From contig JBHYGA010000004.1 of assembly GCA_051859245.1 (NCBI GenBank), positions 867,930 to 931,929 on the forward strand: a DNA stretch of 64,000 nucleotides, written 5' to 3'. The position numbers and the translations under genes are program-made. This DNA is from Gemmatimonadaceae bacterium (GTDB taxonomy: Bacteria; Gemmatimonadota; Gemmatimonadetes; Gemmatimonadales; Gemmatimonadaceae). How positions within the stretch are numbered: position 1 is the first letter of the stretch; each line of letters opens with the position of its first letter. Under the pieces are notes generated by a model. That model did not search any database and was not told the origin of the DNA. It was given only the letters and a program-made list of their open reading frames with translations. Positions 1-64,000 of the stretch are shown here, piece by piece.

Positions 1-697
1 AAATGTTTGCGCCGGGCGTGGTGCTTCGCACCGTGGGGCGGACGGCCACACGTTCGCGAAATGGCACCTCGGTAATGGTGGACGCAACAATGAACACACC
101 CGCGGCACCGGCACGTTGCGCAGCCGTGGTGTTGCCAATCACGGTGCCCGCGCGGCCAGGTGTTGCCGGCGCCGACATGAACACCACGATTTTTCCTCGC
201 ACGGCCGCTTCGTTCAGTACCACTGTGGTGTCGCCGTATCGTCCACCGAACACGGTCCCGGTCGCATTGAGTGCAGCGACGCCCGCAATCTGCGTGTTCG
301 CATTCGGCGCGAGGGGTGCCCAATCGGTGCCGGGAACGAGCGGTGACTGTCCAATGCTCAAACGGACTTTGTCTTTGTTGTAGGCCAGTCGCCCGTAATC
401 GAGCGTCTGGAAATACGTGCCGTTCTCACCAGCGGGTATGAGCCCAAGGCGCTTGAACTCGGCCGCGATATAGTCTGTGGCTTTGATGTTGCCGTACGTG
501 CCCGCTTCACGACCCTGCATGGAATCGTCGGCGTACTGATAGAGCCGCGTCCTCAAGTCGTTGGCCGTAATCGCGGCCTCGGTGCGACGCGGTTTCCAGG
601 TACGAGGGCCTTCATCCGGCCACACGACTTGAGCAGAAGCGGGCAGGGCTGCGGCGACACTCAGCAGCGCGCAGACAATCGGGTAGGCGAAACGCAT
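1..697 (-). CDS. Exported M28-family metallopeptidase, N-terminal part (runs off window start)
   Basis: Manual minus-strand translation from ATG 697: MRFAYPIVCALLSVAAALPASAQ (signal peptide)...ITANDLRTRLYQYADDSMQGREAGTYGNIKATDYIAAEFKRLGLIPAGENGTYFQ, the typical M28 N-terminus. Not in the ORF track because its stop lies outside the window. Confidence 0.85.
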   Translation of the reverse strand, partial: MRFAYPIVCALLSVAAALPASAQVVWPDEGPRTWKPRRTEAAITANDLRTRLYQYADDSMQGREAGTYGNIKATDYIAAEFKRLGLIPAGENGTYFQTLDYGRLAYNKDKVRLSIGQSPLVPGTDWAPLAPNANTQIAGVAALNATGTVFGGRYGDTTVVLNEAAVRGKIVVFMSAPATPGRAGTVIGNTTAAQRAGAAGVFIVASTITEVPFRERVAVRPTVRSTTPGANI

Positions 698-841
698 GGC
701 AGAATCGGGGAGGAGGGACAGAGCCAATCGTGCCCGCAATCTCGCACGATGGGCCGGTTGAGGAAACGGTCGGGCTGTGTGTGGCCTCCGTCGATCACAG
801 GGCCCTCACGCGCGGTACGTCCCAGAGTGCAACTTGTGTAC

Positions 842-2209
842 ATGCAAACTTCCCGCCTGCTTTTTTCGCTCCTCGCCGCAACGGCCCGCCGGGTTGCCCG
901 CGGTCTCTCGGTGAATGCCGCGCACGTCGCTACCGTTCTGTTCGCGTGCACGCTTGCCGCACAGCCGATTGCCGCGCAGCCGCTGTATCCCACGTCGTGG
1001 GACCCGAATCTCCTCGCGCGCGCCGACGTCAAGAATGCCGTGTCGTATCTGGAGAGCGGCCTGCCTTCACAAGTCGAAGAATGGATCCGCATTGCTCAGA
1101 TGCCGGGCAAATCAGGTCACGAAGCGCAGCGCGGCGCGTACGTTCGCGCGGAGATGGAAAAGGCCGGACTGCGCGTGGCGACCGACTCGATGGGCAATGT
1201 GACTGGTGTGCGCAAAGGCACCGGCGGTGGACCAACAATCGTGTTTGCTGCACACCTCGATATCGTGCACGCGCTCGAAACAGATCTCACGGTAAAACGC
1301 GTTGGCGATACGCTGTACGCGCCGGGAATTTTTGATAACAGTGCGTCGGTTGCGAACATGCTGGCCACCATTCGCGCGCTGAATGCAGCCAAGGTCTCAA
1401 CAAAGGGTGACCTGGTGTTCGTAGCAACCGTGCAGGAAGAGCTGGGGCTGCGCGGCATGGAATACTGGCTGCAGAAAAATCCCAAGCCCGACATGCTGAT
1501 CGCGATGGACGGCGGACTCGGGCCCATCAGCTACGGTGCGCTCGGCATTTACTGGACACGCTACGTGTACACGTCACCAGGTGCGCACACGCTGAACTCG
1601 CGTGGTCGACCCACTCCCGTGAAGGCGCTCGCGAACGCGATTGATCGCATTTACGCGATTCAACCCGCCGCACTGCCAGACGGCGCCGTGATCAACGTGG
1701 GACAGATTCACGGTGGCGTGATCTTTAACGGCATTCCACAGGAGCTCTACTTCACGATCGACCTGCGTTCACCGAATCCCACACTGCTTGATTCACTCGA
1801 CCGCGTGATCGGCCGCATTGCGCAGGAAGCGGCCGATGAAGAAAAGGTTGGTCTACGCGTTGAAGTCGAGCAGAAGAACGGCGCCGGTGGCACGGAAAAA
1901 ATGCTCGAGGGAGCGCGTCAGCATCCGCTTGTGCAAACAGCCATCGACATTCAGAAGCATCTTGGGGTGCGCTTTGGCATGCCTGGCGCCTCGGAAGCAC
2001 TGGCCAGCGGCAGCACGGACGCAAACGTTGGCGTAGTGCGCGGTATTCCCAGCATCAGCATTGGCCGTTCATATGGCGGCAATCAGCATACGCTCACCGA
2101 GTGGGCGCATTGGCCAAGTGCACTCGACGGCACCAAGCTCACGTTGCTGCTCGCCGCCACATTTGGTGACGGGATTACCGCGGTGCCGCCGCGCCGGCTT
2201 GTGCCGTAA
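842..2209 (+). CDS. Exported M20/M25/M40-family metallo-hydrolase
   Basis: AAHLDIV, GIFDNSAS, VQEELG, STDAN and HTLTE motifs; signal-like N-terminus ending IAAQP. Start uncertain (ATG 842 or a downstream GTG). Confidence 0.85.
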   Translation: MQTSRLLFSLLAATARRVARGLSVNAAHVATVLFACTLAAQPIAAQPLYPTSWDPNLLARADVKNAVSYLESGLPSQVEEWIRIAQMPGKSGHEAQRGAYVRAEMEKAGLRVATDSMGNVTGVRKGTGGGPTIVFAAHLDIVHALETDLTVKRVGDTLYAPGIFDNSASVANMLATIRALNAAKVSTKGDLVFVATVQEELGLRGMEYWLQKNPKPDMLIAMDGGLGPISYGALGIYWTRYVYTSPGAHTLNSRGRPTPVKALANAIDRIYAIQPAALPDGAVINVGQIHGGVIFNGIPQELYFTIDLRSPNPTLLDSLDRVIGRIAQEAADEEKVGLRVEVEQKNGAGGTEKMLEGARQHPLVQTAIDIQKHLGVRFGMPGASEALASGSTDANVGVVRGIPSISIGRSYGGNQHTLTEWAHWPSALDGTKLTLLLAATFGDGITAVPPRRLVP

Positions 2210-3104
2210 CTTCCGAAACACGCCGCTCAATCCAGCGCGCCAGGAGCGTGTGCGGAAGCAGCGGCGTGCCTTCGTACACGGCATTGAGTCCGGCCAGATC
2301 GGCGCGGAATTTTTCTTTGCTCACGCGACCTTTCGAAATCAGCACTGGCACGACGATCACCGGCTGCTTCGTCAACTCGCCCTGCAGGCCAATGAGTTCG
2401 CGCACACGCAGCACGGCTTCGGCGCGAACAGGCGCGGGCGCATCGTCGCGCACCATGTCAACGCGCACATCGCGAAAGCCCGTCTCCTTCTTCACCTGGT
2501 CGGCCACGACACGAAGGTGTCGCATCCACTCGGCGTAGTCTTCGGCTGAGTTGGGTCCGTGCGCCACCAGAAACAGCGCCTGCTCGCGCGGCTTTGTGGT
2601 AAGCGAGAGTGCACGTTCTGCCAGCACGGACGCGAGCTCTGGCGCGTCATCAAGTGCACGGGCGACACGAAGCGGCACGTTGGCTGTGGGACGCGCCAAG
2701 CCGCCCATGTGCAGATGATGGTGCATCATCTCGTCGAGCGAGTCCGTCAGCCCGGCCAGCCAGCGGAGCTGCTCATAATGGCCGCTGTGGCTGGAGACGA
2801 GCAGCGGCACGATCACCACCTCAGTGGCGCCCTGCGCGACCAGCTTCGCCACCTGGTCCTGAAACCGATGCGTCGCTGCCGCCGGGCCCATGAGATACGC
2901 CAGCTCAATCGGGCCACCCGTTTTGGCGGTGCGAGCAATCCGCTCGACTTCGGCGTTCCATTCCGGCTCGCCGCCGTGCGCGATCACGATGGTGCCGACT
3001 GACCGCGAGGACTGGGCCGCGAGCGAGTGAAGGGGCGTGAACGCTGCGGCGGCCGCGAGGGTCGTAGCGACAATGGCGAGCGAGGTACGAATCGGGAGGC
3101 GCAT
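2175..3104 (-). CDS. CbiX/SirB-like class II chelatase, two domains, with signal peptide
   Basis: IVIAHGG...VVIVPLLVSSHSGH, His-rich MMHHHLH loop, second LVAHGPN...VIVVPVLIS; N-terminus MRLPIRTSLAIVATTLAAAAAF...SLAAQ. Confidence 0.8.
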   Translation of the reverse strand: MRLPIRTSLAIVATTLAAAAAFTPLHSLAAQSSRSVGTIVIAHGGEPEWNAEVERIARTAKTGGPIELAYLMGPAAATHRFQDQVAKLVAQGATEVVIVPLLVSSHSGHYEQLRWLAGLTDSLDEMMHHHLHMGGLARPTANVPLRVARALDDAPELASVLAERALSLTTKPREQALFLVAHGPNSAEDYAEWMRHLRVVADQVKKETGFRDVRVDMVRDDAPAPVRAEAVLRVRELIGLQGELTKQPVIVVPVLISKGRVSKEKFRADLAGLNAVYEGTPLLPHTLLARWIERRVSEVTAQAGAAAPR

Positions 3105-3175
3105 GACAGGCAGAAAAGGGAGTAATTTACTCGGGATTAACCGCAAGCGATTGGGCGAACGCCCAGATTTTTTGA

Positions 3176-3229
3176 AGAGTAAGACGACGGTACGCGAGGC
3201 GTCAAGTGTTCTTTGAGACTCGTTCTCAA
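3176..3229 (-). promoter_or_regulatory. Putative sigma70 promoter of the cbiX-like gene with adjacent Fur-type palindrome
   Basis: Minus strand TTGACG (3205-3200), 18 bp, TACTCT (3181-3176); palindrome TTGAGA-ctcgt-TCTCAA at 3213-3229. Confidence 0.6.
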
Positions 3230-3346
3230 CAAACGAATATTCCTGTTGGGTCGGCGCGGCCCGCAGGTCGCGCCTTGGCTGGATGCGCAGAGGAAGGCTG
3301 CGCCTCGGCAGGTTGTTGCCTCGGCAGGTTGCGTCAGCGAACGACG

Positions 3347-5221
3347 CTATTCGATCGGGATAAACACATCGCCCAGCGCCAGTGGCGACTGAGCGGGCGC
3401 GGATCGCTGCGTTGGCGGGGCCTCGCCAAAAATGTCGAAAGCTCGAATAGACGCGTCGACGGCCGCCAACGCGCGTTCGATCTCAGTGCTCGTTTTGCCA
3501 ATCTCCCACCGGTACACCGCACCCGACGCGGCGTACGCGCCCATGCCGAGCAGCATGCCCGCACCGAGCACCGGAGCGGCGAGCGCGGCACCTGCGAGCG
3601 CCATCACTTTGATACCAACGACTGCGCCGACACCTGCCCCGGCCGACACGCTGCTACCAATGCCAATGCCGTATCCCGCGATGTTCGCGCCGAGACCGCG
3701 TCGCAAATCGAGATGCATGGTGACTTCGCAGCCGCGTGGATCACCGGGAAGCGCGGCAATGGTCACGCGCAACTCGCGCACGTACACACCGTAACGCGTC
3801 CACGTCCAGCGATAATCACCGCCCACCATATCCGGGATCTTGAACACGAGCACGCCGCCATCGAGTGGATGTCCACCAACCGTGTCCACCAGCTCAAGAC
3901 TGTACGGTGCGGCTTGCAGCGCGCGGCCGAGCGCCGCGAGCACAACGCGTGGTGCAAAGCGGAACGGACGCGAGACGGCGAGCGAACGCTGTGTCGTGCC
4001 AAGCAAGCGCGTGGCAATACGATCTTGCCATGCGGGCACGGTGGCCGTCTGCTGCAACGACGCAGGTGCACTCTTGAGCTCGGCAATCGCGAGCGCGACG
4101 TAACGCTGCGAAATTCCCGCTTCGATCGCCGCCGCTTCCACATCATGCGCGCGAAAGCCATCTGTCTGTGCAGCGCGTTCGGCGGTGCTGGTGTTGGCCA
4201 CGGCGTCACCCGCGGGAAGCGCGCGAGTCTCTGCGCCAATTCCTGTATCGCGCACGCGATGCTCGAGACGCATGGCTGCTTCAGCCTGCAGCTGTGCGGC
4301 GCGTCGCCACACGGCGTGCGCCTGATCGGTACTCATGACCATGCTGCCCGCCACTGATGTGGGCTGCGGCACGGACTCCATGGCCTTGTGGAGCGCTTCG
4401 GCGAGCGCTTCGCCATTGGGATAACGATCCGCCGGATTCTTTTGCAAACAACAGTCGATCACACTCGCGAGTGCCGCCGGCACTTCGGGTGCGTAGGATC
4501 GCAGCGGCGGTGGATTCCGCGTGGCGTGCGCCACGATGATGGCTTGCGGAATGTCTCCCTCAAACGGCAGTCGACCACTCAGGGCGAGAAAGCCGGCCAC
4601 CCCCAGCGCATACAGATCACTGCGTCCATCAAGCGTATCACCGGCGCACTGTTCCGGGCTCATGTAATGCACGGTGCCGAGCACGTAGCCGTTGGCGGTG
4701 ATCGACGGATCAAAATCGGTACGGGCAATACCAAAGTCGGTGACAACGGCGCGATTGGTAGCGCGATCGAGCAGAATGTTCTCCGGCTTTACGTCGCGGT
4801 GCACGATGCCGCGCGCGTGCGCGTAGGCGAGTGCCCACGCGACTTCGCGAAGAATGCGAACAACCTCCGCGGGGCCGAGCGGTCCACGATCGCGAATACG
4901 ATCCGCTAACGTTTCGCCTTCTACATAGCCCATGGCGAAAAACGCGAGCCCGTCGAGTTCATCAGCGCGGTACACCGGCACAATGTTGGGGTGCGACAGC
5001 TGCGCTGCGGTGCGCGCTTCGCGCAGAAATCGTTCGCGGGTTTCGCCCTGCGATGCGAGATGCTGCGGCAGAACTTTCAGTGCGACTGGTCGATCGAGTC
5101 GCTCGTCACGGGCCAGAAACACCACGCCCATGCCACCGCGACCGAGTTCGCGTTCAATCGTGTATTGGCCGCGCAGCGCCGCGCGCAGAGAGACGAGTTC
5201 ACCGGTGGTTGAGCTGGGCAT
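3347..5221 (-). CDS. Hanks-type Ser/Thr protein kinase with C-terminal membrane module
   Basis: LGRGGMGVV, VALK, HRDVKPEN, TDFG, GTVHYMSPE, SDLYALG; Gly-rich hydrophobic stretch near the C-terminus. Confidence 0.93.
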   Translation of the reverse strand: MPSSTTGELVSLRAALRGQYTIERELGRGGMGVVFLARDERLDRPVALKVLPQHLASQGETRERFLREARTAAQLSHPNIVPVYRADELDGLAFFAMGYVEGETLADRIRDRGPLGPAEVVRILREVAWALAYAHARGIVHRDVKPENILLDRATNRAVVTDFGIARTDFDPSITANGYVLGTVHYMSPEQCAGDTLDGRSDLYALGVAGFLALSGRLPFEGDIPQAIIVAHATRNPPPLRSYAPEVPAALASVIDCCLQKNPADRYPNGEALAEALHKAMESVPQPTSVAGSMVMSTDQAHAVWRRAAQLQAEAAMRLEHRVRDTGIGAETRALPAGDAVANTSTAERAAQTDGFRAHDVEAAAIEAGISQRYVALAIAELKSAPASLQQTATVPAWQDRIATRLLGTTQRSLAVSRPFRFAPRVVLAALGRALQAAPYSLELVDTVGGHPLDGGVLVFKIPDMVGGDYRWTWTRYGVYVRELRVTIAALPGDPRGCEVTMHLDLRRGLGANIAGYGIGIGSSVSAGAGVGAVVGIKVMALAGAALAAPVLGAGMLLGMGAYAASGAVYRWEIGKTSTEIERALAAVDASIRAFDIFGEAPPTQRSAPAQSPLALGDVFIPIE

Positions 5222-5261
5222 TGTTTTCAATATTACGACGAGGGACGCCGTGATGTTACAA

Positions 5262-5290
5262 GGGGCGACCGTCTGATAGACGATCGCCCC
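5262..5290 (-). terminator. Hairpin downstream of the metalloprotease gene (possible terminator)
   Basis: GGGGCGACCGTC-tgata-GACGATCGCCCC; only a weak T tract follows on the minus strand. Confidence 0.5.
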
Positions 5291-5313
5291 CTGATTCCCG
5301 CCTGCTGAACCGA

Positions 5314-7881
5314 TTACTTCGCTGGTTCGAGCATTTCCTTGATCTGATCGCGAGAGTCCTGCAGGTGCGCGCGGCTGGCGCGGTCACTCGTGCGCGCGAT
5401 GGCGGCCGCCAACTCGCGATCAAGATCACGCATTTCTGCCTTGAGCAACGGACGCACGTCCGCGGTGCTCACCGCACCCGCTCCACCAAAGCCACCTGGG
5501 AAGCCGGCTGGTGCAGCGGCCGGCGCCGGCGGGTTGATCTTCGAAGCCATTGCTTCGAGGTACGTGCGCTGCAGCCGACGACGATAAATGTCGATGGACT
5601 GTCCGGCGTAGATCTCCTTCCAGAGGCCGCGACGCAGATCGGTGAGCATCTCCGCGAGCGGATAGACATCGCGGCGTGACTTCGCCGCGGCTTCCATTTC
5701 GAGCATGCGCTGCATGCGATCGTTGGCAACGAGCGACGAAAGCGCACGAGCCTGCGATCCACTGATGCGCGCCAGGCTTCCCGACGGCTCCAGTCGATTG
5801 ATGATGCTCGGCTCAAGCAAATACGTGGGCGTGGTAAAGGCGTTGTCCACGAGGAACTTGAGCGCTTCACGCTGACGCGACGCTTCGACGGGCACGTATA
5901 CATCACCCGGCTGACCAACACGCTTTTCCGTCTTGTAGGCACCACCAACAACGCGCGCGACGTGCGCCATTTCCGTGGCCCACTGTCCAACGAGTCGCGT
6001 ATACAGCTGCTGCATGTCGCTGTAATCATCACCCACGCGCGTGTTCGACGCGGGCTCGATCATCTTGATGATGCGCTTGATGTTTTTGACACCAAGCTCC
6101 GTGGCGCGCACGGCATCGGCGTCACCAATGGCTTCCGACTGTTCGCCCGGATCGGATCCGGCCGCGCCCGCATCACTTGCAAAGCGATACCACGGAATGG
6201 TGTCCTGCATGCGAGCCCACTTCTCAAGCGTGGGCTTCTCGTCTTCCGGCGTCCGCGCGCCCGGAATCGGTGTGTAGCCCCACATCACAGCGTACTTGTC
6301 GTACGGACCAACCTTCGGCACCAGATCTTCCACGGCAATGCCGTCTTCCGGCTGCGCGACGTAGTTCAAACGCGCGTAGTCCATCAGGCTCGCCACGTGT
6401 CCCATGCGCTTCACAAAATCCTTGTTGCGAATGGAATCGATCGGATACATCGAGCTCGACTTGAAGTTGTGCGGAAAGCCGAGCGTGTGTCCGACTTCGT
6501 GCGCCACGACATACTGCACGAGGCGTCCCATGAGTTCATCGGGATACGGATACTGCAGCACACGCTTGTCGAGGTGACCCACCTGCGTGAAGTACCACGT
6601 GCGCTGCAGGTTCATGATGTTGTGATACATCATGACATCAGCGTCGAGGATTTCACCGGAGCGTGGATCAACCGTGCTAGGTCCCACGGCGTTTTCAGTG
6701 GGGCTGGCGAGCCAACGCACCACAGCGATCGTAGCGTCTTCCGGATTCCAGTCGGGATTATTCTTGGGCGCTTCCGCGGCCACGATGCCCTTTGAGAAAC
6801 CGGCCACTTCAAACGCCGACTGCCACTCTTCAATGCCCTTCTTCACATACGGCACGAGCCATTCGGGCGTGCCGGGATCCACGTGGTACGTGATCGGCTT
6901 CTTGGGCACGCACAGGTTACCGACTTTCTGATCGGAGCACTCAAGGCGCCAGCGGTTGGCAAAACGACGCGTGACCACACGCTGCTCAGGCGAACCGAAG
7001 TCTGTTTGCGTCGTGGAGAAGAATCCAACGCGCGAATCTGCCAGGCGCGCCTGCATGGGCACTTCCGGGAGCTTCACGAGCGAGTAATGGTACAGCGTGG
7101 TGCCGCCGTTGCCTGCTCCACCACCACCACCGCCGCCCGGTGCCGCCGTGGCCGTGCACGTGAGCGACGCGTCGACTTCCACGTTGCGTTCGTACGGCGA
7201 CATGCGTTCGACAAAGCTGCGTGACGCATCACGTGCCGGTCGCGCACAACCCTGCGAGAACTCATCAATCTGGCCGGTGAACATGCGCGACACATCGATC
7301 ACGGCGCTTGAGTCACGACCAAACGCTTCGACATTGAAGGCGGCAATGATCGTGCTGTAGCGAATCATGTCGACCGACTTGTTGATCGAGCCGGTGTCGC
7401 TGGAGACGTTACGCAGATTCGATTCGCGCATGAGGATGCGCGAGCCCACTCGCTCAAAGCGCACCAACGCCTGTCCGGCCGTTGTGCCGCCGCTCACGCC
7501 GTTGGGCGTGGCGCGAATGGTGCGCACCACGATCATGTCTTTGTTCAGTTCCGCGGCCGGAATCTCAAAGAACCAACGACCGCGAATTTCGTGCACGCCA
7601 AAGAGTCCCTGCTTGGACTTCGCCTGCGCCGTGATCACCGAGGCGTACGGACGCGGCGTGGGATCACCGCCCGCGCCGCCTGGAGCGCCGCCCGGTGCAC
7701 CGCCGCCTGCGGGCGGCTGCGCTGTCCCGCCGCCCGGGGGCGTGGTCGGCGTTTGCGGATTGTTGGTGGTGTTCGCCGGTCGTGCACCCGCATTGGGTCG
7801 CGGCGAAGGAGAGGGCGCAGGCTGGCGACACGCGGTCACAAGGACCACGGCCGTCACCGCTGAGAGAGCGAAGACGCGCAT
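5314..7881 (-). CDS. Lipoprotein zinc-dependent metalloprotease (DUF5117/DUF4953-type met-zincin)
   Basis: Lipobox VTAC; HEVGHTLGFPHN zinc motif, SLMDY Met-turn, DPRSGEI; Pro/Gly-rich linker. Confidence 0.9.
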   Translation of the reverse strand: MRVFALSAVTAVVLVTACRQPAPSPSPRPNAGARPANTTNNPQTPTTPPGGGTAQPPAGGGAPGGAPGGAGGDPTPRPYASVITAQAKSKQGLFGVHEIRGRWFFEIPAAELNKDMIVVRTIRATPNGVSGGTTAGQALVRFERVGSRILMRESNLRNVSSDTGSINKSVDMIRYSTIIAAFNVEAFGRDSSAVIDVSRMFTGQIDEFSQGCARPARDASRSFVERMSPYERNVEVDASLTCTATAAPGGGGGGGAGNGGTTLYHYSLVKLPEVPMQARLADSRVGFFSTTQTDFGSPEQRVVTRRFANRWRLECSDQKVGNLCVPKKPITYHVDPGTPEWLVPYVKKGIEEWQSAFEVAGFSKGIVAAEAPKNNPDWNPEDATIAVVRWLASPTENAVGPSTVDPRSGEILDADVMMYHNIMNLQRTWYFTQVGHLDKRVLQYPYPDELMGRLVQYVVAHEVGHTLGFPHNFKSSSMYPIDSIRNKDFVKRMGHVASLMDYARLNYVAQPEDGIAVEDLVPKVGPYDKYAVMWGYTPIPGARTPEDEKPTLEKWARMQDTIPWYRFASDAGAAGSDPGEQSEAIGDADAVRATELGVKNIKRIIKMIEPASNTRVGDDYSDMQQLYTRLVGQWATEMAHVARVVGGAYKTEKRVGQPGDVYVPVEASRQREALKFLVDNAFTTPTYLLEPSIINRLEPSGSLARISGSQARALSSLVANDRMQRMLEMEAAAKSRRDVYPLAEMLTDLRRGLWKEIYAGQSIDIYRRRLQRTYLEAMASKINPPAPAAAPAGFPGGFGGAGAVSTADVRPLLKAEMRDLDRELAAAIARTSDRASRAHLQDSRDQIKEMLEPAK

Positions 7882-7992
7882 GTGCGAGTGATGAAGAGGG
7901 AAATCGAGGTGGGCAGTGGCGATTGGTTGTCCAACCTGTCACGTTTCCTAAACTAAACGCCTGCCGATCGAACCGCCGTCGACCCCTTCTTC

Positions 7993-9981
7993 GTGCCCAA
8001 CGCGTTTCCTTCCTCGGTTCCGCTCTCTGCCACACTGCGCTCGCCGTTTGACGGCGGACTTCGCGCGCCCGACGATCGATCCGTCGCGGTCGCTGCGTGG
8101 AGCCAGGACGGTCGCATCCTCGATGCGAATGACGCGTTTCTGTCGCTAGTCGGCGCAACGCACGACGCGTTGCTCGCCGGCGAACTGTCGTGGGAGGCAC
8201 TCGAAGATCCTGTCGCGGCCGCCTCAACGCGCGTGATGCGCACGCTGGTGGCCGAAGCAGGTATGGCGCCACCGTACGAAACGCTGCTGCGTCATCGCGA
8301 TGGTAGCACCGTGCCGGTGCTGGTGGTGGTCACCACGCTGGATCGTGTGCGCGGTGTGGGGTGGTGCTTTGCGCTCGACCTGCGTACGCAGAAAGCCACC
8401 GAAGCCGCGCTGCGCACCTCTGAGGAGCGGTACCGACTGGTCACGCGCGCCGCGGGCGGTGCGATCTGGGAGTGGGACCTCGCGCGCGAGCAGATCACCT
8501 TCCTCGACGGCATGGCCGATCGCTTCGGATGGGATGTCGCGGGACGTCCGTTGCCGCTGCACTGGTGGCACGAGCGCATTCATCCGGATGATGTGGGTGC
8601 GTTGCTCGCGACGGCCGAAGAAGTGCACGAAAGCCGTGTGGGCAACGCCACGCATTCGTATCGCTTTCGTCGTGCCGACAACAGCTGGGCCATGGTGCAC
8701 GATCACTTTCACGTGGTGCGTGATAGCGGCGGTCGTCCGGAACGCGTGATTGGTGTCATGCTCGATGCGACCGATCGTCACGCGCTGGAAGAGCAGTTGC
8801 GACAGGCCCAGAAAATGGACGCCGTTGGTCGACTCGCTGGTGGCGTGGCGCACGACTTCAACAACCTTCTCACGGTGATTCGCGGCAACGCCTCACTGTT
8901 GCTCGAGCAACTGGCGCCGGAAAGTGAGTTGCGTGGTGAGCTGCAGGAGATTGAGCGCGCGGCTTCACGCGCCAGTGATCTCACGCGTCAGCTGCTGGCG
9001 TTTGGTCGCAAACAGGTGCTGCAGCCGCAGGATCTGGATCTGAATGCCGTTGTGGCGCAACTCACGCGCATGCTCGATCGCCTGATTCCGAAAACAATCA
9101 CCGTTCGTCTCACGCCAGCGCACGAAGTGGGGTTGGTGCGCGCCGATCGCGGGCAGTTGGAGCAAGTGATTCTGAATCTCGTGATCAACGCACGCGATTC
9201 CATGCCCGAGGGTGGTGCACTGGAGTTGCGGACCGGCGAGTTTGGCGTGGGACGTGCGCACGGTGGGTGGACGGGTGATGGACCCGTTGCTCCACCTGAT
9301 GTCCCGATACGTCCGGGACGCTACATCTATCTCTCCGTGACCGATACAGGTGCGGGAATGGACGAAGGCACACGTGCGCGCGCATTTGAACCGTTCTTCA
9401 CCACCAAAGCCGTTGGACAAGGCACAGGACTTGGCCTGGCCACAGTGTACGGCATCGTGAAGCAGAGTGACGGATACGTGTGGATTGACAGTGCGCCCAT
9501 GCGCGGAACGGTCGTGCATGTATGTTTGCCGCGCGTTGAAGCCGAAACTCGCGTTGCTCGGCCCACGCCCGTGGCGGTGCCGGCAGTACCGGGTCCGCGT
9601 ACTGTGTTGCTCGTGGAAGACGAAGATGGCGTGCGTGATCTCACGCAGCGTGTGCTTGAGCGTCAGGGCTATCTCGTGTTTGTCGCCCGCGACGGCGTGG
9701 AAGCGTTAGCGCTCTTTGATGATCACAAGCACGAAATTGATGTGCTGGTCACCGATGTGGTGATGCCGCGTCTGGGTGGCAGCGAACTGGTGGGCAAAGT
9801 GCGCGCACAGCGCAGCGATTTGCCGGTGTTGTTCATGTCCGGGTACGCGCGCAACGCCGCCATTCGTGGGGCGCCCGGTGATCGACGCACGCGCTTTTTG
9901 CAGAAGCCGTTTACGGTGCCTGCATTTCAGCAGGCGGTGGCGGAACTGCTGGCGCACGCTGGGCCGCGGCGAGCGCGATAG
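7993..9981 (+). CDS. PAS-PAS hybrid sensor histidine kinase/receiver
   Basis: [14 protein letters not shown]-box, [22 protein letters not shown], receiver VLLVEDE...DVVMP...FLQKPF. Confidence 0.93.
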
Positions 9982-10054
9982 TCGCGCGTTGCCGCAGCGA
10001 GTGGTAACACGTTGCAAGGTGTTGTCTCACGTCCGCGACACAACGTGCGTCACA

Positions 10055-11740
10055 TCAGCGTGCCGACGCGCGCAACGTGTGCACAAGCCAGTCGGCCAAG
10101 ACGCCGAGCGTCTCCGCGGTGACTTTGCGATCGGGCAGCGTGCCGTATCCACCGGGAACGCCTGACGAATCACGCTGAAACAGGTGATTCGTGTTGCGCA
10201 GTCGATGCACGGTCACGTTCGTGTTGCCGCCGGCGCGCATCGCGGCCGCCAACGTATCAGCCTGCTCCGCCGTGACCTGAAGATCGCGTTCTCCCTGCAG
10301 AATCAACACGGGTTGTTGTACCCGACGCGCCGTTGGCAGTGGATCGTACGCCAGAAACTCACGAAGCCACGGATTGTCGCGCGCGAGTGCTGAGGATTGC
10401 TCCTGCGCACTGCGAACCGCCGAGTCTCTCGACGATGCGGTCGCATTTGGCATCATTTGCGCGATCGCATTGCGCTGTTGAAACGCGACAATGCGTGAGC
10501 CGGAGTACGCCGGTCCAGCCAGCACCGCAATGCCTGCGAGGCGCGCGTCGCTTGCCGCAACCATCGGCGCGATGATGCCGCCTTCGCTGTGTCCCACCAG
10601 CGCGATGCGGTCACCGTCAATGTCGTCACGCGTGCGCAGCCATGTGACGGCCGCGCGTACATCGTCCGCAAAATCGCGCGACGTGGCGGCGGCGTGATTA
10701 CCCGTGCTCGCACCCACGCCGCGATCGTCCAAACGCAGCACGGCAATGCCACGCGCGCCGAGGGTATCGGCGATCTGGCGAAAAATGCGGTAGCCTTCAA
10801 TGCCGGGCAGTGCGCCGTCGCGCTCCTGTGCGCCGCTGCCGGAGATGGTGACAATCGCCGGCACGCGCGCGATCGCACGGCGCGGCATGGTGAGTGTTCC
10901 CGCAAGCGTGTGTCCCGCCGGCGACGTGAACGTGACGTCGGTCGCGGAGTATGGCGCGTTGGCGGGTGCCGCGTAGGAAATCGGGGCCGTGTTTGGTGTG
11001 GCAACTGATGGTGGCAGGTCGCCCCACACAAATTCCACGCGCAGTCCTTGCGACGGTACACTGAATCGTACCGGTCGACGGTCGGCGTGAAATTCGAACT
11101 CGCTCGTCAGTCCGGCCAAGGTGAGCGAAATCTTCGCGCCGCTGCGCGATATCACTCCTGGCAAGAGTCGCGCTCCGCTTGCGAGCATGATCCACGCGGT
11201 GTCCGCGGCTGTTTGTTGCGCGATCCATCCGGCGTGGGCGAGCGATTGATTGATCATCCAGCGTGCCCGCGCGCGCGCTGGCAACGCTGCCACGGGTGCG
11301 CCCAGCGCGGCACCGGTGGCAGGTGTCGTGTACACGTACGCGCTGTCGCCCCGCGTTTGCAGTGTCAGTCGCTGCATGGGTGCCTCGGTCTCGGCGGCGC
11401 CAGGACGCCATGCTTCCACCTGCACCGTGTACACACCGGCAGGTTCGCGCAGCTGTTCCGTCCATTTCATGCGAGGCTGACCGCGCATGCGCAGATCTCC
11501 CGACAGCGACGCCTCGCTGTGCACCATGCGCTCAACGCCCACGGTGTCGAATCCCGCGATGTACAACACCGTAAATCCGGCTTGCGCGGTGGCAGCGGTC
11601 GCAGGCGCTGGCGTGGTGCGGGTCTTGAACGTTGGCGATTGGGCGTGCGTCAGCCCGGCGCCGATTCCCAGCAGCAGCAGTCCGCCAATCGCGATGGCCA
11701 GTGGTCGCGCAATGCGCGAGCGGAACGGAAGGATCAGCAT
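10055..11740 (-). CDS. Exported alpha/beta-fold hydrolase (S9/S15-like)
   Basis: Signal peptide; ISGSGAQERD, DDRGVGAS, GHSEGG nucleophile motif, QGERDLQV, NHLF. Confidence 0.88.
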   Translation of the reverse strand: MLILPFRSRIARPLAIAIGGLLLLGIGAGLTHAQSPTFKTRTTPAPATAATAQAGFTVLYIAGFDTVGVERMVHSEASLSGDLRMRGQPRMKWTEQLREPAGVYTVQVEAWRPGAAETEAPMQRLTLQTRGDSAYVYTTPATGAALGAPVAALPARARARWMINQSLAHAGWIAQQTAADTAWIMLASGARLLPGVISRSGAKISLTLAGLTSEFEFHADRRPVRFSVPSQGLRVEFVWGDLPPSVATPNTAPISYAAPANAPYSATDVTFTSPAGHTLAGTLTMPRRAIARVPAIVTISGSGAQERDGALPGIEGYRIFRQIADTLGARGIAVLRLDDRGVGASTGNHAAATSRDFADDVRAAVTWLRTRDDIDGDRIALVGHSEGGIIAPMVAASDARLAGIAVLAGPAYSGSRIVAFQQRNAIAQMMPNATASSRDSAVRSAQEQSSALARDNPWLREFLAYDPLPTARRVQQPVLILQGERDLQVTAEQADTLAAAMRAGGNTNVTVHRLRNTNHLFQRDSSGVPGGYGTLPDRKVTAETLGVLADWLVHTLRASAR

Positions 11741-11754
11741 GACAGGAGCTCCGG

Positions 11755-11973
11755 TCAGGAGTCGGTGGGATCAACAGGCGAGTCGAGATCAGCCGTGCTG
11801 TCTGGATCGAGTGCGGCGCGCGTGGCGATGTTGCGCCCCGCGCGTTTCAGTGCGGAGCGGAGCACGAACTCGATCTGCCCGTTGAGACTGCGCAGGTCAT
11901 CATCGGCCCAACGCTGCATGGCGTCGAGCACGTTGCGATCCACGCGCAGTAGAAACGGTTTGCGTTCAGCCAC
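11755..11973 (-). CDS. Arc-like ribbon-helix-helix DNA-binding protein
   Basis: RKPFLLRVD...WADDDLRSLNGQIEFVLR; lies downstream of an SPFH gene, as is usual for this family. Confidence 0.85.
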   Translation of the reverse strand: MAERKPFLLRVDRNVLDAMQRWADDDLRSLNGQIEFVLRSALKRAGRNIATRAALDPDSTADLDSPVDPTDS

Positions 11974-12005
11974 GGAGCATATGCCTCAAAGGAACATCAA
12001 CCGGA

Positions 12006-12034
12006 TTGGCGCCGCACTGCGTACGCGGCGCCAA
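12006..12034. other. Intergenic stem-loop between the SPFH and RHH genes
   Basis: TTGGCGCCGC-9 nt-GCGGCGCCAA, perfect 10-bp stem. Confidence 0.55.
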
Positions 12035-12042
12035 CCGTGTGT

Positions 12043-12918
12043 TTAGTGGTGAATCGTACCGGTGTTCACGACCGGTGTTACGGCGCGATCAGAACAGAGC
12101 ACCACGAGCAGATTGCTCACCATCGCCGCTTTGCGTTCGTCGTCGAAGTCTACGATGCGCTGGGCAGAGAGCTGTTCGAGTGCCATTTGCACCATGCCCA
12201 CGGCACCTTCCACAATCGTTTGCCGCGCGGCGACCACGGCACTCGCCTGCTGCCGCTGCAACATGGCGGCGGCGATTTCCTGCGCGTAGGCCAGATGGCT
12301 GATGCGCGCCTCCAGCACTTCAACACCGGCCTTGGCCAGTCGTTCAATCAGCGCCTGCAACAAGCTGTGTGAGACAATGTCGGTGTGCGTGGAGAGCGAA
12401 ATGTCAGCCTCGCCATGCGTGTCGTACGGATAGGTGCTGGCCAACGCACGGAGCGCGGACTCACTCTGCATGTGCACGTACTCTTCGTAGTCGTTCACTT
12501 CGAACATCGCTTCGGCCGTATCGGTCACGCGCCACACGACAACGGCGGCGATATCCACCGGATTCGAGCGGGCGTCGTTCACTTTCAACTTGCCCGTTTC
12601 AAAGTTTCGCACGCGCAACGACACGGCCTTCTTGGCCATAAACGGATTGGTGAACCAGAGTCCTGGTTCTTTGACGGTGCCTTTGTACGTACCGAACAGC
12701 GTGAGGACCTTGCCCTCGTTCGGGTTGACCACAAAGAGCCCGGGCGTGAGGGCGGTGGCGATCGTGAGAATGACCAGCGCGGAGACAACGCGCGTGCCGT
12801 CTTCGGCGCGAGCGCCCGTGGCAAACATCCAGACGCCCAGCGCGAAGGCGACAAAAATGAGCAGGGCCATGGCGATGCCGCCGACGGGCTTGGCCTGGGT
12901 CTCGTGGAACGTGGTCAT
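12043..12918 (-). CDS. SPFH (band 7) domain membrane protein
   Basis: Two N-terminal TM helices; [52 protein letters not shown]. Confidence 0.92.
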
Positions 12919-12962
12919 GGGCTCCTCATCAAAACGTGAAGGGTCGGAACGTGCGCTCAAAA

Positions 12963-12983
12963 TGATATCACTTCAATATCTTA
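12963..12983 (-). promoter_or_regulatory. Putative RHH operator overlapping the -10 of the SPFH operon
   Basis: Palindrome TGATATCA (12963-12970) and degenerate copy CAATATCT 11 bp away, overlapping minus-strand TAAGAT. Confidence 0.5.
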
Positions 12984-13124
12984 CGGACCAGGTCTCGGCT
13001 GGTTTCAGGGGGGCGTTTCGTGCTCGCAGCGTAAGGACGACTCCGCATTTACCGAGGGTCCGGTTGGTACTTCTGCTGATTGAGCGGCAGGTGTTGCGCC
13101 AGTTACGATCCGTTTCGTTGTTGT

Positions 13125-13139
13125 CGGGAACGATTCTCA
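13125..13139 (+). promoter_or_regulatory. Fur-type 7-1-7 box upstream of the hmuY-like gene
   Basis: CGGGAAC-G-ATTCTCA; 12/15 identical to the minus-strand box TGAGAAC-G-AGTCTCA upstream of the cbiX-like gene; 50 bp before the ATG. Confidence 0.55.
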
Positions 13140-13189
13140 TTTACGCCTGGCCGCTGGTTCAGCGGCCGTGCACCACTATCTGGTGACCC

Positions 13190-14254
13190 ATGTCCGTTTC
13201 TGTTGCGCGTGTTGTGTCGACCGTGTGCTGCGCCGCCTTGCTGGCCGCATGCACGAGCGATTCTCCGTCCGAGCCGACGCCGCCGCCATTTGATGGCAGC
13301 ATCTCGCAGGTTCAGGTCGATGCTTCGACGTCGACAGCATATATACAGTTGGGAGACACCATTAAATCTGTTGCCGTCGCAAACGCCGCTGCATCCACCG
13401 ATTGGGACCTTTCGCTCTTCTCAACCACCATCGCGCTCAACAGCGGCCCAACGGGACCGGGTGCGATCTCGGGTGTGTGTCTCTGCGCCAACGAAGGTGT
13501 GAGCAACACGGCCATCCAGACGCTGACGGCGGCTTCGGAGTTGCCGGCGTTTCAGGCGGTGACGGCGGCAAACATTCCGGCCGAGTCGCAGTTCTTGCTG
13601 GAATCGATCACTCCGCGAATTACCGGATGGTTCACCGGAACGGGCGCAGCGGCGCAGGCAAACCCGGCGCGCAGTTTTGTGGTGCTCCGCTCGCGCGTGG
13701 TGCCGGTCCCGCTGTACGGCAAGTTCCACGTCACCAACATCACGGGAGCCACCGCCACGGCGGCGGGCAGCGTGACGTTCGAATACACGATGCAGGCCAC
13801 GTCCAACGGTGCGCTGCCGGCGGTGCGCACGGCGACGGTCACCGTGGGATCCACGCCGGTCTACTTTGATCTCGTGGCGGGCGCCGTTTCGTCTGCGGCC
13901 GGCACCTGGGATCTGCGCTTCGAAGGCTTCCTCATTCGCGCGAACTCAGGCGCGAGTGGTGGCGCCGGACACCTTGTGGCGCCGCCGCAGGATGTGCCGT
14001 TCGCCTCGCTGGACCTGACCGCGATGCGTGCGCTTCCGAACGCGTCCTTTGGTCAAGACGCACTCGGCGGTCCGTTTGGCGCGAAGCCATGGTACAAGTA
14101 CAACGTGACCGGCACGGACATGCAGATCTGGCCGAACTTCAACGTGTATCTCGTGAAGAAGGGCAACGCGGTGTACAAGGTGCAGGTGGTGAGCTACTAC
14201 GACACCACTGGCAAGGGGCGCGTGATCACGGTGCGGTCGGCGCGACTGCGGTAG
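13190..14254 (+). CDS. HmuY-family heme-binding lipoprotein
   Basis: Lipobox LAAC; two WDL-x-F segments (TDWDLSLF, TWDLRFEG) each followed by NSG; WYKYN, VYLVK...YKVQVVSYYD at the C-terminus. Confidence 0.78.
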   Translation: MSVSVARVVSTVCCAALLAACTSDSPSEPTPPPFDGSISQVQVDASTSTAYIQLGDTIKSVAVANAAASTDWDLSLFSTTIALNSGPTGPGAISGVCLCANEGVSNTAIQTLTAASELPAFQAVTAANIPAESQFLLESITPRITGWFTGTGAAAQANPARSFVVLRSRVVPVPLYGKFHVTNITGATATAAGSVTFEYTMQATSNGALPAVRTATVTVGSTPVYFDLVAGAVSSAAGTWDLRFEGFLIRANSGASGGAGHLVAPPQDVPFASLDLTAMRALPNASFGQDALGGPFGAKPWYKYNVTGTDMQIWPNFNVYLVKKGNAVYKVQVVSYYDTTGKGRVITVRSARLR

Positions 14255-14306
14255 TTCAGCGCGAATACAATACGCGTACGGGCTGCACGCAGGGTAACTT
14301 GCCCGC

Positions 14307-15521
14307 GTGCAGCCCGAGACTGATACCGATCCCGCGCGATGGCGGTTGCTGGCACTGCTGGCAACCGCCGAGTTGTTCGGCATGGCGCTGTGGCTCGCAG
14401 GGAGCGCTGCGGCGCCGCAGCTCGCTGAGACGTGGTCGCTGACCGGTTCGCAAATCGCCTGGATTACGAACGCGGTGCAGCTCGGTTTTGTGGTGGGGAC
14501 GGCCTTCAGTGCGTTGTTCAATCTCGCCGACACCATCCCATCAAAGCGACTCTTCGCCGTTGCGGCCGTGTGCGGTGCAGTGGTGAATTTGCCGCTGGCA
14601 TTTACCGACAGCTTTCGCGTGGCGTTGCTCTCACGCTTTGCCGTGGGCGTGTGCCTGGCCGGTGTGTATCCACCGGCGATGAAAATGGCGGCGACATGGT
14701 TTCGCGCGCGACGCGGACTGGCGGTGGGTACGATTGTTGGCGCGCTCACGGTTGGAAAGGCGGTTCCGTATCTCGCGCAGGCGATTCCTGGTGCGACCGT
14801 GTTGCACATCGCGATCGGAGCGAGCGTGGCTGCGGTGTTGGCCGCGCTGCTGGTCGTGGTTGCGTATCGCGACGGCCCGTACGCATTCCCCGCGCGCCCA
14901 TTCAGCTGGCTTCTCGTGCGTGATGTGCTCGCCAACCGACGTTACCGACTGGCGCTCGGCGGTTATCTGGGACACATGGCCGAGTTGTACAGTTTCTGGA
15001 CGTGGATCGCGACCTTCGTGGCGGCGAGTGAAGGCGCGCGCGTGCTGCGCGACAACACGACCGACGCCCCACATTGGCTGGTGGGTGTGCTGTCGTTTGG
15101 TGTGATTGCCGTGGGAGGCATCGGTTGCATCTGGGGCGGTCTGGTGGCGGATCGCATCGGACGCGAACGTCTTGTGATTCGTGCCATGGCGATCAGCGGT
15201 GTGTGCGCGGTGCTGATTGGCGTGGCGTTTGGCCGGAGCTGGTGGTTGCTCGCGCCCATCGCGCTCACGTGGGGATTTTTTGTGATTGCCGACAGCGCCC
15301 AGTTCAGCGTGATGGTCACCGAGAGCGTGCCACCCAACGCGGTGGGCACCGCACTGATGCTGCAGGTGTCCATCGGATTCTTACTCACCACCATCACGAT
15401 TCAGCTGGTGCCGCTGATCGCGCGCGGGATTGGTTGGGCCTGGGCGTTCCCCGTGCTGGCGCTCGGACCGCTGCTTGGAATTGTGAGTATCAGGCGTCTT
15501 CAGGCACCGCGCGCTCGTTGA
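14307..15521 (+). CDS. MFS transporter
   Basis: About 12 hydrophobic segments; AVQLGF, GVYPPAMK, GYLGHMAELY, ADRIGR, ADSAQFS. Confidence 0.9.
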   Translation: MQPETDTDPARWRLLALLATAELFGMALWLAGSAAAPQLAETWSLTGSQIAWITNAVQLGFVVGTAFSALFNLADTIPSKRLFAVAAVCGAVVNLPLAFTDSFRVALLSRFAVGVCLAGVYPPAMKMAATWFRARRGLAVGTIVGALTVGKAVPYLAQAIPGATVLHIAIGASVAAVLAALLVVVAYRDGPYAFPARPFSWLLVRDVLANRRYRLALGGYLGHMAELYSFWTWIATFVAASEGARVLRDNTTDAPHWLVGVLSFGVIAVGGIGCIWGGLVADRIGRERLVIRAMAISGVCAVLIGVAFGRSWWLLAPIALTWGFFVIADSAQFSVMVTESVPPNAVGTALMLQVSIGFLLTTITIQLVPLIARGIGWAWAFPVLALGPLLGIVSIRRLQAPRAR

Positions 15522-16005
15522 GCGCGGTGGCGAGCGCGACGAGTGTGCGGTCCATGGCACCAGTGCGGCGCACGATGTAGCGAAACACAAAACGCGCGAT
15601 CGGATTGTTCACGCTGCTCTGTTCCACATAGTGCACGCGCGTGCCGTCGCCATCAGGCGAGAGTGCGAAACGGCGCTCCGATTGCCGTGCGACATCATCG
15701 TCCAGCACGCGTGCAATGAACTCGTGTGGCGCGAGCACCGTGACGGCCTCAAATGCAAGTGCGCCGTCATCGCCGTACTCTCGCCACCGCAGTGGCGCGG
15801 TACCGTCAACATCAACCGACGACATGGTGTCGCGCCACGCCGGATAACCGGCGGGATCGGCAATCAGTGACCACACGGTGTCCGGGGCGGCGCGCAAACG
15901 CAGCACGCGCGCCACGGAATGTGTGCGGGGAAGCATGAGACCTCCCACGAGCATCGCCACGAAGACCGAGACCACTGTGCCCATCACGAACAGCACAATT
16001 CCCAT
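15490..16005 (-). CDS. SRPBCC (START-like) protein with N-terminal TM helix
   Basis: APDTVWSLIADPAGYPAWR motif. Confidence 0.8.
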   Translation of the reverse strand: MGIVLFVMGTVVSVFVAMLVGGLMLPRTHSVARVLRLRAAPDTVWSLIADPAGYPAWRDTMSSVDVDGTAPLRWREYGDDGALAFEAVTVLAPHEFIARVLDDDVARQSERRFALSPDGDGTRVHYVEQSSVNNPIARFVFRYIVRRTGAMDRTLVALATALNERAVPEDA

Positions 16006-16019
16006 GCGTTGATTCCGGT

Positions 16020-18668
16020 TCAGTTGGCGCTGTCTGAATCAACCAACGCGGGGAGTCGTACAAGCGGCGCATCGAGCACATCGCGTACCCGCTGCGCCAA
16101 CTGCCGCGGTGTGAATGGCTTTTGCTGAAACGGCACATCTTCAACACGAATGCCGCGCAGTAGCACCGCGTCGTCTGTATACCCTGACATGAACAGCACG
16201 CGCGTCTCTGGTCGCTCCGCGAGCAGCACGTCGGCCAACTCACGCCCGTGCATTCCCGGCATAACAACGTCCGTCAGCAACAAGTGAATTGGTGACGCGT
16301 AGGCACGGGCCATCGCGAGCGCATTGGGGCCATCGGATGCGGCCAGTACCAGATATCCGGCACGTTCAAGTGTCGCAGTCGCCACCTGTCGAACCGAGGC
16401 TTCATCTTCAGCGAGCAGAATGGTCTCCGTTCCTGCGACAATCTCCCCGCTCGGCGATTTGGGCACACGATGTTCGTCGGTCACAAACCGCTCGCGCGGG
16501 AAACAGAGTCGGAACGTGGATCCCTGACCAGGTGCGCTCTCGCACGTGATCACGCCGCCAACCTGCGCGAGCATCGCATACGCCAGAGACAGTCCAAGTC
16601 CAGTGCCTTTGCCGCGCTCTTTTGTTGTAAAAAACGGTTCGAAAATGCGCTCGCGCACCGCGTTGGTCATGCCCACGCCCGTGTCTCGCACTTCCAGGAT
16701 GCACCAGCTGCCCTCGCGCAGCCCCATGCGCACCGCGTCGCCGTCGCTCACCGACTGCGTTTCAATGGTGAGCGTGCCACCATCGGGCATCGCATCACGC
16801 GCGTTGGCCACGAGGTTGAGCATGACCTGTTCCAACTGACCGCGGTCTGCGGAAATCATGCCAAGCAGCGGATCGCAGTGCGTGGTCAGCGTGATGTGTT
16901 CGCCGACCAATCGTGCAAACAATCGTTCGAGATCGGAGACAACCGCGTTGAGGTCGAGCGTGGTGGGCTGGAGCACCTGCTTTCGACTCACCGCCAAAAT
17001 CTGTCGCGTGAGCTCGGCGCCGCGTTCTGCGAGGGTCAGGACTTCTGCGATGTCCGCGCGTGTGGGATGCTCGGGCGGCAACTGGTCCATGGCAAACTCG
17101 CTGAAGCCAACAATGCCGGTGAGGAGATTGTTGAAATCATGCGCGATGCCACCGGCAAACGCGCCAACAGCTTCCATCTTCTGTGATTGGCGCAGCTGTT
17201 CTTCGCTGCGAGCGAGCGCGATCTCGGCTTCTTTACGTGCTGTGACGTCAATGCCGATCGACAACCAGTTCGCAGCGCCCAGTCGGCGCGACGACGTGGT
17301 GATGATCTCCATTTCCATGACGCGTCCGTCGGCGGTGCGATGCTTCCACGTGCCGGCGCTCTGTTTGTCTTCGGTAAACGGCAGACGCCGTTTCGAAAAG
17401 CGATCGAGCTCCGACGGATCAAGCAGCGTGGTAATCGGTTTGCCAACGAGCGCATCGCGTCGATATCCGTACTTCTCAAGCACGGCATCGTTGACCGCAA
17501 GAATTTCCATCGTGTCCGCGTGCCACGCCCACATGGGCAGCGGATTTGACTCGAAGAGAAAACGATAGCGTTGTTCGTTGTCGGCCAGCGCTTCGTTACG
17601 CTGCTGTGCCGCCTGCGCCATGCGATTCACAGCGGCGCTGGCCATTTGCACTTCGGACGGACCAACCACTTCCGCGCGGTGATCCGACGCGCCGTCGGCG
17701 ATGCGCTGCGCGTCGTTCGCGAGCGACACCAGCTGTCTGGCAATGCGACCGCCAATAAAGACCGCGCCGGCTGCTGCAAGGATCAGCGCGGCCAGTGACA
17801 TGAGCACATCGTCGCGCTGCTGCGCACGCAGTGGCGCTTCGAACTCGTCTATCGGCAGGCCAACATTTACAAGCCACGGTGCACGGCGACTGCGCATGGA
17901 TGCGGTGAGTCGCGTCACGCTGTCGGTGCCCGTGAGGTTCATGATGATGGTCGTGTCGGGAAACGGCGGACGCCGTCCCGTGCTCGCAAACATGTTGCGC
18001 CCGATGTACGACTCTGGTGACTCCGACCGTGCAACGATCACGCCGCTCGTGTCGAGCAGCGTGACCAACGGACGCTGACGGAATGACGCGATGTTGATGA
18101 AGTCGGTGAGGGTATCGATGCGAACGGGTGATGCGATCACGCCGTACGCGCGCCCGTCCGGATTGCGGAGTGCGCGCGCCATGATCACCACCCACGGCCG
18201 GCCCGCCGTTATGAACGACTGACGCGGCGCACCGACTACCGGACCGTTCGACTGCAACGCGGCACGGAAATAGTCGCGCTCGAGAAAGTTGATTGTATCA
18301 CGATCTGGCGTGGGACGTCCGCTCCCGCGATTGCGGCCGAGCGTGTCCACCACGAAAAAGTTGATGAACCGCTCGTTGCTGGCGCTTGAGGCAACACCGA
18401 GCAGCGAATCGAGCGTCGGGCGATCGTCCCAGTTCCGGCGAACCGGATCAGCGAGTGAGAGAAACGAGGCGTTCGCCGTTTCTACCCAATCGTCTGTGCG
18501 ATTGGCCATCAACTGCGCGGCCTGTTCGACGCGTGCTTCGGCTGAACTGCGCGCTTCGACCATCTGCTTCCGCGACTGGAGCAAATGCGCAATGCTGATG
18601 GGCAGCGCCACTGCCAACATCAGTGCGGCCAACTGCACGCGGACGCTGCGCCACCATCGCGGAGTCAT
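16020..18668 (-). CDS. Membrane hybrid histidine kinase (Cache-HAMP-PAS-HisKA-HATPase-REC)
   Basis: Two TM helices flanking a RDYF-containing Cache-like domain; [16 protein letters not shown]-terminal receiver. Confidence 0.92.
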   Translation of the reverse strand: MTPRWWRSVRVQLAALMLAVALPISIAHLLQSRKQMVEARSSAEARVEQAAQLMANRTDDWVETANASFLSLADPVRRNWDDRPTLDSLLGVASSASNERFINFFVVDTLGRNRGSGRPTPDRDTINFLERDYFRAALQSNGPVVGAPRQSFITAGRPWVVIMARALRNPDGRAYGVIASPVRIDTLTDFINIASFRQRPLVTLLDTSGVIVARSESPESYIGRNMFASTGRRPPFPDTTIIMNLTGTDSVTRLTASMRSRRAPWLVNVGLPIDEFEAPLRAQQRDDVLMSLAALILAAAGAVFIGGRIARQLVSLANDAQRIADGASDHRAEVVGPSEVQMASAAVNRMAQAAQQRNEALADNEQRYRFLFESNPLPMWAWHADTMEILAVNDAVLEKYGYRRDALVGKPITTLLDPSELDRFSKRRLPFTEDKQSAGTWKHRTADGRVMEMEIITTSSRRLGAANWLSIGIDVTARKEAEIALARSEEQLRQSQKMEAVGAFAGGIAHDFNNLLTGIVGFSEFAMDQLPPEHPTRADIAEVLTLAERGAELTRQILAVSRKQVLQPTTLDLNAVVSDLERLFARLVGEHITLTTHCDPLLGMISADRGQLEQVMLNLVANARDAMPDGGTLTIETQSVSDGDAVRMGLREGSWCILEVRDTGVGMTNAVRERIFEPFFTTKERGKGTGLGLSLAYAMLAQVGGVITCESAPGQGSTFRLCFPRERFVTDEHRVPKSPSGEIVAGTETILLAEDEASVRQVATATLERAGYLVLAASDGPNALAMARAYASPIHLLLTDVVMPGMHGRELADVLLAERPETRVLFMSGYTDDAVLLRGIRVEDVPFQQKPFTPRQLAQRVRDVLDAPLVRLPALVDSDSAN

Positions 18669-18707
18669 CGGGGAATCCGAATCTGGTGGCGCGCGTGATG
18701 TGCGACG

Positions 18708-19625
18708 TCAGGAACCAGTCGCGACGGCAACCGATGACGGATCAACCGCCATCCCCATCGCGTGATATCCCTTGTCGACGTACAACGTGGTCCCGGTAAT
18801 TCCCGCCGCGAGCGGACTGGCGAGAAAGGCTGCGGTGTAGCCGACATCCATGGCGTCGAGCGTTTCGGGCAGCGCGGAGTTCACGGCGCAGTACTCCACC
18901 ATGTTCTGAATAATTCCAATGGCCTTGGCCGCACGTGATGCGTACGGTCCAGCCGAAATGGTGTTCACGCGCAGTCCCCACTTATGGCCGGCTTCGAAGG
19001 CGAGCGTGCGCGTATCGCTCTCCAGCGCCGCCTTCGCCGACGACATGCCGCCGCCGTATCCGGGAATCACGCGCTCGCTGGCCATGTACGTGAGTGAGCA
19101 CACGGAGCCGCCCGGCCGCATGATCGGGCCGAGTTGCTGCATGAGACTGAGCAGTGAATACGCACTCGTGCCCACCGCTTCGAGATAGCCTTTGCGGCTG
19201 ACTTCGAGCAACGGCTTTTTGACTTCTGGTCCGTTCGCGAGCGAATGAAAGACAATGTCGAGCGGTTGCGCTCCAAAGTCTTCCACCAGCCGCGCTTTCA
19301 ATCCGGCGATGGAGAAGTCGCCGACGTCGGCGTAGCGCTTGGATTCGCGCACGTCGGCGGGGACACTGTCCAACGTGTCGTACGCGGCGTCGAGCGGATA
19401 GATCTTCTCGAACGAGAACATCGAACCGTCGGGGAGCGTGCGCGATTCGTCGAGCTTGCCGCGCTCGAGCATGGTCAGAAAAATGTTCAGCGCGGGCGGC
19501 CACGTGGCCACGCACACGGAGGCACCTGCTTGCGCCAGCGCCTTGGCAATGGCGAACCCAAAGCCGCCATCGTCTGCAACGCCGGCCACGAGGGCGCGTT
19601 TGCCGGAAAGATCTATCGGTAGCAT
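18708..19625 (-). CDS. fabI: Enoyl-ACP reductase, plant/chlamydial type
   Basis: [56 protein letters not shown]. Confidence 0.92.
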
Positions 19626-19634
19626 CCGCCCAAT

Positions 19635-20634
19635 CTAGCGCGTGGCGCGCAGGATACGATCCCGCACGCCGTCCCACGCCGCACCACTGGGGGGCAGCTG
19701 AATCACGATCAGGGTGCAGCCCTCATTATCGAGCGTGTGCAGCGCGGCGTAGAGTCCGCGTGCGTAGCCGGCCGGCGTGGCCGGCAGATGCAGCGTGCGG
19801 TGCGCGCCGGAGAGGCCAATACCGCCGTCGAGGGCCAGCACACCAACGCGTGCCGAGGCACCTGCATCAATCGCGCGCTGAACTTCCGGCAGGTCGTCGA
19901 CGCCGGTGAGCCAGACATCGGCGCGCGGTGCGTAGTGCCGGGTGGCGCTCCCGGGTGAACGCTGCGGCGCGGCGTGCTCCAGTGTGTGGTCGAGCGCGTG
20001 GGAGCGCATGAGCACGCGCTCGCCGAGCAGGTGCGACAGCGTGTCTGCGCTGAGCTGGCCCGGCCGAAGAATCACGGCCTCGTCACCTGTCACATCCACC
20101 ACCGTGCTCTCAATGCCGATTTCGCACGGACCACCATCAAGAATCATCAGCTACGCGATCGCCAAGACCCATGGCCACGTGTTCGGCTGTCGTGGGTGAA
20201 AGCTGCGTGAATCGGTTCGCGCTTGGCGCCGCAATCGGAACAGCTGCGGCTCTTAATAGCGACAGTGCGTCGTTGTGCGCCGGAATGCGAATGGCCACGG
20301 TGTCGCCCCCGGCGCTCACAATGTCCGGAATGGCATCGCTTTTGGGCAACACTAACGTGAGCGGCCCCGGCCAGCACGCCTCGGCCAAGCGAGCCGCGCG
20401 CTCGGGCCAGGAGCGTGTGAGCGCCTTGGCCGCAGCAACGTCTGCCACATGCACGATCACCGGGTTCCACGCCGGTCGGCCCTTCGCGGCGTAGATGCGG
20501 GCCACGGCGTCGGCGTCGAGCGCGTTCGCACCTAGACCGTAGACCGTCTCAGTGGGAAACGCGACCAGTTCGCCGCGGCGAATCAACGCGGCGGCCTGCG
20601 CCAGCGATTCTGGAGTAACGGCAACGATAGCGAT
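19635..20634 (-). pseudogene. sua5: Sua5-type threonylcarbamoyl-AMP synthase (YrdC + SUA5 domains) interrupted by a one-base frameshift at about 20148; pseudogene or sequencing error
   Basis: ORF 20137-20586 has FPTETVYGLGA, KGRP, WPGPLT and APSAN; ORF 19635-20147 continues ILDGG..GIESTVVD, LRPG, SPG...HYAP, LYAALH. Confidence 0.85.
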
Positions 20635-20636
20635 GG

Positions 20637-21452
20637 CTACTGCTTTCCTTCGATGACGCGTTTGGCCAACCGATCAATGAGCGATGGCGAAATGAGCTTG
20701 AGCATTCGTCCGATTTTTCCCCGCCACGTCATCACAAGATCCCGATCGCGGTTGGCGGTGGCGTCAAGAATGAGACGCGCACACTCGTCGGTGCGCATGA
20801 CTTCTTCTGGTCGCCGCTTGTACGCGCGGTCTCCCCACGGTGTGCCGTCTGGGCTGAGCGCGTAGCGGTTGATCTCCGAGTAGACAAAGCCCGGGTACAC
20901 CACGGTCACACTCACGCCGGTTTGCGCCAGTTCAATGCGCAGGGAGTCAAAAAATCCACCCATGGCGTGTTTTGAGGCGCCGTACGCAGTGCGCTTGGGT
21001 ACACCGGTAAGTCCCGCCAGCGACGAGATCGCCACAATGCGACCACGTGTGTTTTCCAGATGCGGCAGGGCGTACGACGTGCACCACGCCGCCCCCAGAA
21101 AATTCACGCGCATGACGCGCTCGAACACCGAGCGATCGGTGATCTCGCGAAACAGTCCGCTGGCGCCGAGTCCTGCGTTGTTGATCAGGACATCGAGCTG
21201 ACCGTAGTGCGCAATCGTTGACTCGATCATCGCGCGGCAGTCCTCCTCGCGCCCCACATCGGTCGGCACCACGAGCACCTGCGCGCCCACCGCTCGACAC
21301 TCGGCAGCAATCGATTCGAGACGTGTGATGTCACGAGCGGCGAGCACCAGTCGCGACTTTCTGTGCGCACACTGACGCGCCAACTCGGCGCCGATGCCGC
21401 TCGAGGCGCCCGTGATGCAGACCACCAGATCGCTCAACGCCGCGCGCGACAC
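20637..21452 (-). CDS. SDR-family oxidoreductase
   Basis: TGASSGIG, NNAG, YGASK motifs. Confidence 0.92.
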   Translation of the reverse strand: MSRAALSDLVVCITGASSGIGAELARQCAHRKSRLVLAARDITRLESIAAECRAVGAQVLVVPTDVGREEDCRAMIESTIAHYGQLDVLINNAGLGASGLFREITDRSVFERVMRVNFLGAAWCTSYALPHLENTRGRIVAISSLAGLTGVPKRTAYGASKHAMGGFFDSLRIELAQTGVSVTVVYPGFVYSEINRYALSPDGTPWGDRAYKRRPEEVMRTDECARLILDATANRDRDLVMTWRGKIGRMLKLISPSLIDRLAKRVIEGKQ

Positions 21453-21457
21453 GTGCC

Positions 21458-21724
21458 TCAGCCGGCTGGCGTGTCGAAATCGTCGCCGAGGTAGTCGTCG
21501 TCGCCGCTGGTGAAGGGCGCGTCGAGAATGTCGATGGCCCGCGCCATGTCAGCCTGTCGCACCGCCAGTCGGACCGGGAAAATCAGCTGCATTGACGGGA
21601 GCATGCCGCCGGCGCTGTCGCGCAGCACGGCGGCCGGAATATCGTGCGCTTCCAGTACGCTGCGTGCGACATGCGCCTCCGACTCACTCGCGTATTCGCG
21701 GATCACTGCCATGGCTTCGCCCAT
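21458..21724 (-). CDS. DUF2007-like small protein
   Basis: EAHVARSVLEAHDIPA...VRLAV pattern; start may be ATG 21712. Confidence 0.75.
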   Translation of the reverse strand: MGEAMAVIREYASESEAHVARSVLEAHDIPAAVLRDSAGGMLPSMQLIFPVRLAVRQADMARAIDILDAPFTSGDDDYLGDDFDTPAG

Positions 21725-21843
21725 CAGGTCAAGTTACAGGTTGAACGCGCGCTGCGTGAGGGTCATCGTGGCGCTGCTTGCGGTTTTCCTGTAACCCCCG
21801 TCACCATTGTTTGGTATGCGCCTCTCCCGAATGGATCGTTAGC

Positions 21844-22380
21844 GTGGCGGCCTCGTTCGGGATTTTTGTGCTCGCGGAGTTGCCAGGCGACGCGGGTCGC
21901 GTGGTGCGCGAGATTCAAGAGAAGTACGACCTGAAGCTTGCACGTCTCACGCCGCCGCACATCACGCTTGTGGGATCATCCGGCGTAGGTGCTATTCCTA
22001 CGGACACGCCAGTGGCGCGCATTCGCGACGCGCTCGAGCCGATCTGTGCGAGCACGGCGCCGATGACGCTCACCTTTGGCGCGCCCGTACGATTCATGCA
22101 GACGGACATTATTTCACTGCCGCTCGATCCGTATGGACCGTTGCGCGCGCTGCACGAGCGCATTGCGACAAGCGGACTGCCGTTCAAGCCGGCGCGTTTT
22201 TTGTTTACGCCGCATTGCACGCTGAACTTTTACAAAACACTCACGCGCACCACGGAGCGCGAGTTGCTCGCGCTCCGTGTCACGTTTCCGGTCATTGTGA
22301 ATCGCCTGCAGGTGTATCTCACGCGCGATCCGCAGCCAGCGAAGAAGCTGCTGGAGTTGGAACTCACCGGCGCTGAGTGA
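21844..22380 (+). CDS. 2H phosphoesterase (2'-5' RNA ligase family)
   Basis: Two HxT motifs: PPHITL and FTPHCTL. Confidence 0.85.
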   Translation: MAASFGIFVLAELPGDAGRVVREIQEKYDLKLARLTPPHITLVGSSGVGAIPTDTPVARIRDALEPICASTAPMTLTFGAPVRFMQTDIISLPLDPYGPLRALHERIATSGLPFKPARFLFTPHCTLNFYKTLTRTTERELLALRVTFPVIVNRLQVYLTRDPQPAKKLLELELTGAE

Positions 22381-22392
22381 ACAGCGGTCGTG

Positions 22393-23040
22393 CTAGCGGC
22401 CCCAACGGTCAAAGCCGAGCGTGAGTCCTGCGCGCACGCCCCAGCTCGAACCCGTGGTGCGACCGGTGATCGGAAAAATCGAGACGTCGCCTGCGTTACC
22501 GAATCGCAGATCGGTCCAGCCCACTGTGGTGTTCAGCTGTACGTTGGGTGCCAACCAGATGTAGGTGCCTAGTCCAGCGCCGAGTCCGGTTCCGTTGGTG
22601 GTGTTTTCGCCAACGCCCGTTTCGAACGAGCGCTCCAGTCGCGCGACGCGACCATAGATGAACGGCGTGAAGTTTCGGGCGACCAGCGGGAGCGCGATGC
22701 GCGGTTCAAAAAACACACCTTGGACCACCGCGTTGTCGCTCCCCAGCGAATGGGTACTGCGCTGATATCCACCGCCCAGCGAAAGCACACTCACGCCAAC
22801 CGACGCCATGACATCGAAGCCGGTGCCGTCGGTCGCTGAGCCGATGGCCTGTCCGCGCAACGACGCGAGGGCGCCAGACGCTTCAAGTGCGAACTGCGCG
22901 CGATCGCGCCGATACTGTGGCGGCCATGAGCGATCCTGCGCGAATGCGTCGAACGGAAGCGCGGTAACGCCGAGCAGTGCGAGTGCCGCGACCCAGGGCA
23001 GGTTGCGGGCGGAGAACTGAGTCGGGAGACGACGAAGCAT
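22393..23040 (-). CDS. Outer-membrane beta-barrel protein (about 8 strands)
   Basis: Signal peptide ending AFAQ; alternating amphipathic strands; GVRAGLTLGF near the C-terminus. Confidence 0.7.
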   Translation of the reverse strand: MLRRLPTQFSARNLPWVAALALLGVTALPFDAFAQDRSWPPQYRRDRAQFALEASGALASLRGQAIGSATDGTGFDVMASVGVSVLSLGGGYQRSTHSLGSDNAVVQGVFFEPRIALPLVARNFTPFIYGRVARLERSFETGVGENTTNGTGLGAGLGTYIWLAPNVQLNTTVGWTDLRFGNAGDVSIFPITGRTTGSSWGVRAGLTLGFDRWGR

Positions 23041-23104
23041 GGGAAGGCTCGCGAAAGTTGAGGAGTCGGATGGTAAGACCGGATCGATACGACTCCATCA
23101 ACTG

Positions 23105-23119
23105 GCAAGCGCAGTGCCA
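23105..23119 (-). promoter_or_regulatory. sigma54 -24/-12 promoter of the beta-barrel gene
   Basis: Minus strand TGGCAC-TGCGC-TTGC, an exact match to TGGCAC-N5-TTGC, 65 bp upstream of the ATG. Confidence 0.7.
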
Positions 23120-23269
23120 GCGCGACACAAACGCCAAGTTGTGTATTGGCAGGCGATTAGACAATGCGGTACGCCGCGGCGCGCGCTTGAACGTCCACCC
23201 CGCAGGACACTGAGTGTCCTATTCGGATGGTGTCGCGAACGCTCGATGGCGGCTCGCGCGGCGCCGGAT

Positions 23270-23764
23270 TCAGGCCGCTTCGGGACGGGCCTTGAAATAC
23301 GCCGAGCAGGCGTGGCGCAGCGCCAGTGCGGCCGACGCCTCGAGTTCGTACTCAAAGTGCAAATCGCCAAGTGCTTCCGCGTCATGATGCTTGATCAGGC
23401 GCGATGCGTGGTCAGCGATGGAGTGTCGGCGCAGGTACTCACGCGCGGCGTGCCAGAGCACATTGCCCAACTTTCTGAGCGCTTCGTCGGGGATCGAGTC
23501 GGTCTTGCACGCCTCTTCGTACTGCGACACGCACTCTTCGAGCGCCAGGTCGCAGGTGTCGACAATCGCGTGGGCGGCGGTGAGTTCAGCGCGTCCCACA
23601 TTGCGTGCAATCAGACGGGAAAGACGTTCACGCTGCCGCGCACACTCATCGGCTGTGCGAGAGAGCGCATCTGCGCAGGCGGTCGGGTGCGCGTTGAACG
23701 CAACATCTTCGTCTTCGTGAAGCTGCTGCGACGTGGACGGACGGGAGCTTCGAGTGCCGGGCAT
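23270..23764 (-). CDS. Hypothetical all-helical protein
   Basis: 164-aa ORF filling the gap; helical pattern, rich in His/Glu/Cys. Confidence 0.7.
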   Translation of the reverse strand: MPGTRSSRPSTSQQLHEDEDVAFNAHPTACADALSRTADECARQRERLSRLIARNVGRAELTAAHAIVDTCDLALEECVSQYEEACKTDSIPDEALRKLGNVLWHAAREYLRRHSIADHASRLIKHHDAEALGDLHFEYELEASAALALRHACSAYFKARPEAA

Positions 23765-23985
23765 GGAACGCAGACCGATGCGGACTCGTGAGAATCGCGT
23801 ACCAGGTGGCGGTACAGATTCAGCACGGGTCGGGTGGTAGGACCTGTGATCTACCTAGAGGGAGGGGGCGAACGGTAGTGGGGGCACCCACAAGGACGGT
23901 CAGGGCGCCATGTTTGAGTGTCCGTGATTCAGCCGTAGCTGTTACAGGCTCGGCCAAAATCCAACCTACTTTGTCCGGGAGAGTC

Positions 23986-24801
23986 ATGTCGAACGCAACG
24001 TCAGCGACCGGTGGATTTCAGCATCTTGAGGTCGAGACGTCGGCGAACGGCGTCTGTACCATCACGCTGAACCGACCGGATCGGTTGAACGCGGTGAACC
24101 CGCAGCTCTCGATTGAGTTGCCACTCGCGGTGGATCGTGCGGCACAGGATGACGCCGTACGCGTGGTGGTGATCACCGGCGCGGGACGCGGCTTCTGCGC
24201 GGGGCTCGACCTGGGTGAGCCAGTGTCGCTGACGGCCGGAACGCGAACGGATCGACTCGATCCGCTCTATTGGGTGGGAAAGTGGGTGCTTTCCATTACG
24301 CGTTGCGAGAAGCCAGTCATTGCAGCGATCAACGGACCAGCTGCGGGTGCCGGCTTTGGACTCGCGCTGGCGTGCGATATGCGCGTGGTCGCGGCTGGAG
24401 CGCGTTTAACTGCAGGTTATGTCCGTCGCGGCTTGTCGCCCGATGCCGGTGTCACGTGGATGTTGCCGCGACTGATCGGACACGCGCGCGCGGCGGAAAT
24501 AATCTTCAGCGGACGTGATGTGCTGGCCGACGAAGCGGAACGCATCGGACTGGCCACGCGCGTGGCCGCGGACGGCGACGCGCTCGCGACGGCGCACGCG
24601 ATGGCGGACATGATGGCGTCCGGCCCGCCGATTGCGCTCGCCCTCACCAAACGCCTGCTGCTTGAGAGTGCAAGCGCAACACTCGAAGCGCAGCTGCGGA
24701 GCGAGCTGTCGCACATCAAGACGTGTTTTGGTACGGCCGATGTGCGCGAAGCACTGGCGGCGTTTGGAGAGAAACGACCGCCGGTATTTCAGGGCAAATA
24801 G
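23986..24801 (+). CDS. Enoyl-CoA hydratase/isomerase family protein
   Basis: LNRPDRLNA, GFCAGLDL, KPVIAAINGPAAGAG, EKRPPVFQG. Confidence 0.92.
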   Translation: MSNATSATGGFQHLEVETSANGVCTITLNRPDRLNAVNPQLSIELPLAVDRAAQDDAVRVVVITGAGRGFCAGLDLGEPVSLTAGTRTDRLDPLYWVGKWVLSITRCEKPVIAAINGPAAGAGFGLALACDMRVVAAGARLTAGYVRRGLSPDAGVTWMLPRLIGHARAAEIIFSGRDVLADEAERIGLATRVAADGDALATAHAMADMMASGPPIALALTKRLLLESASATLEAQLRSELSHIKTCFGTADVREALAAFGEKRPPVFQGK

Positions 24802-24810
24802 TGCCTGCGG

Positions 24811-26043
24811 TCAGCTGAGCGGCGGAGTTTTCCCGGGGCGCACGCGCAAGTGCGGTGGCAACTGCGCAATGAGCGGACCGAGTTCCGTGGCGCGATCGAG
24901 CGTGGTCACGAAGGTGAGCCCTTCAATGCTCACCACGAGCAGTCCACTCACACCGTACACGACAATCTCGCCGTCTTCGCTGTGCACGATGTTACCCGAG
25001 GCATCCACGCAGTGCACGGGCCCCATCACACCGTTGCCCGTGTCATCAAGCTCGCGTACGCGTCGCAAGGATGCCCATGTGCCAACGTCATCCCAACCAA
25101 AACCGGCGGCGAGCACCACCACTTTGTCACTGCGTTCCAGCAAGCCGCGATCAATGGAGATGCTGCGTGTAATCTGCTCAACAAACAGCGGCATCTCGCC
25201 CGCTGCGAGAAACGGCAACCCACTCGCGATTTCAGGCACGCGGGAGGAGAGTTCATCGAGCACCGTTTGCGCTTGCCACACGAACACGCCGGTGTTCCAC
25301 AACGCGCCCTCGGCGATCAGCGTATCGGCGAGCGCGAGCGACGGTTTCTCAACAAAGTGCTCAACGTGACACGCACCGCCGTCTGCCAACGACACAAACG
25401 AATCGAGCGGCAGGCCGGGCTTGAGGTAGCCAAAATACGGCTCGCAACGCGACGGCTTCGCCCCAATGGTGACCAGCCATGCGTCGGTTGACGCCAACTG
25501 CGCGGCTTTGCGCAACGTGTCATGAAACGCATCGCGGTAGTCCACCGCGAGGTCGGCGTGCAGTGCGCAGAACACCGTTTTGGGTCCGGCACGACGGCTG
25601 ATTTCCTGCGCGCCCCAGGCCAGCGCGGCGGCCGTGCCAAGGGGGCGTGGCTCAATGAGCAGATTGGCGCGCGGCAGCTCGGGAATGGCCGCGTGCAACA
25701 CCTCCGCGATATCGGCACTTGTGACTACGAGGACGCGCTGTGCCGGCACCAGCGGGGCCAGTCGCGCGAGCGTGTCAGCGATCAGCGGACGCGCATCAAC
25801 GAGCGGAAGCACCTGCTTTGGCCGATCGGGCGTACTGATCGGCCAGAATCGAGTACCGATACCGCCTGCAAACACGACCGCCCAGAGCGACGTGCCAACG
25901 TCCATCGAAAATTCAGGCTCGAGCTGCTCGAGCAGTTCCGGATCAATGACGCCTGTACCAACGTCTGAATCGTTCGACGGAGCGGGAACGCGCGGTGTGG
26001 TCATGGCGTCGGCGTGAGTGAGTCGCGCACGGAAATCGCGCAC
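24811..26043 (-). CDS. Mannose-1-phosphate guanylyltransferase-like protein
   Basis: AGGIGTRFWPIS..PKQ, EPRPLGTA, FVEKP, WNTGVF, ISIDRGLLE, WDDVGTW; start may be ATG 26004. Confidence 0.85.
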   Translation of the reverse strand: MRDFRARLTHADAMTTPRVPAPSNDSDVGTGVIDPELLEQLEPEFSMDVGTSLWAVVFAGGIGTRFWPISTPDRPKQVLPLVDARPLIADTLARLAPLVPAQRVLVVTSADIAEVLHAAIPELPRANLLIEPRPLGTAAALAWGAQEISRRAGPKTVFCALHADLAVDYRDAFHDTLRKAAQLASTDAWLVTIGAKPSRCEPYFGYLKPGLPLDSFVSLADGGACHVEHFVEKPSLALADTLIAEGALWNTGVFVWQAQTVLDELSSRVPEIASGLPFLAAGEMPLFVEQITRSISIDRGLLERSDKVVVLAAGFGWDDVGTWASLRRVRELDDTGNGVMGPVHCVDASGNIVHSEDGEIVVYGVSGLLVVSIEGLTFVTTLDRATELGPLIAQLPPHLRVRPGKTPPLS

Positions 26044-26141
26044 AGGAATCGCGGAGGCCAGCGACGCGCGCTGACCCGTCTCTTAGCAAAGTATCTCACG
26101 TCCCAAGGGCCTGTCACCTGTGCACTGACGGCCCGGGCGTC

Positions 26142-27188
26142 TTACAGATCCTCCCGGGTCACGCCGGGCGTCTCAAGCACGAAGTCCGCACCGTATGCGC
26201 GCGACGGCGTCTGGAATCCCGGCGGCGCGTGGCCGGCCAGTACGCGTTGCGCAATGCGCACCGCGGTGTCGGCCGTGAGCGAGTAGCCTTCGGGACCGCG
26301 CAGTCGTGATACCACGGTGCGACCGTCGGGCGCCGACGCTTCGCCCCACAGCAGACTTGCGCCGGTTGCTCGCGCGTTCGCGTTCGGCCCCGGCGGCGCC
26401 GCGCGCACCTTCGCCGCCAGCCGTTTCTGCATGAATCCGGTGCGCAATAACCAGCCGATGTGGCGCGAGCGCTTGAGCATGGCGAGTTGTTTTGGATGCA
26501 CGCTCATGTACACGCGCACATCGCCAATGCCGGTGCTGTGGTACGCGGTGCTCACGTCGCCCCAGGGAATCGTCACCGCCAGCTTGGGGCCGTCGCCAAA
26601 GTCGATTGTGCGCGTGTGGTACGCAGGTGGAACCGGAACCAGTGTGCCGCGCTCGCGAATGCACCCCGGTTTGCCAAGGTTTTCAATCATGGTGAGTGCC
26701 GTGCCACGAGATACCCCGCCGAGGGCGCGAAATCCGAGTGCGAGCGACGTGGCCGCCGGCAATCGCGCGTGCAAATGCGCGGCGAGACAATCGCTGGGCA
26801 CGACATCGAATCCGGTGCCGGGCATGAGCATGATCTGCGCGCGTTTCGCTTCGTCACTGCGAGCGGCGAGCGCTTCGAACACCGGAAGCTCGCCGGTAAT
26901 GTCGAGGTAATGCACGCGATGGCGCAGGCATGCGGCCACCATTGGTGCGTATGTGTGCGAGAATGGCCCCGCGCAGTGCAGCACAACTTGCACACCAGGA
27001 AAGAGCGCATCAACCTCGGCCACGTTGTCGAGTGACGCGATACGAAATGACAATCCGTGCGGTTCCGCGATCGCCCGAACGCTGCTGGCGTCGCGTCCGG
27101 CGAGAATTGGACGAAGTCCAACATCGAGTGCGCGCTGCACGATCAGTTGCCCGGTATATCCGGTCACGCCATAGATGAGCAGCGACAT
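26142..27188 (-). CDS. Saccharopine dehydrogenase-like NAD(P)-binding oxidoreductase
   Basis: IYGVTGYTG, CAGPF, YLDITGE, GFDVVPSD. Confidence 0.9.
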   Translation of the reverse strand: MSLLIYGVTGYTGQLIVQRALDVGLRPILAGRDASSVRAIAEPHGLSFRIASLDNVAEVDALFPGVQVVLHCAGPFSHTYAPMVAACLRHRVHYLDITGELPVFEALAARSDEAKRAQIMLMPGTGFDVVPSDCLAAHLHARLPAATSLALGFRALGGVSRGTALTMIENLGKPGCIRERGTLVPVPPAYHTRTIDFGDGPKLAVTIPWGDVSTAYHSTGIGDVRVYMSVHPKQLAMLKRSRHIGWLLRTGFMQKRLAAKVRAAPPGPNANARATGASLLWGEASAPDGRTVVSRLRGPEGYSLTADTAVRIAQRVLAGHAPPGFQTPSRAYGADFVLETPGVTREDL

Positions 27189-27397
27189 GGTCTGTTCACG
27201 AGTAGGGAAATCTCTGACGGGGGAATGCTGACGAGCAAATCCCGACAATCGCGACGTCGTGTCGCGACCACTGGCGCATTCACGCCGAAGGCCACATGGT
27301 GCTATACGTGCGCGTCCCACGTCAACCGGGGAGACCGTACCGATGGCCTCCCACGCGCGCCCCACGCGATCGGCATCTCCATGCCGGGAGGCCCGCC

Positions 27398-28690
27398 ATG
27401 CCCGCGATAATTACCGCGCTGCCGCAGGAACTCGTCGCTGCATTTCGAAGCGGCGACGAACACGCGTTCGAACAACTGGTGCACTCGCGTTTCGATACAC
27501 TCGTTGACAAGGCACAACAACAGCTTGGTACCGACTCGGGCGCTGCACCACGCGTCGCAATGAGTGTGCTGCTGAGTGCGTGGACTGATCGTGCGCAGTT
27601 TGCAACGCCGATGTCGCTCGACGATTACCTCGATGAATCACTGCCGCATCGCTGTGCCGACGAGCTGCGTCGTCGCGCCGCGTTACACCGGTTTGAAGTG
27701 CACGAAGGCGTGCAGGTGACCGCACCGCCTGCGAAGCAGGGAATGTCTGCCGCGCAGGCGTGGGATGCCATTGCCACGCGTTTGCATGTGTCCGACGCCG
27801 AACGGGAAGAGCATCGCGAAGAATCGCGTGTGCTCGCCAAGCGACACGCTCGTGAGCACGTGAACAGTGTCGCCGGACAGAGGCTGTCGATGGGCATGAT
27901 TATCACCGGCGTCGTGTTGCTGATTGCCGTGGTGGTGGCCATGCGGTTCATGGATCGCGGCAGCGCCGAGCTGGCGCTCACGCGCGCACTCGAAGCGGAA
28001 GACGTGCGCGTGATGCGCGCGGCACCTGGTCAGCGCGGTACCATCACGCTGCTCGATGAAAGCACAGCACAGCTGGCCGCCGGCAGCACGATGCGAGTGC
28101 CGCGCGGATTCGGCAACGACATTCGCGGACTCTCGCTGGATGGTGCCGCGCATTTTGTGGTGGCACCGGGCAAGTCGCCAAACTTTGAAGTGCGTGCCTA
28201 CAACACGTCCATCGTTGCCACCGGCACGGCGTTTACCGTGCGCGCATACGACGATGAACCGGACGTGCTGGTGACCGTGCGTGAAGGCACGGTGCGTGTC
28301 ACCGCTGGCGCATCCGAGACACGCACGCTGAAAGCGGGCGAAAGCGTGGCGATTGCGCGCGATGGCAGTATGCGCACACCGGCGCCGGCCGAGCTGCCGC
28401 TCGCATTCTCGTGGGTAGACGGCGAACTGGTGCTTGAGAACGTGTCGGTTTCGCAGGCGCTCACGCAGCTCAGGCGCTGGCACAACGTCGACGCGCAACT
28501 GGGTCACGATTCGCTCGGCACGCGCGTGGTGAGTGCGCGATTGACACTTGAATCCGCTGGCGAAGCGCTTGATGCACTCAGTCGCGCGGCGAACCTGCAG
28601 GTGACGTACGACGGTCAGCAAATGGTGTTGCGAGACGCGACGTTGCCAAACGCCGCGCCTGCCAAAACTACAAACCGCCCAACGCCTTAG
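27398..28690 (+). CDS. FecR-family protein with N-terminal ECF sigma region-2-like domain
   Basis: GGGAGG RBS; one TM helix (MGMIITGVVLLIAVVVAM); FecR motifs GQRGTITLLDES, LSLDGAAHF, GTAFTV, VREGTV, SWVDGEL; N-terminus LVAAFRSGDEHAFEQLV. Confidence 0.85.
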   Translation: MPAIITALPQELVAAFRSGDEHAFEQLVHSRFDTLVDKAQQQLGTDSGAAPRVAMSVLLSAWTDRAQFATPMSLDDYLDESLPHRCADELRRRAALHRFEVHEGVQVTAPPAKQGMSAAQAWDAIATRLHVSDAEREEHREESRVLAKRHAREHVNSVAGQRLSMGMIITGVVLLIAVVVAMRFMDRGSAELALTRALEAEDVRVMRAAPGQRGTITLLDESTAQLAAGSTMRVPRGFGNDIRGLSLDGAAHFVVAPGKSPNFEVRAYNTSIVATGTAFTVRAYDDEPDVLVTVREGTVRVTAGASETRTLKAGESVAIARDGSMRTPAPAELPLAFSWVDGELVLENVSVSQALTQLRRWHNVDAQLGHDSLGTRVVSARLTLESAGEALDALSRAANLQVTYDGQQMVLRDATLPNAAPAKTTNRPTP

Positions 28691-29225
28691 TGATTGCGGC
28701 GTCGAGATTCTGTGTTCCACCAACGCCGGTGTACACCACCTTACCCGCCTTGTCGATCAGCACCACGTACGATGTGGCCGGCGCGTCATACGCTTCTGAC
28801 GCGTCGCCACGTCGATCGTAGAGAAAAGTGAGCGGTACCTTGAAACGCGCCTGATACGCCTTCACTCGCTCGACGCTTTGATTGAGCGAGACCGCCACGG
28901 CGATGAACTGCACACGATCCTTGTACTTCGTGTGCGCGGCGAGCATGGCCGGCTCGAGCTGTTTGCAGTTGCCGCACCACGTGGCCCAGAACTCGAGCAG
29001 CGTGGGCTTGCCCGCCATGAGTGTGCTGAGCTGCACCGTTTTTCCGTCGAGCGTTTCAAGCGGTGCGTCAGGTGCCGTTGCGCCCACCTTGATGCCGAGG
29101 TCCTGTGCGTACAGCGAGTTGGTCACCATTGGCGTGGCTACCGCGGTGCTGAGCGCGGCAAATGTGACAAGTGCGGTTCGCATGAGGAAGCGCGAGAGCC
29201 GGACCACCGGAAGAGCGAAGCGCAT
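28668..29225 (-). CDS. TlpA-like thiol-disulfide oxidoreductase
   Basis: FWATWCGNC motif; signal/anchor; ATG abuts the stop of the upstream gene. Confidence 0.9.
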   Translation of the reverse strand: MRFALPVVRLSRFLMRTALVTFAALSTAVATPMVTNSLYAQDLGIKVGATAPDAPLETLDGKTVQLSTLMAGKPTLLEFWATWCGNCKQLEPAMLAAHTKYKDRVQFIAVAVSLNQSVERVKAYQARFKVPLTFLYDRRGDASEAYDAPATSYVVLIDKAGKVVYTGVGGTQNLDAAITKALGGL

Positions 29226-29956
29226 TAGAAGTAGACCTGTCCCATCTTGATGAGGTAATACTCGGCCATCGCGAGCATCACGATGCCAAAGCCTTTTTTG
29301 ACGTACACCATCCACATGCCGGCGCGCGGAAGTCGCGACACCGTACCTGCAGACAGACCCACAATCACCAGCAGTGCGCACATACCAAGCGAAAACGCGA
29401 ACAGGTACACAAATCCAAGTCCGGCGCTCTGCGTGGCGCTCACCCACGTGAGTACGGCGGCCATCACCGGCGCCGAACAGGGCGCCGCGACCAGCCCCGA
29501 CGCTGCACCCATGATGAACGCGCCGGCCGCCCGTCCGCCGGTTCCGGCCGTGGCCGCGCGTTGCACCAGAAATGACGGCAATCGTACCGGAATCACGTCA
29601 AACATCGACAGCGCGGCCAGCATGAGCAGGTTCGCCATGGCAAAGTAGGCCCACGGATTGCTGCTCACCGCACCGAACATCGTACCCGTGAGGCCGGCCA
29701 GAAGTCCCAGACCGGCGTAGACCGCCGCGAGGCCGAGCACGTAGGCGCCGGTGAGCGCGGCGGTACGCCAACGCGGTGGCGGGGCCACGGTCGGGTCGTG
29801 CGTTCCGCCGAGATTCTGTCCGCCCACGATGGCGGCCGTGATCGGGATCATCGGGTACACGCAGGGCGTGAGACTGGTGAGCACGCCCGCGGCAAAGAGC
29901 AGCGGGATGGCCGTGAGCGGAGAACCGGAGAGTTGGGCGGCGACGTCAATCTGCAT
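29225..29956 (-). CDS. CcdA/DsbD transmembrane-domain protein
   Basis: LTPCVYPMIP and APCSAP motifs; LPRAGMWM. Confidence 0.9.
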   Translation of the reverse strand: MQIDVAAQLSGSPLTAIPLLFAAGVLTSLTPCVYPMIPITAAIVGGQNLGGTHDPTVAPPPRWRTAALTGAYVLGLAAVYAGLGLLAGLTGTMFGAVSSNPWAYFAMANLLMLAALSMFDVIPVRLPSFLVQRAATAGTGGRAAGAFIMGAASGLVAAPCSAPVMAAVLTWVSATQSAGLGFVYLFAFSLGMCALLVIVGLSAGTVSRLPRAGMWMVYVKKGFGIVMLAMAEYYLIKMGQVYF

Positions 29957-30059
29957 AAGAGAAACATATGGATGCGCTGGGACGATCGTTCCCCCCGCCG
30001 TTAGTTTTCAGGGCTAGCGCGGGGTTGCCCCGCTTACGTCCCCAGCAGACAGGTTCCGC

Positions 30060-31727
30060 ATGGCTCCGCAGTTCATCTACGTGATGAAAGGATTGCGCAA
30101 GGTTGTTCCGCCTTCGCGCATCATTCTCGACGACATCTGGCTCTCGTTTTACCCTGGCGCAAAGATCGGCGTACTCGGCCCCAATGGTGCGGGTAAATCG
30201 TCGCTGCTGCGCATCATGGCGGGCGTGGACAACGAGTTTCAGGGCGAAGCGTGGGCGCACAAAGGCACGCGCATCGGCTATCTCTCGCAGGAGCCCGAGC
30301 TTGATGCGTCGCTCGACGTGCGCGGCAACGTGGAGCTGGCCGTGAAGCCGTATCGCGACGCGATGAATCAGTTCAATGACATCTCCATGAAGTTCGCCGA
30401 GCCGGATGCGGACTTTGACGCGCTCATGGAAAAGCAGGGCAAGCTGCAGGAATACATCGACCAGCATGACCTCTGGAATCTTGACAACAAGATCGAAGTG
30501 GCCATGGATGCGTTGCGCTTGCCGCCGGGTGATGCCGCGGTCACCCATCTGTCTGGTGGTGAGAAACGCCGCGTAGCACTCTGTCGCATTCTGCTCGAAG
30601 AGCCGGACATGCTGTTGCTCGACGAACCCACCAACCATCTTGACGCCGAAAGCGTGGCCTGGTTGGAGCATTATCTCGAGAAATTCCCGGGAACGGTTGT
30701 GGCCATCACCCACGATCGATACTTCCTCGACAACGTGGCCAAGTGGATTCTCGAGCTCGATCGCGGCAAAGGCGTGCCGTACGAGGGCAACTACAGCGGT
30801 TGGCTGGAGCAAAAGCAGGAACGTCTCAAGCTCGAAGAAAAGCACGCCAGCGCGCGTCAGAAAACACTCGAGAAGGAACTCGAGTGGGTGCGCATGTCGC
30901 CCAAGGCGCGACAGGCCAAGAACAAGGCCCGCTTGCAGGCCTACGAGGATTTGGCGAGCGAAGCGCAGAACGATCGCATCATGCAGAACGAAATCGTGAT
31001 TCCACCGGCGCCGCGACTGGGCAACGATGTGGTCATCGCGAAGAAGTTGCGCAAGGCGTTTGGCGACAAACTGCTGTTCGACAATCTGTCGTTTGATTTG
31101 CCGCGTGCTGGTATCGTTGGCATTATCGGCCCGAACGGTGCTGGTAAAACCACGCTGTTCCGTATGATCAACGGACTGGAGCAGCCGGACGACGGTGCGC
31201 TCAAGGTTGGTGATACGGTGCAGATCTCGTATCAGGATCAGCAGCGCACACTTGAAGGCAAGCGCACGTTGTGGGAAGAAATTTCGGGTGGACGCGAAAT
31301 GATTCCCGTTGGCAAGCGCGAGCTCAACTCACGCGCGTATGCGGCGAGCTTTGGATTCCGTGGTGCGGATCAGCAGAAGCTCGTGGCCAACATGTCAGGC
31401 GGTGAGCGCAACCGATTGCATCTGGCGAAAACGCTCATGCAAGGCGGCAACTTGTTGCTGCTCGACGAACCCACGAACGATCTTGACGTGGACACGTTGC
31501 GTGCGCTGGAAGACGCGGTGCTCGATTTCAGCGGTTGCGCCGTCATCATCTCTCACGATCGTTGGTTCCTCGATCGTGTGGCCACGCACATTCTGGCGTT
31601 CGAAGGCGACTCCGAAACCGTGTGGTTCGAAGGCAACTATCAGGCCTACATTGAAGATCTCAAGCGTCGCAAAGGTGCTGACGCTGATCAGCCACATCGC
31701 ATCAAGTACAAGAAGCTGGTGCGATAA
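30060..31727 (+). CDS. ettA: Energy-dependent translational throttle protein (ABC-F)
   Basis: 555 aa; LSFYPGAKIGVLGPNGAGKS; two ABC domains; ELEWVR..PKARQAK; PHRIKYKKL at the C-terminus. Confidence 0.96.
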   Translation: MAPQFIYVMKGLRKVVPPSRIILDDIWLSFYPGAKIGVLGPNGAGKSSLLRIMAGVDNEFQGEAWAHKGTRIGYLSQEPELDASLDVRGNVELAVKPYRDAMNQFNDISMKFAEPDADFDALMEKQGKLQEYIDQHDLWNLDNKIEVAMDALRLPPGDAAVTHLSGGEKRRVALCRILLEEPDMLLLDEPTNHLDAESVAWLEHYLEKFPGTVVAITHDRYFLDNVAKWILELDRGKGVPYEGNYSGWLEQKQERLKLEEKHASARQKTLEKELEWVRMSPKARQAKNKARLQAYEDLASEAQNDRIMQNEIVIPPAPRLGNDVVIAKKLRKAFGDKLLFDNLSFDLPRAGIVGIIGPNGAGKTTLFRMINGLEQPDDGALKVGDTVQISYQDQQRTLEGKRTLWEEISGGREMIPVGKRELNSRAYAASFGFRGADQQKLVANMSGGERNRLHLAKTLMQGGNLLLLDEPTNDLDVDTLRALEDAVLDFSGCAVIISHDRWFLDRVATHILAFEGDSETVWFEGNYQAYIEDLKRRKGADADQPHRIKYKKLVR

Positions 31728-31750
31728 TACGGCGTGACCGCAGCGCGCTG

Positions 31751-34081
31751 TTACGTGAGCATCGTCTCGCGAATGGCGCGCTGCAGGTCGGTGGTACTGT
31801 ACGGTTTTTTTAGAAATCGGGCATCACCACGAGCCACGATTTCGTGAATCACACCCGCGGCATCAAAGCCGCTCGACATCAGCACCGGCGTATCAACGCC
31901 GCGCGAGCGCAGTGCTTCAAGGCAGCGATCGCCGCTCATGACCGGCATCGACAGATCGAGCAGAATGCAAGAGACCGTATCCTTGAAGGACGCGATCTTC
32001 TTGAGTGCGTCTTCACCGTCGCAGGCTTCAATCACCGCAAATCCGGCCCGCTCCAGCGTGCGACGCGCCGCGGTTCGCACGGTTGCCTCGTCGTCTACCA
32101 CGAGCACGGTGCCCACGCCGCGCCATTCCTGATCCGGCAGTTCGATCGTTTTGCGAACGGTCGCCGCAGCGCGCGACAGCGGGAGCAACACACGAATCGT
32201 GGTGCCGAATCCTGGCGCTGACCGCACATCAATCGCGCCGCGGTGCATGTTCAGAATACCGAGTGTTGCAGAGAGCCCGAGGCCGCGTCCGGAGTTCTTC
32301 GTGGTGAAGAACGGGTCGAACATGCGTTCAAGGACGTCGCTGCTCATACCCGCACCGCTATCGCTCACCGTAACACTCGCATACTCGCCCGCCGCACGAT
32401 CGTGGCCAAGAATGCAGCGCGAGAGTTGTTCGCTCGACAGGTATTCCTGCCGCGTATGAATTGTGACGCGGCCGCCGGTTGACCCGGGGTGGGAGGTCAC
32501 CGCGTCGAGCGCGTTGGTGAGCAGGTTCATCACCACGCGGCGCAACTGCGTCTGATCACCGTCAACCAATAGCGTGTCGGCTTCGGTGCTGGTTTCGATG
32601 GTGATGTCTGCGGTGGGCTGTGAACGCAGCAAGCCCGGGAGCTGCTTTGAAAGCTCAACGAGATCGACTGTTTCCGTGTCACCATCAATTCGGCCACCGT
32701 AGGCCATCAATTGCTGTGTCAGATCAGAGGCGCGCTGGGCCGCGACTTCAATGTCACCAAGCATCTCGGCAAGACTGCCGCCCAGCGGAGCCTCCGTACG
32801 TGCCAGCGACGCGTTCGCGAGAACGCCCACAAGCAGATTGTTGAAGTCGTGTGCCACACCGCCAGCCAACAGTCCGATGGATTCGAGCTTTTGTGCCTGT
32901 CGGAGGCGGGCTTGCAGTTGCGCCCGTTCTTCATCGGCGTGATGCTGCTCGGTTGTGTCGAGCACTGAGCCCACGTGACCCATGACGACGCCGTCAGTGG
33001 AAATGAGCGGCTGTGTGCGCACCCGCATCCACCGTGTTTCGCCGCGCACAAGGATGCGGTATTCCGCGTCAAACGGATCCGCGGTGCCCACGGATCGTTC
33101 GTTGGCGGCAACTACCTGTTGCAGGTCTTCCGGATGCACACGCTTCAACCATTCAAGCCCGACGAACTGCTCAAACGTTTGATCAAACCAATCGAGCAAG
33201 CGCTGATTCACGTAGGTCGGTACGCCCGAGCGATCGGTAAGAAACACCCCCGTCGGTGACGACTCGGCGAGTGTTCTGAATCGTGCTTCACGTTCAATGA
33301 GTGCACGTTCGGCCGACCGAACCGCGGTGACATCCTGCATGGTGCCGATCATGCGTGCCGGCGCACCGGACGGATCGTGCTCAACGCGCCCACGTGAGTG
33401 GAGCACCGCGAGGGACCCGTCGCCGAGCCGCGCCGGAATTTCAAGATCGTAGGGCTCGCCACTTTCCAGCGCCAACGTGACATGCTGCAGGAATCGCTCC
33501 CGATGCAGGTCGTCAACGGCGAGGCCGAGCACCTGGTCGAATGTTGGCGCTGCATCGGGTGACATGCGCAGCAGCCGATAGGTCTCCCTCGACCACCGCA
33601 CCTCTCCCGTGCTCACACGCCACGACCAGCTCCCGATGCCGGCCAGTCGCTCAGCGTCTTCAAGCTGCAAGCGGAGTCGTTCCATGCGTCGCTCGAGCGT
33701 GTATTCGTCGGTGATATCAACGACGGTGCCGAGCAGGCGACGTGTACCGTTCTCGCCGAAAAACGTGCGACCCCGCACGCGCATCCAGCGACGCACGCCG
33801 TCGTTTCGTCGCGTCACGCGAATGACTTCTTCGTACGACGTACCAGGCTGCTCTGCGGCGCGCGCGGCCGCGTCGAGCCGTAGCAGGTCTGGCGCGTCGA
33901 CGCAGGCGCGAATTGTGGCTACCGCGTTGGTGCCCACCGGACTGTCTACGCCGAAAATTTCCAGTGTGCGCGCTGATACCACCGACGCGCCGCCGTCGCG
34001 GCGCAGCTCCCAGTAGCCGGCGCCGGTTGCTTCGAGCAGCAGCTCGAAGCGTTCGCTGTTAGAATCGGATTGCGAATCCAC
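31751..34081 (-). CDS. Multi-PAS hybrid sensor histidine kinase/receiver
   Basis: Three PAS/PAC-like segments, [23 protein letters not shown], receiver. GTG 34081 chosen as start because the longer ORF overlaps the divergent gene. Confidence 0.9.
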   Translation of the reverse strand: MDSQSDSNSERFELLLEATGAGYWELRRDGGASVVSARTLEIFGVDSPVGTNAVATIRACVDAPDLLRLDAAARAAEQPGTSYEEVIRVTRRNDGVRRWMRVRGRTFFGENGTRRLLGTVVDITDEYTLERRMERLRLQLEDAERLAGIGSWSWRVSTGEVRWSRETYRLLRMSPDAAPTFDQVLGLAVDDLHRERFLQHVTLALESGEPYDLEIPARLGDGSLAVLHSRGRVEHDPSGAPARMIGTMQDVTAVRSAERALIEREARFRTLAESSPTGVFLTDRSGVPTYVNQRLLDWFDQTFEQFVGLEWLKRVHPEDLQQVVAANERSVGTADPFDAEYRILVRGETRWMRVRTQPLISTDGVVMGHVGSVLDTTEQHHADEERAQLQARLRQAQKLESIGLLAGGVAHDFNNLLVGVLANASLARTEAPLGGSLAEMLGDIEVAAQRASDLTQQLMAYGGRIDGDTETVDLVELSKQLPGLLRSQPTADITIETSTEADTLLVDGDQTQLRRVVMNLLTNALDAVTSHPGSTGGRVTIHTRQEYLSSEQLSRCILGHDRAAGEYASVTVSDSGAGMSSDVLERMFDPFFTTKNSGRGLGLSATLGILNMHRGAIDVRSAPGFGTTIRVLLPLSRAAATVRKTIELPDQEWRGVGTVLVVDDEATVRTAARRTLERAGFAVIEACDGEDALKKIASFKDTVSCILLDLSMPVMSGDRCLEALRSRGVDTPVLMSSGFDAAGVIHEIVARGDARFLKKPYSTTDLQRAIRETMLT

Positions 34082-34150
34082 GGTTAGACGATACCTGTCA
34101 TCCGCCTGAATCGACAGGGCCACCCCGACTTTCACTCTGCAGGAGCCCGA

Positions 34151-35494
34151 TTGTCCAGCCAAACCGGCTCGCGTTTTCCGCATCCCATGGTGCTCCTGCT
34201 GGGCGCAGTGATGGTGGCCGCGGCTGCAACCTGGGTGCTGCCCGCTGGGGAATACGACCGCGAGGTGAAAGAGGGCACGTCGCGCGAAGTCGTGGTGCCC
34301 GGCACCTATCATCAGGTTGACGCGGCGCCCGTTGGTCCGGCGGCAGCGGTGCTTGCGGTGCCCAGAGGAATCGTCGCGGGCGCGGACGTTGTGGTGGTGA
34401 TTCTGTTTGTTGGCGGCGCGTTTGCCATGCTCGAACGTACCGGCGCCCTCGGTCGACTGGTTGGCGGATTGGTTGGTCGCACGACGCGTCCTCGACTCGT
34501 CGTGGTCTTCGTCTCGCTGCTGTTCGCCACGCTTGGTGCGCTCGTCAACGTGCACGAAGAAATTATTGCGCTTGTTCCAGTGCTGGTGGTGCTCAGTCGT
34601 GGACTTGGTTTTGGTTCGCTCACCGCGCTTGGCATGAGCGTGGGCGCTGCGGTCACGGGTTCAGCCTTCGGTCCGACAAATCCCTTCGCCTCCGGCATTG
34701 CCAATCGCTTCTCCGAATTGCCGTTGGGCGCGGGTGTCGGAATTCGCAGTGCGATCACGGTGGTCGCGGTGACGGTGTGGATTCTCTACGTGTTGTGGCA
34801 GAGCACGCGAGATGACGTGCATCCCGCGAGCGTGAACGTTGACACGTCATCGCCACCTTCGGTGCGCGACGGTGTGTTGCTCGCGCTCTTATTAATCCCC
34901 TTTGTGCCGTACGTTGCGGGCGTGATCTGGCGTGACTGGGGATTCAACGAGCTCTCCGCCGTGTTTCTCGTAGCGGCGTTTGCGGTTGGGCTGACGGCGC
35001 GGCTTGGCGTGCGCGGGACCATGGTCGAATACCTCAAGGGCATGGACGCGTTGCTGTCCGCTGCGCTGTTTGTGGGTGTGGCGCGCGCGATCTCTGTCGT
35101 GCTCGCCGACGGCCGCGTGATCGACACGATCGTGTACGGGTTGTCCAAGCCACTGGAGCATGTGCCCGGCGCGTTGGCGGCGGGTTTGATGGTGCCGGTG
35201 CACATGCTGTTGCACGTGCCGGTGATGTCGAACAGTGGACAGGCGGCGCTCGTGATGCCAATCATGGCGCCGTTAGCCGACCTGTTGGGATTCTCACGGG
35301 AAATCGCCGTCCTCGCGTTTCTCACGGGCGCGCCGACGATGGATCTGCTGGTGCCCACGAACGGCGCGTTGCTTGCGATGCTGGTGGCGGGCGGTGTGCC
35401 ATACACGCGATGGCTGCGCTACGCGATACCCGGTAGCCTACTCGTGGTGCTCGTTGGGTTGCTCGGCATCGGCTTCTCGTTCGCGCTCGGGTGA
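34151..35494 (+). CDS. YfcC-family membrane transporter
   Basis: [42 protein letters not shown]. Confidence 0.88.
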
Positions 35495-35743
35495 CACAAC
35501 GTTGTTCGCTTTGGTCTTGCGAGGGTGCGTGGCTGAATGCACGTACAACGATTCCACCTTTGCGCGCGCCCACGGTGTCTTTCGCAAGAACTTCAGCGAC
35601 GACGGAACACTGGGATCGTGCGTAAAGCACCGAATGTCGATGCGATCGCCGAGCCCGTCCCATCCGTAACGGTCTACCAGGTGTTCAATCATGGCCTGCA
35701 GCGTGACGCCGTGCAGCGGATCAACTCGTCGTGGTTCAGTCAT
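35438..35743 (-). CDS. VF530/DUF2132-family small protein
   Basis: [45 protein letters not shown]. Confidence 0.9.
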
Positions 35744-35876
35744 CCCGAATGGTATCGCGTCGCGTCCCTTCCGACAGCCGTCTGGCACGGCGGCGTTGCC
35801 CTGCGGCTCCGATCGATGCACGATCAAACACGGCCCGTTTGCTCCCTCCCGCCGAATACTTCAGCCCAGGCATCCC

Positions 35877-36878
35877 ATGCGCGTCTTGCTCGCCATCGCG
35901 GCGCTTTCCGCCGTCGCCGCTGCGACCCTGCAGGCTCAGTCAGCCTCACTGGTGCTGGTGGCCAATCAGGGCTCACGATCCGCGACGCTGATAGACGTCG
36001 CCAGTGGTGCGTCCACAGAGATCATCGTTGGTGCCGGTCCGCACGAGGCCGCCATTTTGCCCGGGGCGAAGCTCGGTGTGGTGACGGTGTACGGCGTGAG
36101 CGGTGCGCCGGGCAATCAGCTGGCGATCATTGATCTCGAGAAACGATCGCTCGCTCGCATGATTGATCTCGGGCAGTACACGCGCCCGCATGGCGTGGTC
36201 CCGGTGCCGGGCAAGCCGGAGCTGGTGGCGGTTACGTCTGAATCCACACGCAATCTGGTCGTAGTGAACGTGAACACAGGTGCGATTGAACGAGCCATGG
36301 AAACGCAGGCTGGCGGCTCGCACATGGCCGCGTTGCCCATTCGAGGCTCGGCGGCCGGCACACGCGCCTATACGGCCAACATTCCCGACGGCTCGATGAC
36401 CGAGTTCGATCTGACGCGTGGGGCATTCACCCGCGTGATTCCGGTGTCGAGCATGACGGAAGGCATTGCCGTCACACCCGATGGTGCCGAAGTCTGGATG
36501 GGGAGCAACAATCGAAGCATTGTGTCGGTGGTGGATATTGCGCGTGGCGCGGTTGTCGATACGATTGTGGGCTTCCAGTTTCCCTATCGCATCGGTATCT
36601 CACCCGATGGGCGCACCGCCGTTGTGGTTGATCCGCCAGGCGACGCGGTGGTGATTGTTGATGTCGCAACACGCACAGTTCGCGGGCGCATTTCCGGGCT
36701 CGCTTCGCCGCGAGGCGTGTCGATTTCGGCTGACAGCAAAACGGCGATGATTACATCGGCCGGCAGTGCCAGTGTAGTTCTTGTTGATCTGATGGCGCGC
36801 AAGGAAATCAAGCGTTTCCCGGTAGGCACGGCACCAGATGGAGTGGCGTACGTGCCGGACGAACCCAGATACTTATGA
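35877..36878 (+). CDS. Exported YncE/YVTN beta-propeller protein
   Basis: Signal peptide; repeated blades GPHEAA, PHGV, EGIAVTPDG, PYRIGISPDG, VGTAPDGVAY. Confidence 0.85.
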   Translation: MRVLLAIAALSAVAAATLQAQSASLVLVANQGSRSATLIDVASGASTEIIVGAGPHEAAILPGAKLGVVTVYGVSGAPGNQLAIIDLEKRSLARMIDLGQYTRPHGVVPVPGKPELVAVTSESTRNLVVVNVNTGAIERAMETQAGGSHMAALPIRGSAAGTRAYTANIPDGSMTEFDLTRGAFTRVIPVSSMTEGIAVTPDGAEVWMGSNNRSIVSVVDIARGAVVDTIVGFQFPYRIGISPDGRTAVVVDPPGDAVVIVDVATRTVRGRISGLASPRGVSISADSKTAMITSAGSASVVLVDLMARKEIKRFPVGTAPDGVAYVPDEPRYL

Positions 36879-38206
36879 CGGCATCCCTCGATCACGAGCT
36901 CTCACTCGACGCGCTGTGGATGCCGTTTACGGCCAATCGCACGTTCAAGGAGCATCCGCGCCTGCTCGTGTCCGCACGTGACATGCACTACGTGTCTTCT
37001 GACGGACGACAAATTCTCGATGCGGCAGCGGGTCTGTGGTGTGTGAATGCCGGGCATTGTCGCGAGCCGATTGTGCGCGCCGTGCAGCAGGCCGCCAGTA
37101 CACTCGATTTTGCGCCGGCGTTTCAGATGGGACATCCATCGAGTTTTGAACTCGCGTCGGCGCTCGCAAAACTCACACCGCCCGGACTCGACCGGATTTT
37201 CTTTTCGAACTCCGGGTCTGAAGCGGTGGACACGGCGCTCAAGATTGTGCTGGCGTATTGGCGTGCACGCGGACAACCGGAGCGCTCACATTTTGTCGGG
37301 CGATTGCGCGGTTATCATGGCGTAGGATTTGGCGGTATCTCCGTTGGTGGAATCGCGCCCAATCGTGATACGTATGCGGCGCAGCTCCTGCCACACGTGC
37401 ATCATCTGCCTGACACGCACGATCCCGCGCGCAACGCGTTCAGTCGCGGCCAGCCGGAACACGGCGCGGATCGCGCTGATGCATTGCTCGCGCTGATCGA
37501 GCAGGTTGGAGCGGATCGCATTGGTGCGGTGATCGTTGAACCGGTTGCGGCATCAACAGGCGTACTCGTACCGCCGGTAGGGTACCTCGAACGTTTGCGC
37601 AGTATTTGTTCCGCGCATGACATTCTGCTGATCTTTGACGAAGTCATCACAGGATTTGGCCGGCTTGGCGCGGCCTTTGCGGCGCAGCGCTTTGGCGTGA
37701 CACCAGATATCATCACCATGGCCAAGGGGCTCACCAACGGCCTCATTCCGATGGGCGCAACGGCCGTGCGACGCGATATTTACGACACGGTTGTCAACGG
37801 CGCCGGCGCCGGGATTGAGCTCTTTCATGGCTACACGTACTCGGGTCACCCGGTTGCGAGTGCTGCGGGGCTCGCCGCGCTCCAGCTCTACCGTGACGAA
37901 GGACTGTTTGAACGCGCGCGCGACTTGTCTGCGCTCTGGGCGGAGTCCGTACACTCGCTGGCCAACGAACCGCACGTGATTGATGTGCGAACGCTGGGGC
38001 TCGTTGGAGCCGTTGAGCTGAGCAGTCGAGGCCATGAGATCGGGGCGCGAGGCGTGGATGTCATGCAGGCCAGCTTCTGGCGCGAGAACACGCTCATTCG
38101 CGTAACTCGTGATACCATCGCGCTTTCGCCCCCGCTCATCGTGAGCGAGGCACAGATCGAGGCCATTGTGGAGTCGGTGCGCCGGGCGCTGCGAACCCTC
38201 GCCTGA
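36875..38206 (+). CDS. Class III PLP aminotransferase (omega-amino acid/beta-alanine:pyruvate type)
   Basis: WMPFTANR, GLWCVNAGH, SGSEAVDTALK, FDEVITGFGR, AKGLT, HGYTYSGHP. Confidence 0.92.
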   Translation: MTASLDHELSLDALWMPFTANRTFKEHPRLLVSARDMHYVSSDGRQILDAAAGLWCVNAGHCREPIVRAVQQAASTLDFAPAFQMGHPSSFELASALAKLTPPGLDRIFFSNSGSEAVDTALKIVLAYWRARGQPERSHFVGRLRGYHGVGFGGISVGGIAPNRDTYAAQLLPHVHHLPDTHDPARNAFSRGQPEHGADRADALLALIEQVGADRIGAVIVEPVAASTGVLVPPVGYLERLRSICSAHDILLIFDEVITGFGRLGAAFAAQRFGVTPDIITMAKGLTNGLIPMGATAVRRDIYDTVVNGAGAGIELFHGYTYSGHPVASAAGLAALQLYRDEGLFERARDLSALWAESVHSLANEPHVIDVRTLGLVGAVELSSRGHEIGARGVDVMQASFWRENTLIRVTRDTIALSPPLIVSEAQIEAIVESVRRALRTLA

Positions 38207-38289
38207 CCCCTCACGGGATCCCGCGAAAAGCGCTACCTTGGCCTGTAGCAGGCGCTCGGCCTGGCTCTTGGTATGGACCTTACTCGACA

Positions 38290-38706
38290 ATGGTGACGAT
38301 GCGACACGCGCTCATGTACATCGGTGGCTTCGAACGGAACTTCACGAATCTGACGCCAACGACTTCGACCTTTGAGGGCAGTGACGGACAGTCACACCCG
38401 TATCCGGCGTGGCCATCGAGCGCCAACGGCCTGCGCATTGGATATATGGAGAAGGCCGGAAAGAAGTTTGTGGCGGTTCGTGTCGCGGACGACATGGCCG
38501 ATGTTGTGCTCAAGAACGAGGTCGTGCTCGTGCCTGGCACGCATTTTGGCTTTGGTGTGCGTTTGAGCGGTGAACCCACCAACGTGGAAGACAACACCAC
38601 AATTCTTCAGCTGCTCGAAGACATCATCAAAAAGAACGTCGAGATCAGTGAGGAGCTGCTGCTGATGCGCGCGCGCTTCAAAGCCAGCGCGTCGGCGAAG
38701 AAGTAA
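38290..38706 (+). CDS. Hypothetical protein
   Basis: 138-aa ORF with strongly GC-biased third positions; no motif recognised; start 38290 or 38299. Confidence 0.75.
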   Translation: MVTMRHALMYIGGFERNFTNLTPTTSTFEGSDGQSHPYPAWPSSANGLRIGYMEKAGKKFVAVRVADDMADVVLKNEVVLVPGTHFGFGVRLSGEPTNVEDNTTILQLLEDIIKKNVEISEELLLMRARFKASASAKK

Positions 38707-38826
38707 TCGAACACAGGGCGCTTGCGGGGCACTCTGGGGTAACAGGGAAGCGGATCTCGATCCGCGATCAATCGGTCTCGTCAATGCAGACGCCCGGTGA
38801 TCCTCCCTTCACACTCAGGAGTGCCC

Positions 38827-39987
38827 ATGCGCCAAGTCTCCACCGCGCAGCTTCAGCACTGGCTCGCGGCCCATGAGCCGCCTTGCATCTCGCTGTATCA
38901 GCCCACGCATCGACGGCATCCGGAAAACGCGCAGGATCCGATTCGATTTCGGAATCTGCTCAAAACAATTGCGGCGTCGCTTCACGAAGCGTATCCGTCC
39001 GTTGACGCGGCGGCACGACTGGCGCCATTCGAGAAGCTGGCCGACGATGTCGAGTTCTGGAAGTATCGCACCGAAGGGCTGGCGATACTGAGTTCCGCAA
39101 CATCGTTCGATGTGATCGATCTTCAGCGACCGGTCGCTGAACTCCTGGTGGTCGCCGATACCTATCATACGAAGCCATTGTTGCGCGTGATGCAGTCCGC
39201 CGATCGGTTTCAGGTGCTCGCCCTGAATCGACACGAAGCGAAACTGTTCGAGGGGAATCGCGATTCGCTCGATCCGGTCGCCATGGCGCACGTACCGTCA
39301 ACCATCACCGCTGCACTCGGTGACGAGCTCACGGAAAAGAGCCTCAGCAACGCGTCATATGCCGGAAACGCGGGCGGCGCCTCGGGACATGCTGGTGGTG
39401 CAATGCACCACGGTCACGGCTCACGCAAAGACGAGATAGAAGTTGACACCTCACGATTCTTTCGCGTGATCGATCGCGGCGTACTCGAACATCATTCCAA
39501 GCCATCGGGACTGCCGCTCATGCTGGCGGCGCTTCCGGAGCATCATGCGCCGTTTCGCGAGGTCAGTCATAATCCGTATCTCATGGAACACGGCATCGCC
39601 ATGAATGCCGACGCGCTTGATCTGGACGAACTGCGTGAAGAAGCGTGGAAGCACGTGGAGCCACTGTATCTCACGCGCCTCGGTGCGCTCATCGATGAGT
39701 TTCACGCGTCGCGCGCGCGTGAGCGCGGATCAGACGATATCTGGCAGGTCGCAGAAGCCGCCGTTGCGGGTCGCGTCGCCACGTTGCTCGTTGAAGCAGA
39801 CCGTGTGATTCCGGGACGGCTCGATCCCACGGGTCGTGTCACACTGAGCGAAGAAGTGGGTCCTGCAATTGACGACGTGCTCGACGATATCGCCGAGCAC
39901 GTGTTAAGAAAACATGGGGAAGTGATTGTGGTGCCTGCCGCTCGGATGCCTGGCAAGAGTGGCCTCGCGGCGACGTACCGCTATTGA
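38827..39987 (+). CDS. Bacterial archaeo-eukaryotic release factor-like protein (baeRF3-type)
   Basis: PCISLYQPTHR..DPIRFRNLL, KPLL, HHGHG, FFRVID, GRVATLLVE, DDVLDDIAE..GEV, LAATYRY end. Confidence 0.8.
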   Translation: MRQVSTAQLQHWLAAHEPPCISLYQPTHRRHPENAQDPIRFRNLLKTIAASLHEAYPSVDAAARLAPFEKLADDVEFWKYRTEGLAILSSATSFDVIDLQRPVAELLVVADTYHTKPLLRVMQSADRFQVLALNRHEAKLFEGNRDSLDPVAMAHVPSTITAALGDELTEKSLSNASYAGNAGGASGHAGGAMHHGHGSRKDEIEVDTSRFFRVIDRGVLEHHSKPSGLPLMLAALPEHHAPFREVSHNPYLMEHGIAMNADALDLDELREEAWKHVEPLYLTRLGALIDEFHASRARERGSDDIWQVAEAAVAGRVATLLVEADRVIPGRLDPTGRVTLSEEVGPAIDDVLDDIAEHVLRKHGEVIVVPAARMPGKSGLAATYRY

Positions 39988-39990
39988 CCC

Positions 39991-41211
39991 TTACTGCGGA
40001 AATCCTGCCTTTGAGACTTTGGGCATGATGCGCAACGCGTTCTGGAAGTACACCTTTTTGAGCACTTCGTCAGGAAGGTCAATGCCATACAACTTCCAGA
40101 ACGCGTGGTAGTCGCGGTAGTAGTCGAAGTAGTCATCGGCCGTTTCAAACACGCGCCAGTAATACGGATACTCCACCGGCTGGTATGAGTCTTTGCCAAA
40201 CAGGATGCGATCCTGGAATTTGATAAAGAACTCGCGCGCCGCACGCGGCTGACGGCCAATGTCGTAGAGTACGGCGCCAACTTCGGCGTGCACGTTCGGC
40301 GCGTCTGTCATCAGTTTTGCAAGCCTGCCGAGATCGTTGGCGTGCCAGCCGAGGTGAGCGGTGACAAACGTGGTGTTCCTGTGCTTCTTGAACAGATTGT
40401 CGCGTTCCGTCGCAAGCTGTTCAAAGCTTGGATTCGTCTCCGCCGGGTAGCGGCGATTCGGAAAGAGTGCGAGCTCAAGCCAACGTTCGTTGTTGAAATC
40501 AATCTCGTTCCAGAACTCCTGCGGATCGGCCGTGTGAATGAACACCGGCAACTGTAAACGCGCGCACGCTTCCCAGATGGGATCGAGCTCCGGATCATCA
40601 ATGCGCAGACGAGTTCCGTCAGCTTTTCTGATGCTCAGGCCAAAGCCCTTGGAGATTTCTCCAACGCCAACGGCACCCGCAGCGACATCTGCTTCCAGCT
40701 GTGCAACGGCACGCGCCGCCCAGCCCGGACCCACATTTGAGAAGTTGATGCCCGTGAGCACGCGCACGCGATCTTTCATGGTCGGCGACGCCTGAATTAC
40801 AGACATCGCACGCTGCAATCGCTCGCCCGACATGTTTTCGGCGGCAATCATCATGCGAATGTTGAGGCTGTCCAGCTGTCGGCCCATGCGCTCAATGCTT
40901 TCCACCGACGCGAGATTGCCGCCCGGGTGCCCGTGAAAATCGATCACCGGATACTTGGCGCGCGGAATTTTGTGCTCGGGCACAATCAGCGTATTACGCG
41001 GACGGTAGTCCACGATGCTTGGAATCGGCCCTTCCGGCGCCATGCAGTTGAGCGGACGGATTTCGGTGGTACCAGGCGGGCATGATTCGCCCGGCTTGAT
41101 CGCGGTGCCCCCACGAAACCCGCCACCGCCGCCAGCGGGAGGTTGCTGCGCCATCGTAACGGAGCTGAACATCACGAGTGCCGCAAACGCGGCGGCTGAT
41201 ACACGCACCAT
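39991..41211 (-). CDS. Exported amidohydrolase (Amidohydro_2 type)
   Basis: Signal peptide; IDFHGH, PVFIHTAD, AHLGW, DRILFGKD. Confidence 0.88.
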   Translation of the reverse strand: MVRVSAAAFAALVMFSSVTMAQQPPAGGGGGFRGGTAIKPGESCPPGTTEIRPLNCMAPEGPIPSIVDYRPRNTLIVPEHKIPRAKYPVIDFHGHPGGNLASVESIERMGRQLDSLNIRMMIAAENMSGERLQRAMSVIQASPTMKDRVRVLTGINFSNVGPGWAARAVAQLEADVAAGAVGVGEISKGFGLSIRKADGTRLRIDDPELDPIWEACARLQLPVFIHTADPQEFWNEIDFNNERWLELALFPNRRYPAETNPSFEQLATERDNLFKKHRNTTFVTAHLGWHANDLGRLAKLMTDAPNVHAEVGAVLYDIGRQPRAAREFFIKFQDRILFGKDSYQPVEYPYYWRVFETADDYFDYYRDYHAFWKLYGIDLPDEVLKKVYFQNALRIMPKVSKAGFPQ

Positions 41212-41263
41212 GAGTTTTCCTTGAAAAGAGACTGCTGAAATCTGCCTGAGAGTACGCGCAGCG

Positions 41264-42337
<1,074 letters not shown>

Positions 42338-42529
42338 ACGCGAATCGCGATGATGAGGTGAAGGTGCCGCTGACCTGAGTACGCGCCAGATCCTAAAAAC
42401 TAGAGCGCCGCTCCTCGAAAGTACGCGCCGTCACGCACCAGATGTTCCGACTGCGCTGGACACACCCCGGAACTGGAGGCATCGTCTCATGGTACGAGAA
42501 CACTCCCCGCCAAACAGGATCGTGCCGCC

Positions 42530-42916
42530 ATGGACTCGACCGATCGACTTCGCCAGCACCCGAAGGACCGACTCGCTGCACCAGTTCAACGGATTGATCT
42601 GGCGTCGCTTGCCGCCGATTTGCGCGCCGAACCCCACGCACCGGTTGCCGGACATCGGCAGATTGCCGTGGTGCGGGAGGGGCCGGTTACCGTGATCTTC
42701 TTTCTGTTCGATGCCGACGGCCACCTCAAAGAGCATCGCACGGATGGTCAGGTCACGATTCATGTCTTGGCCGGCCGTCTGGAGGTTGGCGTGGACGACG
42801 AACGCCATGAGCTCTCGGCCGGGCAGTTGCTGGCGCTGGCGCCGGGCGTTGCGCACAGTGTTCGGGCGTTGGCCGAAAGTGAAATGCTGCTGACCGTGAA
42901 CCGCCACGGCATGTAG
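42530..42916 (+). CDS. Cupin-domain protein
   Basis: LKEHRTDG..IHVLAG, PGVAHSV. Confidence 0.82.
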   Translation: MDSTDRLRQHPKDRLAAPVQRIDLASLAADLRAEPHAPVAGHRQIAVVREGPVTVIFFLFDADGHLKEHRTDGQVTIHVLAGRLEVGVDDERHELSAGQLLALAPGVAHSVRALAESEMLLTVNRHGM

Positions 42917-42946
42917 CGTATCGCGCGAGTGGCCTATGTTTCAGCC

Positions 42947-44194
42947 ATGAAGCGAGTAGTAGTAATCGGAGCCGGCGCAGCTGGCACAATGGCGGCCATC
43001 TTCTCCGCGCTTGGTGGCGCGGAAACGTGGCTCATCGAGCGCACGCGAGACGGCGGGCGAAAAATTCTCATCAGTGGCGGCGGCCGGTGCAATGTGTTGC
43101 CGGCGCGCGTGGATGAGTCGCGATTTGTGACGGATTCGTCACCCAACCTGTTGCGCAAAATTGTGCGCGCATGGCCACTCGCCGAGCAACGCGTATTTTT
43201 TGAGCAGACGCTTGGAATTCCGCTGGAAGAAGAGGTGGAGTCGGCCAAGTTGTTTCCCGCGTCGCACCGCGCGCGTGATGTGCGTGACGGTTTGCTGCAT
43301 TACGCGCGCGAATGTGGGGTGCGCACGCGGATGGACACACGTGTTACCGGCATCATACCCATTGATGGTCGATGGGAAGTGCTCGTGGATAACGGCGAGC
43401 CGCTCCTGGCCGACGCCGTGATTGTGGCCACCGGCGGGCTGTCGGTGCCCAACACCGGGAGCGACGGTGCCGGGCTGAACATGTTGTCACGGCTTGGGCA
43501 TACCATGCATCCCACGTACGCCGCGCTCACACCGCTCAGTACAAACTCGCCTGCCTTCAACGCGCTGTCCGGCATTTCGTTGTCGGTGTCCATGACCGCA
43601 AAAAGTGATGCGCACTCAGCGCAAGCGAGCGGAGGATTTCTGTTTACCCATCACGGGTACAGTGGTCCGTCGGTGCTCAATGTGTCACACGTTGCGGTGC
43701 GCGCGCGGGCGGGTCACACATCGGGTGCGCGCGTGCATGTGCAATGGACGCCGTGGGGGGATGCCGAATGGGAGGCGGCGCTCAAGCCGCAGGGTGCGCG
43801 TACCGTCACGGGCGCGTTGCGTGCAATGCTGCCGGATCGCTTGGCGACCGTGCTGCTTGCCGATGCCGGAGTTGACGCCACGCGCGCACTGTCCGAGCTG
43901 CGACGTGAAGAGCGCCGACGACTGATTGACACACTTGTGCGCGGCGAACTGCCGTGGAACGGCGATGAAGGCTACAAAAAAGCGGAAGTCACCGGTGGTG
44001 GCGTAGCGCTGAGCGAAGTGCATCCACGTACCATGGAAAGCCGACGACACGCGGGGCTGTATTTGTGCGGTGAGGTGCTCGACGCATTCGGGCCGATTGG
44101 CGGTTACAACTTTTTGTGGGCGTGGTCCACGGGACGCTCGGCGGGAATGGCTGCCGCGCGCGACACGAACACCTCAGATACGGCAGCGGAGTAA
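42947..44194 (+). CDS. HI0933/BaiN-family flavoprotein
   Basis: IGAGAAG, GRKILISGGGRCN, ATGGLS, LFTHHGYSGP, VTGGGV, GEVLD..GGYN. Confidence 0.92.
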   Translation: MKRVVVIGAGAAGTMAAIFSALGGAETWLIERTRDGGRKILISGGGRCNVLPARVDESRFVTDSSPNLLRKIVRAWPLAEQRVFFEQTLGIPLEEEVESAKLFPASHRARDVRDGLLHYARECGVRTRMDTRVTGIIPIDGRWEVLVDNGEPLLADAVIVATGGLSVPNTGSDGAGLNMLSRLGHTMHPTYAALTPLSTNSPAFNALSGISLSVSMTAKSDAHSAQASGGFLFTHHGYSGPSVLNVSHVAVRARAGHTSGARVHVQWTPWGDAEWEAALKPQGARTVTGALRAMLPDRLATVLLADAGVDATRALSELRREERRRLIDTLVRGELPWNGDEGYKKAEVTGGGVALSEVHPRTMESRRHAGLYLCGEVLDAFGPIGGYNFLWAWSTGRSAGMAAARDTNTSDTAAE

Positions 44195-44197
44195 CGC

Positions 44198-44746
44198 GTG
44201 GCGCTCACGTCAACGTTGTATACGCTCGACATTGTGCTGTCGCACGTCGATCGGCATGTGTATGAAACGCTGGCGCTTCGAGTGCCCATGCACCCATCAG
44301 AGTCGCCGGAGTATTTCGTAGCGCGCGTGCTGGCGTACTGTCTTGAGTACACGGACGGCATCACGTTCTCACGCGGTGTGTCTGATCCCGACGATACAAC
44401 GATTGCGGTGCGCGATCTCACGGGCGCGCTGCACACCTGGATCGAGATTGGCGCACCCGATGCGGCACGACTGCACAAAGCCAGCAAGGCGGCATCACGG
44501 GTCGCGATCTATACGCATCGCGACCCCGTCATTGTATTGCGCGGCTACGCTGGCGAACGAATTCACCGCGTGGAACAGATCACGCTGTTCGCGATTGATC
44601 GCGAACTGATCGCGTCGCTGGTGGAGCAGTTGGATCGTCGCATGAAGCTTGATGTTACGGTCACCGACGGAACGCTCTATGTCACGATTGACGGTGTGAT
44701 GTTCAGTGGCGACGTGGTGTCGTATCCGGTGCAGGCCATCGCCTGA
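44198..44746 (+). CDS. yaeQ: YaeQ-family protein
   Basis: MALTST..DRHVYE..HPSES..RVLAY..WIEIGAPD..LHKA. Confidence 0.88.
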   Translation: MALTSTLYTLDIVLSHVDRHVYETLALRVPMHPSESPEYFVARVLAYCLEYTDGITFSRGVSDPDDTTIAVRDLTGALHTWIEIGAPDAARLHKASKAASRVAIYTHRDPVIVLRGYAGERIHRVEQITLFAIDRELIASLVEQLDRRMKLDVTVTDGTLYVTIDGVMFSGDVVSYPVQAIA

Positions 44747-44863
44747 ACGTGCTGTGATCGGTGTTACCGTGCGGCCCGTGATGCAGGACACGGCGTGGTT
44801 GGCGAAGCGGTGCAAACGTTGGAGCGACGAGACGCCTCATCCCACGTACGGAGCACCCGCTTT

Positions 44864-45658
44864 ATGTCGCGCACAACGTCCCACCGTTCTACCCGCCACA
44901 CCGCTCGTTCTGTCGTTGCTTCATTTCTAATCATGTCTGTCGTCGCCTGCGGTTCTGATGTGCCCTCCGAACCGGACGCAAGTTTTGCGGCGGCGAATTC
45001 GAGAGGTGGCAACGGATCGACAGGTGGTACCGCCGGCGCCTCGGGCAGCAATAGCACCTCGGCCTCACGCTGCAACGGCACGTTGGGAGCCGTTACGGTG
45101 GAACAGGTGTCGGTACCGAACGGCGCCTCGTGCACGCTGAACGGAACGCGAGTGCGGGGCGACGTGAAAGTTGCGAGCGGTGCAACGCTCATCGCCGACG
45201 GCGCACGCATTGACGGAAACATTCAGGCCGAAGATGCACTGAGCGTAGCCGTGCGAAACGGCACGTTCGTGGATGGTGATGTACAGATCAAGCGTCGCTC
45301 CTCAGTTCGCGTGGAGAACGCCATCATCGACGGCAACCTGCAGCTGGAAGAATCAGGCGTATCGCTGATCGCGACTGACACTCGCGTAAATGGCGACCTG
45401 CAAGTCAAGAAGGGCAACTCGGCAGATATCTCGAACAGCTCCGTGCGCGGCAATATTCAGCTGGAAGAAAATCGCGGAGCGCTGTTCGCCAACGCGAACG
45501 AGGTCGGCAGCAACTTTCAGGTCTTCAAGAATGTGGGCGGTGTGCGTCTCACGTCGAATCGGATCGCACAAGCGTTGCAGTGCAAGGAAAACTCGCCGGC
45601 GCCAACGGGCGGATCGAACACTGCTGGAGAAAAAGAAGAGCAGTGCCGTTCGTTGTGA
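44864..45658 (+). CDS. Lipoprotein with about 22-aa beta-helix-like repeats
   Basis: Lipobox VVAC; repeated (V/I)xG(D/N)(V/I/L)Q units. Confidence 0.75.
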   Translation: MSRTTSHRSTRHTARSVVASFLIMSVVACGSDVPSEPDASFAAANSRGGNGSTGGTAGASGSNSTSASRCNGTLGAVTVEQVSVPNGASCTLNGTRVRGDVKVASGATLIADGARIDGNIQAEDALSVAVRNGTFVDGDVQIKRRSSVRVENAIIDGNLQLEESGVSLIATDTRVNGDLQVKKGNSADISNSSVRGNIQLEENRGALFANANEVGSNFQVFKNVGGVRLTSNRIAQALQCKENSPAPTGGSNTAGEKEEQCRSL

Positions 45659-45663
45659 GCGTG

Positions 45664-46482
45664 CTAGGTTGCGAGAAATAGTCGTGTGAACGCGGGCAGT
45701 TCCGCCAGAAACCCAGCCGGTGGCGCACCGGAAAAGTCCCGGAAATCGCGCACCAGATGTGATTGGTCGAAGTAGCCACACGCAAGCGCCACCCGAGCGA
45801 GACTGCTCGGGTCGGCGCGCCAGGCGGAGAACACACGCTGAAAGCGCATGATGCGGCACAGGAGTTTCGGCGAAATGCCGACCTGGTGCAGAAACAATCG
45901 TTGCATCGTGCGCGGCGTGAGGCCAACCGCAGACACCAGATCGTCTAGCGATACCGCGCCGTGTTGCGCGCGGATCGCCAACACCACCGTGGCAACGCGC
46001 TGATCAATCGTGTTTGATGATTGCAGCCGTGCGAGCAGGTGCGCCACGATGAGTTGTTCGCGCGCTGTTGTACTGATGGCGTCGGCACCATCGTCAAAGA
46101 GCGCTGTTTCCAGCGCCGAGATCGCCGTTGCACGAAGTGGACACCACGTATTGGTGAGCGCGCCAACATTTGAGTGCAACAACGCCGCTCCGTGCGATTC
46201 AAAACGCACGGCGAAAAGATCAACAGTGCCCGTGGGTCGCACCACCATGGGTTGTGTGATCTGGCCAACGAGAAAGGCGCGCGGCTGCAATTGCACGCGG
46301 CCATCAGCCGTCAGATGTTCGAACGGCGCGCCGAAGTTGAAGATCAGTTCGGGAGAACCGTCCGGAAGCGCTGGCTCCGCCGCTTGGTCGCCCGTTGCCG
46401 TGCCGCTGCCGTCAGTCAGCGACCAGAAGCAGCGAATCAGGGGGCGGAGCGGGTGGGGTGGAAGCCATTCTGCATAGTCCAT
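45664..46482 (-). CDS. AraC-family regulator (DUF6597-type N-terminus)
   Basis: PHPLRPLIRCFW, LPDGSPELIF, RTMQRLF..VGISPK, GYFDQSHLVRDFRDFSG. Confidence 0.9.
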   Translation of the reverse strand: MDYAEWLPPHPLRPLIRCFWSLTDGSGTATGDQAAEPALPDGSPELIFNFGAPFEHLTADGRVQLQPRAFLVGQITQPMVVRPTGTVDLFAVRFESHGAALLHSNVGALTNTWCPLRATAISALETALFDDGADAISTTAREQLIVAHLLARLQSSNTIDQRVATVVLAIRAQHGAVSLDDLVSAVGLTPRTMQRLFLHQVGISPKLLCRIMRFQRVFSAWRADPSSLARVALACGYFDQSHLVRDFRDFSGAPPAGFLAELPAFTRLFLAT

Positions 46483-46611
46483 GTGCGCCAAGATCGAGTG
46501 CGGCGTCGCTTTTGTCCAAGCGCGACGGCGCCCGGTCGCGCTAAGCTCCCTGCATCGCTGATCTCATTGACGTGCCCTCGCGGGCCGGTCACCACCTTCC
46601 GATGGTCATCC

Positions 46612-47115
46612 ATGGTCTTCGCGCACCTCCGCCACGTCGTTGTTCCGCTCATGGGTGTGTTGTTCGCAGCCCCGCTCGGAACGCTTGTCGCGCAAGCCGC
46701 GCCCGCGCACGATCTGGCAACGCTCAACTTCATGGCTGGCTGCTGGGAAATGAGCGGCGCATCACCACGTGTGACCAATGAGAGTTGGATGGCACCGCGC
46801 GGCGGCCTCATGCTCGGCATGAGCCGCACCGTGGTGCGTGATACGGCGCGTGAGTTTGAATCACTGCGTATTGAACGGCGACGCGGCGTGGCCACGTACG
46901 TAGCGCAGCCTGGCGGCGGCGCAAGGACGGCCTTTGCGGCCACGGTATTCACCGACTCACTCGTGGTGTTCGCCAATCCGGCGCACGATTTTCCACAGCG
47001 CATTCTGTATCGCCGAGCCGGTCGAGATTCACTCGTCGCTCGCATTGAAGGCGATCAAGGCGGAACAGTGCGCGGGTTTGATTTTCCCATGCGACGGGTG
47101 AACTGCGTGCCGTAG
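46612..47115 (+). CDS. Exported DUF6265-like protein
   Basis: Signal peptide; FMAGCW..ESW..MLGMSR..FE..FANPAHDFPQRILY. Confidence 0.8.
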   Translation: MVFAHLRHVVVPLMGVLFAAPLGTLVAQAAPAHDLATLNFMAGCWEMSGASPRVTNESWMAPRGGLMLGMSRTVVRDTAREFESLRIERRRGVATYVAQPGGGARTAFAATVFTDSLVVFANPAHDFPQRILYRRAGRDSLVARIEGDQGGTVRGFDFPMRRVNCVP

Positions 47116-47279
47116 CGAGCTCGACCGGGCGCGTTACGCGTCCGTGACCGCCGTGTGGTGATGTTGTTTCGGAATGCAACGACAATTGAGACTTCGCTGC
47201 CGATCCGCACTCGTCAAGGTGCGAATGGCCCATCATCTGTCACCAACGTGCAAACGCGCGTTGCCATTCCGGACCGCTC

Positions 47280-50030
47280 GTGATCCCAACACGCCGATTC
47301 GTTGCGCCTGCGCGCAGCGCACTCTTCACGCTCCTGATCGCGTTCGGGCTTGCCGCCTGCGCCGACACGTCAACCGCGCCAGCGAGCCTTGCGAGCATCG
47401 ATGTCGCATTGGCCTCTGCGTCCGTGCAGGCGGGCTCCACCACCACGGCGTCGGCGCAAGGCCGTGCGACTGATGGGTCGGCAACGGCAACCGGCAAGAT
47501 TGTCTGGTCCTCGTCCGCGAGTTCGGTCGCAACGATCAATGAGTTCGGTGTGATCACTGCGGTCGCCGCTGGTACCACGCAGATTACCGCAACATCCGGC
47601 AACATCACGGGCACGCAGGCGCTCACGGTCACGCCGCCACCGCCAGCGCTCACGACGATTGTGGTCGCGTTGCCCAATGCGAGCCTCGCGCTCGGCGAAT
47701 CGTCGTTGGCAACCGCGACAGGACGTGATCAGTTCGGTGCCGCCTTTCCCACAGGCACCGTCACGTGGACATCGTCTGCTACGGGCGTCGCGACGGTGTC
47801 TTCCGCAGGCGTGGTCACGGCGATCGCGCCGGGCACCACCCAGTTGTCAGCGGCCGCCGGCGGTCGCACTGGCACACTCACCGTGACGGTGAATGCCCCG
47901 CCGGCCATTCGCATTAACGAAGTGGAATCAAACGGCGGCACGCCCGGCGATTGGGTTGAGCTGTACAACGCCACGAATGCCACCGTTGACGTGTCTGGCT
48001 GGGCGCTCAAAGACAATGATGACTCGCGCACGTTCCGATTCGCCGCCGGCACCACGATCGCCGCGGGTGCGTACCTCGTCGTAGAAGAAGCCACGTTCAA
48101 CTACGGACTTGGCGCTGCAGATACGGCCCGACTGTTCAATCAGTTTGGCGCGCGCGTGGATTCGTACGGCTGGAGTGCACACGCGAGCACTTCGTATGGC
48201 CGTTGTCCGAATGGCAGTGGACCGTTTGTCACGATGTCGAGTGTGACCAAGGGTGCCGCGAACGACTGTCGTCCACAGATCAAAGTGAACGAGGTTGAAT
48301 CGAACGGTGGCACGCCGGGCGACTGGATTGAGCTCTACAATGTGGGCAGCACCACCGTAGATCTTTCGGGATTCATTGTCAAAGACAACGACGACGCACG
48401 GACCACACGTCTACCCGCTGGCTCAACCATCGCACCAGGTGCGTTCTTCATCATTGAAGAAACCACACTCGGCTTTGGTCTCGGATCGGCAGATGCGGCG
48501 CGCATTTACGACGCCACCGGCGTGTTGATTGACGAGTATTCGTGGAGTGCGCACGCCACCACGACGTACGCACGCTGCCCTGATGGAACGGGTGGCTTTA
48601 CCACGTCCACCACGTCAACGAAGGGCGCCACCAACAACTGCGTTGGCGCGGTGAAGGTAAATGAAGTGGAGTCAAACGGCGGCACGCCGGGTGATTGGAT
48701 TGAGTTGTACAACGCCGGTGGCAGTCCGGTTGATATCTCGAACTTCATCGTCAAAGACAACGACGACACGCGCAACACGCGCATCCCGGCCGGCACAACA
48801 CTCGCGCCGGGCGCGTTCTACGTGATTGAAGAAGACGCGCTCGGCTTCGGCCTCGGTGGCGCAGACGCCGCGCGTTTGTTTGACGCGAACGGTGCGCTTG
48901 TGGATTCGTACGAGTGGACTGCGCACGCCGCACTCACGTATGGCCGCTGTCCCGATGGGTCGGGTGCGTTCGCCAGCACAACGGTGTCGACGAAAGGTGC
49001 AGCAAACATCTGCACGCCCGTTGCGCCAACCAGCGCCCCATGGCCCGGAAGTGACAACACGCAAACCGTTGTTGGTGCGAACGTCTTTGGCACCAACATG
49101 AGTGGACTCACCTTTGAGAGCGCGAGCGGTGGCAACCCGTCGGTGCTTTGGGCCTCCAAGAACGGTCCCGGAAGTTTGTATCGCCTGATCTTCAGCGGCG
49201 GCATCTGGACACCCGATCCCGCGAATAACTGGGCCACCGGGAAACTCCTGCGCTATCCCGACGGCTCTGGTGATGTCGATGCCGAAGGCGTCACGTTCGC
49301 GGCCGGTGGTTCTGCGGGTGGTATGTACATCGCCGCCGAACGCAACAACGCGTCGAGTGGCGTGAGTCGTAACAGCGTGCTGCGCTACGATGTCTCGCAG
49401 GCTGGTGCGTCGCTCACCGCTACGAACGAATGGAATCTCACCAGCGATTTGCCGGTGGTTGGCGCCAACCTCGGTGCTGAAGCCATCACCTGGATTCCCG
49501 ACAGCGTGCTCGTGAATCGCGGCTTCTTTGATGAATCAAAGAATCGCGCCTACAATCCCGCAGACTACGCGGATCACGGAACCGGCATCTTCTTTGTCGG
49601 CCTTGAAGCGAATGGCATCATCTATGCCTTTGCGCTGAATCACGCCAACAACAGCTTCACGCGAGTTGCCACCATTACCACGGGCTACCCCGGCGTAATG
49701 GGTCTTGAATACGATCCCGCTACCAAGTATCTGTGGGCCATCTGTGATGACGGCTGCGGCACCACGATGGGCGTGCTGGAGATCGATGTTGCCGCCGCGT
49801 CACCAACGCGCGGACGTTTTCAGTCACCGCGTCGTTTTGCGCGTCCGGCATCGCTTGGCAACTTCAACAACGAAGGGTTTGCGTTCGGCACGCAAGCCGA
49901 GTGCGTGAACGGACTCAAGCCGGCGTTCTGGGCGGATGACAATCAGACGGGCGGATTTGCTATTCGCAGTGCGTCCATGCCGTGCGGACCGATTGCGGCC
50001 GCACCGTTTATGGCGCGCGCGCGACGCTGA
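47280..50030 (+). CDS. Large lipoprotein: 2 Ig-like (Big_2) domains, 3 lamin-tail domains, C-terminal propeller-like domain
   Basis: Lipobox LAAC; WSSS..VAT..G.IT twice; NEVESNGGTPGDW(V/I)ELYN three times; C-terminal SGL, DAEGV, GAEAI, NNEG. Confidence 0.85.
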   Translation: MIPTRRFVAPARSALFTLLIAFGLAACADTSTAPASLASIDVALASASVQAGSTTTASAQGRATDGSATATGKIVWSSSASSVATINEFGVITAVAAGTTQITATSGNITGTQALTVTPPPPALTTIVVALPNASLALGESSLATATGRDQFGAAFPTGTVTWTSSATGVATVSSAGVVTAIAPGTTQLSAAAGGRTGTLTVTVNAPPAIRINEVESNGGTPGDWVELYNATNATVDVSGWALKDNDDSRTFRFAAGTTIAAGAYLVVEEATFNYGLGAADTARLFNQFGARVDSYGWSAHASTSYGRCPNGSGPFVTMSSVTKGAANDCRPQIKVNEVESNGGTPGDWIELYNVGSTTVDLSGFIVKDNDDARTTRLPAGSTIAPGAFFIIEETTLGFGLGSADAARIYDATGVLIDEYSWSAHATTTYARCPDGTGGFTTSTTSTKGATNNCVGAVKVNEVESNGGTPGDWIELYNAGGSPVDISNFIVKDNDDTRNTRIPAGTTLAPGAFYVIEEDALGFGLGGADAARLFDANGALVDSYEWTAHAALTYGRCPDGSGAFASTTVSTKGAANICTPVAPTSAPWPGSDNTQTVVGANVFGTNMSGLTFESASGGNPSVLWASKNGPGSLYRLIFSGGIWTPDPANNWATGKLLRYPDGSGDVDAEGVTFAAGGSAGGMYIAAERNNASSGVSRNSVLRYDVSQAGASLTATNEWNLTSDLPVVGANLGAEAITWIPDSVLVNRGFFDESKNRAYNPADYADHGTGIFFVGLEANGIIYAFALNHANNSFTRVATITTGYPGVMGLEYDPATKYLWAICDDGCGTTMGVLEIDVAAASPTRGRFQSPRRFARPASLGNFNNEGFAFGTQAECVNGLKPAFWADDNQTGGFAIRSASMPCGPIAAAPFMARARR
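47916..49031 (+). repeat. Three tandem 372-bp coding repeats (lamin-tail domains)
   Basis: NEVESNGG-encoding segments start at 47916, 48288 and 48660; end of the third unit extrapolated. Confidence 0.85.
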
Positions 50031-50051
50031 TCGTTTTCGCGAGACGCTGCG

Positions 50052-50708
50052 TTAAGCGCCTGGCATGCGCTGCGACGGCGCGGGGCTACCCGAAGGGGTA
50101 ACCTCGCGTCCGTCGCGGTAGGCGCGGACACCGGCATTCGTGTCATTCAGCAGGAGTAGCGCACCCGGTTGTCCGTACTGCTTCATGAGATCAAGCATCA
50201 TCGGACCTTCACCACCCCACGGATATCCGAACACCACGTCGAACTCGTCGAGCGCGTGTCCGAGTTGCAGGTAGCCAGACGGTCCCGATCCAAGCGTGCC
50301 AGTTCGCGCGTCTCCATCGCTCGTAGACCAGCGATATCCGGTTGGCAGAAAACTGCCTGCGGCGAACTTCGCCTGCGACGTGTGCCGCTCCGCCAGCGCA
50401 CGCGCTGTTTTGACGAGCGACGCATCGAGTTCAATGCCGTACGCCTCGAAGCCCAGCAGGTCGGCCATGATGGTGATCACGCCGGTGGCGGAGCCCCACT
50501 CGAGAAAGCGAAGTCCAGGACGCCGGTATTGCACCAGCGCACGACGCACAATGTCGTAGTCCGCGTTCACAAACGGATGAAAGCCGCGGTCACGCACCGT
50601 GCTATCAAAGCGCTCAAAGAGTGACCATCCCTCTTCGCAGAGCGCGTCGAGCCGCGCGTTGAGTGCGTCGTCGAGTTCAGGCAGGTCCGGCGTGAGTGCT
50701 CCCAGCAA
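50052..50708 (-). CDS. Class I SAM-dependent methyltransferase-like protein
   Basis: FLEWGSATG, AYGIELD, FDVVFGYPW. Confidence 0.8.
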   Translation of the reverse strand: MLGALTPDLPELDDALNARLDALCEEGWSLFERFDSTVRDRGFHPFVNADYDIVRRALVQYRRPGLRFLEWGSATGVITIMADLLGFEAYGIELDASLVKTARALAERHTSQAKFAAGSFLPTGYRWSTSDGDARTGTLGSGPSGYLQLGHALDEFDVVFGYPWGGEGPMMLDLMKQYGQPGALLLLNDTNAGVRAYRDGREVTPSGSPAPSQRMPGA

Positions 50709-50845
50709 ATGATCGGTGCGGCGTTCGATTTGTTGCGTCGCCTTGTGAAATATGCCGGTGAGCGGCCGACACTCAAACCGTAGAGACGCGCCGGACGCAC
50801 GGTCCGTCCAATTACCGTTGTCGCCTCAACCGTTCGAGACCTGAC

Positions 50846-51148
50846 ATGTCAGTCGATTCTGTGCCCGCCAAGCGTCGTCATATCCGTTTCCCCGCCGACG
50901 AAGGCGATCTCGCCTGGATCGACTTCGGGACCTTCGACGTACCGTTCGCACCGGGCCACCCGGCGTTGATCGTGGAAGAAGCGCCCATGAGCGGCTGTGG
51001 GTTGCTGCTGCTCGGCCCCGAACGGTGCCCGGTGGGCACGCGATTCCGCGTGCAGGTCGGACGCATGGCGCCCCTCCAGGCCCAGGTCCAGTGGGTGCGC
51101 GAAATCGAGAACGGCATCGCGCGCGTGGGCGTGCAGTTTCTCGAGTGA
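50846..51148 (+). CDS. Stand-alone PilZ-domain protein
   Basis: RRHIR (RxxxR), AQVQWVR, RVGVQF. Confidence 0.75.
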   Translation: MSVDSVPAKRRHIRFPADEGDLAWIDFGTFDVPFAPGHPALIVEEAPMSGCGLLLLGPERCPVGTRFRVQVGRMAPLQAQVQWVREIENGIARVGVQFLE

Positions 51149-51177
51149 CGCTGCGCAACCGACGGGGCGACCGTCAG

Positions 51178-51597
51178 TTACGTACGCGTGCGGGCTTTGC
51201 GGCCCCGAGTCTGCACGCTCAGAGACACCGCTTCACACGCAGTCACGCCATCCTTGCACACGGAGAGGCGCAGCACGCCGTTCACCGGTGAGCTGAGCAG
51301 CACCCGCGCCGACGGGGCGTCCAGGAAACGCGTTCCGTCAGTCGAGCGGCCTTTGGCTGAGAACGAAATGCGTTCTCCGGAGTCGAGCAGCAGCTGCGGC
51401 TGGACGCGCGCGTCGATTGCCGCGCCTGGCCCGGCCTCAATCGCCAGTGTACGCACGTGCGCCGAATCGTGCGCCGCGAGCACGAACAGCTCGTGCTGGG
51501 CGAGGACGGTGTCTGGCGGATCGAGACAGGCTGAGCCGGCGAGCGCCAGTCCTCCGGCGAGTGTGAGGCCGAGCATGCGGCGCGTTGAAAATGGCAT
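51178..51597 (-). CDS. Hypothetical lipoprotein
   Basis: MPFSTRRMLGLTLAGGLALAGSAC signal/lipobox; C-terminal Cys pair. Confidence 0.6.
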   Translation of the reverse strand: MPFSTRRMLGLTLAGGLALAGSACLDPPDTVLAQHELFVLAAHDSAHVRTLAIEAGPGAAIDARVQPQLLLDSGERISFSAKGRSTDGTRFLDAPSARVLLSSPVNGVLRLSVCKDGVTACEAVSLSVQTRGRKARTRT

Positions 51598-51637
51598 GCC
51601 GTAGAGTGTGTGCCTGAGCGAGGCCGGTAAAGGTCGC

Positions 51638-51679
51638 TTGCGGCATTTGGGGGCCGGTTTTAAGATGAACGAACGTTCA
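51638..51679 (+). promoter_or_regulatory. sigma70 promoter and TetR operator
   Basis: TTGCGG, 17 bp, TAAGAT (51638-51666), overlapped by palindrome TGAAC-gaac-GTTCA (51666-51679). Confidence 0.7.
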
Positions 51680-51698
51680 ATCAAAAAAGCCTTTAATA

Positions 51699-52304
51699 AT
51701 GAGCCCACGAACTCCGATCCAGAACGACGCCCTGCGTGCCGATGCGCGCGAGCGCATTGAGCGGGCAGCGCTGCGGGTATTCGCGCGGTCCGGATACGCC
51801 GGCTCCAGCGTGCGCGATGTGGCGCGCGAGGCCGGCGTCGCGCAGGGACTGTTGTACAACTACTACGAGGGCAAGGCCGACCTGCTCGCGGCAATCATGC
51901 GTCGTGCCATGGCCGATGTCGCGACGTCGTTCGCCGCGGCGCAGATCAACGCCTCGCCGGCGGAACAGTTGGCGCACCTGATCCGCACGTCGTTTGCGCT
52001 GGTGCACGAGCATCTCGAATTCTGGCAGCTTCTGTACGGCGTTCGGCAACAGCCCGACGTGTTAGGCGCGTTGGCGCCAGAACTGGCCGAGTTTACAGCG
52101 CAGGTGCGCGCCACGCTTGAATCACATCTCGTCGCGCTTCACGACCCGATGCCCGCACTCCGTGCACGCCTGCTCTTTGCCACGATTGACGGCGTGGCAC
52201 AGCACTACGCCATGGAGAGTGACCGATACCCGCTGTCGTCAGTTGCAGACGAAGTCGTGGCGCTCTTTACCGGACTGACGCAGCCTCTCAAAATCGCGGA
52301 GTGA
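51699..52304 (+). CDS. TetR/AcrR-family regulator
   Basis: AALRVFARSGY..SVRDVAREAGVAQGLLYNYY..K. Confidence 0.93.
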   Translation: MSPRTPIQNDALRADARERIERAALRVFARSGYAGSSVRDVAREAGVAQGLLYNYYEGKADLLAAIMRRAMADVATSFAAAQINASPAEQLAHLIRTSFALVHEHLEFWQLLYGVRQQPDVLGALAPELAEFTAQVRATLESHLVALHDPMPALRARLLFATIDGVAQHYAMESDRYPLSSVADEVVALFTGLTQPLKIAE

Positions 52305-52308
52305 GCTT

Positions 52309-53196
52309 GTGCCCATAGATCAGAGTTTCGCGATCGATCCAACGCTCTATCCGTTTGCATCGCATGCCTTCGACAGCGCAGACGGCACCATGCACTACGT
52401 AGACGAAGGCAGTGGGCCTGTGATCGTGCTTGTGCACGGCACACCGGTGTGGTCATTTGTGTATCGCGCGCAGATCACGGCGTTGGTAGCACGCGGCTTT
52501 CGCGTGATTGCGCCAGATCATCTCGGATTTGGTCGGTCTGAAAAGGCAGCGGCGGCCAGCTACCGTCCGCAAGATCACGGCCGTCGCCTTGAGGCGCTGT
52601 TGCTCGCGCTCGACGTGCACAACATCACGCTCGTTGTCCACGATTTCGGCGGGCCAATCGGGTTACACTTTGCGATGCACAATCCCGATCGCATTGCGCG
52701 TCTCGTCATCATGAATACCTGGTGCTGGCCGCTTACTGGCGACGCGCGTATCAGCCGTACGAGTCGACTGCTGAGTGGCACCTTCGGGCGCTGGCTCTAC
52801 ACGAAACTGAACGCGTCACCACGCTGGCTGATTCCCGCCGGATTTGTGGATCGCACACAGCTCACGCCACAGGTGCACGCGCACTACCTGGCGCCATTTC
52901 CAACACCGTCCACGCGACTCCCGCTCTGGCAACTGGCGCGGGAACTGATCGATTCGTCGGCATGGTACGAGCAGCTTCACGAGCGACTGTCGGTGCTGAA
53001 GGATGTCCCGATTCTGCTGCTCTGGGGGATGCAGGATTCCGCGTTCGGCGCCGCGTATCTCAAGCGCTGGCACAAAACCTTTCCTCACGCGCAGATAGCC
53101 TCGCTGGAGACCGCGTCGCACTTCTTGCAGGACGAGCGGCCGGAGTTGGTGTCGCGTGCGATTGGCGATTTCGCGAGCGGTGTGTCGCGTGCGTAA
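52309..53196 (+). CDS. alpha/beta hydrolase, haloalkane dehalogenase-like
   Basis: MHYVDEG, VHGTPVWSF, PDHLGFGRS, VHDFGGPIG (Asp nucleophile), SHFLQD. Confidence 0.88.
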   Translation: MPIDQSFAIDPTLYPFASHAFDSADGTMHYVDEGSGPVIVLVHGTPVWSFVYRAQITALVARGFRVIAPDHLGFGRSEKAAAASYRPQDHGRRLEALLLALDVHNITLVVHDFGGPIGLHFAMHNPDRIARLVIMNTWCWPLTGDARISRTSRLLSGTFGRWLYTKLNASPRWLIPAGFVDRTQLTPQVHAHYLAPFPTPSTRLPLWQLARELIDSSAWYEQLHERLSVLKDVPILLLWGMQDSAFGAAYLKRWHKTFPHAQIASLETASHFLQDERPELVSRAIGDFASGVSRA

Positions 53197-53773
53197 CGCA
53201 GGCCATGGTACGATACGCAGCGTACAAGTCGCGCTGACCATGGCACTTATGGCGTGCAGGACTGGTGAATCTGGTTCGCCCACGTCACCTTCGGCACCGC
53301 CGCCCCCACGTGCACCGGCGCCGCCCGTCTTCGCCAATGCATGCGTCGTTTCGCGCATCTACGACGGCGACACGTTTGCGTGTATCCCAACCACTCGCGC
53401 CGATACCATCGTGGTACGCATGCTGGCGATCGACGCGCCCGAATCGGCGCAGCGACTCGGTTCACTGTCAACGGCAGTGCTGCGCTTCGAGCTGCCCATT
53501 GGACAACGCATTGGGCTGCGCTTTGACGTCGATTCGCTCGACAACTTTGGTCGGACGCTGGCGTGGATTGAAACGCCTGCACGAACGAACCTGAATGTAT
53601 GGATGGCCGAAGACGGCTGGGTCACCGACCTGGTGATCGCACCAAATACAGCGATCGCTTCCGTCGTGCGCGCGGCAGTCTCGCGCGCTCGCGCTGAGCA
53701 ACGGGGACTCTGGGCGCGTGGCTTTGCCGCTTGCTTGCCGGTCGACTTTCGGTCGTCGCGCTGCTTCGACTGA
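53189..53773 (+). CDS. Thermonuclease (SNase-like) lipoprotein
   Basis: LMAC lipobox; IYDGDTF, RMLAIDAPE, DNFGRTLA, RGLW; GTG overlaps the upstream stop (start uncertain). Confidence 0.85.
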   Translation: MRNAGHGTIRSVQVALTMALMACRTGESGSPTSPSAPPPPRAPAPPVFANACVVSRIYDGDTFACIPTTRADTIVVRMLAIDAPESAQRLGSLSTAVLRFELPIGQRIGLRFDVDSLDNFGRTLAWIETPARTNLNVWMAEDGWVTDLVIAPNTAIASVVRAAVSRARAEQRGLWARGFAACLPVDFRSSRCFD

Positions 53774-53781
53774 GTGGTCGC

Positions 53782-54657
53782 TTACGAACTCGCAGCCTTT
53801 GTCGCGAGGACCGTCACCGTGTCGTGGAGTTTGATCGAACCCGCATGCACATGCGTCGCATTCATGCCGAACACGACGCCTCCATCGCTCCCTCGGCGGT
53901 ACTCAGCAAACGTGCGAAGCGGCTCGGCGCTGCGCGTAAGTGACTCTACATCAAGCGTGGTCACGACGCAGCGCACGCACTGTGAACCCACGCCGACTTC
54001 TACATTACCAATGCGCACCAGGCTCCAAGTGTCTTCATCGTGCGCTGAGCCTCCGCTAAGCAGAATATTCGGGCGGAACCGCGAGGCTGGAATTGCCGGA
54101 GCGCCGCCTTGTACAAGGCGCTGGTTTAGTGCTGCGACACTCTGTTCGCCGAGCAACAGCAGCGGCGCACCGTCAGTCACCGATACGAAGCGGTCGGTGG
54201 CGTTGACAGGACCCGCGTATTTTGCCTGCAACGGACGACGCGACGTTGGCAGCATGTGCATGACACGACAGGACCGACCGATCGCGTCGCTGCACCACCG
54301 CGCAGCGCTGTCACCAAAGTCGGCCATCTCAAGCGTGTCGTTCCAGCAGCGCACCATGCGCACCGTTGGTGAATGCGGGTGAGGCCAGATCTCAATATCC
54401 GCCGCGCCATCAATCGAGAGGTGTAGCGGCGCTTCGGAATCAACGACGCCGTTCTCTACCGGAAAGAGCGCGGTGATTTGCGCGAGTCGCGGCGTGTCTC
54501 GCGGCGTGATCACCACACCTTCGTCGTCAACAAGCATGCAGCGCCGGTCGCCGATTGCACCGTACGCATCGAGCGCAAGTGATGGTACGGCCAGCGGGCG
54601 TGCGCCTTTGAGTGGATGGACGAACAGTCCCGACACCTGCATTGGTGAGCCGCTCAT
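53782..54657 (-). CDS. MOSC-domain protein
   Basis: HPLKGA, GDRRCML, DGAPLL, RFRPNI, CVRC, FGMN. Confidence 0.9.
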   Translation of the reverse strand: MSGSPMQVSGLFVHPLKGARPLAVPSLALDAYGAIGDRRCMLVDDEGVVITPRDTPRLAQITALFPVENGVVDSEAPLHLSIDGAADIEIWPHPHSPTVRMVRCWNDTLEMADFGDSAARWCSDAIGRSCRVMHMLPTSRRPLQAKYAGPVNATDRFVSVTDGAPLLLLGEQSVAALNQRLVQGGAPAIPASRFRPNILLSGGSAHDEDTWSLVRIGNVEVGVGSQCVRCVVTTLDVESLTRSAEPLRTFAEYRRGSDGGVVFGMNATHVHAGSIKLHDTVTVLATKAASS

Positions 54658-54660
54658 CTG

Positions 54661-55968
54661 CTAACGCCGAGGGGCCGAGAGGTAGTCGACCGCCAGCGAC
54701 GCGAGTGTGCGCACACCCGTGGGCAACGCGCCTTCGTCGGCAAAAAACAGCGGCGAATGATTCACTGGCGCCGTTTTCCAGTCCTGATCGGCGGGCGTCA
54801 CGCCAAGGAATACAAACATGCCCGGCACACGCTCCTGAAAGTACGAAAAATCTTCTGCGCCGGTGGCCAGCGGTTCAATGCTCACACCAGCCGCGCCAGC
54901 TGCCCGCACTAGCGTGGGCAGCATGCGCATGGTGAGTGTGCTGTCGTTGCGTGTTACGGGATATCCTGAATCGACACGCACCGCGGCGCGCGCACCTGCG
55001 CTGAGCGCAATCTGTTCGGCGGTGCGCGTCACACGTGAAATAATCGACGCGCGCTGTTCGCGCTCAAACGTACGAATGGTGCCGATCAGAATCACACTGT
55101 CCGGAATGATGTTCGATCGCACGCCGCCGTTAAACGCGCCCACGGTGACAATGGCCGGTACCGAGGTAATGTCGGTCTGTCGACTGATCACGGTCTGCAA
55201 ACCGAGCACGATCTGCGAACTCACGACGATGGGATCCACACCGTTCCACGGGCGCGCGCCGTGCGTCTGTTTGCCGTGCACAATGATCTGGAACGAGTTT
55301 TCGGCGGCCATGGTGGGGCCGGGTCGGTACGCGATACGGCCGAGCGGGCCGGGACGCACGTGCAGACCGAGAATCGCGTCAACCTTGGGTGATTCCAGCG
55401 CGCCGGCTTTGATCATGCGCTCCGCTCCACCGCCGCCCTCCGGATAGCCCTCTTCGGCGGGCTGAAAAATGAACTTCACCGAACCCGCCAGCTGGTTGCG
55501 CATGCCCGCGAGCACCTCCGCCGCACCCATCAGAATCGCGACATGATTGTCATGTCCGCAGGCGTGCATCACGCCGACTTCCTGTCCGTTGTAGGTGCTG
55601 CGCACGCGCGAGCGAAACGGCAGATCGTTGATTTCTGTCACCGGCAGCGCGTCCATATCGGCGCGCAGCGCTACGACTGGCCCGTCGCGCGCACCCTTGA
55701 GTACCCCCACCACGCCGGTGCCACCCACGCCGGTGGTCACATCCATTCCGAGTGAGCGCAGGTGTTCGGCCACGAGCGCAGCCGTGCGTGTTTCCATGCC
55801 GGAGAGCTCCGGATGCTCATGAATGTCGCGTCGCCAGGCGACGACTTTGTCGCGCACGGCGTTGGTGCGCTGATCGACTTCGGCGTGCAGACGCGACGTT
55901 TGTGCGTCCGCCGCGCTTGTGGTGCCGACGCATGCCAGTGCGAGTGCGAGCGTTGCGAAAGTCTTCAT
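54661..55968 (-). CDS. Exported M20D-family amidohydrolase
   Basis: Signal peptide; RRDIHEHPELS, LRADMDALP, MHACGHD, FQPAEE, AEDFS. Confidence 0.92.
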   Translation of the reverse strand: MKTFATLALALACVGTTSAADAQTSRLHAEVDQRTNAVRDKVVAWRRDIHEHPELSGMETRTAALVAEHLRSLGMDVTTGVGGTGVVGVLKGARDGPVVALRADMDALPVTEINDLPFRSRVRSTYNGQEVGVMHACGHDNHVAILMGAAEVLAGMRNQLAGSVKFIFQPAEEGYPEGGGGAERMIKAGALESPKVDAILGLHVRPGPLGRIAYRPGPTMAAENSFQIIVHGKQTHGARPWNGVDPIVVSSQIVLGLQTVISRQTDITSVPAIVTVGAFNGGVRSNIIPDSVILIGTIRTFEREQRASIISRVTRTAEQIALSAGARAAVRVDSGYPVTRNDSTLTMRMLPTLVRAAGAAGVSIEPLATGAEDFSYFQERVPGMFVFLGVTPADQDWKTAPVNHSPLFFADEGALPTGVRTLASLAVDYLSAPRR

Positions 55969-56102
55969 AAGGTCCGGGGGCAGAGGGTGGTGCCAGGGTC
56001 CCGTGAATATGCGCACAGATCGTCTCGCGTGCCCGCGCTGTTAAACGGGCGGCGTCGGCACAATATTGCGAGTATGGCCGCTCTCGCGTTGTTCAACCGC
56101 CA

Positions 56103-58391
56103 GTGAAACGTCGCACGTTCCTGCTGACAGGCGTGGGTGCCGGCGGCGCACTCATGCTGGGATGGAGCCTGATGCCCCCTCGGCAGCGCATGCGCGGCAG
56201 CACCCCGCTGTCTGAGACGGGCGGCCGAATGGTACTGAACGGCTGGCTCACCATTGCGCCTGATGACACGGTCACGGTCATCGTGCCCAAGGCCGAAATG
56301 GGGCAGGGGGTTCACACGGCCCTCGCCATGATGCTCGCCGAGGAGCTGGACTGCGATTGGTCGAATGTGCGCACTGAACAGAGTCCGGTTGATTCGATTT
56401 ACGCGAATCTCACCGTGGGTCGCGACGCCTTGCCGTTTTCGCCGGACAATAACGGCGTGCTCGTGCGGACGGTGCGCTGGTACAGTGACAAGTTTCTGCG
56501 CGAAGCGGGGCTCATGGTCACAGGCGGTTCGTCGAGCATTCGTGATCTCTGGGATCCCGTGCGCGATGCGGGAGCGCTGGCGCGCGCGACGCTTATGGAC
56601 GCCGCCGCCCGCACCTGGTCGGTCGATGCGCAATCATGCGTGGTGGAGAACGGCGTGATTCGCTCGGGCGCCAACACGATGAGCTACGGCGCACTGATCG
56701 CGAGTGGCGCGACGCTCACGCCCGCCACGCGATGGACGCGAAAAGATCCGAGCACGTATCGCGTGATCGGCAGCGCGCGCGTGCGACTGGATGCCGCAGC
56801 CAAGAGCGACGGCTCGGCGATATTTGGCATGGATGTGCGCCCCGAGGGCGTGGTGTACGCCGCCGTGACCATGTCTCCCGTGCTGGGCGGCAGTGCGCGC
56901 AGCTATGATGCGGACGCAGCCAAACGATCACCCGGTGTTCTCGCGGTCGTACCACTCTCAGGCGTGATTGGCAGTGCACGCGGTGTCGCTGTGATCGCCA
57001 ATCGCTGGCCGCGCGCGCGTAAGGCGCTTGCGGCGCTTTCGGTGCAGTGGGATGAAGGACCACACCACACATTCTCAAGCGATATCGCACTCACGACGCT
57101 GCGGTCGCGCGCCGCTGAAGCAGGGGGCCGGACGTTCCGGCACGTTGGTAACGTTGACGATGCACTCGCGGCTGCCGCGACACGCGTCACCGCAACGTAC
57201 ACCGTGCCATATCTCGCGCACACCACGATGGAACCGCCAAACTGCACGGTGCGCGTTTCCGCAGATCGAGCGGATGTGTGGGTGGGCACCCAGGTACCAA
57301 CGCAGGCGCGCGCCGCCGTCGCTACACTACTCGGCCTGCGAGACGACGCCGTACACATGCATGTGCAATTGCTTGGGGGCGGGTTCGGGCGTCGTCTCGA
57401 AATCGATTTCATCGTGCAAGCCGCGGAGATCGCGAAGGCGCTGCCGAATACGCCGGTGCAAGTGATCTGGAGTCGTGAAGACGATGTGCAGCACGATTTC
57501 TACCGTCCGGCAACCGCGTCCGTCATGCACGGTGGACTCAATGCGGCTGGCGACGTGACGGCGTTGCGCGCAACAAGTGCCAATCAATCCATTGTGCACG
57601 CCTACGGCGCACGAAATGGCGTGTGGCTGGCGCGCTTTGATATTAACAAGTCGGCCGTTGAGGGCATGTTCGACCAGCCGTATGCGTTTCCGGCACTGCA
57701 GGTGTCGCATCACGATGTTGAGCTGCCCGTGCCGGTTGGATACTGGCGAGCGGTTGGACATTCGCATCAGGCATTCTTCATTGAGAGTTTTGTTGACGAG
57801 TTGGCGTACGCTGCCGGAAAGGATCCAGTCGCTTTTCGCTTGCGATTGCTGCGCGATCATCCGCGAGCACATCGCGTGCTAACCCTCGCCGCCGAGCGTG
57901 CCGGGTGGAGCGGTGTAGCGATGCATGCGAGCGATGGCGCGCCCATCGCTCGCGGCGTGGCTTTGCATCGTTCGTTTGGATCGATCGCGGCGATGGTCGC
58001 CGAGGTGTCGCTTGGTCCGGAGCGAGAAATCCGCGTGCATCGCGTCACGTGCGCGGTTGACTGCGGCGTAGCGGTACATCCAGACGGTGTCGCTCAGCAG
58101 ATGCAGAGTGGTGTGGTGTACGGTCTTAGTGCCTCGCTGTTCGGCGAGATCACCATCGTGAACGGACGTGTGCAGCAGAATAACTTTGATGGCTACCGCG
58201 CGCTGCGCATGCACGAGACGCCAATCGTAGAAACACACATTGTGCCGAGCGGCGAAGCACCGGGTGGCATTGGCGAGGTAGGTCTGCCGCCCGTTGCACC
58301 GGCGGTGGCGAACGCGATCTTTGCGCTGACGGGTGAGCGACTGCGCTCGTTGCCGCTCAAGCCGACCATGTCGAGCAGGGAGCCGGCGTGA
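56103..58391 (+). CDS. Xanthine oxidase-family molybdopterin subunit (isoquinoline 1-oxidoreductase beta type)
   Basis: Tat-like KRRTFL; EMGQG, TGGSSS, MEPPN, LGGGFGRR, GGIGE, NAIF..TGERLRSLP. Confidence 0.92.
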   Translation: MKRRTFLLTGVGAGGALMLGWSLMPPRQRMRGSTPLSETGGRMVLNGWLTIAPDDTVTVIVPKAEMGQGVHTALAMMLAEELDCDWSNVRTEQSPVDSIYANLTVGRDALPFSPDNNGVLVRTVRWYSDKFLREAGLMVTGGSSSIRDLWDPVRDAGALARATLMDAAARTWSVDAQSCVVENGVIRSGANTMSYGALIASGATLTPATRWTRKDPSTYRVIGSARVRLDAAAKSDGSAIFGMDVRPEGVVYAAVTMSPVLGGSARSYDADAAKRSPGVLAVVPLSGVIGSARGVAVIANRWPRARKALAALSVQWDEGPHHTFSSDIALTTLRSRAAEAGGRTFRHVGNVDDALAAAATRVTATYTVPYLAHTTMEPPNCTVRVSADRADVWVGTQVPTQARAAVATLLGLRDDAVHMHVQLLGGGFGRRLEIDFIVQAAEIAKALPNTPVQVIWSREDDVQHDFYRPATASVMHGGLNAAGDVTALRATSANQSIVHAYGARNGVWLARFDINKSAVEGMFDQPYAFPALQVSHHDVELPVPVGYWRAVGHSHQAFFIESFVDELAYAAGKDPVAFRLRLLRDHPRAHRVLTLAAERAGWSGVAMHASDGAPIARGVALHRSFGSIAAMVAEVSLGPEREIRVHRVTCAVDCGVAVHPDGVAQQMQSGVVYGLSASLFGEITIVNGRVQQNNFDGYRALRMHETPIVETHIVPSGEAPGGIGEVGLPPVAPAVANAIFALTGERLRSLPLKPTMSSREPA

Positions 58392-58879
58392 TCACACTCC
58401 GTGTAAATGGGCGCGAGATTGTGGTTGATGCCGAGCCCGATACGCCATTGCTCTGGGCGCTCCGTGAAGACTGCGCACTGACCGGGACAAAGTTCGGTTG
58501 CGGTGTGTCGTTGTGCGGCGCGTGCACGGTGCTGCTCAACGGCGAACCTGTGCGCAGTTGCATAACGCCGGTATCACTGGCAACACAGGGCGAGATCACC
58601 ACGATTGAGGGATTGCGTGATGCAACGGCAGACGCCGAACGCGCGCGCGTCGCCGCGTCGGTTCAGGACGCGTGGAATGCGCGGAGTGTAGCCCAATGCG
58701 GCTATTGCCAATCCGGCTTGATCATGGCGGCGGTTTCACTGCTCAGTACGATTGCGTATCCCACTGACGCCGACATTAACAACGCGCTGCGCGGACACAT
58801 CTGTCGGTGCGGTACCTATGAACGGGCGCGTTCGGCGATTCACGACGCCGCGAAAACTCTGCGCAAGCGTGACGATTAA
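58388..58879 (+). CDS. (2Fe-2S) subunit (IorA/CoxS type)
   Basis: GTKFGCG..CGACTV, QCGYCQSG, CRCGTY. Confidence 0.95.
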   Translation: MITLRVNGREIVVDAEPDTPLLWALREDCALTGTKFGCGVSLCGACTVLLNGEPVRSCITPVSLATQGEITTIEGLRDATADAERARVAASVQDAWNARSVAQCGYCQSGLIMAAVSLLSTIAYPTDADINNALRGHICRCGTYERARSAIHDAAKTLRKRDD

Positions 58880-58963
58880 CGCGTGAACTCGCTCGGCGTC
58901 TACCAGAACGAAGCGCAGCACAAAAGACTGCGAGCGTTCATACGATTCACCGTCGAGGAGATC

Positions 58964-59626
58964 ATGCGTACACAAACGATTGCGGCACTCATGCTTGCAC
59001 TCACTGCCAGTGCGACCACTTTGTCGGCCCAGCGCGCGCCTCGCGATGCCCAGCATCGTGGTCGCGCCACAGGCGGCGACGTTGGGCGCGGCCAGGCTGT
59101 ACGCGGCCAAGCCGAACGCGGCCAAGCCGAGCGTGCGAACATATCACCCGTCGCTTCATTGCTTCGTCAGCGTGAGCGTCTCGGTCTCACGGCCGAACAG
59201 GTGCAGCAGCTCACGCAATTGGCGAGTACGCAGCGCGCGGAATCCGAGCGGGTTGCGCCGTCAGAGCGACTCCGACTGCGCGCTGATATGATCGACGCGC
59301 GTGCCAGTGGCAATACAGCGGCGTTGCGTGCCAGTCTCGACAAAGCCAGTGCAGCGCGAAATGCGCAGCGTGTGGCCGCGATGGAAACGCGCGAAAAAGT
59401 GCGCGCCGTGCTGACAGCGGAGCAGCGTGCCAAGCTGGACGCTGGACAACGTCGGGCTCGCGCTGGTCGGGCGATACAGGCCCGCAACGGCACGGCACGC
59501 GGCGCGCACGTCAGGGGAGCGCAGGCACGTGGTCCGCAGTTACGCGGAGCGCAGTTTCGCGGGGCGCGCGCGCCACAGCGAAGCGACGTAGCAACCCCAC
59601 CGCGCCCGCCGCGGCGTAACGACTAA
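58964..59626 (+). CDS. Spy/CpxP-like periplasmic protein
   Basis: GAGGAG RBS; signal peptide; two LTAEQ (LTxxQ) motifs. Confidence 0.75.
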   Translation: MRTQTIAALMLALTASATTLSAQRAPRDAQHRGRATGGDVGRGQAVRGQAERGQAERANISPVASLLRQRERLGLTAEQVQQLTQLASTQRAESERVAPSERLRLRADMIDARASGNTAALRASLDKASAARNAQRVAAMETREKVRAVLTAEQRAKLDAGQRRARAGRAIQARNGTARGAHVRGAQARGPQLRGAQFRGARAPQRSDVATPPRPPRRND

Positions 59627-59636
59627 CACGGTATCC

Positions 59637-60971
59637 TCAGCGCGGTGCCGTGTAGACCACGGCACCGCGCTGCAGTACGAGTTGCACATTGCGAATCGCG
59701 GAAATCTGCGCACCCGGATTTCCCTGCACGAGCACCAGATCGGCAACGGCACCGGGCACCACGGTGCCGATCGTACGTTCAAGACCAAGCACGCGCGCCG
59801 CCGTTGACGTTGCCGCGGTGAGCGCCTGGACCGGCGTCATTCCGTACTCCACCAGAATCTCCAGTTCGCGCGCGTTGTCGCCGTGCGCAAACACGCCAAC
59901 ATCACTGCCGTTCGCGATGGTCACGCCAGCGTCGAGCGCGACGCGCAGTGACGCGCGCTTGGCCCGAACGCGTGCAGGCTCCGCCGTCACACCAGGTCGC
60001 CACCCTCCGTACTGCGCAATCGCGTGGCCGGCGGCCACCGTTGGCACCAACACCACGCCGCGCGCTTTCATCAGCGCAAATACTTCGGCGGTGCCGCCGT
60101 CGCCGTGCTCAATGGTTTGCACGCCGGCAAGTGTTGCGCGTCGCATGCCTTCTGCCGTTGAGGCGTGCGCAATCACGGGGCGTCCGCTCGAGTTCGCAAT
60201 CGCCACGGCCGCCTGCAACTCCTCAATCGTGAACGCCGGCGCCGCGGTGCCGTTCGGTCCCCAACGATAGTCGGCATACACCTTGATCACATCGGCGCCG
60301 CGTGCGATCTGTCCTCGCACCGCGGCCACCAACTCTGAGGTATTGCCCGCTTCTTCGGCCGCCACGGGCACACGCACTTCCGGCGCAAACCCGCGCGGTG
60401 CATAACTGCCGCGCATCACAATTGCCTGTTCAGCCACGATCAGTCGTGGTCCGCGGATCACGCCCTTCTCGAGTGCACTGCGCAACCCAACGTCGCCGCT
60501 TCCAGCGCCCTCGGTACCCAGATCACGCAGTGTGGTGAATCCGGCATCAAGCGTCCGCGACAGATGCACGGTCGCGCGCGCCACGCGTTCACCCCACGCT
60601 TCGCGCAGCACCTGATCGTCCCACGGCACCTCGTTGTACGGATGCAGTAAGACATGCGAGTGCAGATCAATCAGCCCGGGCATCAGCGTGGTGCCGGGCA
60701 GCTCAAGTACGCGTGCGTTTTCCGGTACCGTGAGCGTGGCGCGTGGCCCGATCGCCACCACTCGGCCGCTGTCAACCAGCACGGCCACGCCTTCACGTTG
60801 CGTCGTCCCGTCAAAGACACGATCCGGTACGAGCAGCAGCGGCACGGGACTTGTGGCACTCGGCACGGTTGATGCGGCCTGCGCACCAGCGGTTCTTGCG
60901 CTCAACGCGCCGAGTGACACGCCGCCGAGCAGCAACGCACTGACCGAAAGGGATAACAATGGTGTACGCAT
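59637..60971 (-). CDS. Exported metal-dependent amidohydrolase (Amidohydro_1)
   Basis: MPGLIDLHSH, GFTTLRDLG, IKVYAD, AHA, TIEHG, GSDVG. Confidence 0.9.
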   Translation of the reverse strand: MRTPLLSLSVSALLLGGVSLGALSARTAGAQAASTVPSATSPVPLLLVPDRVFDGTTQREGVAVLVDSGRVVAIGPRATLTVPENARVLELPGTTLMPGLIDLHSHVLLHPYNEVPWDDQVLREAWGERVARATVHLSRTLDAGFTTLRDLGTEGAGSGDVGLRSALEKGVIRGPRLIVAEQAIVMRGSYAPRGFAPEVRVPVAAEEAGNTSELVAAVRGQIARGADVIKVYADYRWGPNGTAAPAFTIEELQAAVAIANSSGRPVIAHASTAEGMRRATLAGVQTIEHGDGGTAEVFALMKARGVVLVPTVAAGHAIAQYGGWRPGVTAEPARVRAKRASLRVALDAGVTIANGSDVGVFAHGDNARELEILVEYGMTPVQALTAATSTAARVLGLERTIGTVVPGAVADLVLVQGNPGAQISAIRNVQLVLQRGAVVYTAPR

Positions 60972-61126
60972 GAGGGGCACAGTGAAGAGGAGCCAACGAC
61001 GCTGATCAAATGTGGCGCCGAAGAATGCGTACGGATACTGGACGCGCGTGGTCCCGGACGCCAGCTTCACTGTCTCTGCAATGGTTGTATTGGTGACGTT
61101 CACGAAGTCTGGAGGCCAGTCGTACC

Positions 61127-62005
61127 ATGTCGGATTCTCTTGCGGTTGAGACCTCATCTGCCGATCACGCGAAACCGCGTGATGAGGAAATTGATGTGTT
61201 CGGTCTCACCCACACCGGTTCGGTCCGCACGGAGAATCAGGATCATTTTCTGCTTGCGTCCATCAGCAAGCGCGTGAACGTATTGCAGACGAGTCTCAAC
61301 GAGCAGCAACGGTTGCCGTTGGCTGACGAACGTCTGGCATTTCTGGCCATGATCGCGGACGGTGTGGGCGGCGGCGTAGGTGGGGAGCGCGCCTCGGCCA
61401 CCGCGCTTGAGGTGGCCACGCAGTACTTCACCATGAGCACGGAGTGTTATTACCGCGCGTCCAGCAACGATGAAGAGTTCATTCACGTGTTGCAGGACGC
61501 CGCGCTGAAATCTCACGAAGCCGTGCTTGAGCGCGCGAAGCAGGAAGGGCATGGCCGCACCATGGCCACGACCCTCACGTTGTTCATGGGAGTCTGGCCC
61601 TGGTACTACCTGCTGCAGGTAGGCGACTCGCGCTACTACCTGTACCGCGAAGGGAAACTTCAGCAGGTCACGCGTGATCAGACGATGGCGCAGGATCTGG
61701 TAGACGAGGGTGTGTTTACACGTGCGATGGCAGAGAAGTCCCGGTACGCGCACGTGCTGTCGAGCGCCATTGGCGGACAGCATGCGTTGCCCGTGGTGAC
61801 CCGGCTGCCCAACGATTGGCAGAACGTGCATTTGCTTTGCAGCGACGGTCTCACCAAACACGTGAGCGATGATCAGATCCGGGATCGCCTGGCCACGATG
61901 ACCTCCGCCCAACAGGTGTGCGAGCAGTTGTTGCAGGACGCGCTGGATGGCGGCGGATCGGACAATGTGAGTATCATCGTGGGGCGCACGCTGCGTCAGC
62001 GCTGA
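61127..62005 (+). CDS. PP2C-family Ser/Thr protein phosphatase
   Basis: G.VR..NQD, IADGVGG, VGDSR, LCSDGLT, GGSDNVS. Confidence 0.93.
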   Translation: MSDSLAVETSSADHAKPRDEEIDVFGLTHTGSVRTENQDHFLLASISKRVNVLQTSLNEQQRLPLADERLAFLAMIADGVGGGVGGERASATALEVATQYFTMSTECYYRASSNDEEFIHVLQDAALKSHEAVLERAKQEGHGRTMATTLTLFMGVWPWYYLLQVGDSRYYLYREGKLQQVTRDQTMAQDLVDEGVFTRAMAEKSRYAHVLSSAIGGQHALPVVTRLPNDWQNVHLLCSDGLTKHVSDDQIRDRLATMTSAQQVCEQLLQDALDGGGSDNVSIIVGRTLRQR

Positions 62006-62079
62006 CGCGACCGCGAGACGCACATCCTGCGATGGGCACTCGTGTTACGGTCTCTCGCTTTGTCATCTGCCAGACGGTT

Positions 62080-63405
62080 ATGCCACTTTCGTTGACCTCA
62101 CTCGCTCGATCGACTGCAATGTGCGCTGCACTCTGCGCTGCAGTCCCGCTGTCAGCACAACCCACGCCCACCGCAGAGTTCGCGGGTCCATCGCCGTGGC
62201 CCGCGATCCGTCAGGAACGCATGCGCTCGCTGTTGCCCACTGCCATGCAGAAGGCCAACGTTGATGCGTGGATCGTCATTGTTCGCGAGAACGCAAACGA
62301 TCCACTCGCGCTGCACGTAGGCGGCGAAAATGCTGGCGCACCGTCGGCGATTCTGTTTTTGCGAAACGGCAACGCGGTACGGTCGTACATATTCGCTGGC
62401 TTCGGCGAAGTCATCGCCTTGCGTGAACTTGCGGTGCACGACTCGGTCGTCGCGTACACCGCAGAGTCTGGCGGTCCGCTTGGCGAAGTGGCCGCCCGGC
62501 TCAAATCGGCCAATCCCGCACGCATTGCGATCAACAGCGGAAATCTGGCGATGGCGGACGGTCTCTCCGCTTCGCAGCGCATTGCGCTTGAGCGTGCGAT
62601 TGGACCGGAGATGAGTGCGCGTCTTGTGTCGTCCGCCGAGCTGGTGAGCTATTGGCTTGATCGCAAGTTGCCGGCTGAAATCGAGATCATGCGAAAGGCC
62701 GCAGCGCTCACGGAGCAGCTTGAGCACGAAGCGTACGCCACGGTGATGCCAGGCAAAACGCGCGACAGTGATCTCGCGCAGTTTCTGAAAATGCGCATGC
62801 GTGAACTGGCGGTAGAAGATGGTTGGTCACCGGCGCAAAATCCGAGTGTGAATTCGGGGCCGGATCGTGGTCACTCGCACGCGTCGAATCGTGTGATTGA
62901 ATACGGGGATGTGATTCAGATTGATTTTGGCATCAAAGTGTTCGGCGTGTGGGGCACCGACATTCAGCGATTTGCCTATGTGCTGCGTCCTGGTGAATCG
63001 GTGCCGCCGCCGGATGTGCAGCGCAAATGGCTGGCCGCACGCCGTGGCGGTGAAGCGGCCTTTGCCATGATGCGTCCTGGTGTAACCGGCAGCGAAGTGG
63101 ATTCCGCGCAGCGCGTGGTCATGAATCGCGAAGGCTCGGCCAGCGTGCCGTGGGGCACGGGGCACTCTGTTGGGTATTGGGCGCACGATGTGGGGCCTTC
63201 GCTCAATCGCTTCAACAAGCGGCCGCTCGAAGTGGGACACGTGTTTGCGTTTGATGGATTTTTCGCGTGGACACTGCCCGGTGGCACGGGCAAATGGGGC
63301 GAAGGCAGCAAGACCATTTCCGTGGAAGAGATGGCCGTGATCACCGAACGCGGCGCCGAATATCTGGTGCCGCCGCAACAGGAACTGATTCTGATCCGAC
63401 GCTAA
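62080..63405 (+). CDS. Exported M24-family (Xaa-Pro) metallopeptidase
   Basis: Signal peptide; IDFG, TDIQR, GHSVG..HDVG, VEE. Confidence 0.85.
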   Translation: MPLSLTSLARSTAMCAALCAAVPLSAQPTPTAEFAGPSPWPAIRQERMRSLLPTAMQKANVDAWIVIVRENANDPLALHVGGENAGAPSAILFLRNGNAVRSYIFAGFGEVIALRELAVHDSVVAYTAESGGPLGEVAARLKSANPARIAINSGNLAMADGLSASQRIALERAIGPEMSARLVSSAELVSYWLDRKLPAEIEIMRKAAALTEQLEHEAYATVMPGKTRDSDLAQFLKMRMRELAVEDGWSPAQNPSVNSGPDRGHSHASNRVIEYGDVIQIDFGIKVFGVWGTDIQRFAYVLRPGESVPPPDVQRKWLAARRGGEAAFAMMRPGVTGSEVDSAQRVVMNREGSASVPWGTGHSVGYWAHDVGPSLNRFNKRPLEVGHVFAFDGFFAWTLPGGTGKWGEGSKTISVEEMAVITERGAEYLVPPQQELILIRR

Positions 63406-63409
63406 ACAA

Positions 63410-63446
63410 AATCGCGGCGTGTGCTGATCTGGCACACGCCGCGATT
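63410..63446. terminator. Probable bidirectional intrinsic terminator between convergent genes
   Basis: AATCGCGGCGTGTGC-tgatctg-GCACACGCCGCGATT, 15-bp stem, A-rich on the left and T-rich on the right. Confidence 0.75.
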
Positions 63447-63489
63447 CGTTTGTCGTTCACCAAGAGTTCATCACGCGCTCATCACGCGT

Positions 63490-64000
63490 TTACGGACGAC
63501 GTCTTGGATCGGCGAGTGAGCGATAGTACTCCTCAACGAGTGCGCGATATTCCGGCGGCACCGGCGCGCGTGCGCCAAGCGCCGGTCGATTGTCTGCTCC
63601 CAATCCGTAGCTGCGGAAGAGTGCGAACTCAAACGTTTTGAGTCCTTCAATCACATTCGCCTGCAGCTCGGCGAGTCCCTTTGGATCGCCGTTCAGCACG
63701 CGTCCACTCTCGAGCTGACGCAGATCTGAGATCGCGCGATCGAGTTCGCGCACATCGAGGCCTTGACCCGCGAGCTCACGCCGCAGCTCCTCGGCCGCCT
63801 GACGACGCAAGCGGAACTCGCCGCGCGCCTGTGATGCGTCGCCGCTGGGACGGCCGTCGTTGCGCGCCCCGTTCGGTGCGCCACCGATCGCCCCGTCACG
63901 ACCGCTTCGCGTGCCCGCGTCACCGCGTCCCTGGCCGCCCTGCTGGCCCTGCTGGCCCTGCTGGCCCTGCTGGCCCTGCTGGCCCTGCTGGCCCTGCTGG
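63490..64000 (-). CDS. C-terminal end of a large Gln/Gly-rich coiled-coil protein (DUF4175-like); start outside window
   Basis: Frame open from the window edge: (QQG)n...GEFRLRRQAAEELRREL...VPPEYRALVEEYYRSL. Confidence 0.8.
   Translation of the reverse strand, partial: QQGQQGQQGQQGQQGQQGQQGGQGRGDAGTRSGRDGAIGGAPNGARNDGRPSGDASQARGEFRLRRQAAEELRRELAGQGLDVRELDRAISDLRQLESGRVLNGDPKGLAELQANVIEGLKTFEFALFRSYGLGADNRPALGARAPVPPEYRALVEEYYRSLADPRRRP
63938..64000 (-). repeat. 9-bp tandem repeat (CCCTGCTGG), at least 7 copies, encoding QQG
   Basis: Seven perfect units up to the window end. Confidence 0.95.

Follow-up and report, generated by a model that had tools for sequence, protein, structure and literature searches.

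A conserved protein family of Gemmatimonadaceae that joins a degenerate sigma2 domain and a putative anti-sigma helix to a FecR-type periplasmic region

Introduction

Several described systems lie close to the protein reported here; statements on them that carry a PMC number hold for the excerpts of those papers on which they are based. FecI-FecR-FecA signalling, with the ECF239-243 clade, is the source of both halves of the protein (PMC7826278, PMC7186176), although the family lacks helices 1-3 of the anti-sigma domain (ASD), a cognate ECF sigma factor and a signalling receptor. The nearest relative in build is IutY of Pseudomonas putida, in which a complete sigma factor is fused to a FecR domain and which is processed by Prc and RseP (PMC5411451). 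This ECF243 hybrid shares with the family a sigma-derived cytoplasmic part, a single transmembrane (TM) helix and a FecR-type periplasmic domain in one polypeptide (PMC5411451, PMC8999054). As described in these excerpts, however, IutY frees a working sigma factor of ~23 kDa and adjoins the receptor gene iutA, and the family does neither; in contrast to IutY it has no sigma4, an inverted DAED motif, an internal helix 4 and no receptor.

PhyR resembles the family in its sigma-derived fold, whose polymerase and promoter contacts are degenerate and which stays hidden in the same polypeptide until a signal arrives; unlike the family it is soluble, combines a receiver domain with a complete ECF-like fold and usually shows linkage to nepR-ecfG (PMC8103513). 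Compared with PhyR, the family has sigma2 only, its cap is predicted to be a true anti-sigma helix and its input domain is periplasmic. EcfP (ECF43) also misses the DAED motif, but keeps sigma4 and a phosphorylatable Thr and adjoins a kinase, whereas the family mostly has Pro/Ala followed by Arg (PMC8999054). In SigO-RsoA (YvrI-YvrHa) of Bacillus subtilis one polypeptide is sigma2 only, as in the family; RsoA acts in transcription with a linked sigma4 protein (PMC8103513), and none was found for the family. The acids of DAED bind the basic beta' clamp helices, and EcfP, which is without them, is inactive until phosphorylated (PMC8999054, PMC8103513). Class I anti-sigmas contact sigma regions 2.1/2.2, where beta' also binds, through helix 4, as solved pairs show, and sigma4 through helix 1 (PMC7406223).

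Here we describe a gene in a window of 64,000 nucleotides of a Gemmatimonadaceae genome (contig JBHYGA010000004.1), which a sequence-only reading had taken for an orphan fusion of half an ECF sigma factor to a FecR anti-sigma. The family to which it belongs is built like IutY, is a member of neither the IutY nor the PhyR type and likely works like PhyR. The earlier suggestion of an undescribed system apparently stands: full-text searches of mainly non-subscription literature gave no description of the family.

Results

Gene and domain layout

The gene is a single open frame on the plus strand (27398-28690) that encodes 430 aa (P0001); with opposite-strand genes on both sides it is apparently monocistronic. 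It had been credited with a ribosome-binding site of its own, and a Shine-Dalgarno GGAGG (27387-27391, +) indeed stands 6 nt ahead of the ATG, in agreement with the homologous starts. In most of 41 homologous loci a purine-rich site also precedes the matching start, as judged by eye. A promoter and terminator scan found none, and upstream k-mers were only weakly enriched. Elsewhere in the window, a gene on the minus strand (19635-20586), which from its motifs we take to be Sua5/TsaC-like, falls into two frames that overlap near 20140, which points to a frameshift, a sequence error or a pseudogene.

One TM helix at about aa 163-181 (27884-27940, +) was placed by hydropathy (KD peak) and was seen in 99 of 100 members. 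A periplasmic FecR domain (PF04773, aa 206-300; 28013-28297, +) and an STN-like FecR_C domain (PF16344, aa 344-409; 28427-28624, +) follow, both above the Pfam cut-off and supported by fold matches; the full model matched the periplasmic domains of PupR and BDI_1681 with E-values of 2e-19 to 2e-15. The single TM helix with periplasmic FecR and FecR_C domains is the build of a FecR-type protein, and the cognate ECF and the TonB receptor with a signalling domain that belong to this type were missing. Core and structural residues of the periplasmic part are common to canonical FecRs, and the Gly-Thr self-cleavage motif is relaxed (Thr in 67% versus 95% in canonical FecRs). The residues D210, R231, F251, V253 and W301 of the IutY off-state, as far as the excerpts give them, appear to correspond to the conserved D220, R243, F263, V265 and W339 of the family by spacing, not by alignment.

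A sigma2-derived domain that has lost its contact residues

Residues 8-103 (27419-27706, +) form an ECF sigma2-derived domain that spans regions 1.2-2.4, as indicated by ECF-model matches, predicted fold and profile-profile alignment. ECF models, TIGR02985 among them, matched residues 10-101 with E-values of 1.5e-6 to 4e-5, far under the model cut-offs, and the sigma2 of P0001 falls below the Pfam cut-off. Comparison of aa 4-92 with 29 FecI-type ECFs from Gemmatimonadaceae by hhalign gave a probability of 99% and an E-value of 3.6e-18, which bore out the region-2-like N-terminus seen by the sequence-only reading. The predicted N-terminal model (pLDDT 88) agreed, since its fold matched ECF sigma2 domains (VIA Z 10.8, rmsd 3.1, 94 aligned) and sigma factors filled the best 14 rows of the comparison. 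With the same model Foldseek returned sigma2 domains on top, with no E-value below 0.001, and an Atlas search with aa 1-160 gave leads that were all under 0.9. The nearest ECFs to the domain are FecR-linked.

RNR/N residues of region 2.3-2.4 read the -10 element in ECF sigma factors. In the family this R-N-R..N pattern was lost, with Asn84 in 1 of 100 members. At the DAED position of related ECFs the profile-profile alignment placed A49-A50-P51-R52, just as had been claimed; the stretch AAPRVAMS (aa 49-56; 27542-27565, +; family consensus xAPRVVEx) occupies the place of DAED..QD, with the polymerase-binding acids lost and an Arg gained. Column by column, A-E-E-v-v-Q-D of the related ECFs became A-P/A-R-V-V-E-x. 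Position 51 was acidic in 0 of 100 members (mostly Pro/Ala), position 52 was R/K in 87 and Q55 was present in 5, against 100% Glu, 93% Glu and 100% Gln in the same columns of related ECFs. The acidic DAED..Q motif for beta' binding is thus missing. Ser/Thr at position 51, the phospho-position of EcfP, was found in 16 of 100 members, and the ECF43 combination of Ser/Thr at DAED, a neighbouring kinase and sigma4 was not seen. Degenerate polymerase and DNA contacts of the PhyR kind occur, for the sigma2 half only; the receiver domain and the nepR-ecfG linkage of PhyR do not.

Region 4 had been reported absent, and it is: the sigma4 HMM matched nothing in 100 full-length members (best E-value 0.03, in the periplasmic part), sigma4 was missing from all 52 shorter family matches examined, hhalign of aa 105-160 against the C-half of ECFs gave a probability of 1.4%, and the structure model held no HTH. 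The family therefore shows neither a sigma4 within 50 aa of sigma2, an ECF criterion in the part of PMC7826278 used here, nor the complete sigma2 plus sigma4 on a TM-FecR that marks the IutY type. The place of sigma4 and of ASD helices 1-3 is taken by a flexible Ala/Gly/His-rich linker (aa 104-116; 27707-27745, +).

We estimated dN/dS on the 11 pairs from the 41 loci that exceed 62% identity; as the pairs are not independent and pS goes up to 0.68, the values are rough. They ranged from 0.06 to 0.30 for the sigma2 part, from 0.12 to 0.34 for the 58 aa after it and from 0.08 to 0.51 for the periplasmic part. We concluded that the sigma2 domain is under purifying selection and, as judged from the alignments, is without polymerase- and promoter-binding residues. 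The alternative of a degenerated sigma-antisigma fusion, raised by the earlier reading, thus fits the origin of the protein and not its present state.

Family, distribution and origin

The first search found 45 proteins, ~38 of which aligned over at least 95% of their length with 27-100% identity. A profile of the 160-aa cytoplasmic part found 193 representatives at E <=1e-10 among 1.84 billion; 99 of the 150 matches listed were 395-445 aa long, and the shorter ones (n=52 examined) were fragments. The 100 full-length members analysed here (395-445 aa) are mostly representatives at 50% identity. Named relatives are records from Gemmatimonadaceae, Gemmatimonas and Gemmatirosa labelled FecR protein or hypothetical.

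Among 401 genomes of the phylum, with nine candidates scored per genome, 49 near-full-domain matches of at least 83 bits were found in 48 genomes, so that the noted fusion of a sigma2 half to FecR proved to be a real, conserved family. Beyond the source genome, 47 of 94 Gemmatimonadaceae genomes carried the fusion, mostly in single copy, and none of 306 outside the family did. Twelve of 14 same-genus genomes were carriers, the other two being 89% and 64% complete. One copy (L135; G281:C16:147000-152000) has a stop and apparent deletions and is the sole broken one among the 49. Another genome holds two copies on separate short contigs (G285:C185 and G285:C160), a duplication or an assembly duplicate.

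In a quick tree (midpoint-drawn, 35 of the 100 members) the periplasmic domains of the fusions formed one branch apart from 40 canonical rows with an SH-aLRT of 99; the only row within this branch labelled canonical, P0042, is a truncated member. Tandem ECF-fecR-receptor loci of Bacteroidota match the protein at each of its two ends. The family probably arose once, from a tandem ECF-fecR pair that lost sigma4 and ASD helices 1-3; one internal deletion would have taken this binding pair and spared the other, sigma2 and helix 4. We looked among 20 weaker matches for a family form with sigma2, sigma4 and FecR intact and rejected it, since 19 read as separate sigma4-bearing ECFs and the remaining one is a broken family copy. 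Full sigma-FecR fusions with sigma4 form separate clusters of Pseudomonadota.

A helix that matches anti-sigma helix 4

The sequence-only reading had listed AQAWDAIATRL next to one TM helix and had missed its likeness to an anti-sigma helix. The single TM helix held; the direct adjacency did not, as ~35 residues with a His-rich helix lie between. Moreover, the stretch belongs to a helix (aa 117-130, xDEAWxxVxxxLH; 27746-27787, +) in which W122 is kept in 94% of members. It matches the helix that closes the cytoplasmic part of canonical FecRs and reads DVxxAW or DVEAAL there. The name ASD helix 4 for the matched FecR helix rests on its position. Among 15 FecRs that are partners of the nearest ECFs, a PSSM of aa 117-130 fell in register on this helix in 11, with a mean of 9.0 bits against -1.2 for 19 ECF post-sigma2 regions. 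In a second FecR set it was in register in 16 of 27 (mean 3.5 versus 0.1); the best score lay elsewhere in 4 of the 15 and 11 of the 27. A four-helix anti-sigma domain is not present, as helix 4 alone matches and the rest is sigma2 and a linker of ~17 aa.

We also asked whether the helix could be the remnant of an ECF pre-sigma4 segment, which was rejected because the PSSM favours FecR helix 4. In support of such a remnant, some ECFs close this helix with AALH and the spacing from ALH to SR fits. Stretching the hhalign alignment to aa 148 brought no gain (E 6e-18 versus 3.6e-18), and hhalign without TM anchoring did not separate FecR helix 4 from pre-sigma4 (E 0.03 and 0.04).

A complex of aa 112-160 with aa 1-104 was predicted with a score of 0.77 (best control 0.01). 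Of the solved pairs 116 of 157 attain this mark, and of the mismatched ones 2 of 215, although the run, with its custom alignment and Zn as a ligand, lies outside this calibration. The Zn did not count towards the score, and no contact with it was reported. The runs agreed in at least 81% of contacts with a partner pLDDT of at least 60, and the predicted contacts join aa 21-36 and 51-62 to 115-129. The score may stem from solved sigma/anti-sigma complexes that the predictor had learned. In a shallow covariation analysis of 203 sequences the pair E21-H130 took second place; among the 40 strongest pairs, 7 link aa 21-29 or 59 with 118-130. Taken from these predictions, the protein's own helix 4 would sit in the sigma2.1/2.2 groove, where polymerase would bind.

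Helix-4-like motifs were found behind other ECFs of carrier genomes, also behind ECFs without FecR pairs: of 87 regions, 11 gave at least 5 bits, and their reverse strands, which as non-coding DNA are a weak control, gave 1. Targets for a partner switch therefore exist in principle.

Genomic context

That no ECF sigma factor or TonB-dependent receptor neighbours the gene was borne out across the 64-kb window, which held no ECF, plug domain or signalling-type receptor. No conserved partner gene was found among 41 neighbourhoods of ~13 kb, the biggest neighbour clusters covering 9 of 41 loci and being lineage-bound or promiscuous. No conserved metal-related neighbour and no STN domain was detected in them, and Ser/Thr kinases were absent from the 61 of 463 called neighbour genes on which Pfam was run. 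A TonB receptor was near the fusion at one of 41 loci (L117), by an HMM of low sensitivity (15 ORFs versus 36 plug matches in the source genome). A sigma4-only gene, which the earlier reading had proposed to look for in the neighbourhoods of homologues, was found neither there nor in the source genome, where 28 unpaired sigma4-family matches were, by eye, LuxR-type, transposase or full divergent ECFs.

The source genome has three canonical FecRs, each adjoining one of its three STN-bearing receptors, so none is left for the fusion. In 14 of 48 carriers there is no other FecR: 13 have a single FecR match, verified as the fusion in 5 of 5 cases (one with an extra sub-threshold match), and one has only two fusion copies. 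Fifteen of 48 lack an STN match and hence a signalling-type TonB receptor. The number of STN matches equals that of FecR minus one in 40 of 48 carriers and is at most FecR minus one in 46, whereas it equals FecR in 14 of 20 non-carriers with FecR; most of the genomes are drafts, and related ones do not count as independent. We concluded that the fusion is decoupled from classical cell-surface signalling.

A target that co-occurs specifically with the fusion was not found. One core ECF (G000:C4:403165-403743, L205-L224; at least 70% identity) was tried and is non-discriminating, being present in 73 of 78 genomes; a zinc anti-sigma gene lies 200-470 nt downstream of it at 22 of 22 loci.

Some single observations were made on the same genomes. 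At L096 (7495-9189) a YCII protein and an ECF42-type sigma lie directly downstream of the fusion, an arrangement absent from the other 40 loci. In genus g2 a co-oriented CarboxypepD_reg-domain gene, a possible local partner, follows the fusion (L091:4276-5733 and L092:7234-8736). FecI-type ECFs of Gemmatimonadaceae are opposite in strand to fecR at 27 of 27 loci that contain both genes (L002, L060-L089), in contrast to the common fecIR operon. Two non-carriers of genus g10 (G088 and G183) have at least 54 FecR matches each versus 0-6 in the other 78 genomes. Seven ECFs of the source genome lack DAED (TLxxTxLVHEAY-like), are missed by PF04542 and are probably kinase-activated types (G000:C4:267541, C4:127117, C4:570940, C1:1050887, C5:931987, C5:314706 and C1:550773).

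Discussion

The earlier idea of a one-component trans-envelope signalling protein is supported as far as a trans-envelope protein with a sigma2-derived cytoplasmic domain is concerned. For its action we favour, at a probability of roughly 0.4, a membrane-anchored pseudo-sigma that is capped by its own helix 4, freed by envelope proteolysis and then works as a partner switch. A periplasmic cue would destabilise the FecR domain, and Prc- and RseP-type proteases would free the cytoplasmic part of ~165 aa, as for IutY; the source genome codes for M50 and S41 proteases. Helix 4 would be lifted by trimming or by a ligand at the His cluster, and the open groove would then bind helix 4 from a different class I anti-sigma, whose ECF would be set free, with PhyR/NepR as the model for such a capture. 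Since the polymerase-binding residues are missing, the signal is likely relayed by a swap of partners and not by gene activation of its own. Worded more broadly, the protein could tentatively be seen as a self-capped one-component switch, without TonB receptor or cognate sigma, that once released cross-wires other ECF pathways or acts on a different target, with a His metal site in control. The anti-sigma decoy of the sequence-only reading may hold, provided that it does not depend on FecR partners, as 14 of 48 carriers have no other FecR.

Several points count against the partner switch. A tethered helix 4 would outcompete a free one unless it is actively removed. PhyR uses a sigma2-like plus a sigma4-like half. 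The conserved R88, R92, H97, R98, R148, H149 and H154 are not explained by a decoy role. Finally, FecR domains of Pseudomonas without a receptor partner are unstable (PMC7186176), which together with the relaxed Gly-Thr motif also weighs against the model.

The conserved residues lead to the rival that survives best, possible though doubtful: sigma2 and helix 4 would be a locked scaffold, and the basic/His patch a new output that binds metal, haem, nucleic acid or a non-sigma protein. On this account, held with the same doubt, the protein would be a trans-envelope sensor outside sigma control. R52, E55, R88, R92, H97, R98, W122, H130, R148, H149 and H154 are kept at 70-94% (the source copy has Met55 and His150). 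Leaving out R52, E55 and W122 the range is 70-92%, and of these residues only R98 is common to ECFs. His makes up 6.6% of the cytoplasmic and 0.7% of the periplasmic part, and at least three of the four His sites are kept in 86 of 100 members. A His-rich helix specific to the family by conservation and model (aa 133-158, RHxAAxH; 27794-27871, +) may, in combination with H97 and H130, make up a site for a metal or another ligand. The persistence of the fusion without FecI-type partners would also fit a locked scaffold. However, no model groups the His residues (pLDDT ~78 in that region), the covariation of the 203 sequences showed no clear His cluster, and the 41 neighbourhoods held no conserved metal-related gene.

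It is unlikely that the protein is an anti-sigma with a built-in off switch, whose helix 4 would leave the pseudo-sigma2 and bind the sigma2 of an ECF encoded elsewhere. The helix-4 motif is kept, above all W122, and each of five carriers examined has 17-22 sigma2 genes. Yet the helices 1-3 that bind sigma4 (PMC7406223) are missing, and in four carriers most of the conserved ECF groups come with a downstream anti-sigma-like gene of their own.

Less probable still is that function resides solely in the periplasmic and TM part, with the cytoplasmic unit as a folded remnant that is retained because it adds stability. A sigma2 capped by helix 4 would be stable and inert, and no partner gene was found; but dN/dS of sigma2 was below that of the periplasmic part in 7 of 11 pairs, and many of the new conserved residues are apparently non-structural.

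We regard it as very improbable that the released domain binds RNA polymerase, be it to act as a decoy or to supply sigma2 to a split sigma. The sigma2 fold is intact and split sigmas such as SigO-RsoA exist (PMC8103513). Against the decoy of the sequence-only reading stand the charge inverted at DAED and the loss of Q55 and RNR/N in nearly all members, with a phosphorylatable residue at the EcfP position in just 16 of 100 and helix 4 predicted on the beta' face. Its split-sigma variant found no support either, with no sigma4-only ORF detected in the source genome or in 41 neighbourhoods.

A private deletion or assembly artefact, which the earlier reading had named as a refutation, or a pseudogene can be dismissed given 100 full-length members, 12 of 14 same-genus carriers and no sigma4 in any of the 52 shorter matches.

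If the favoured reading of a partner switch is true, the family would be the first membrane-bound, proteolysis-gated sigma mimic. Pseudo-sigmas are known mainly from PhyR, and the family would be a second, independent case with another input. It points to a simple route to a pseudo-sigma, in which sigma4 and its anti-sigma helices are deleted and sigma2 and helix 4 are kept, and it would offer a natural single-chain model of the sigma2/helix-4 interface. As the ECF classification drops proteins without sigma4 (PMC7826278) and the relatives are labelled FecR or hypothetical, other half-sigma families may be hidden. For the Gemmatimonadaceae themselves, the family indicates that FecR periplasmic domains can persist without a signalling receptor, which implies a possible other cue.
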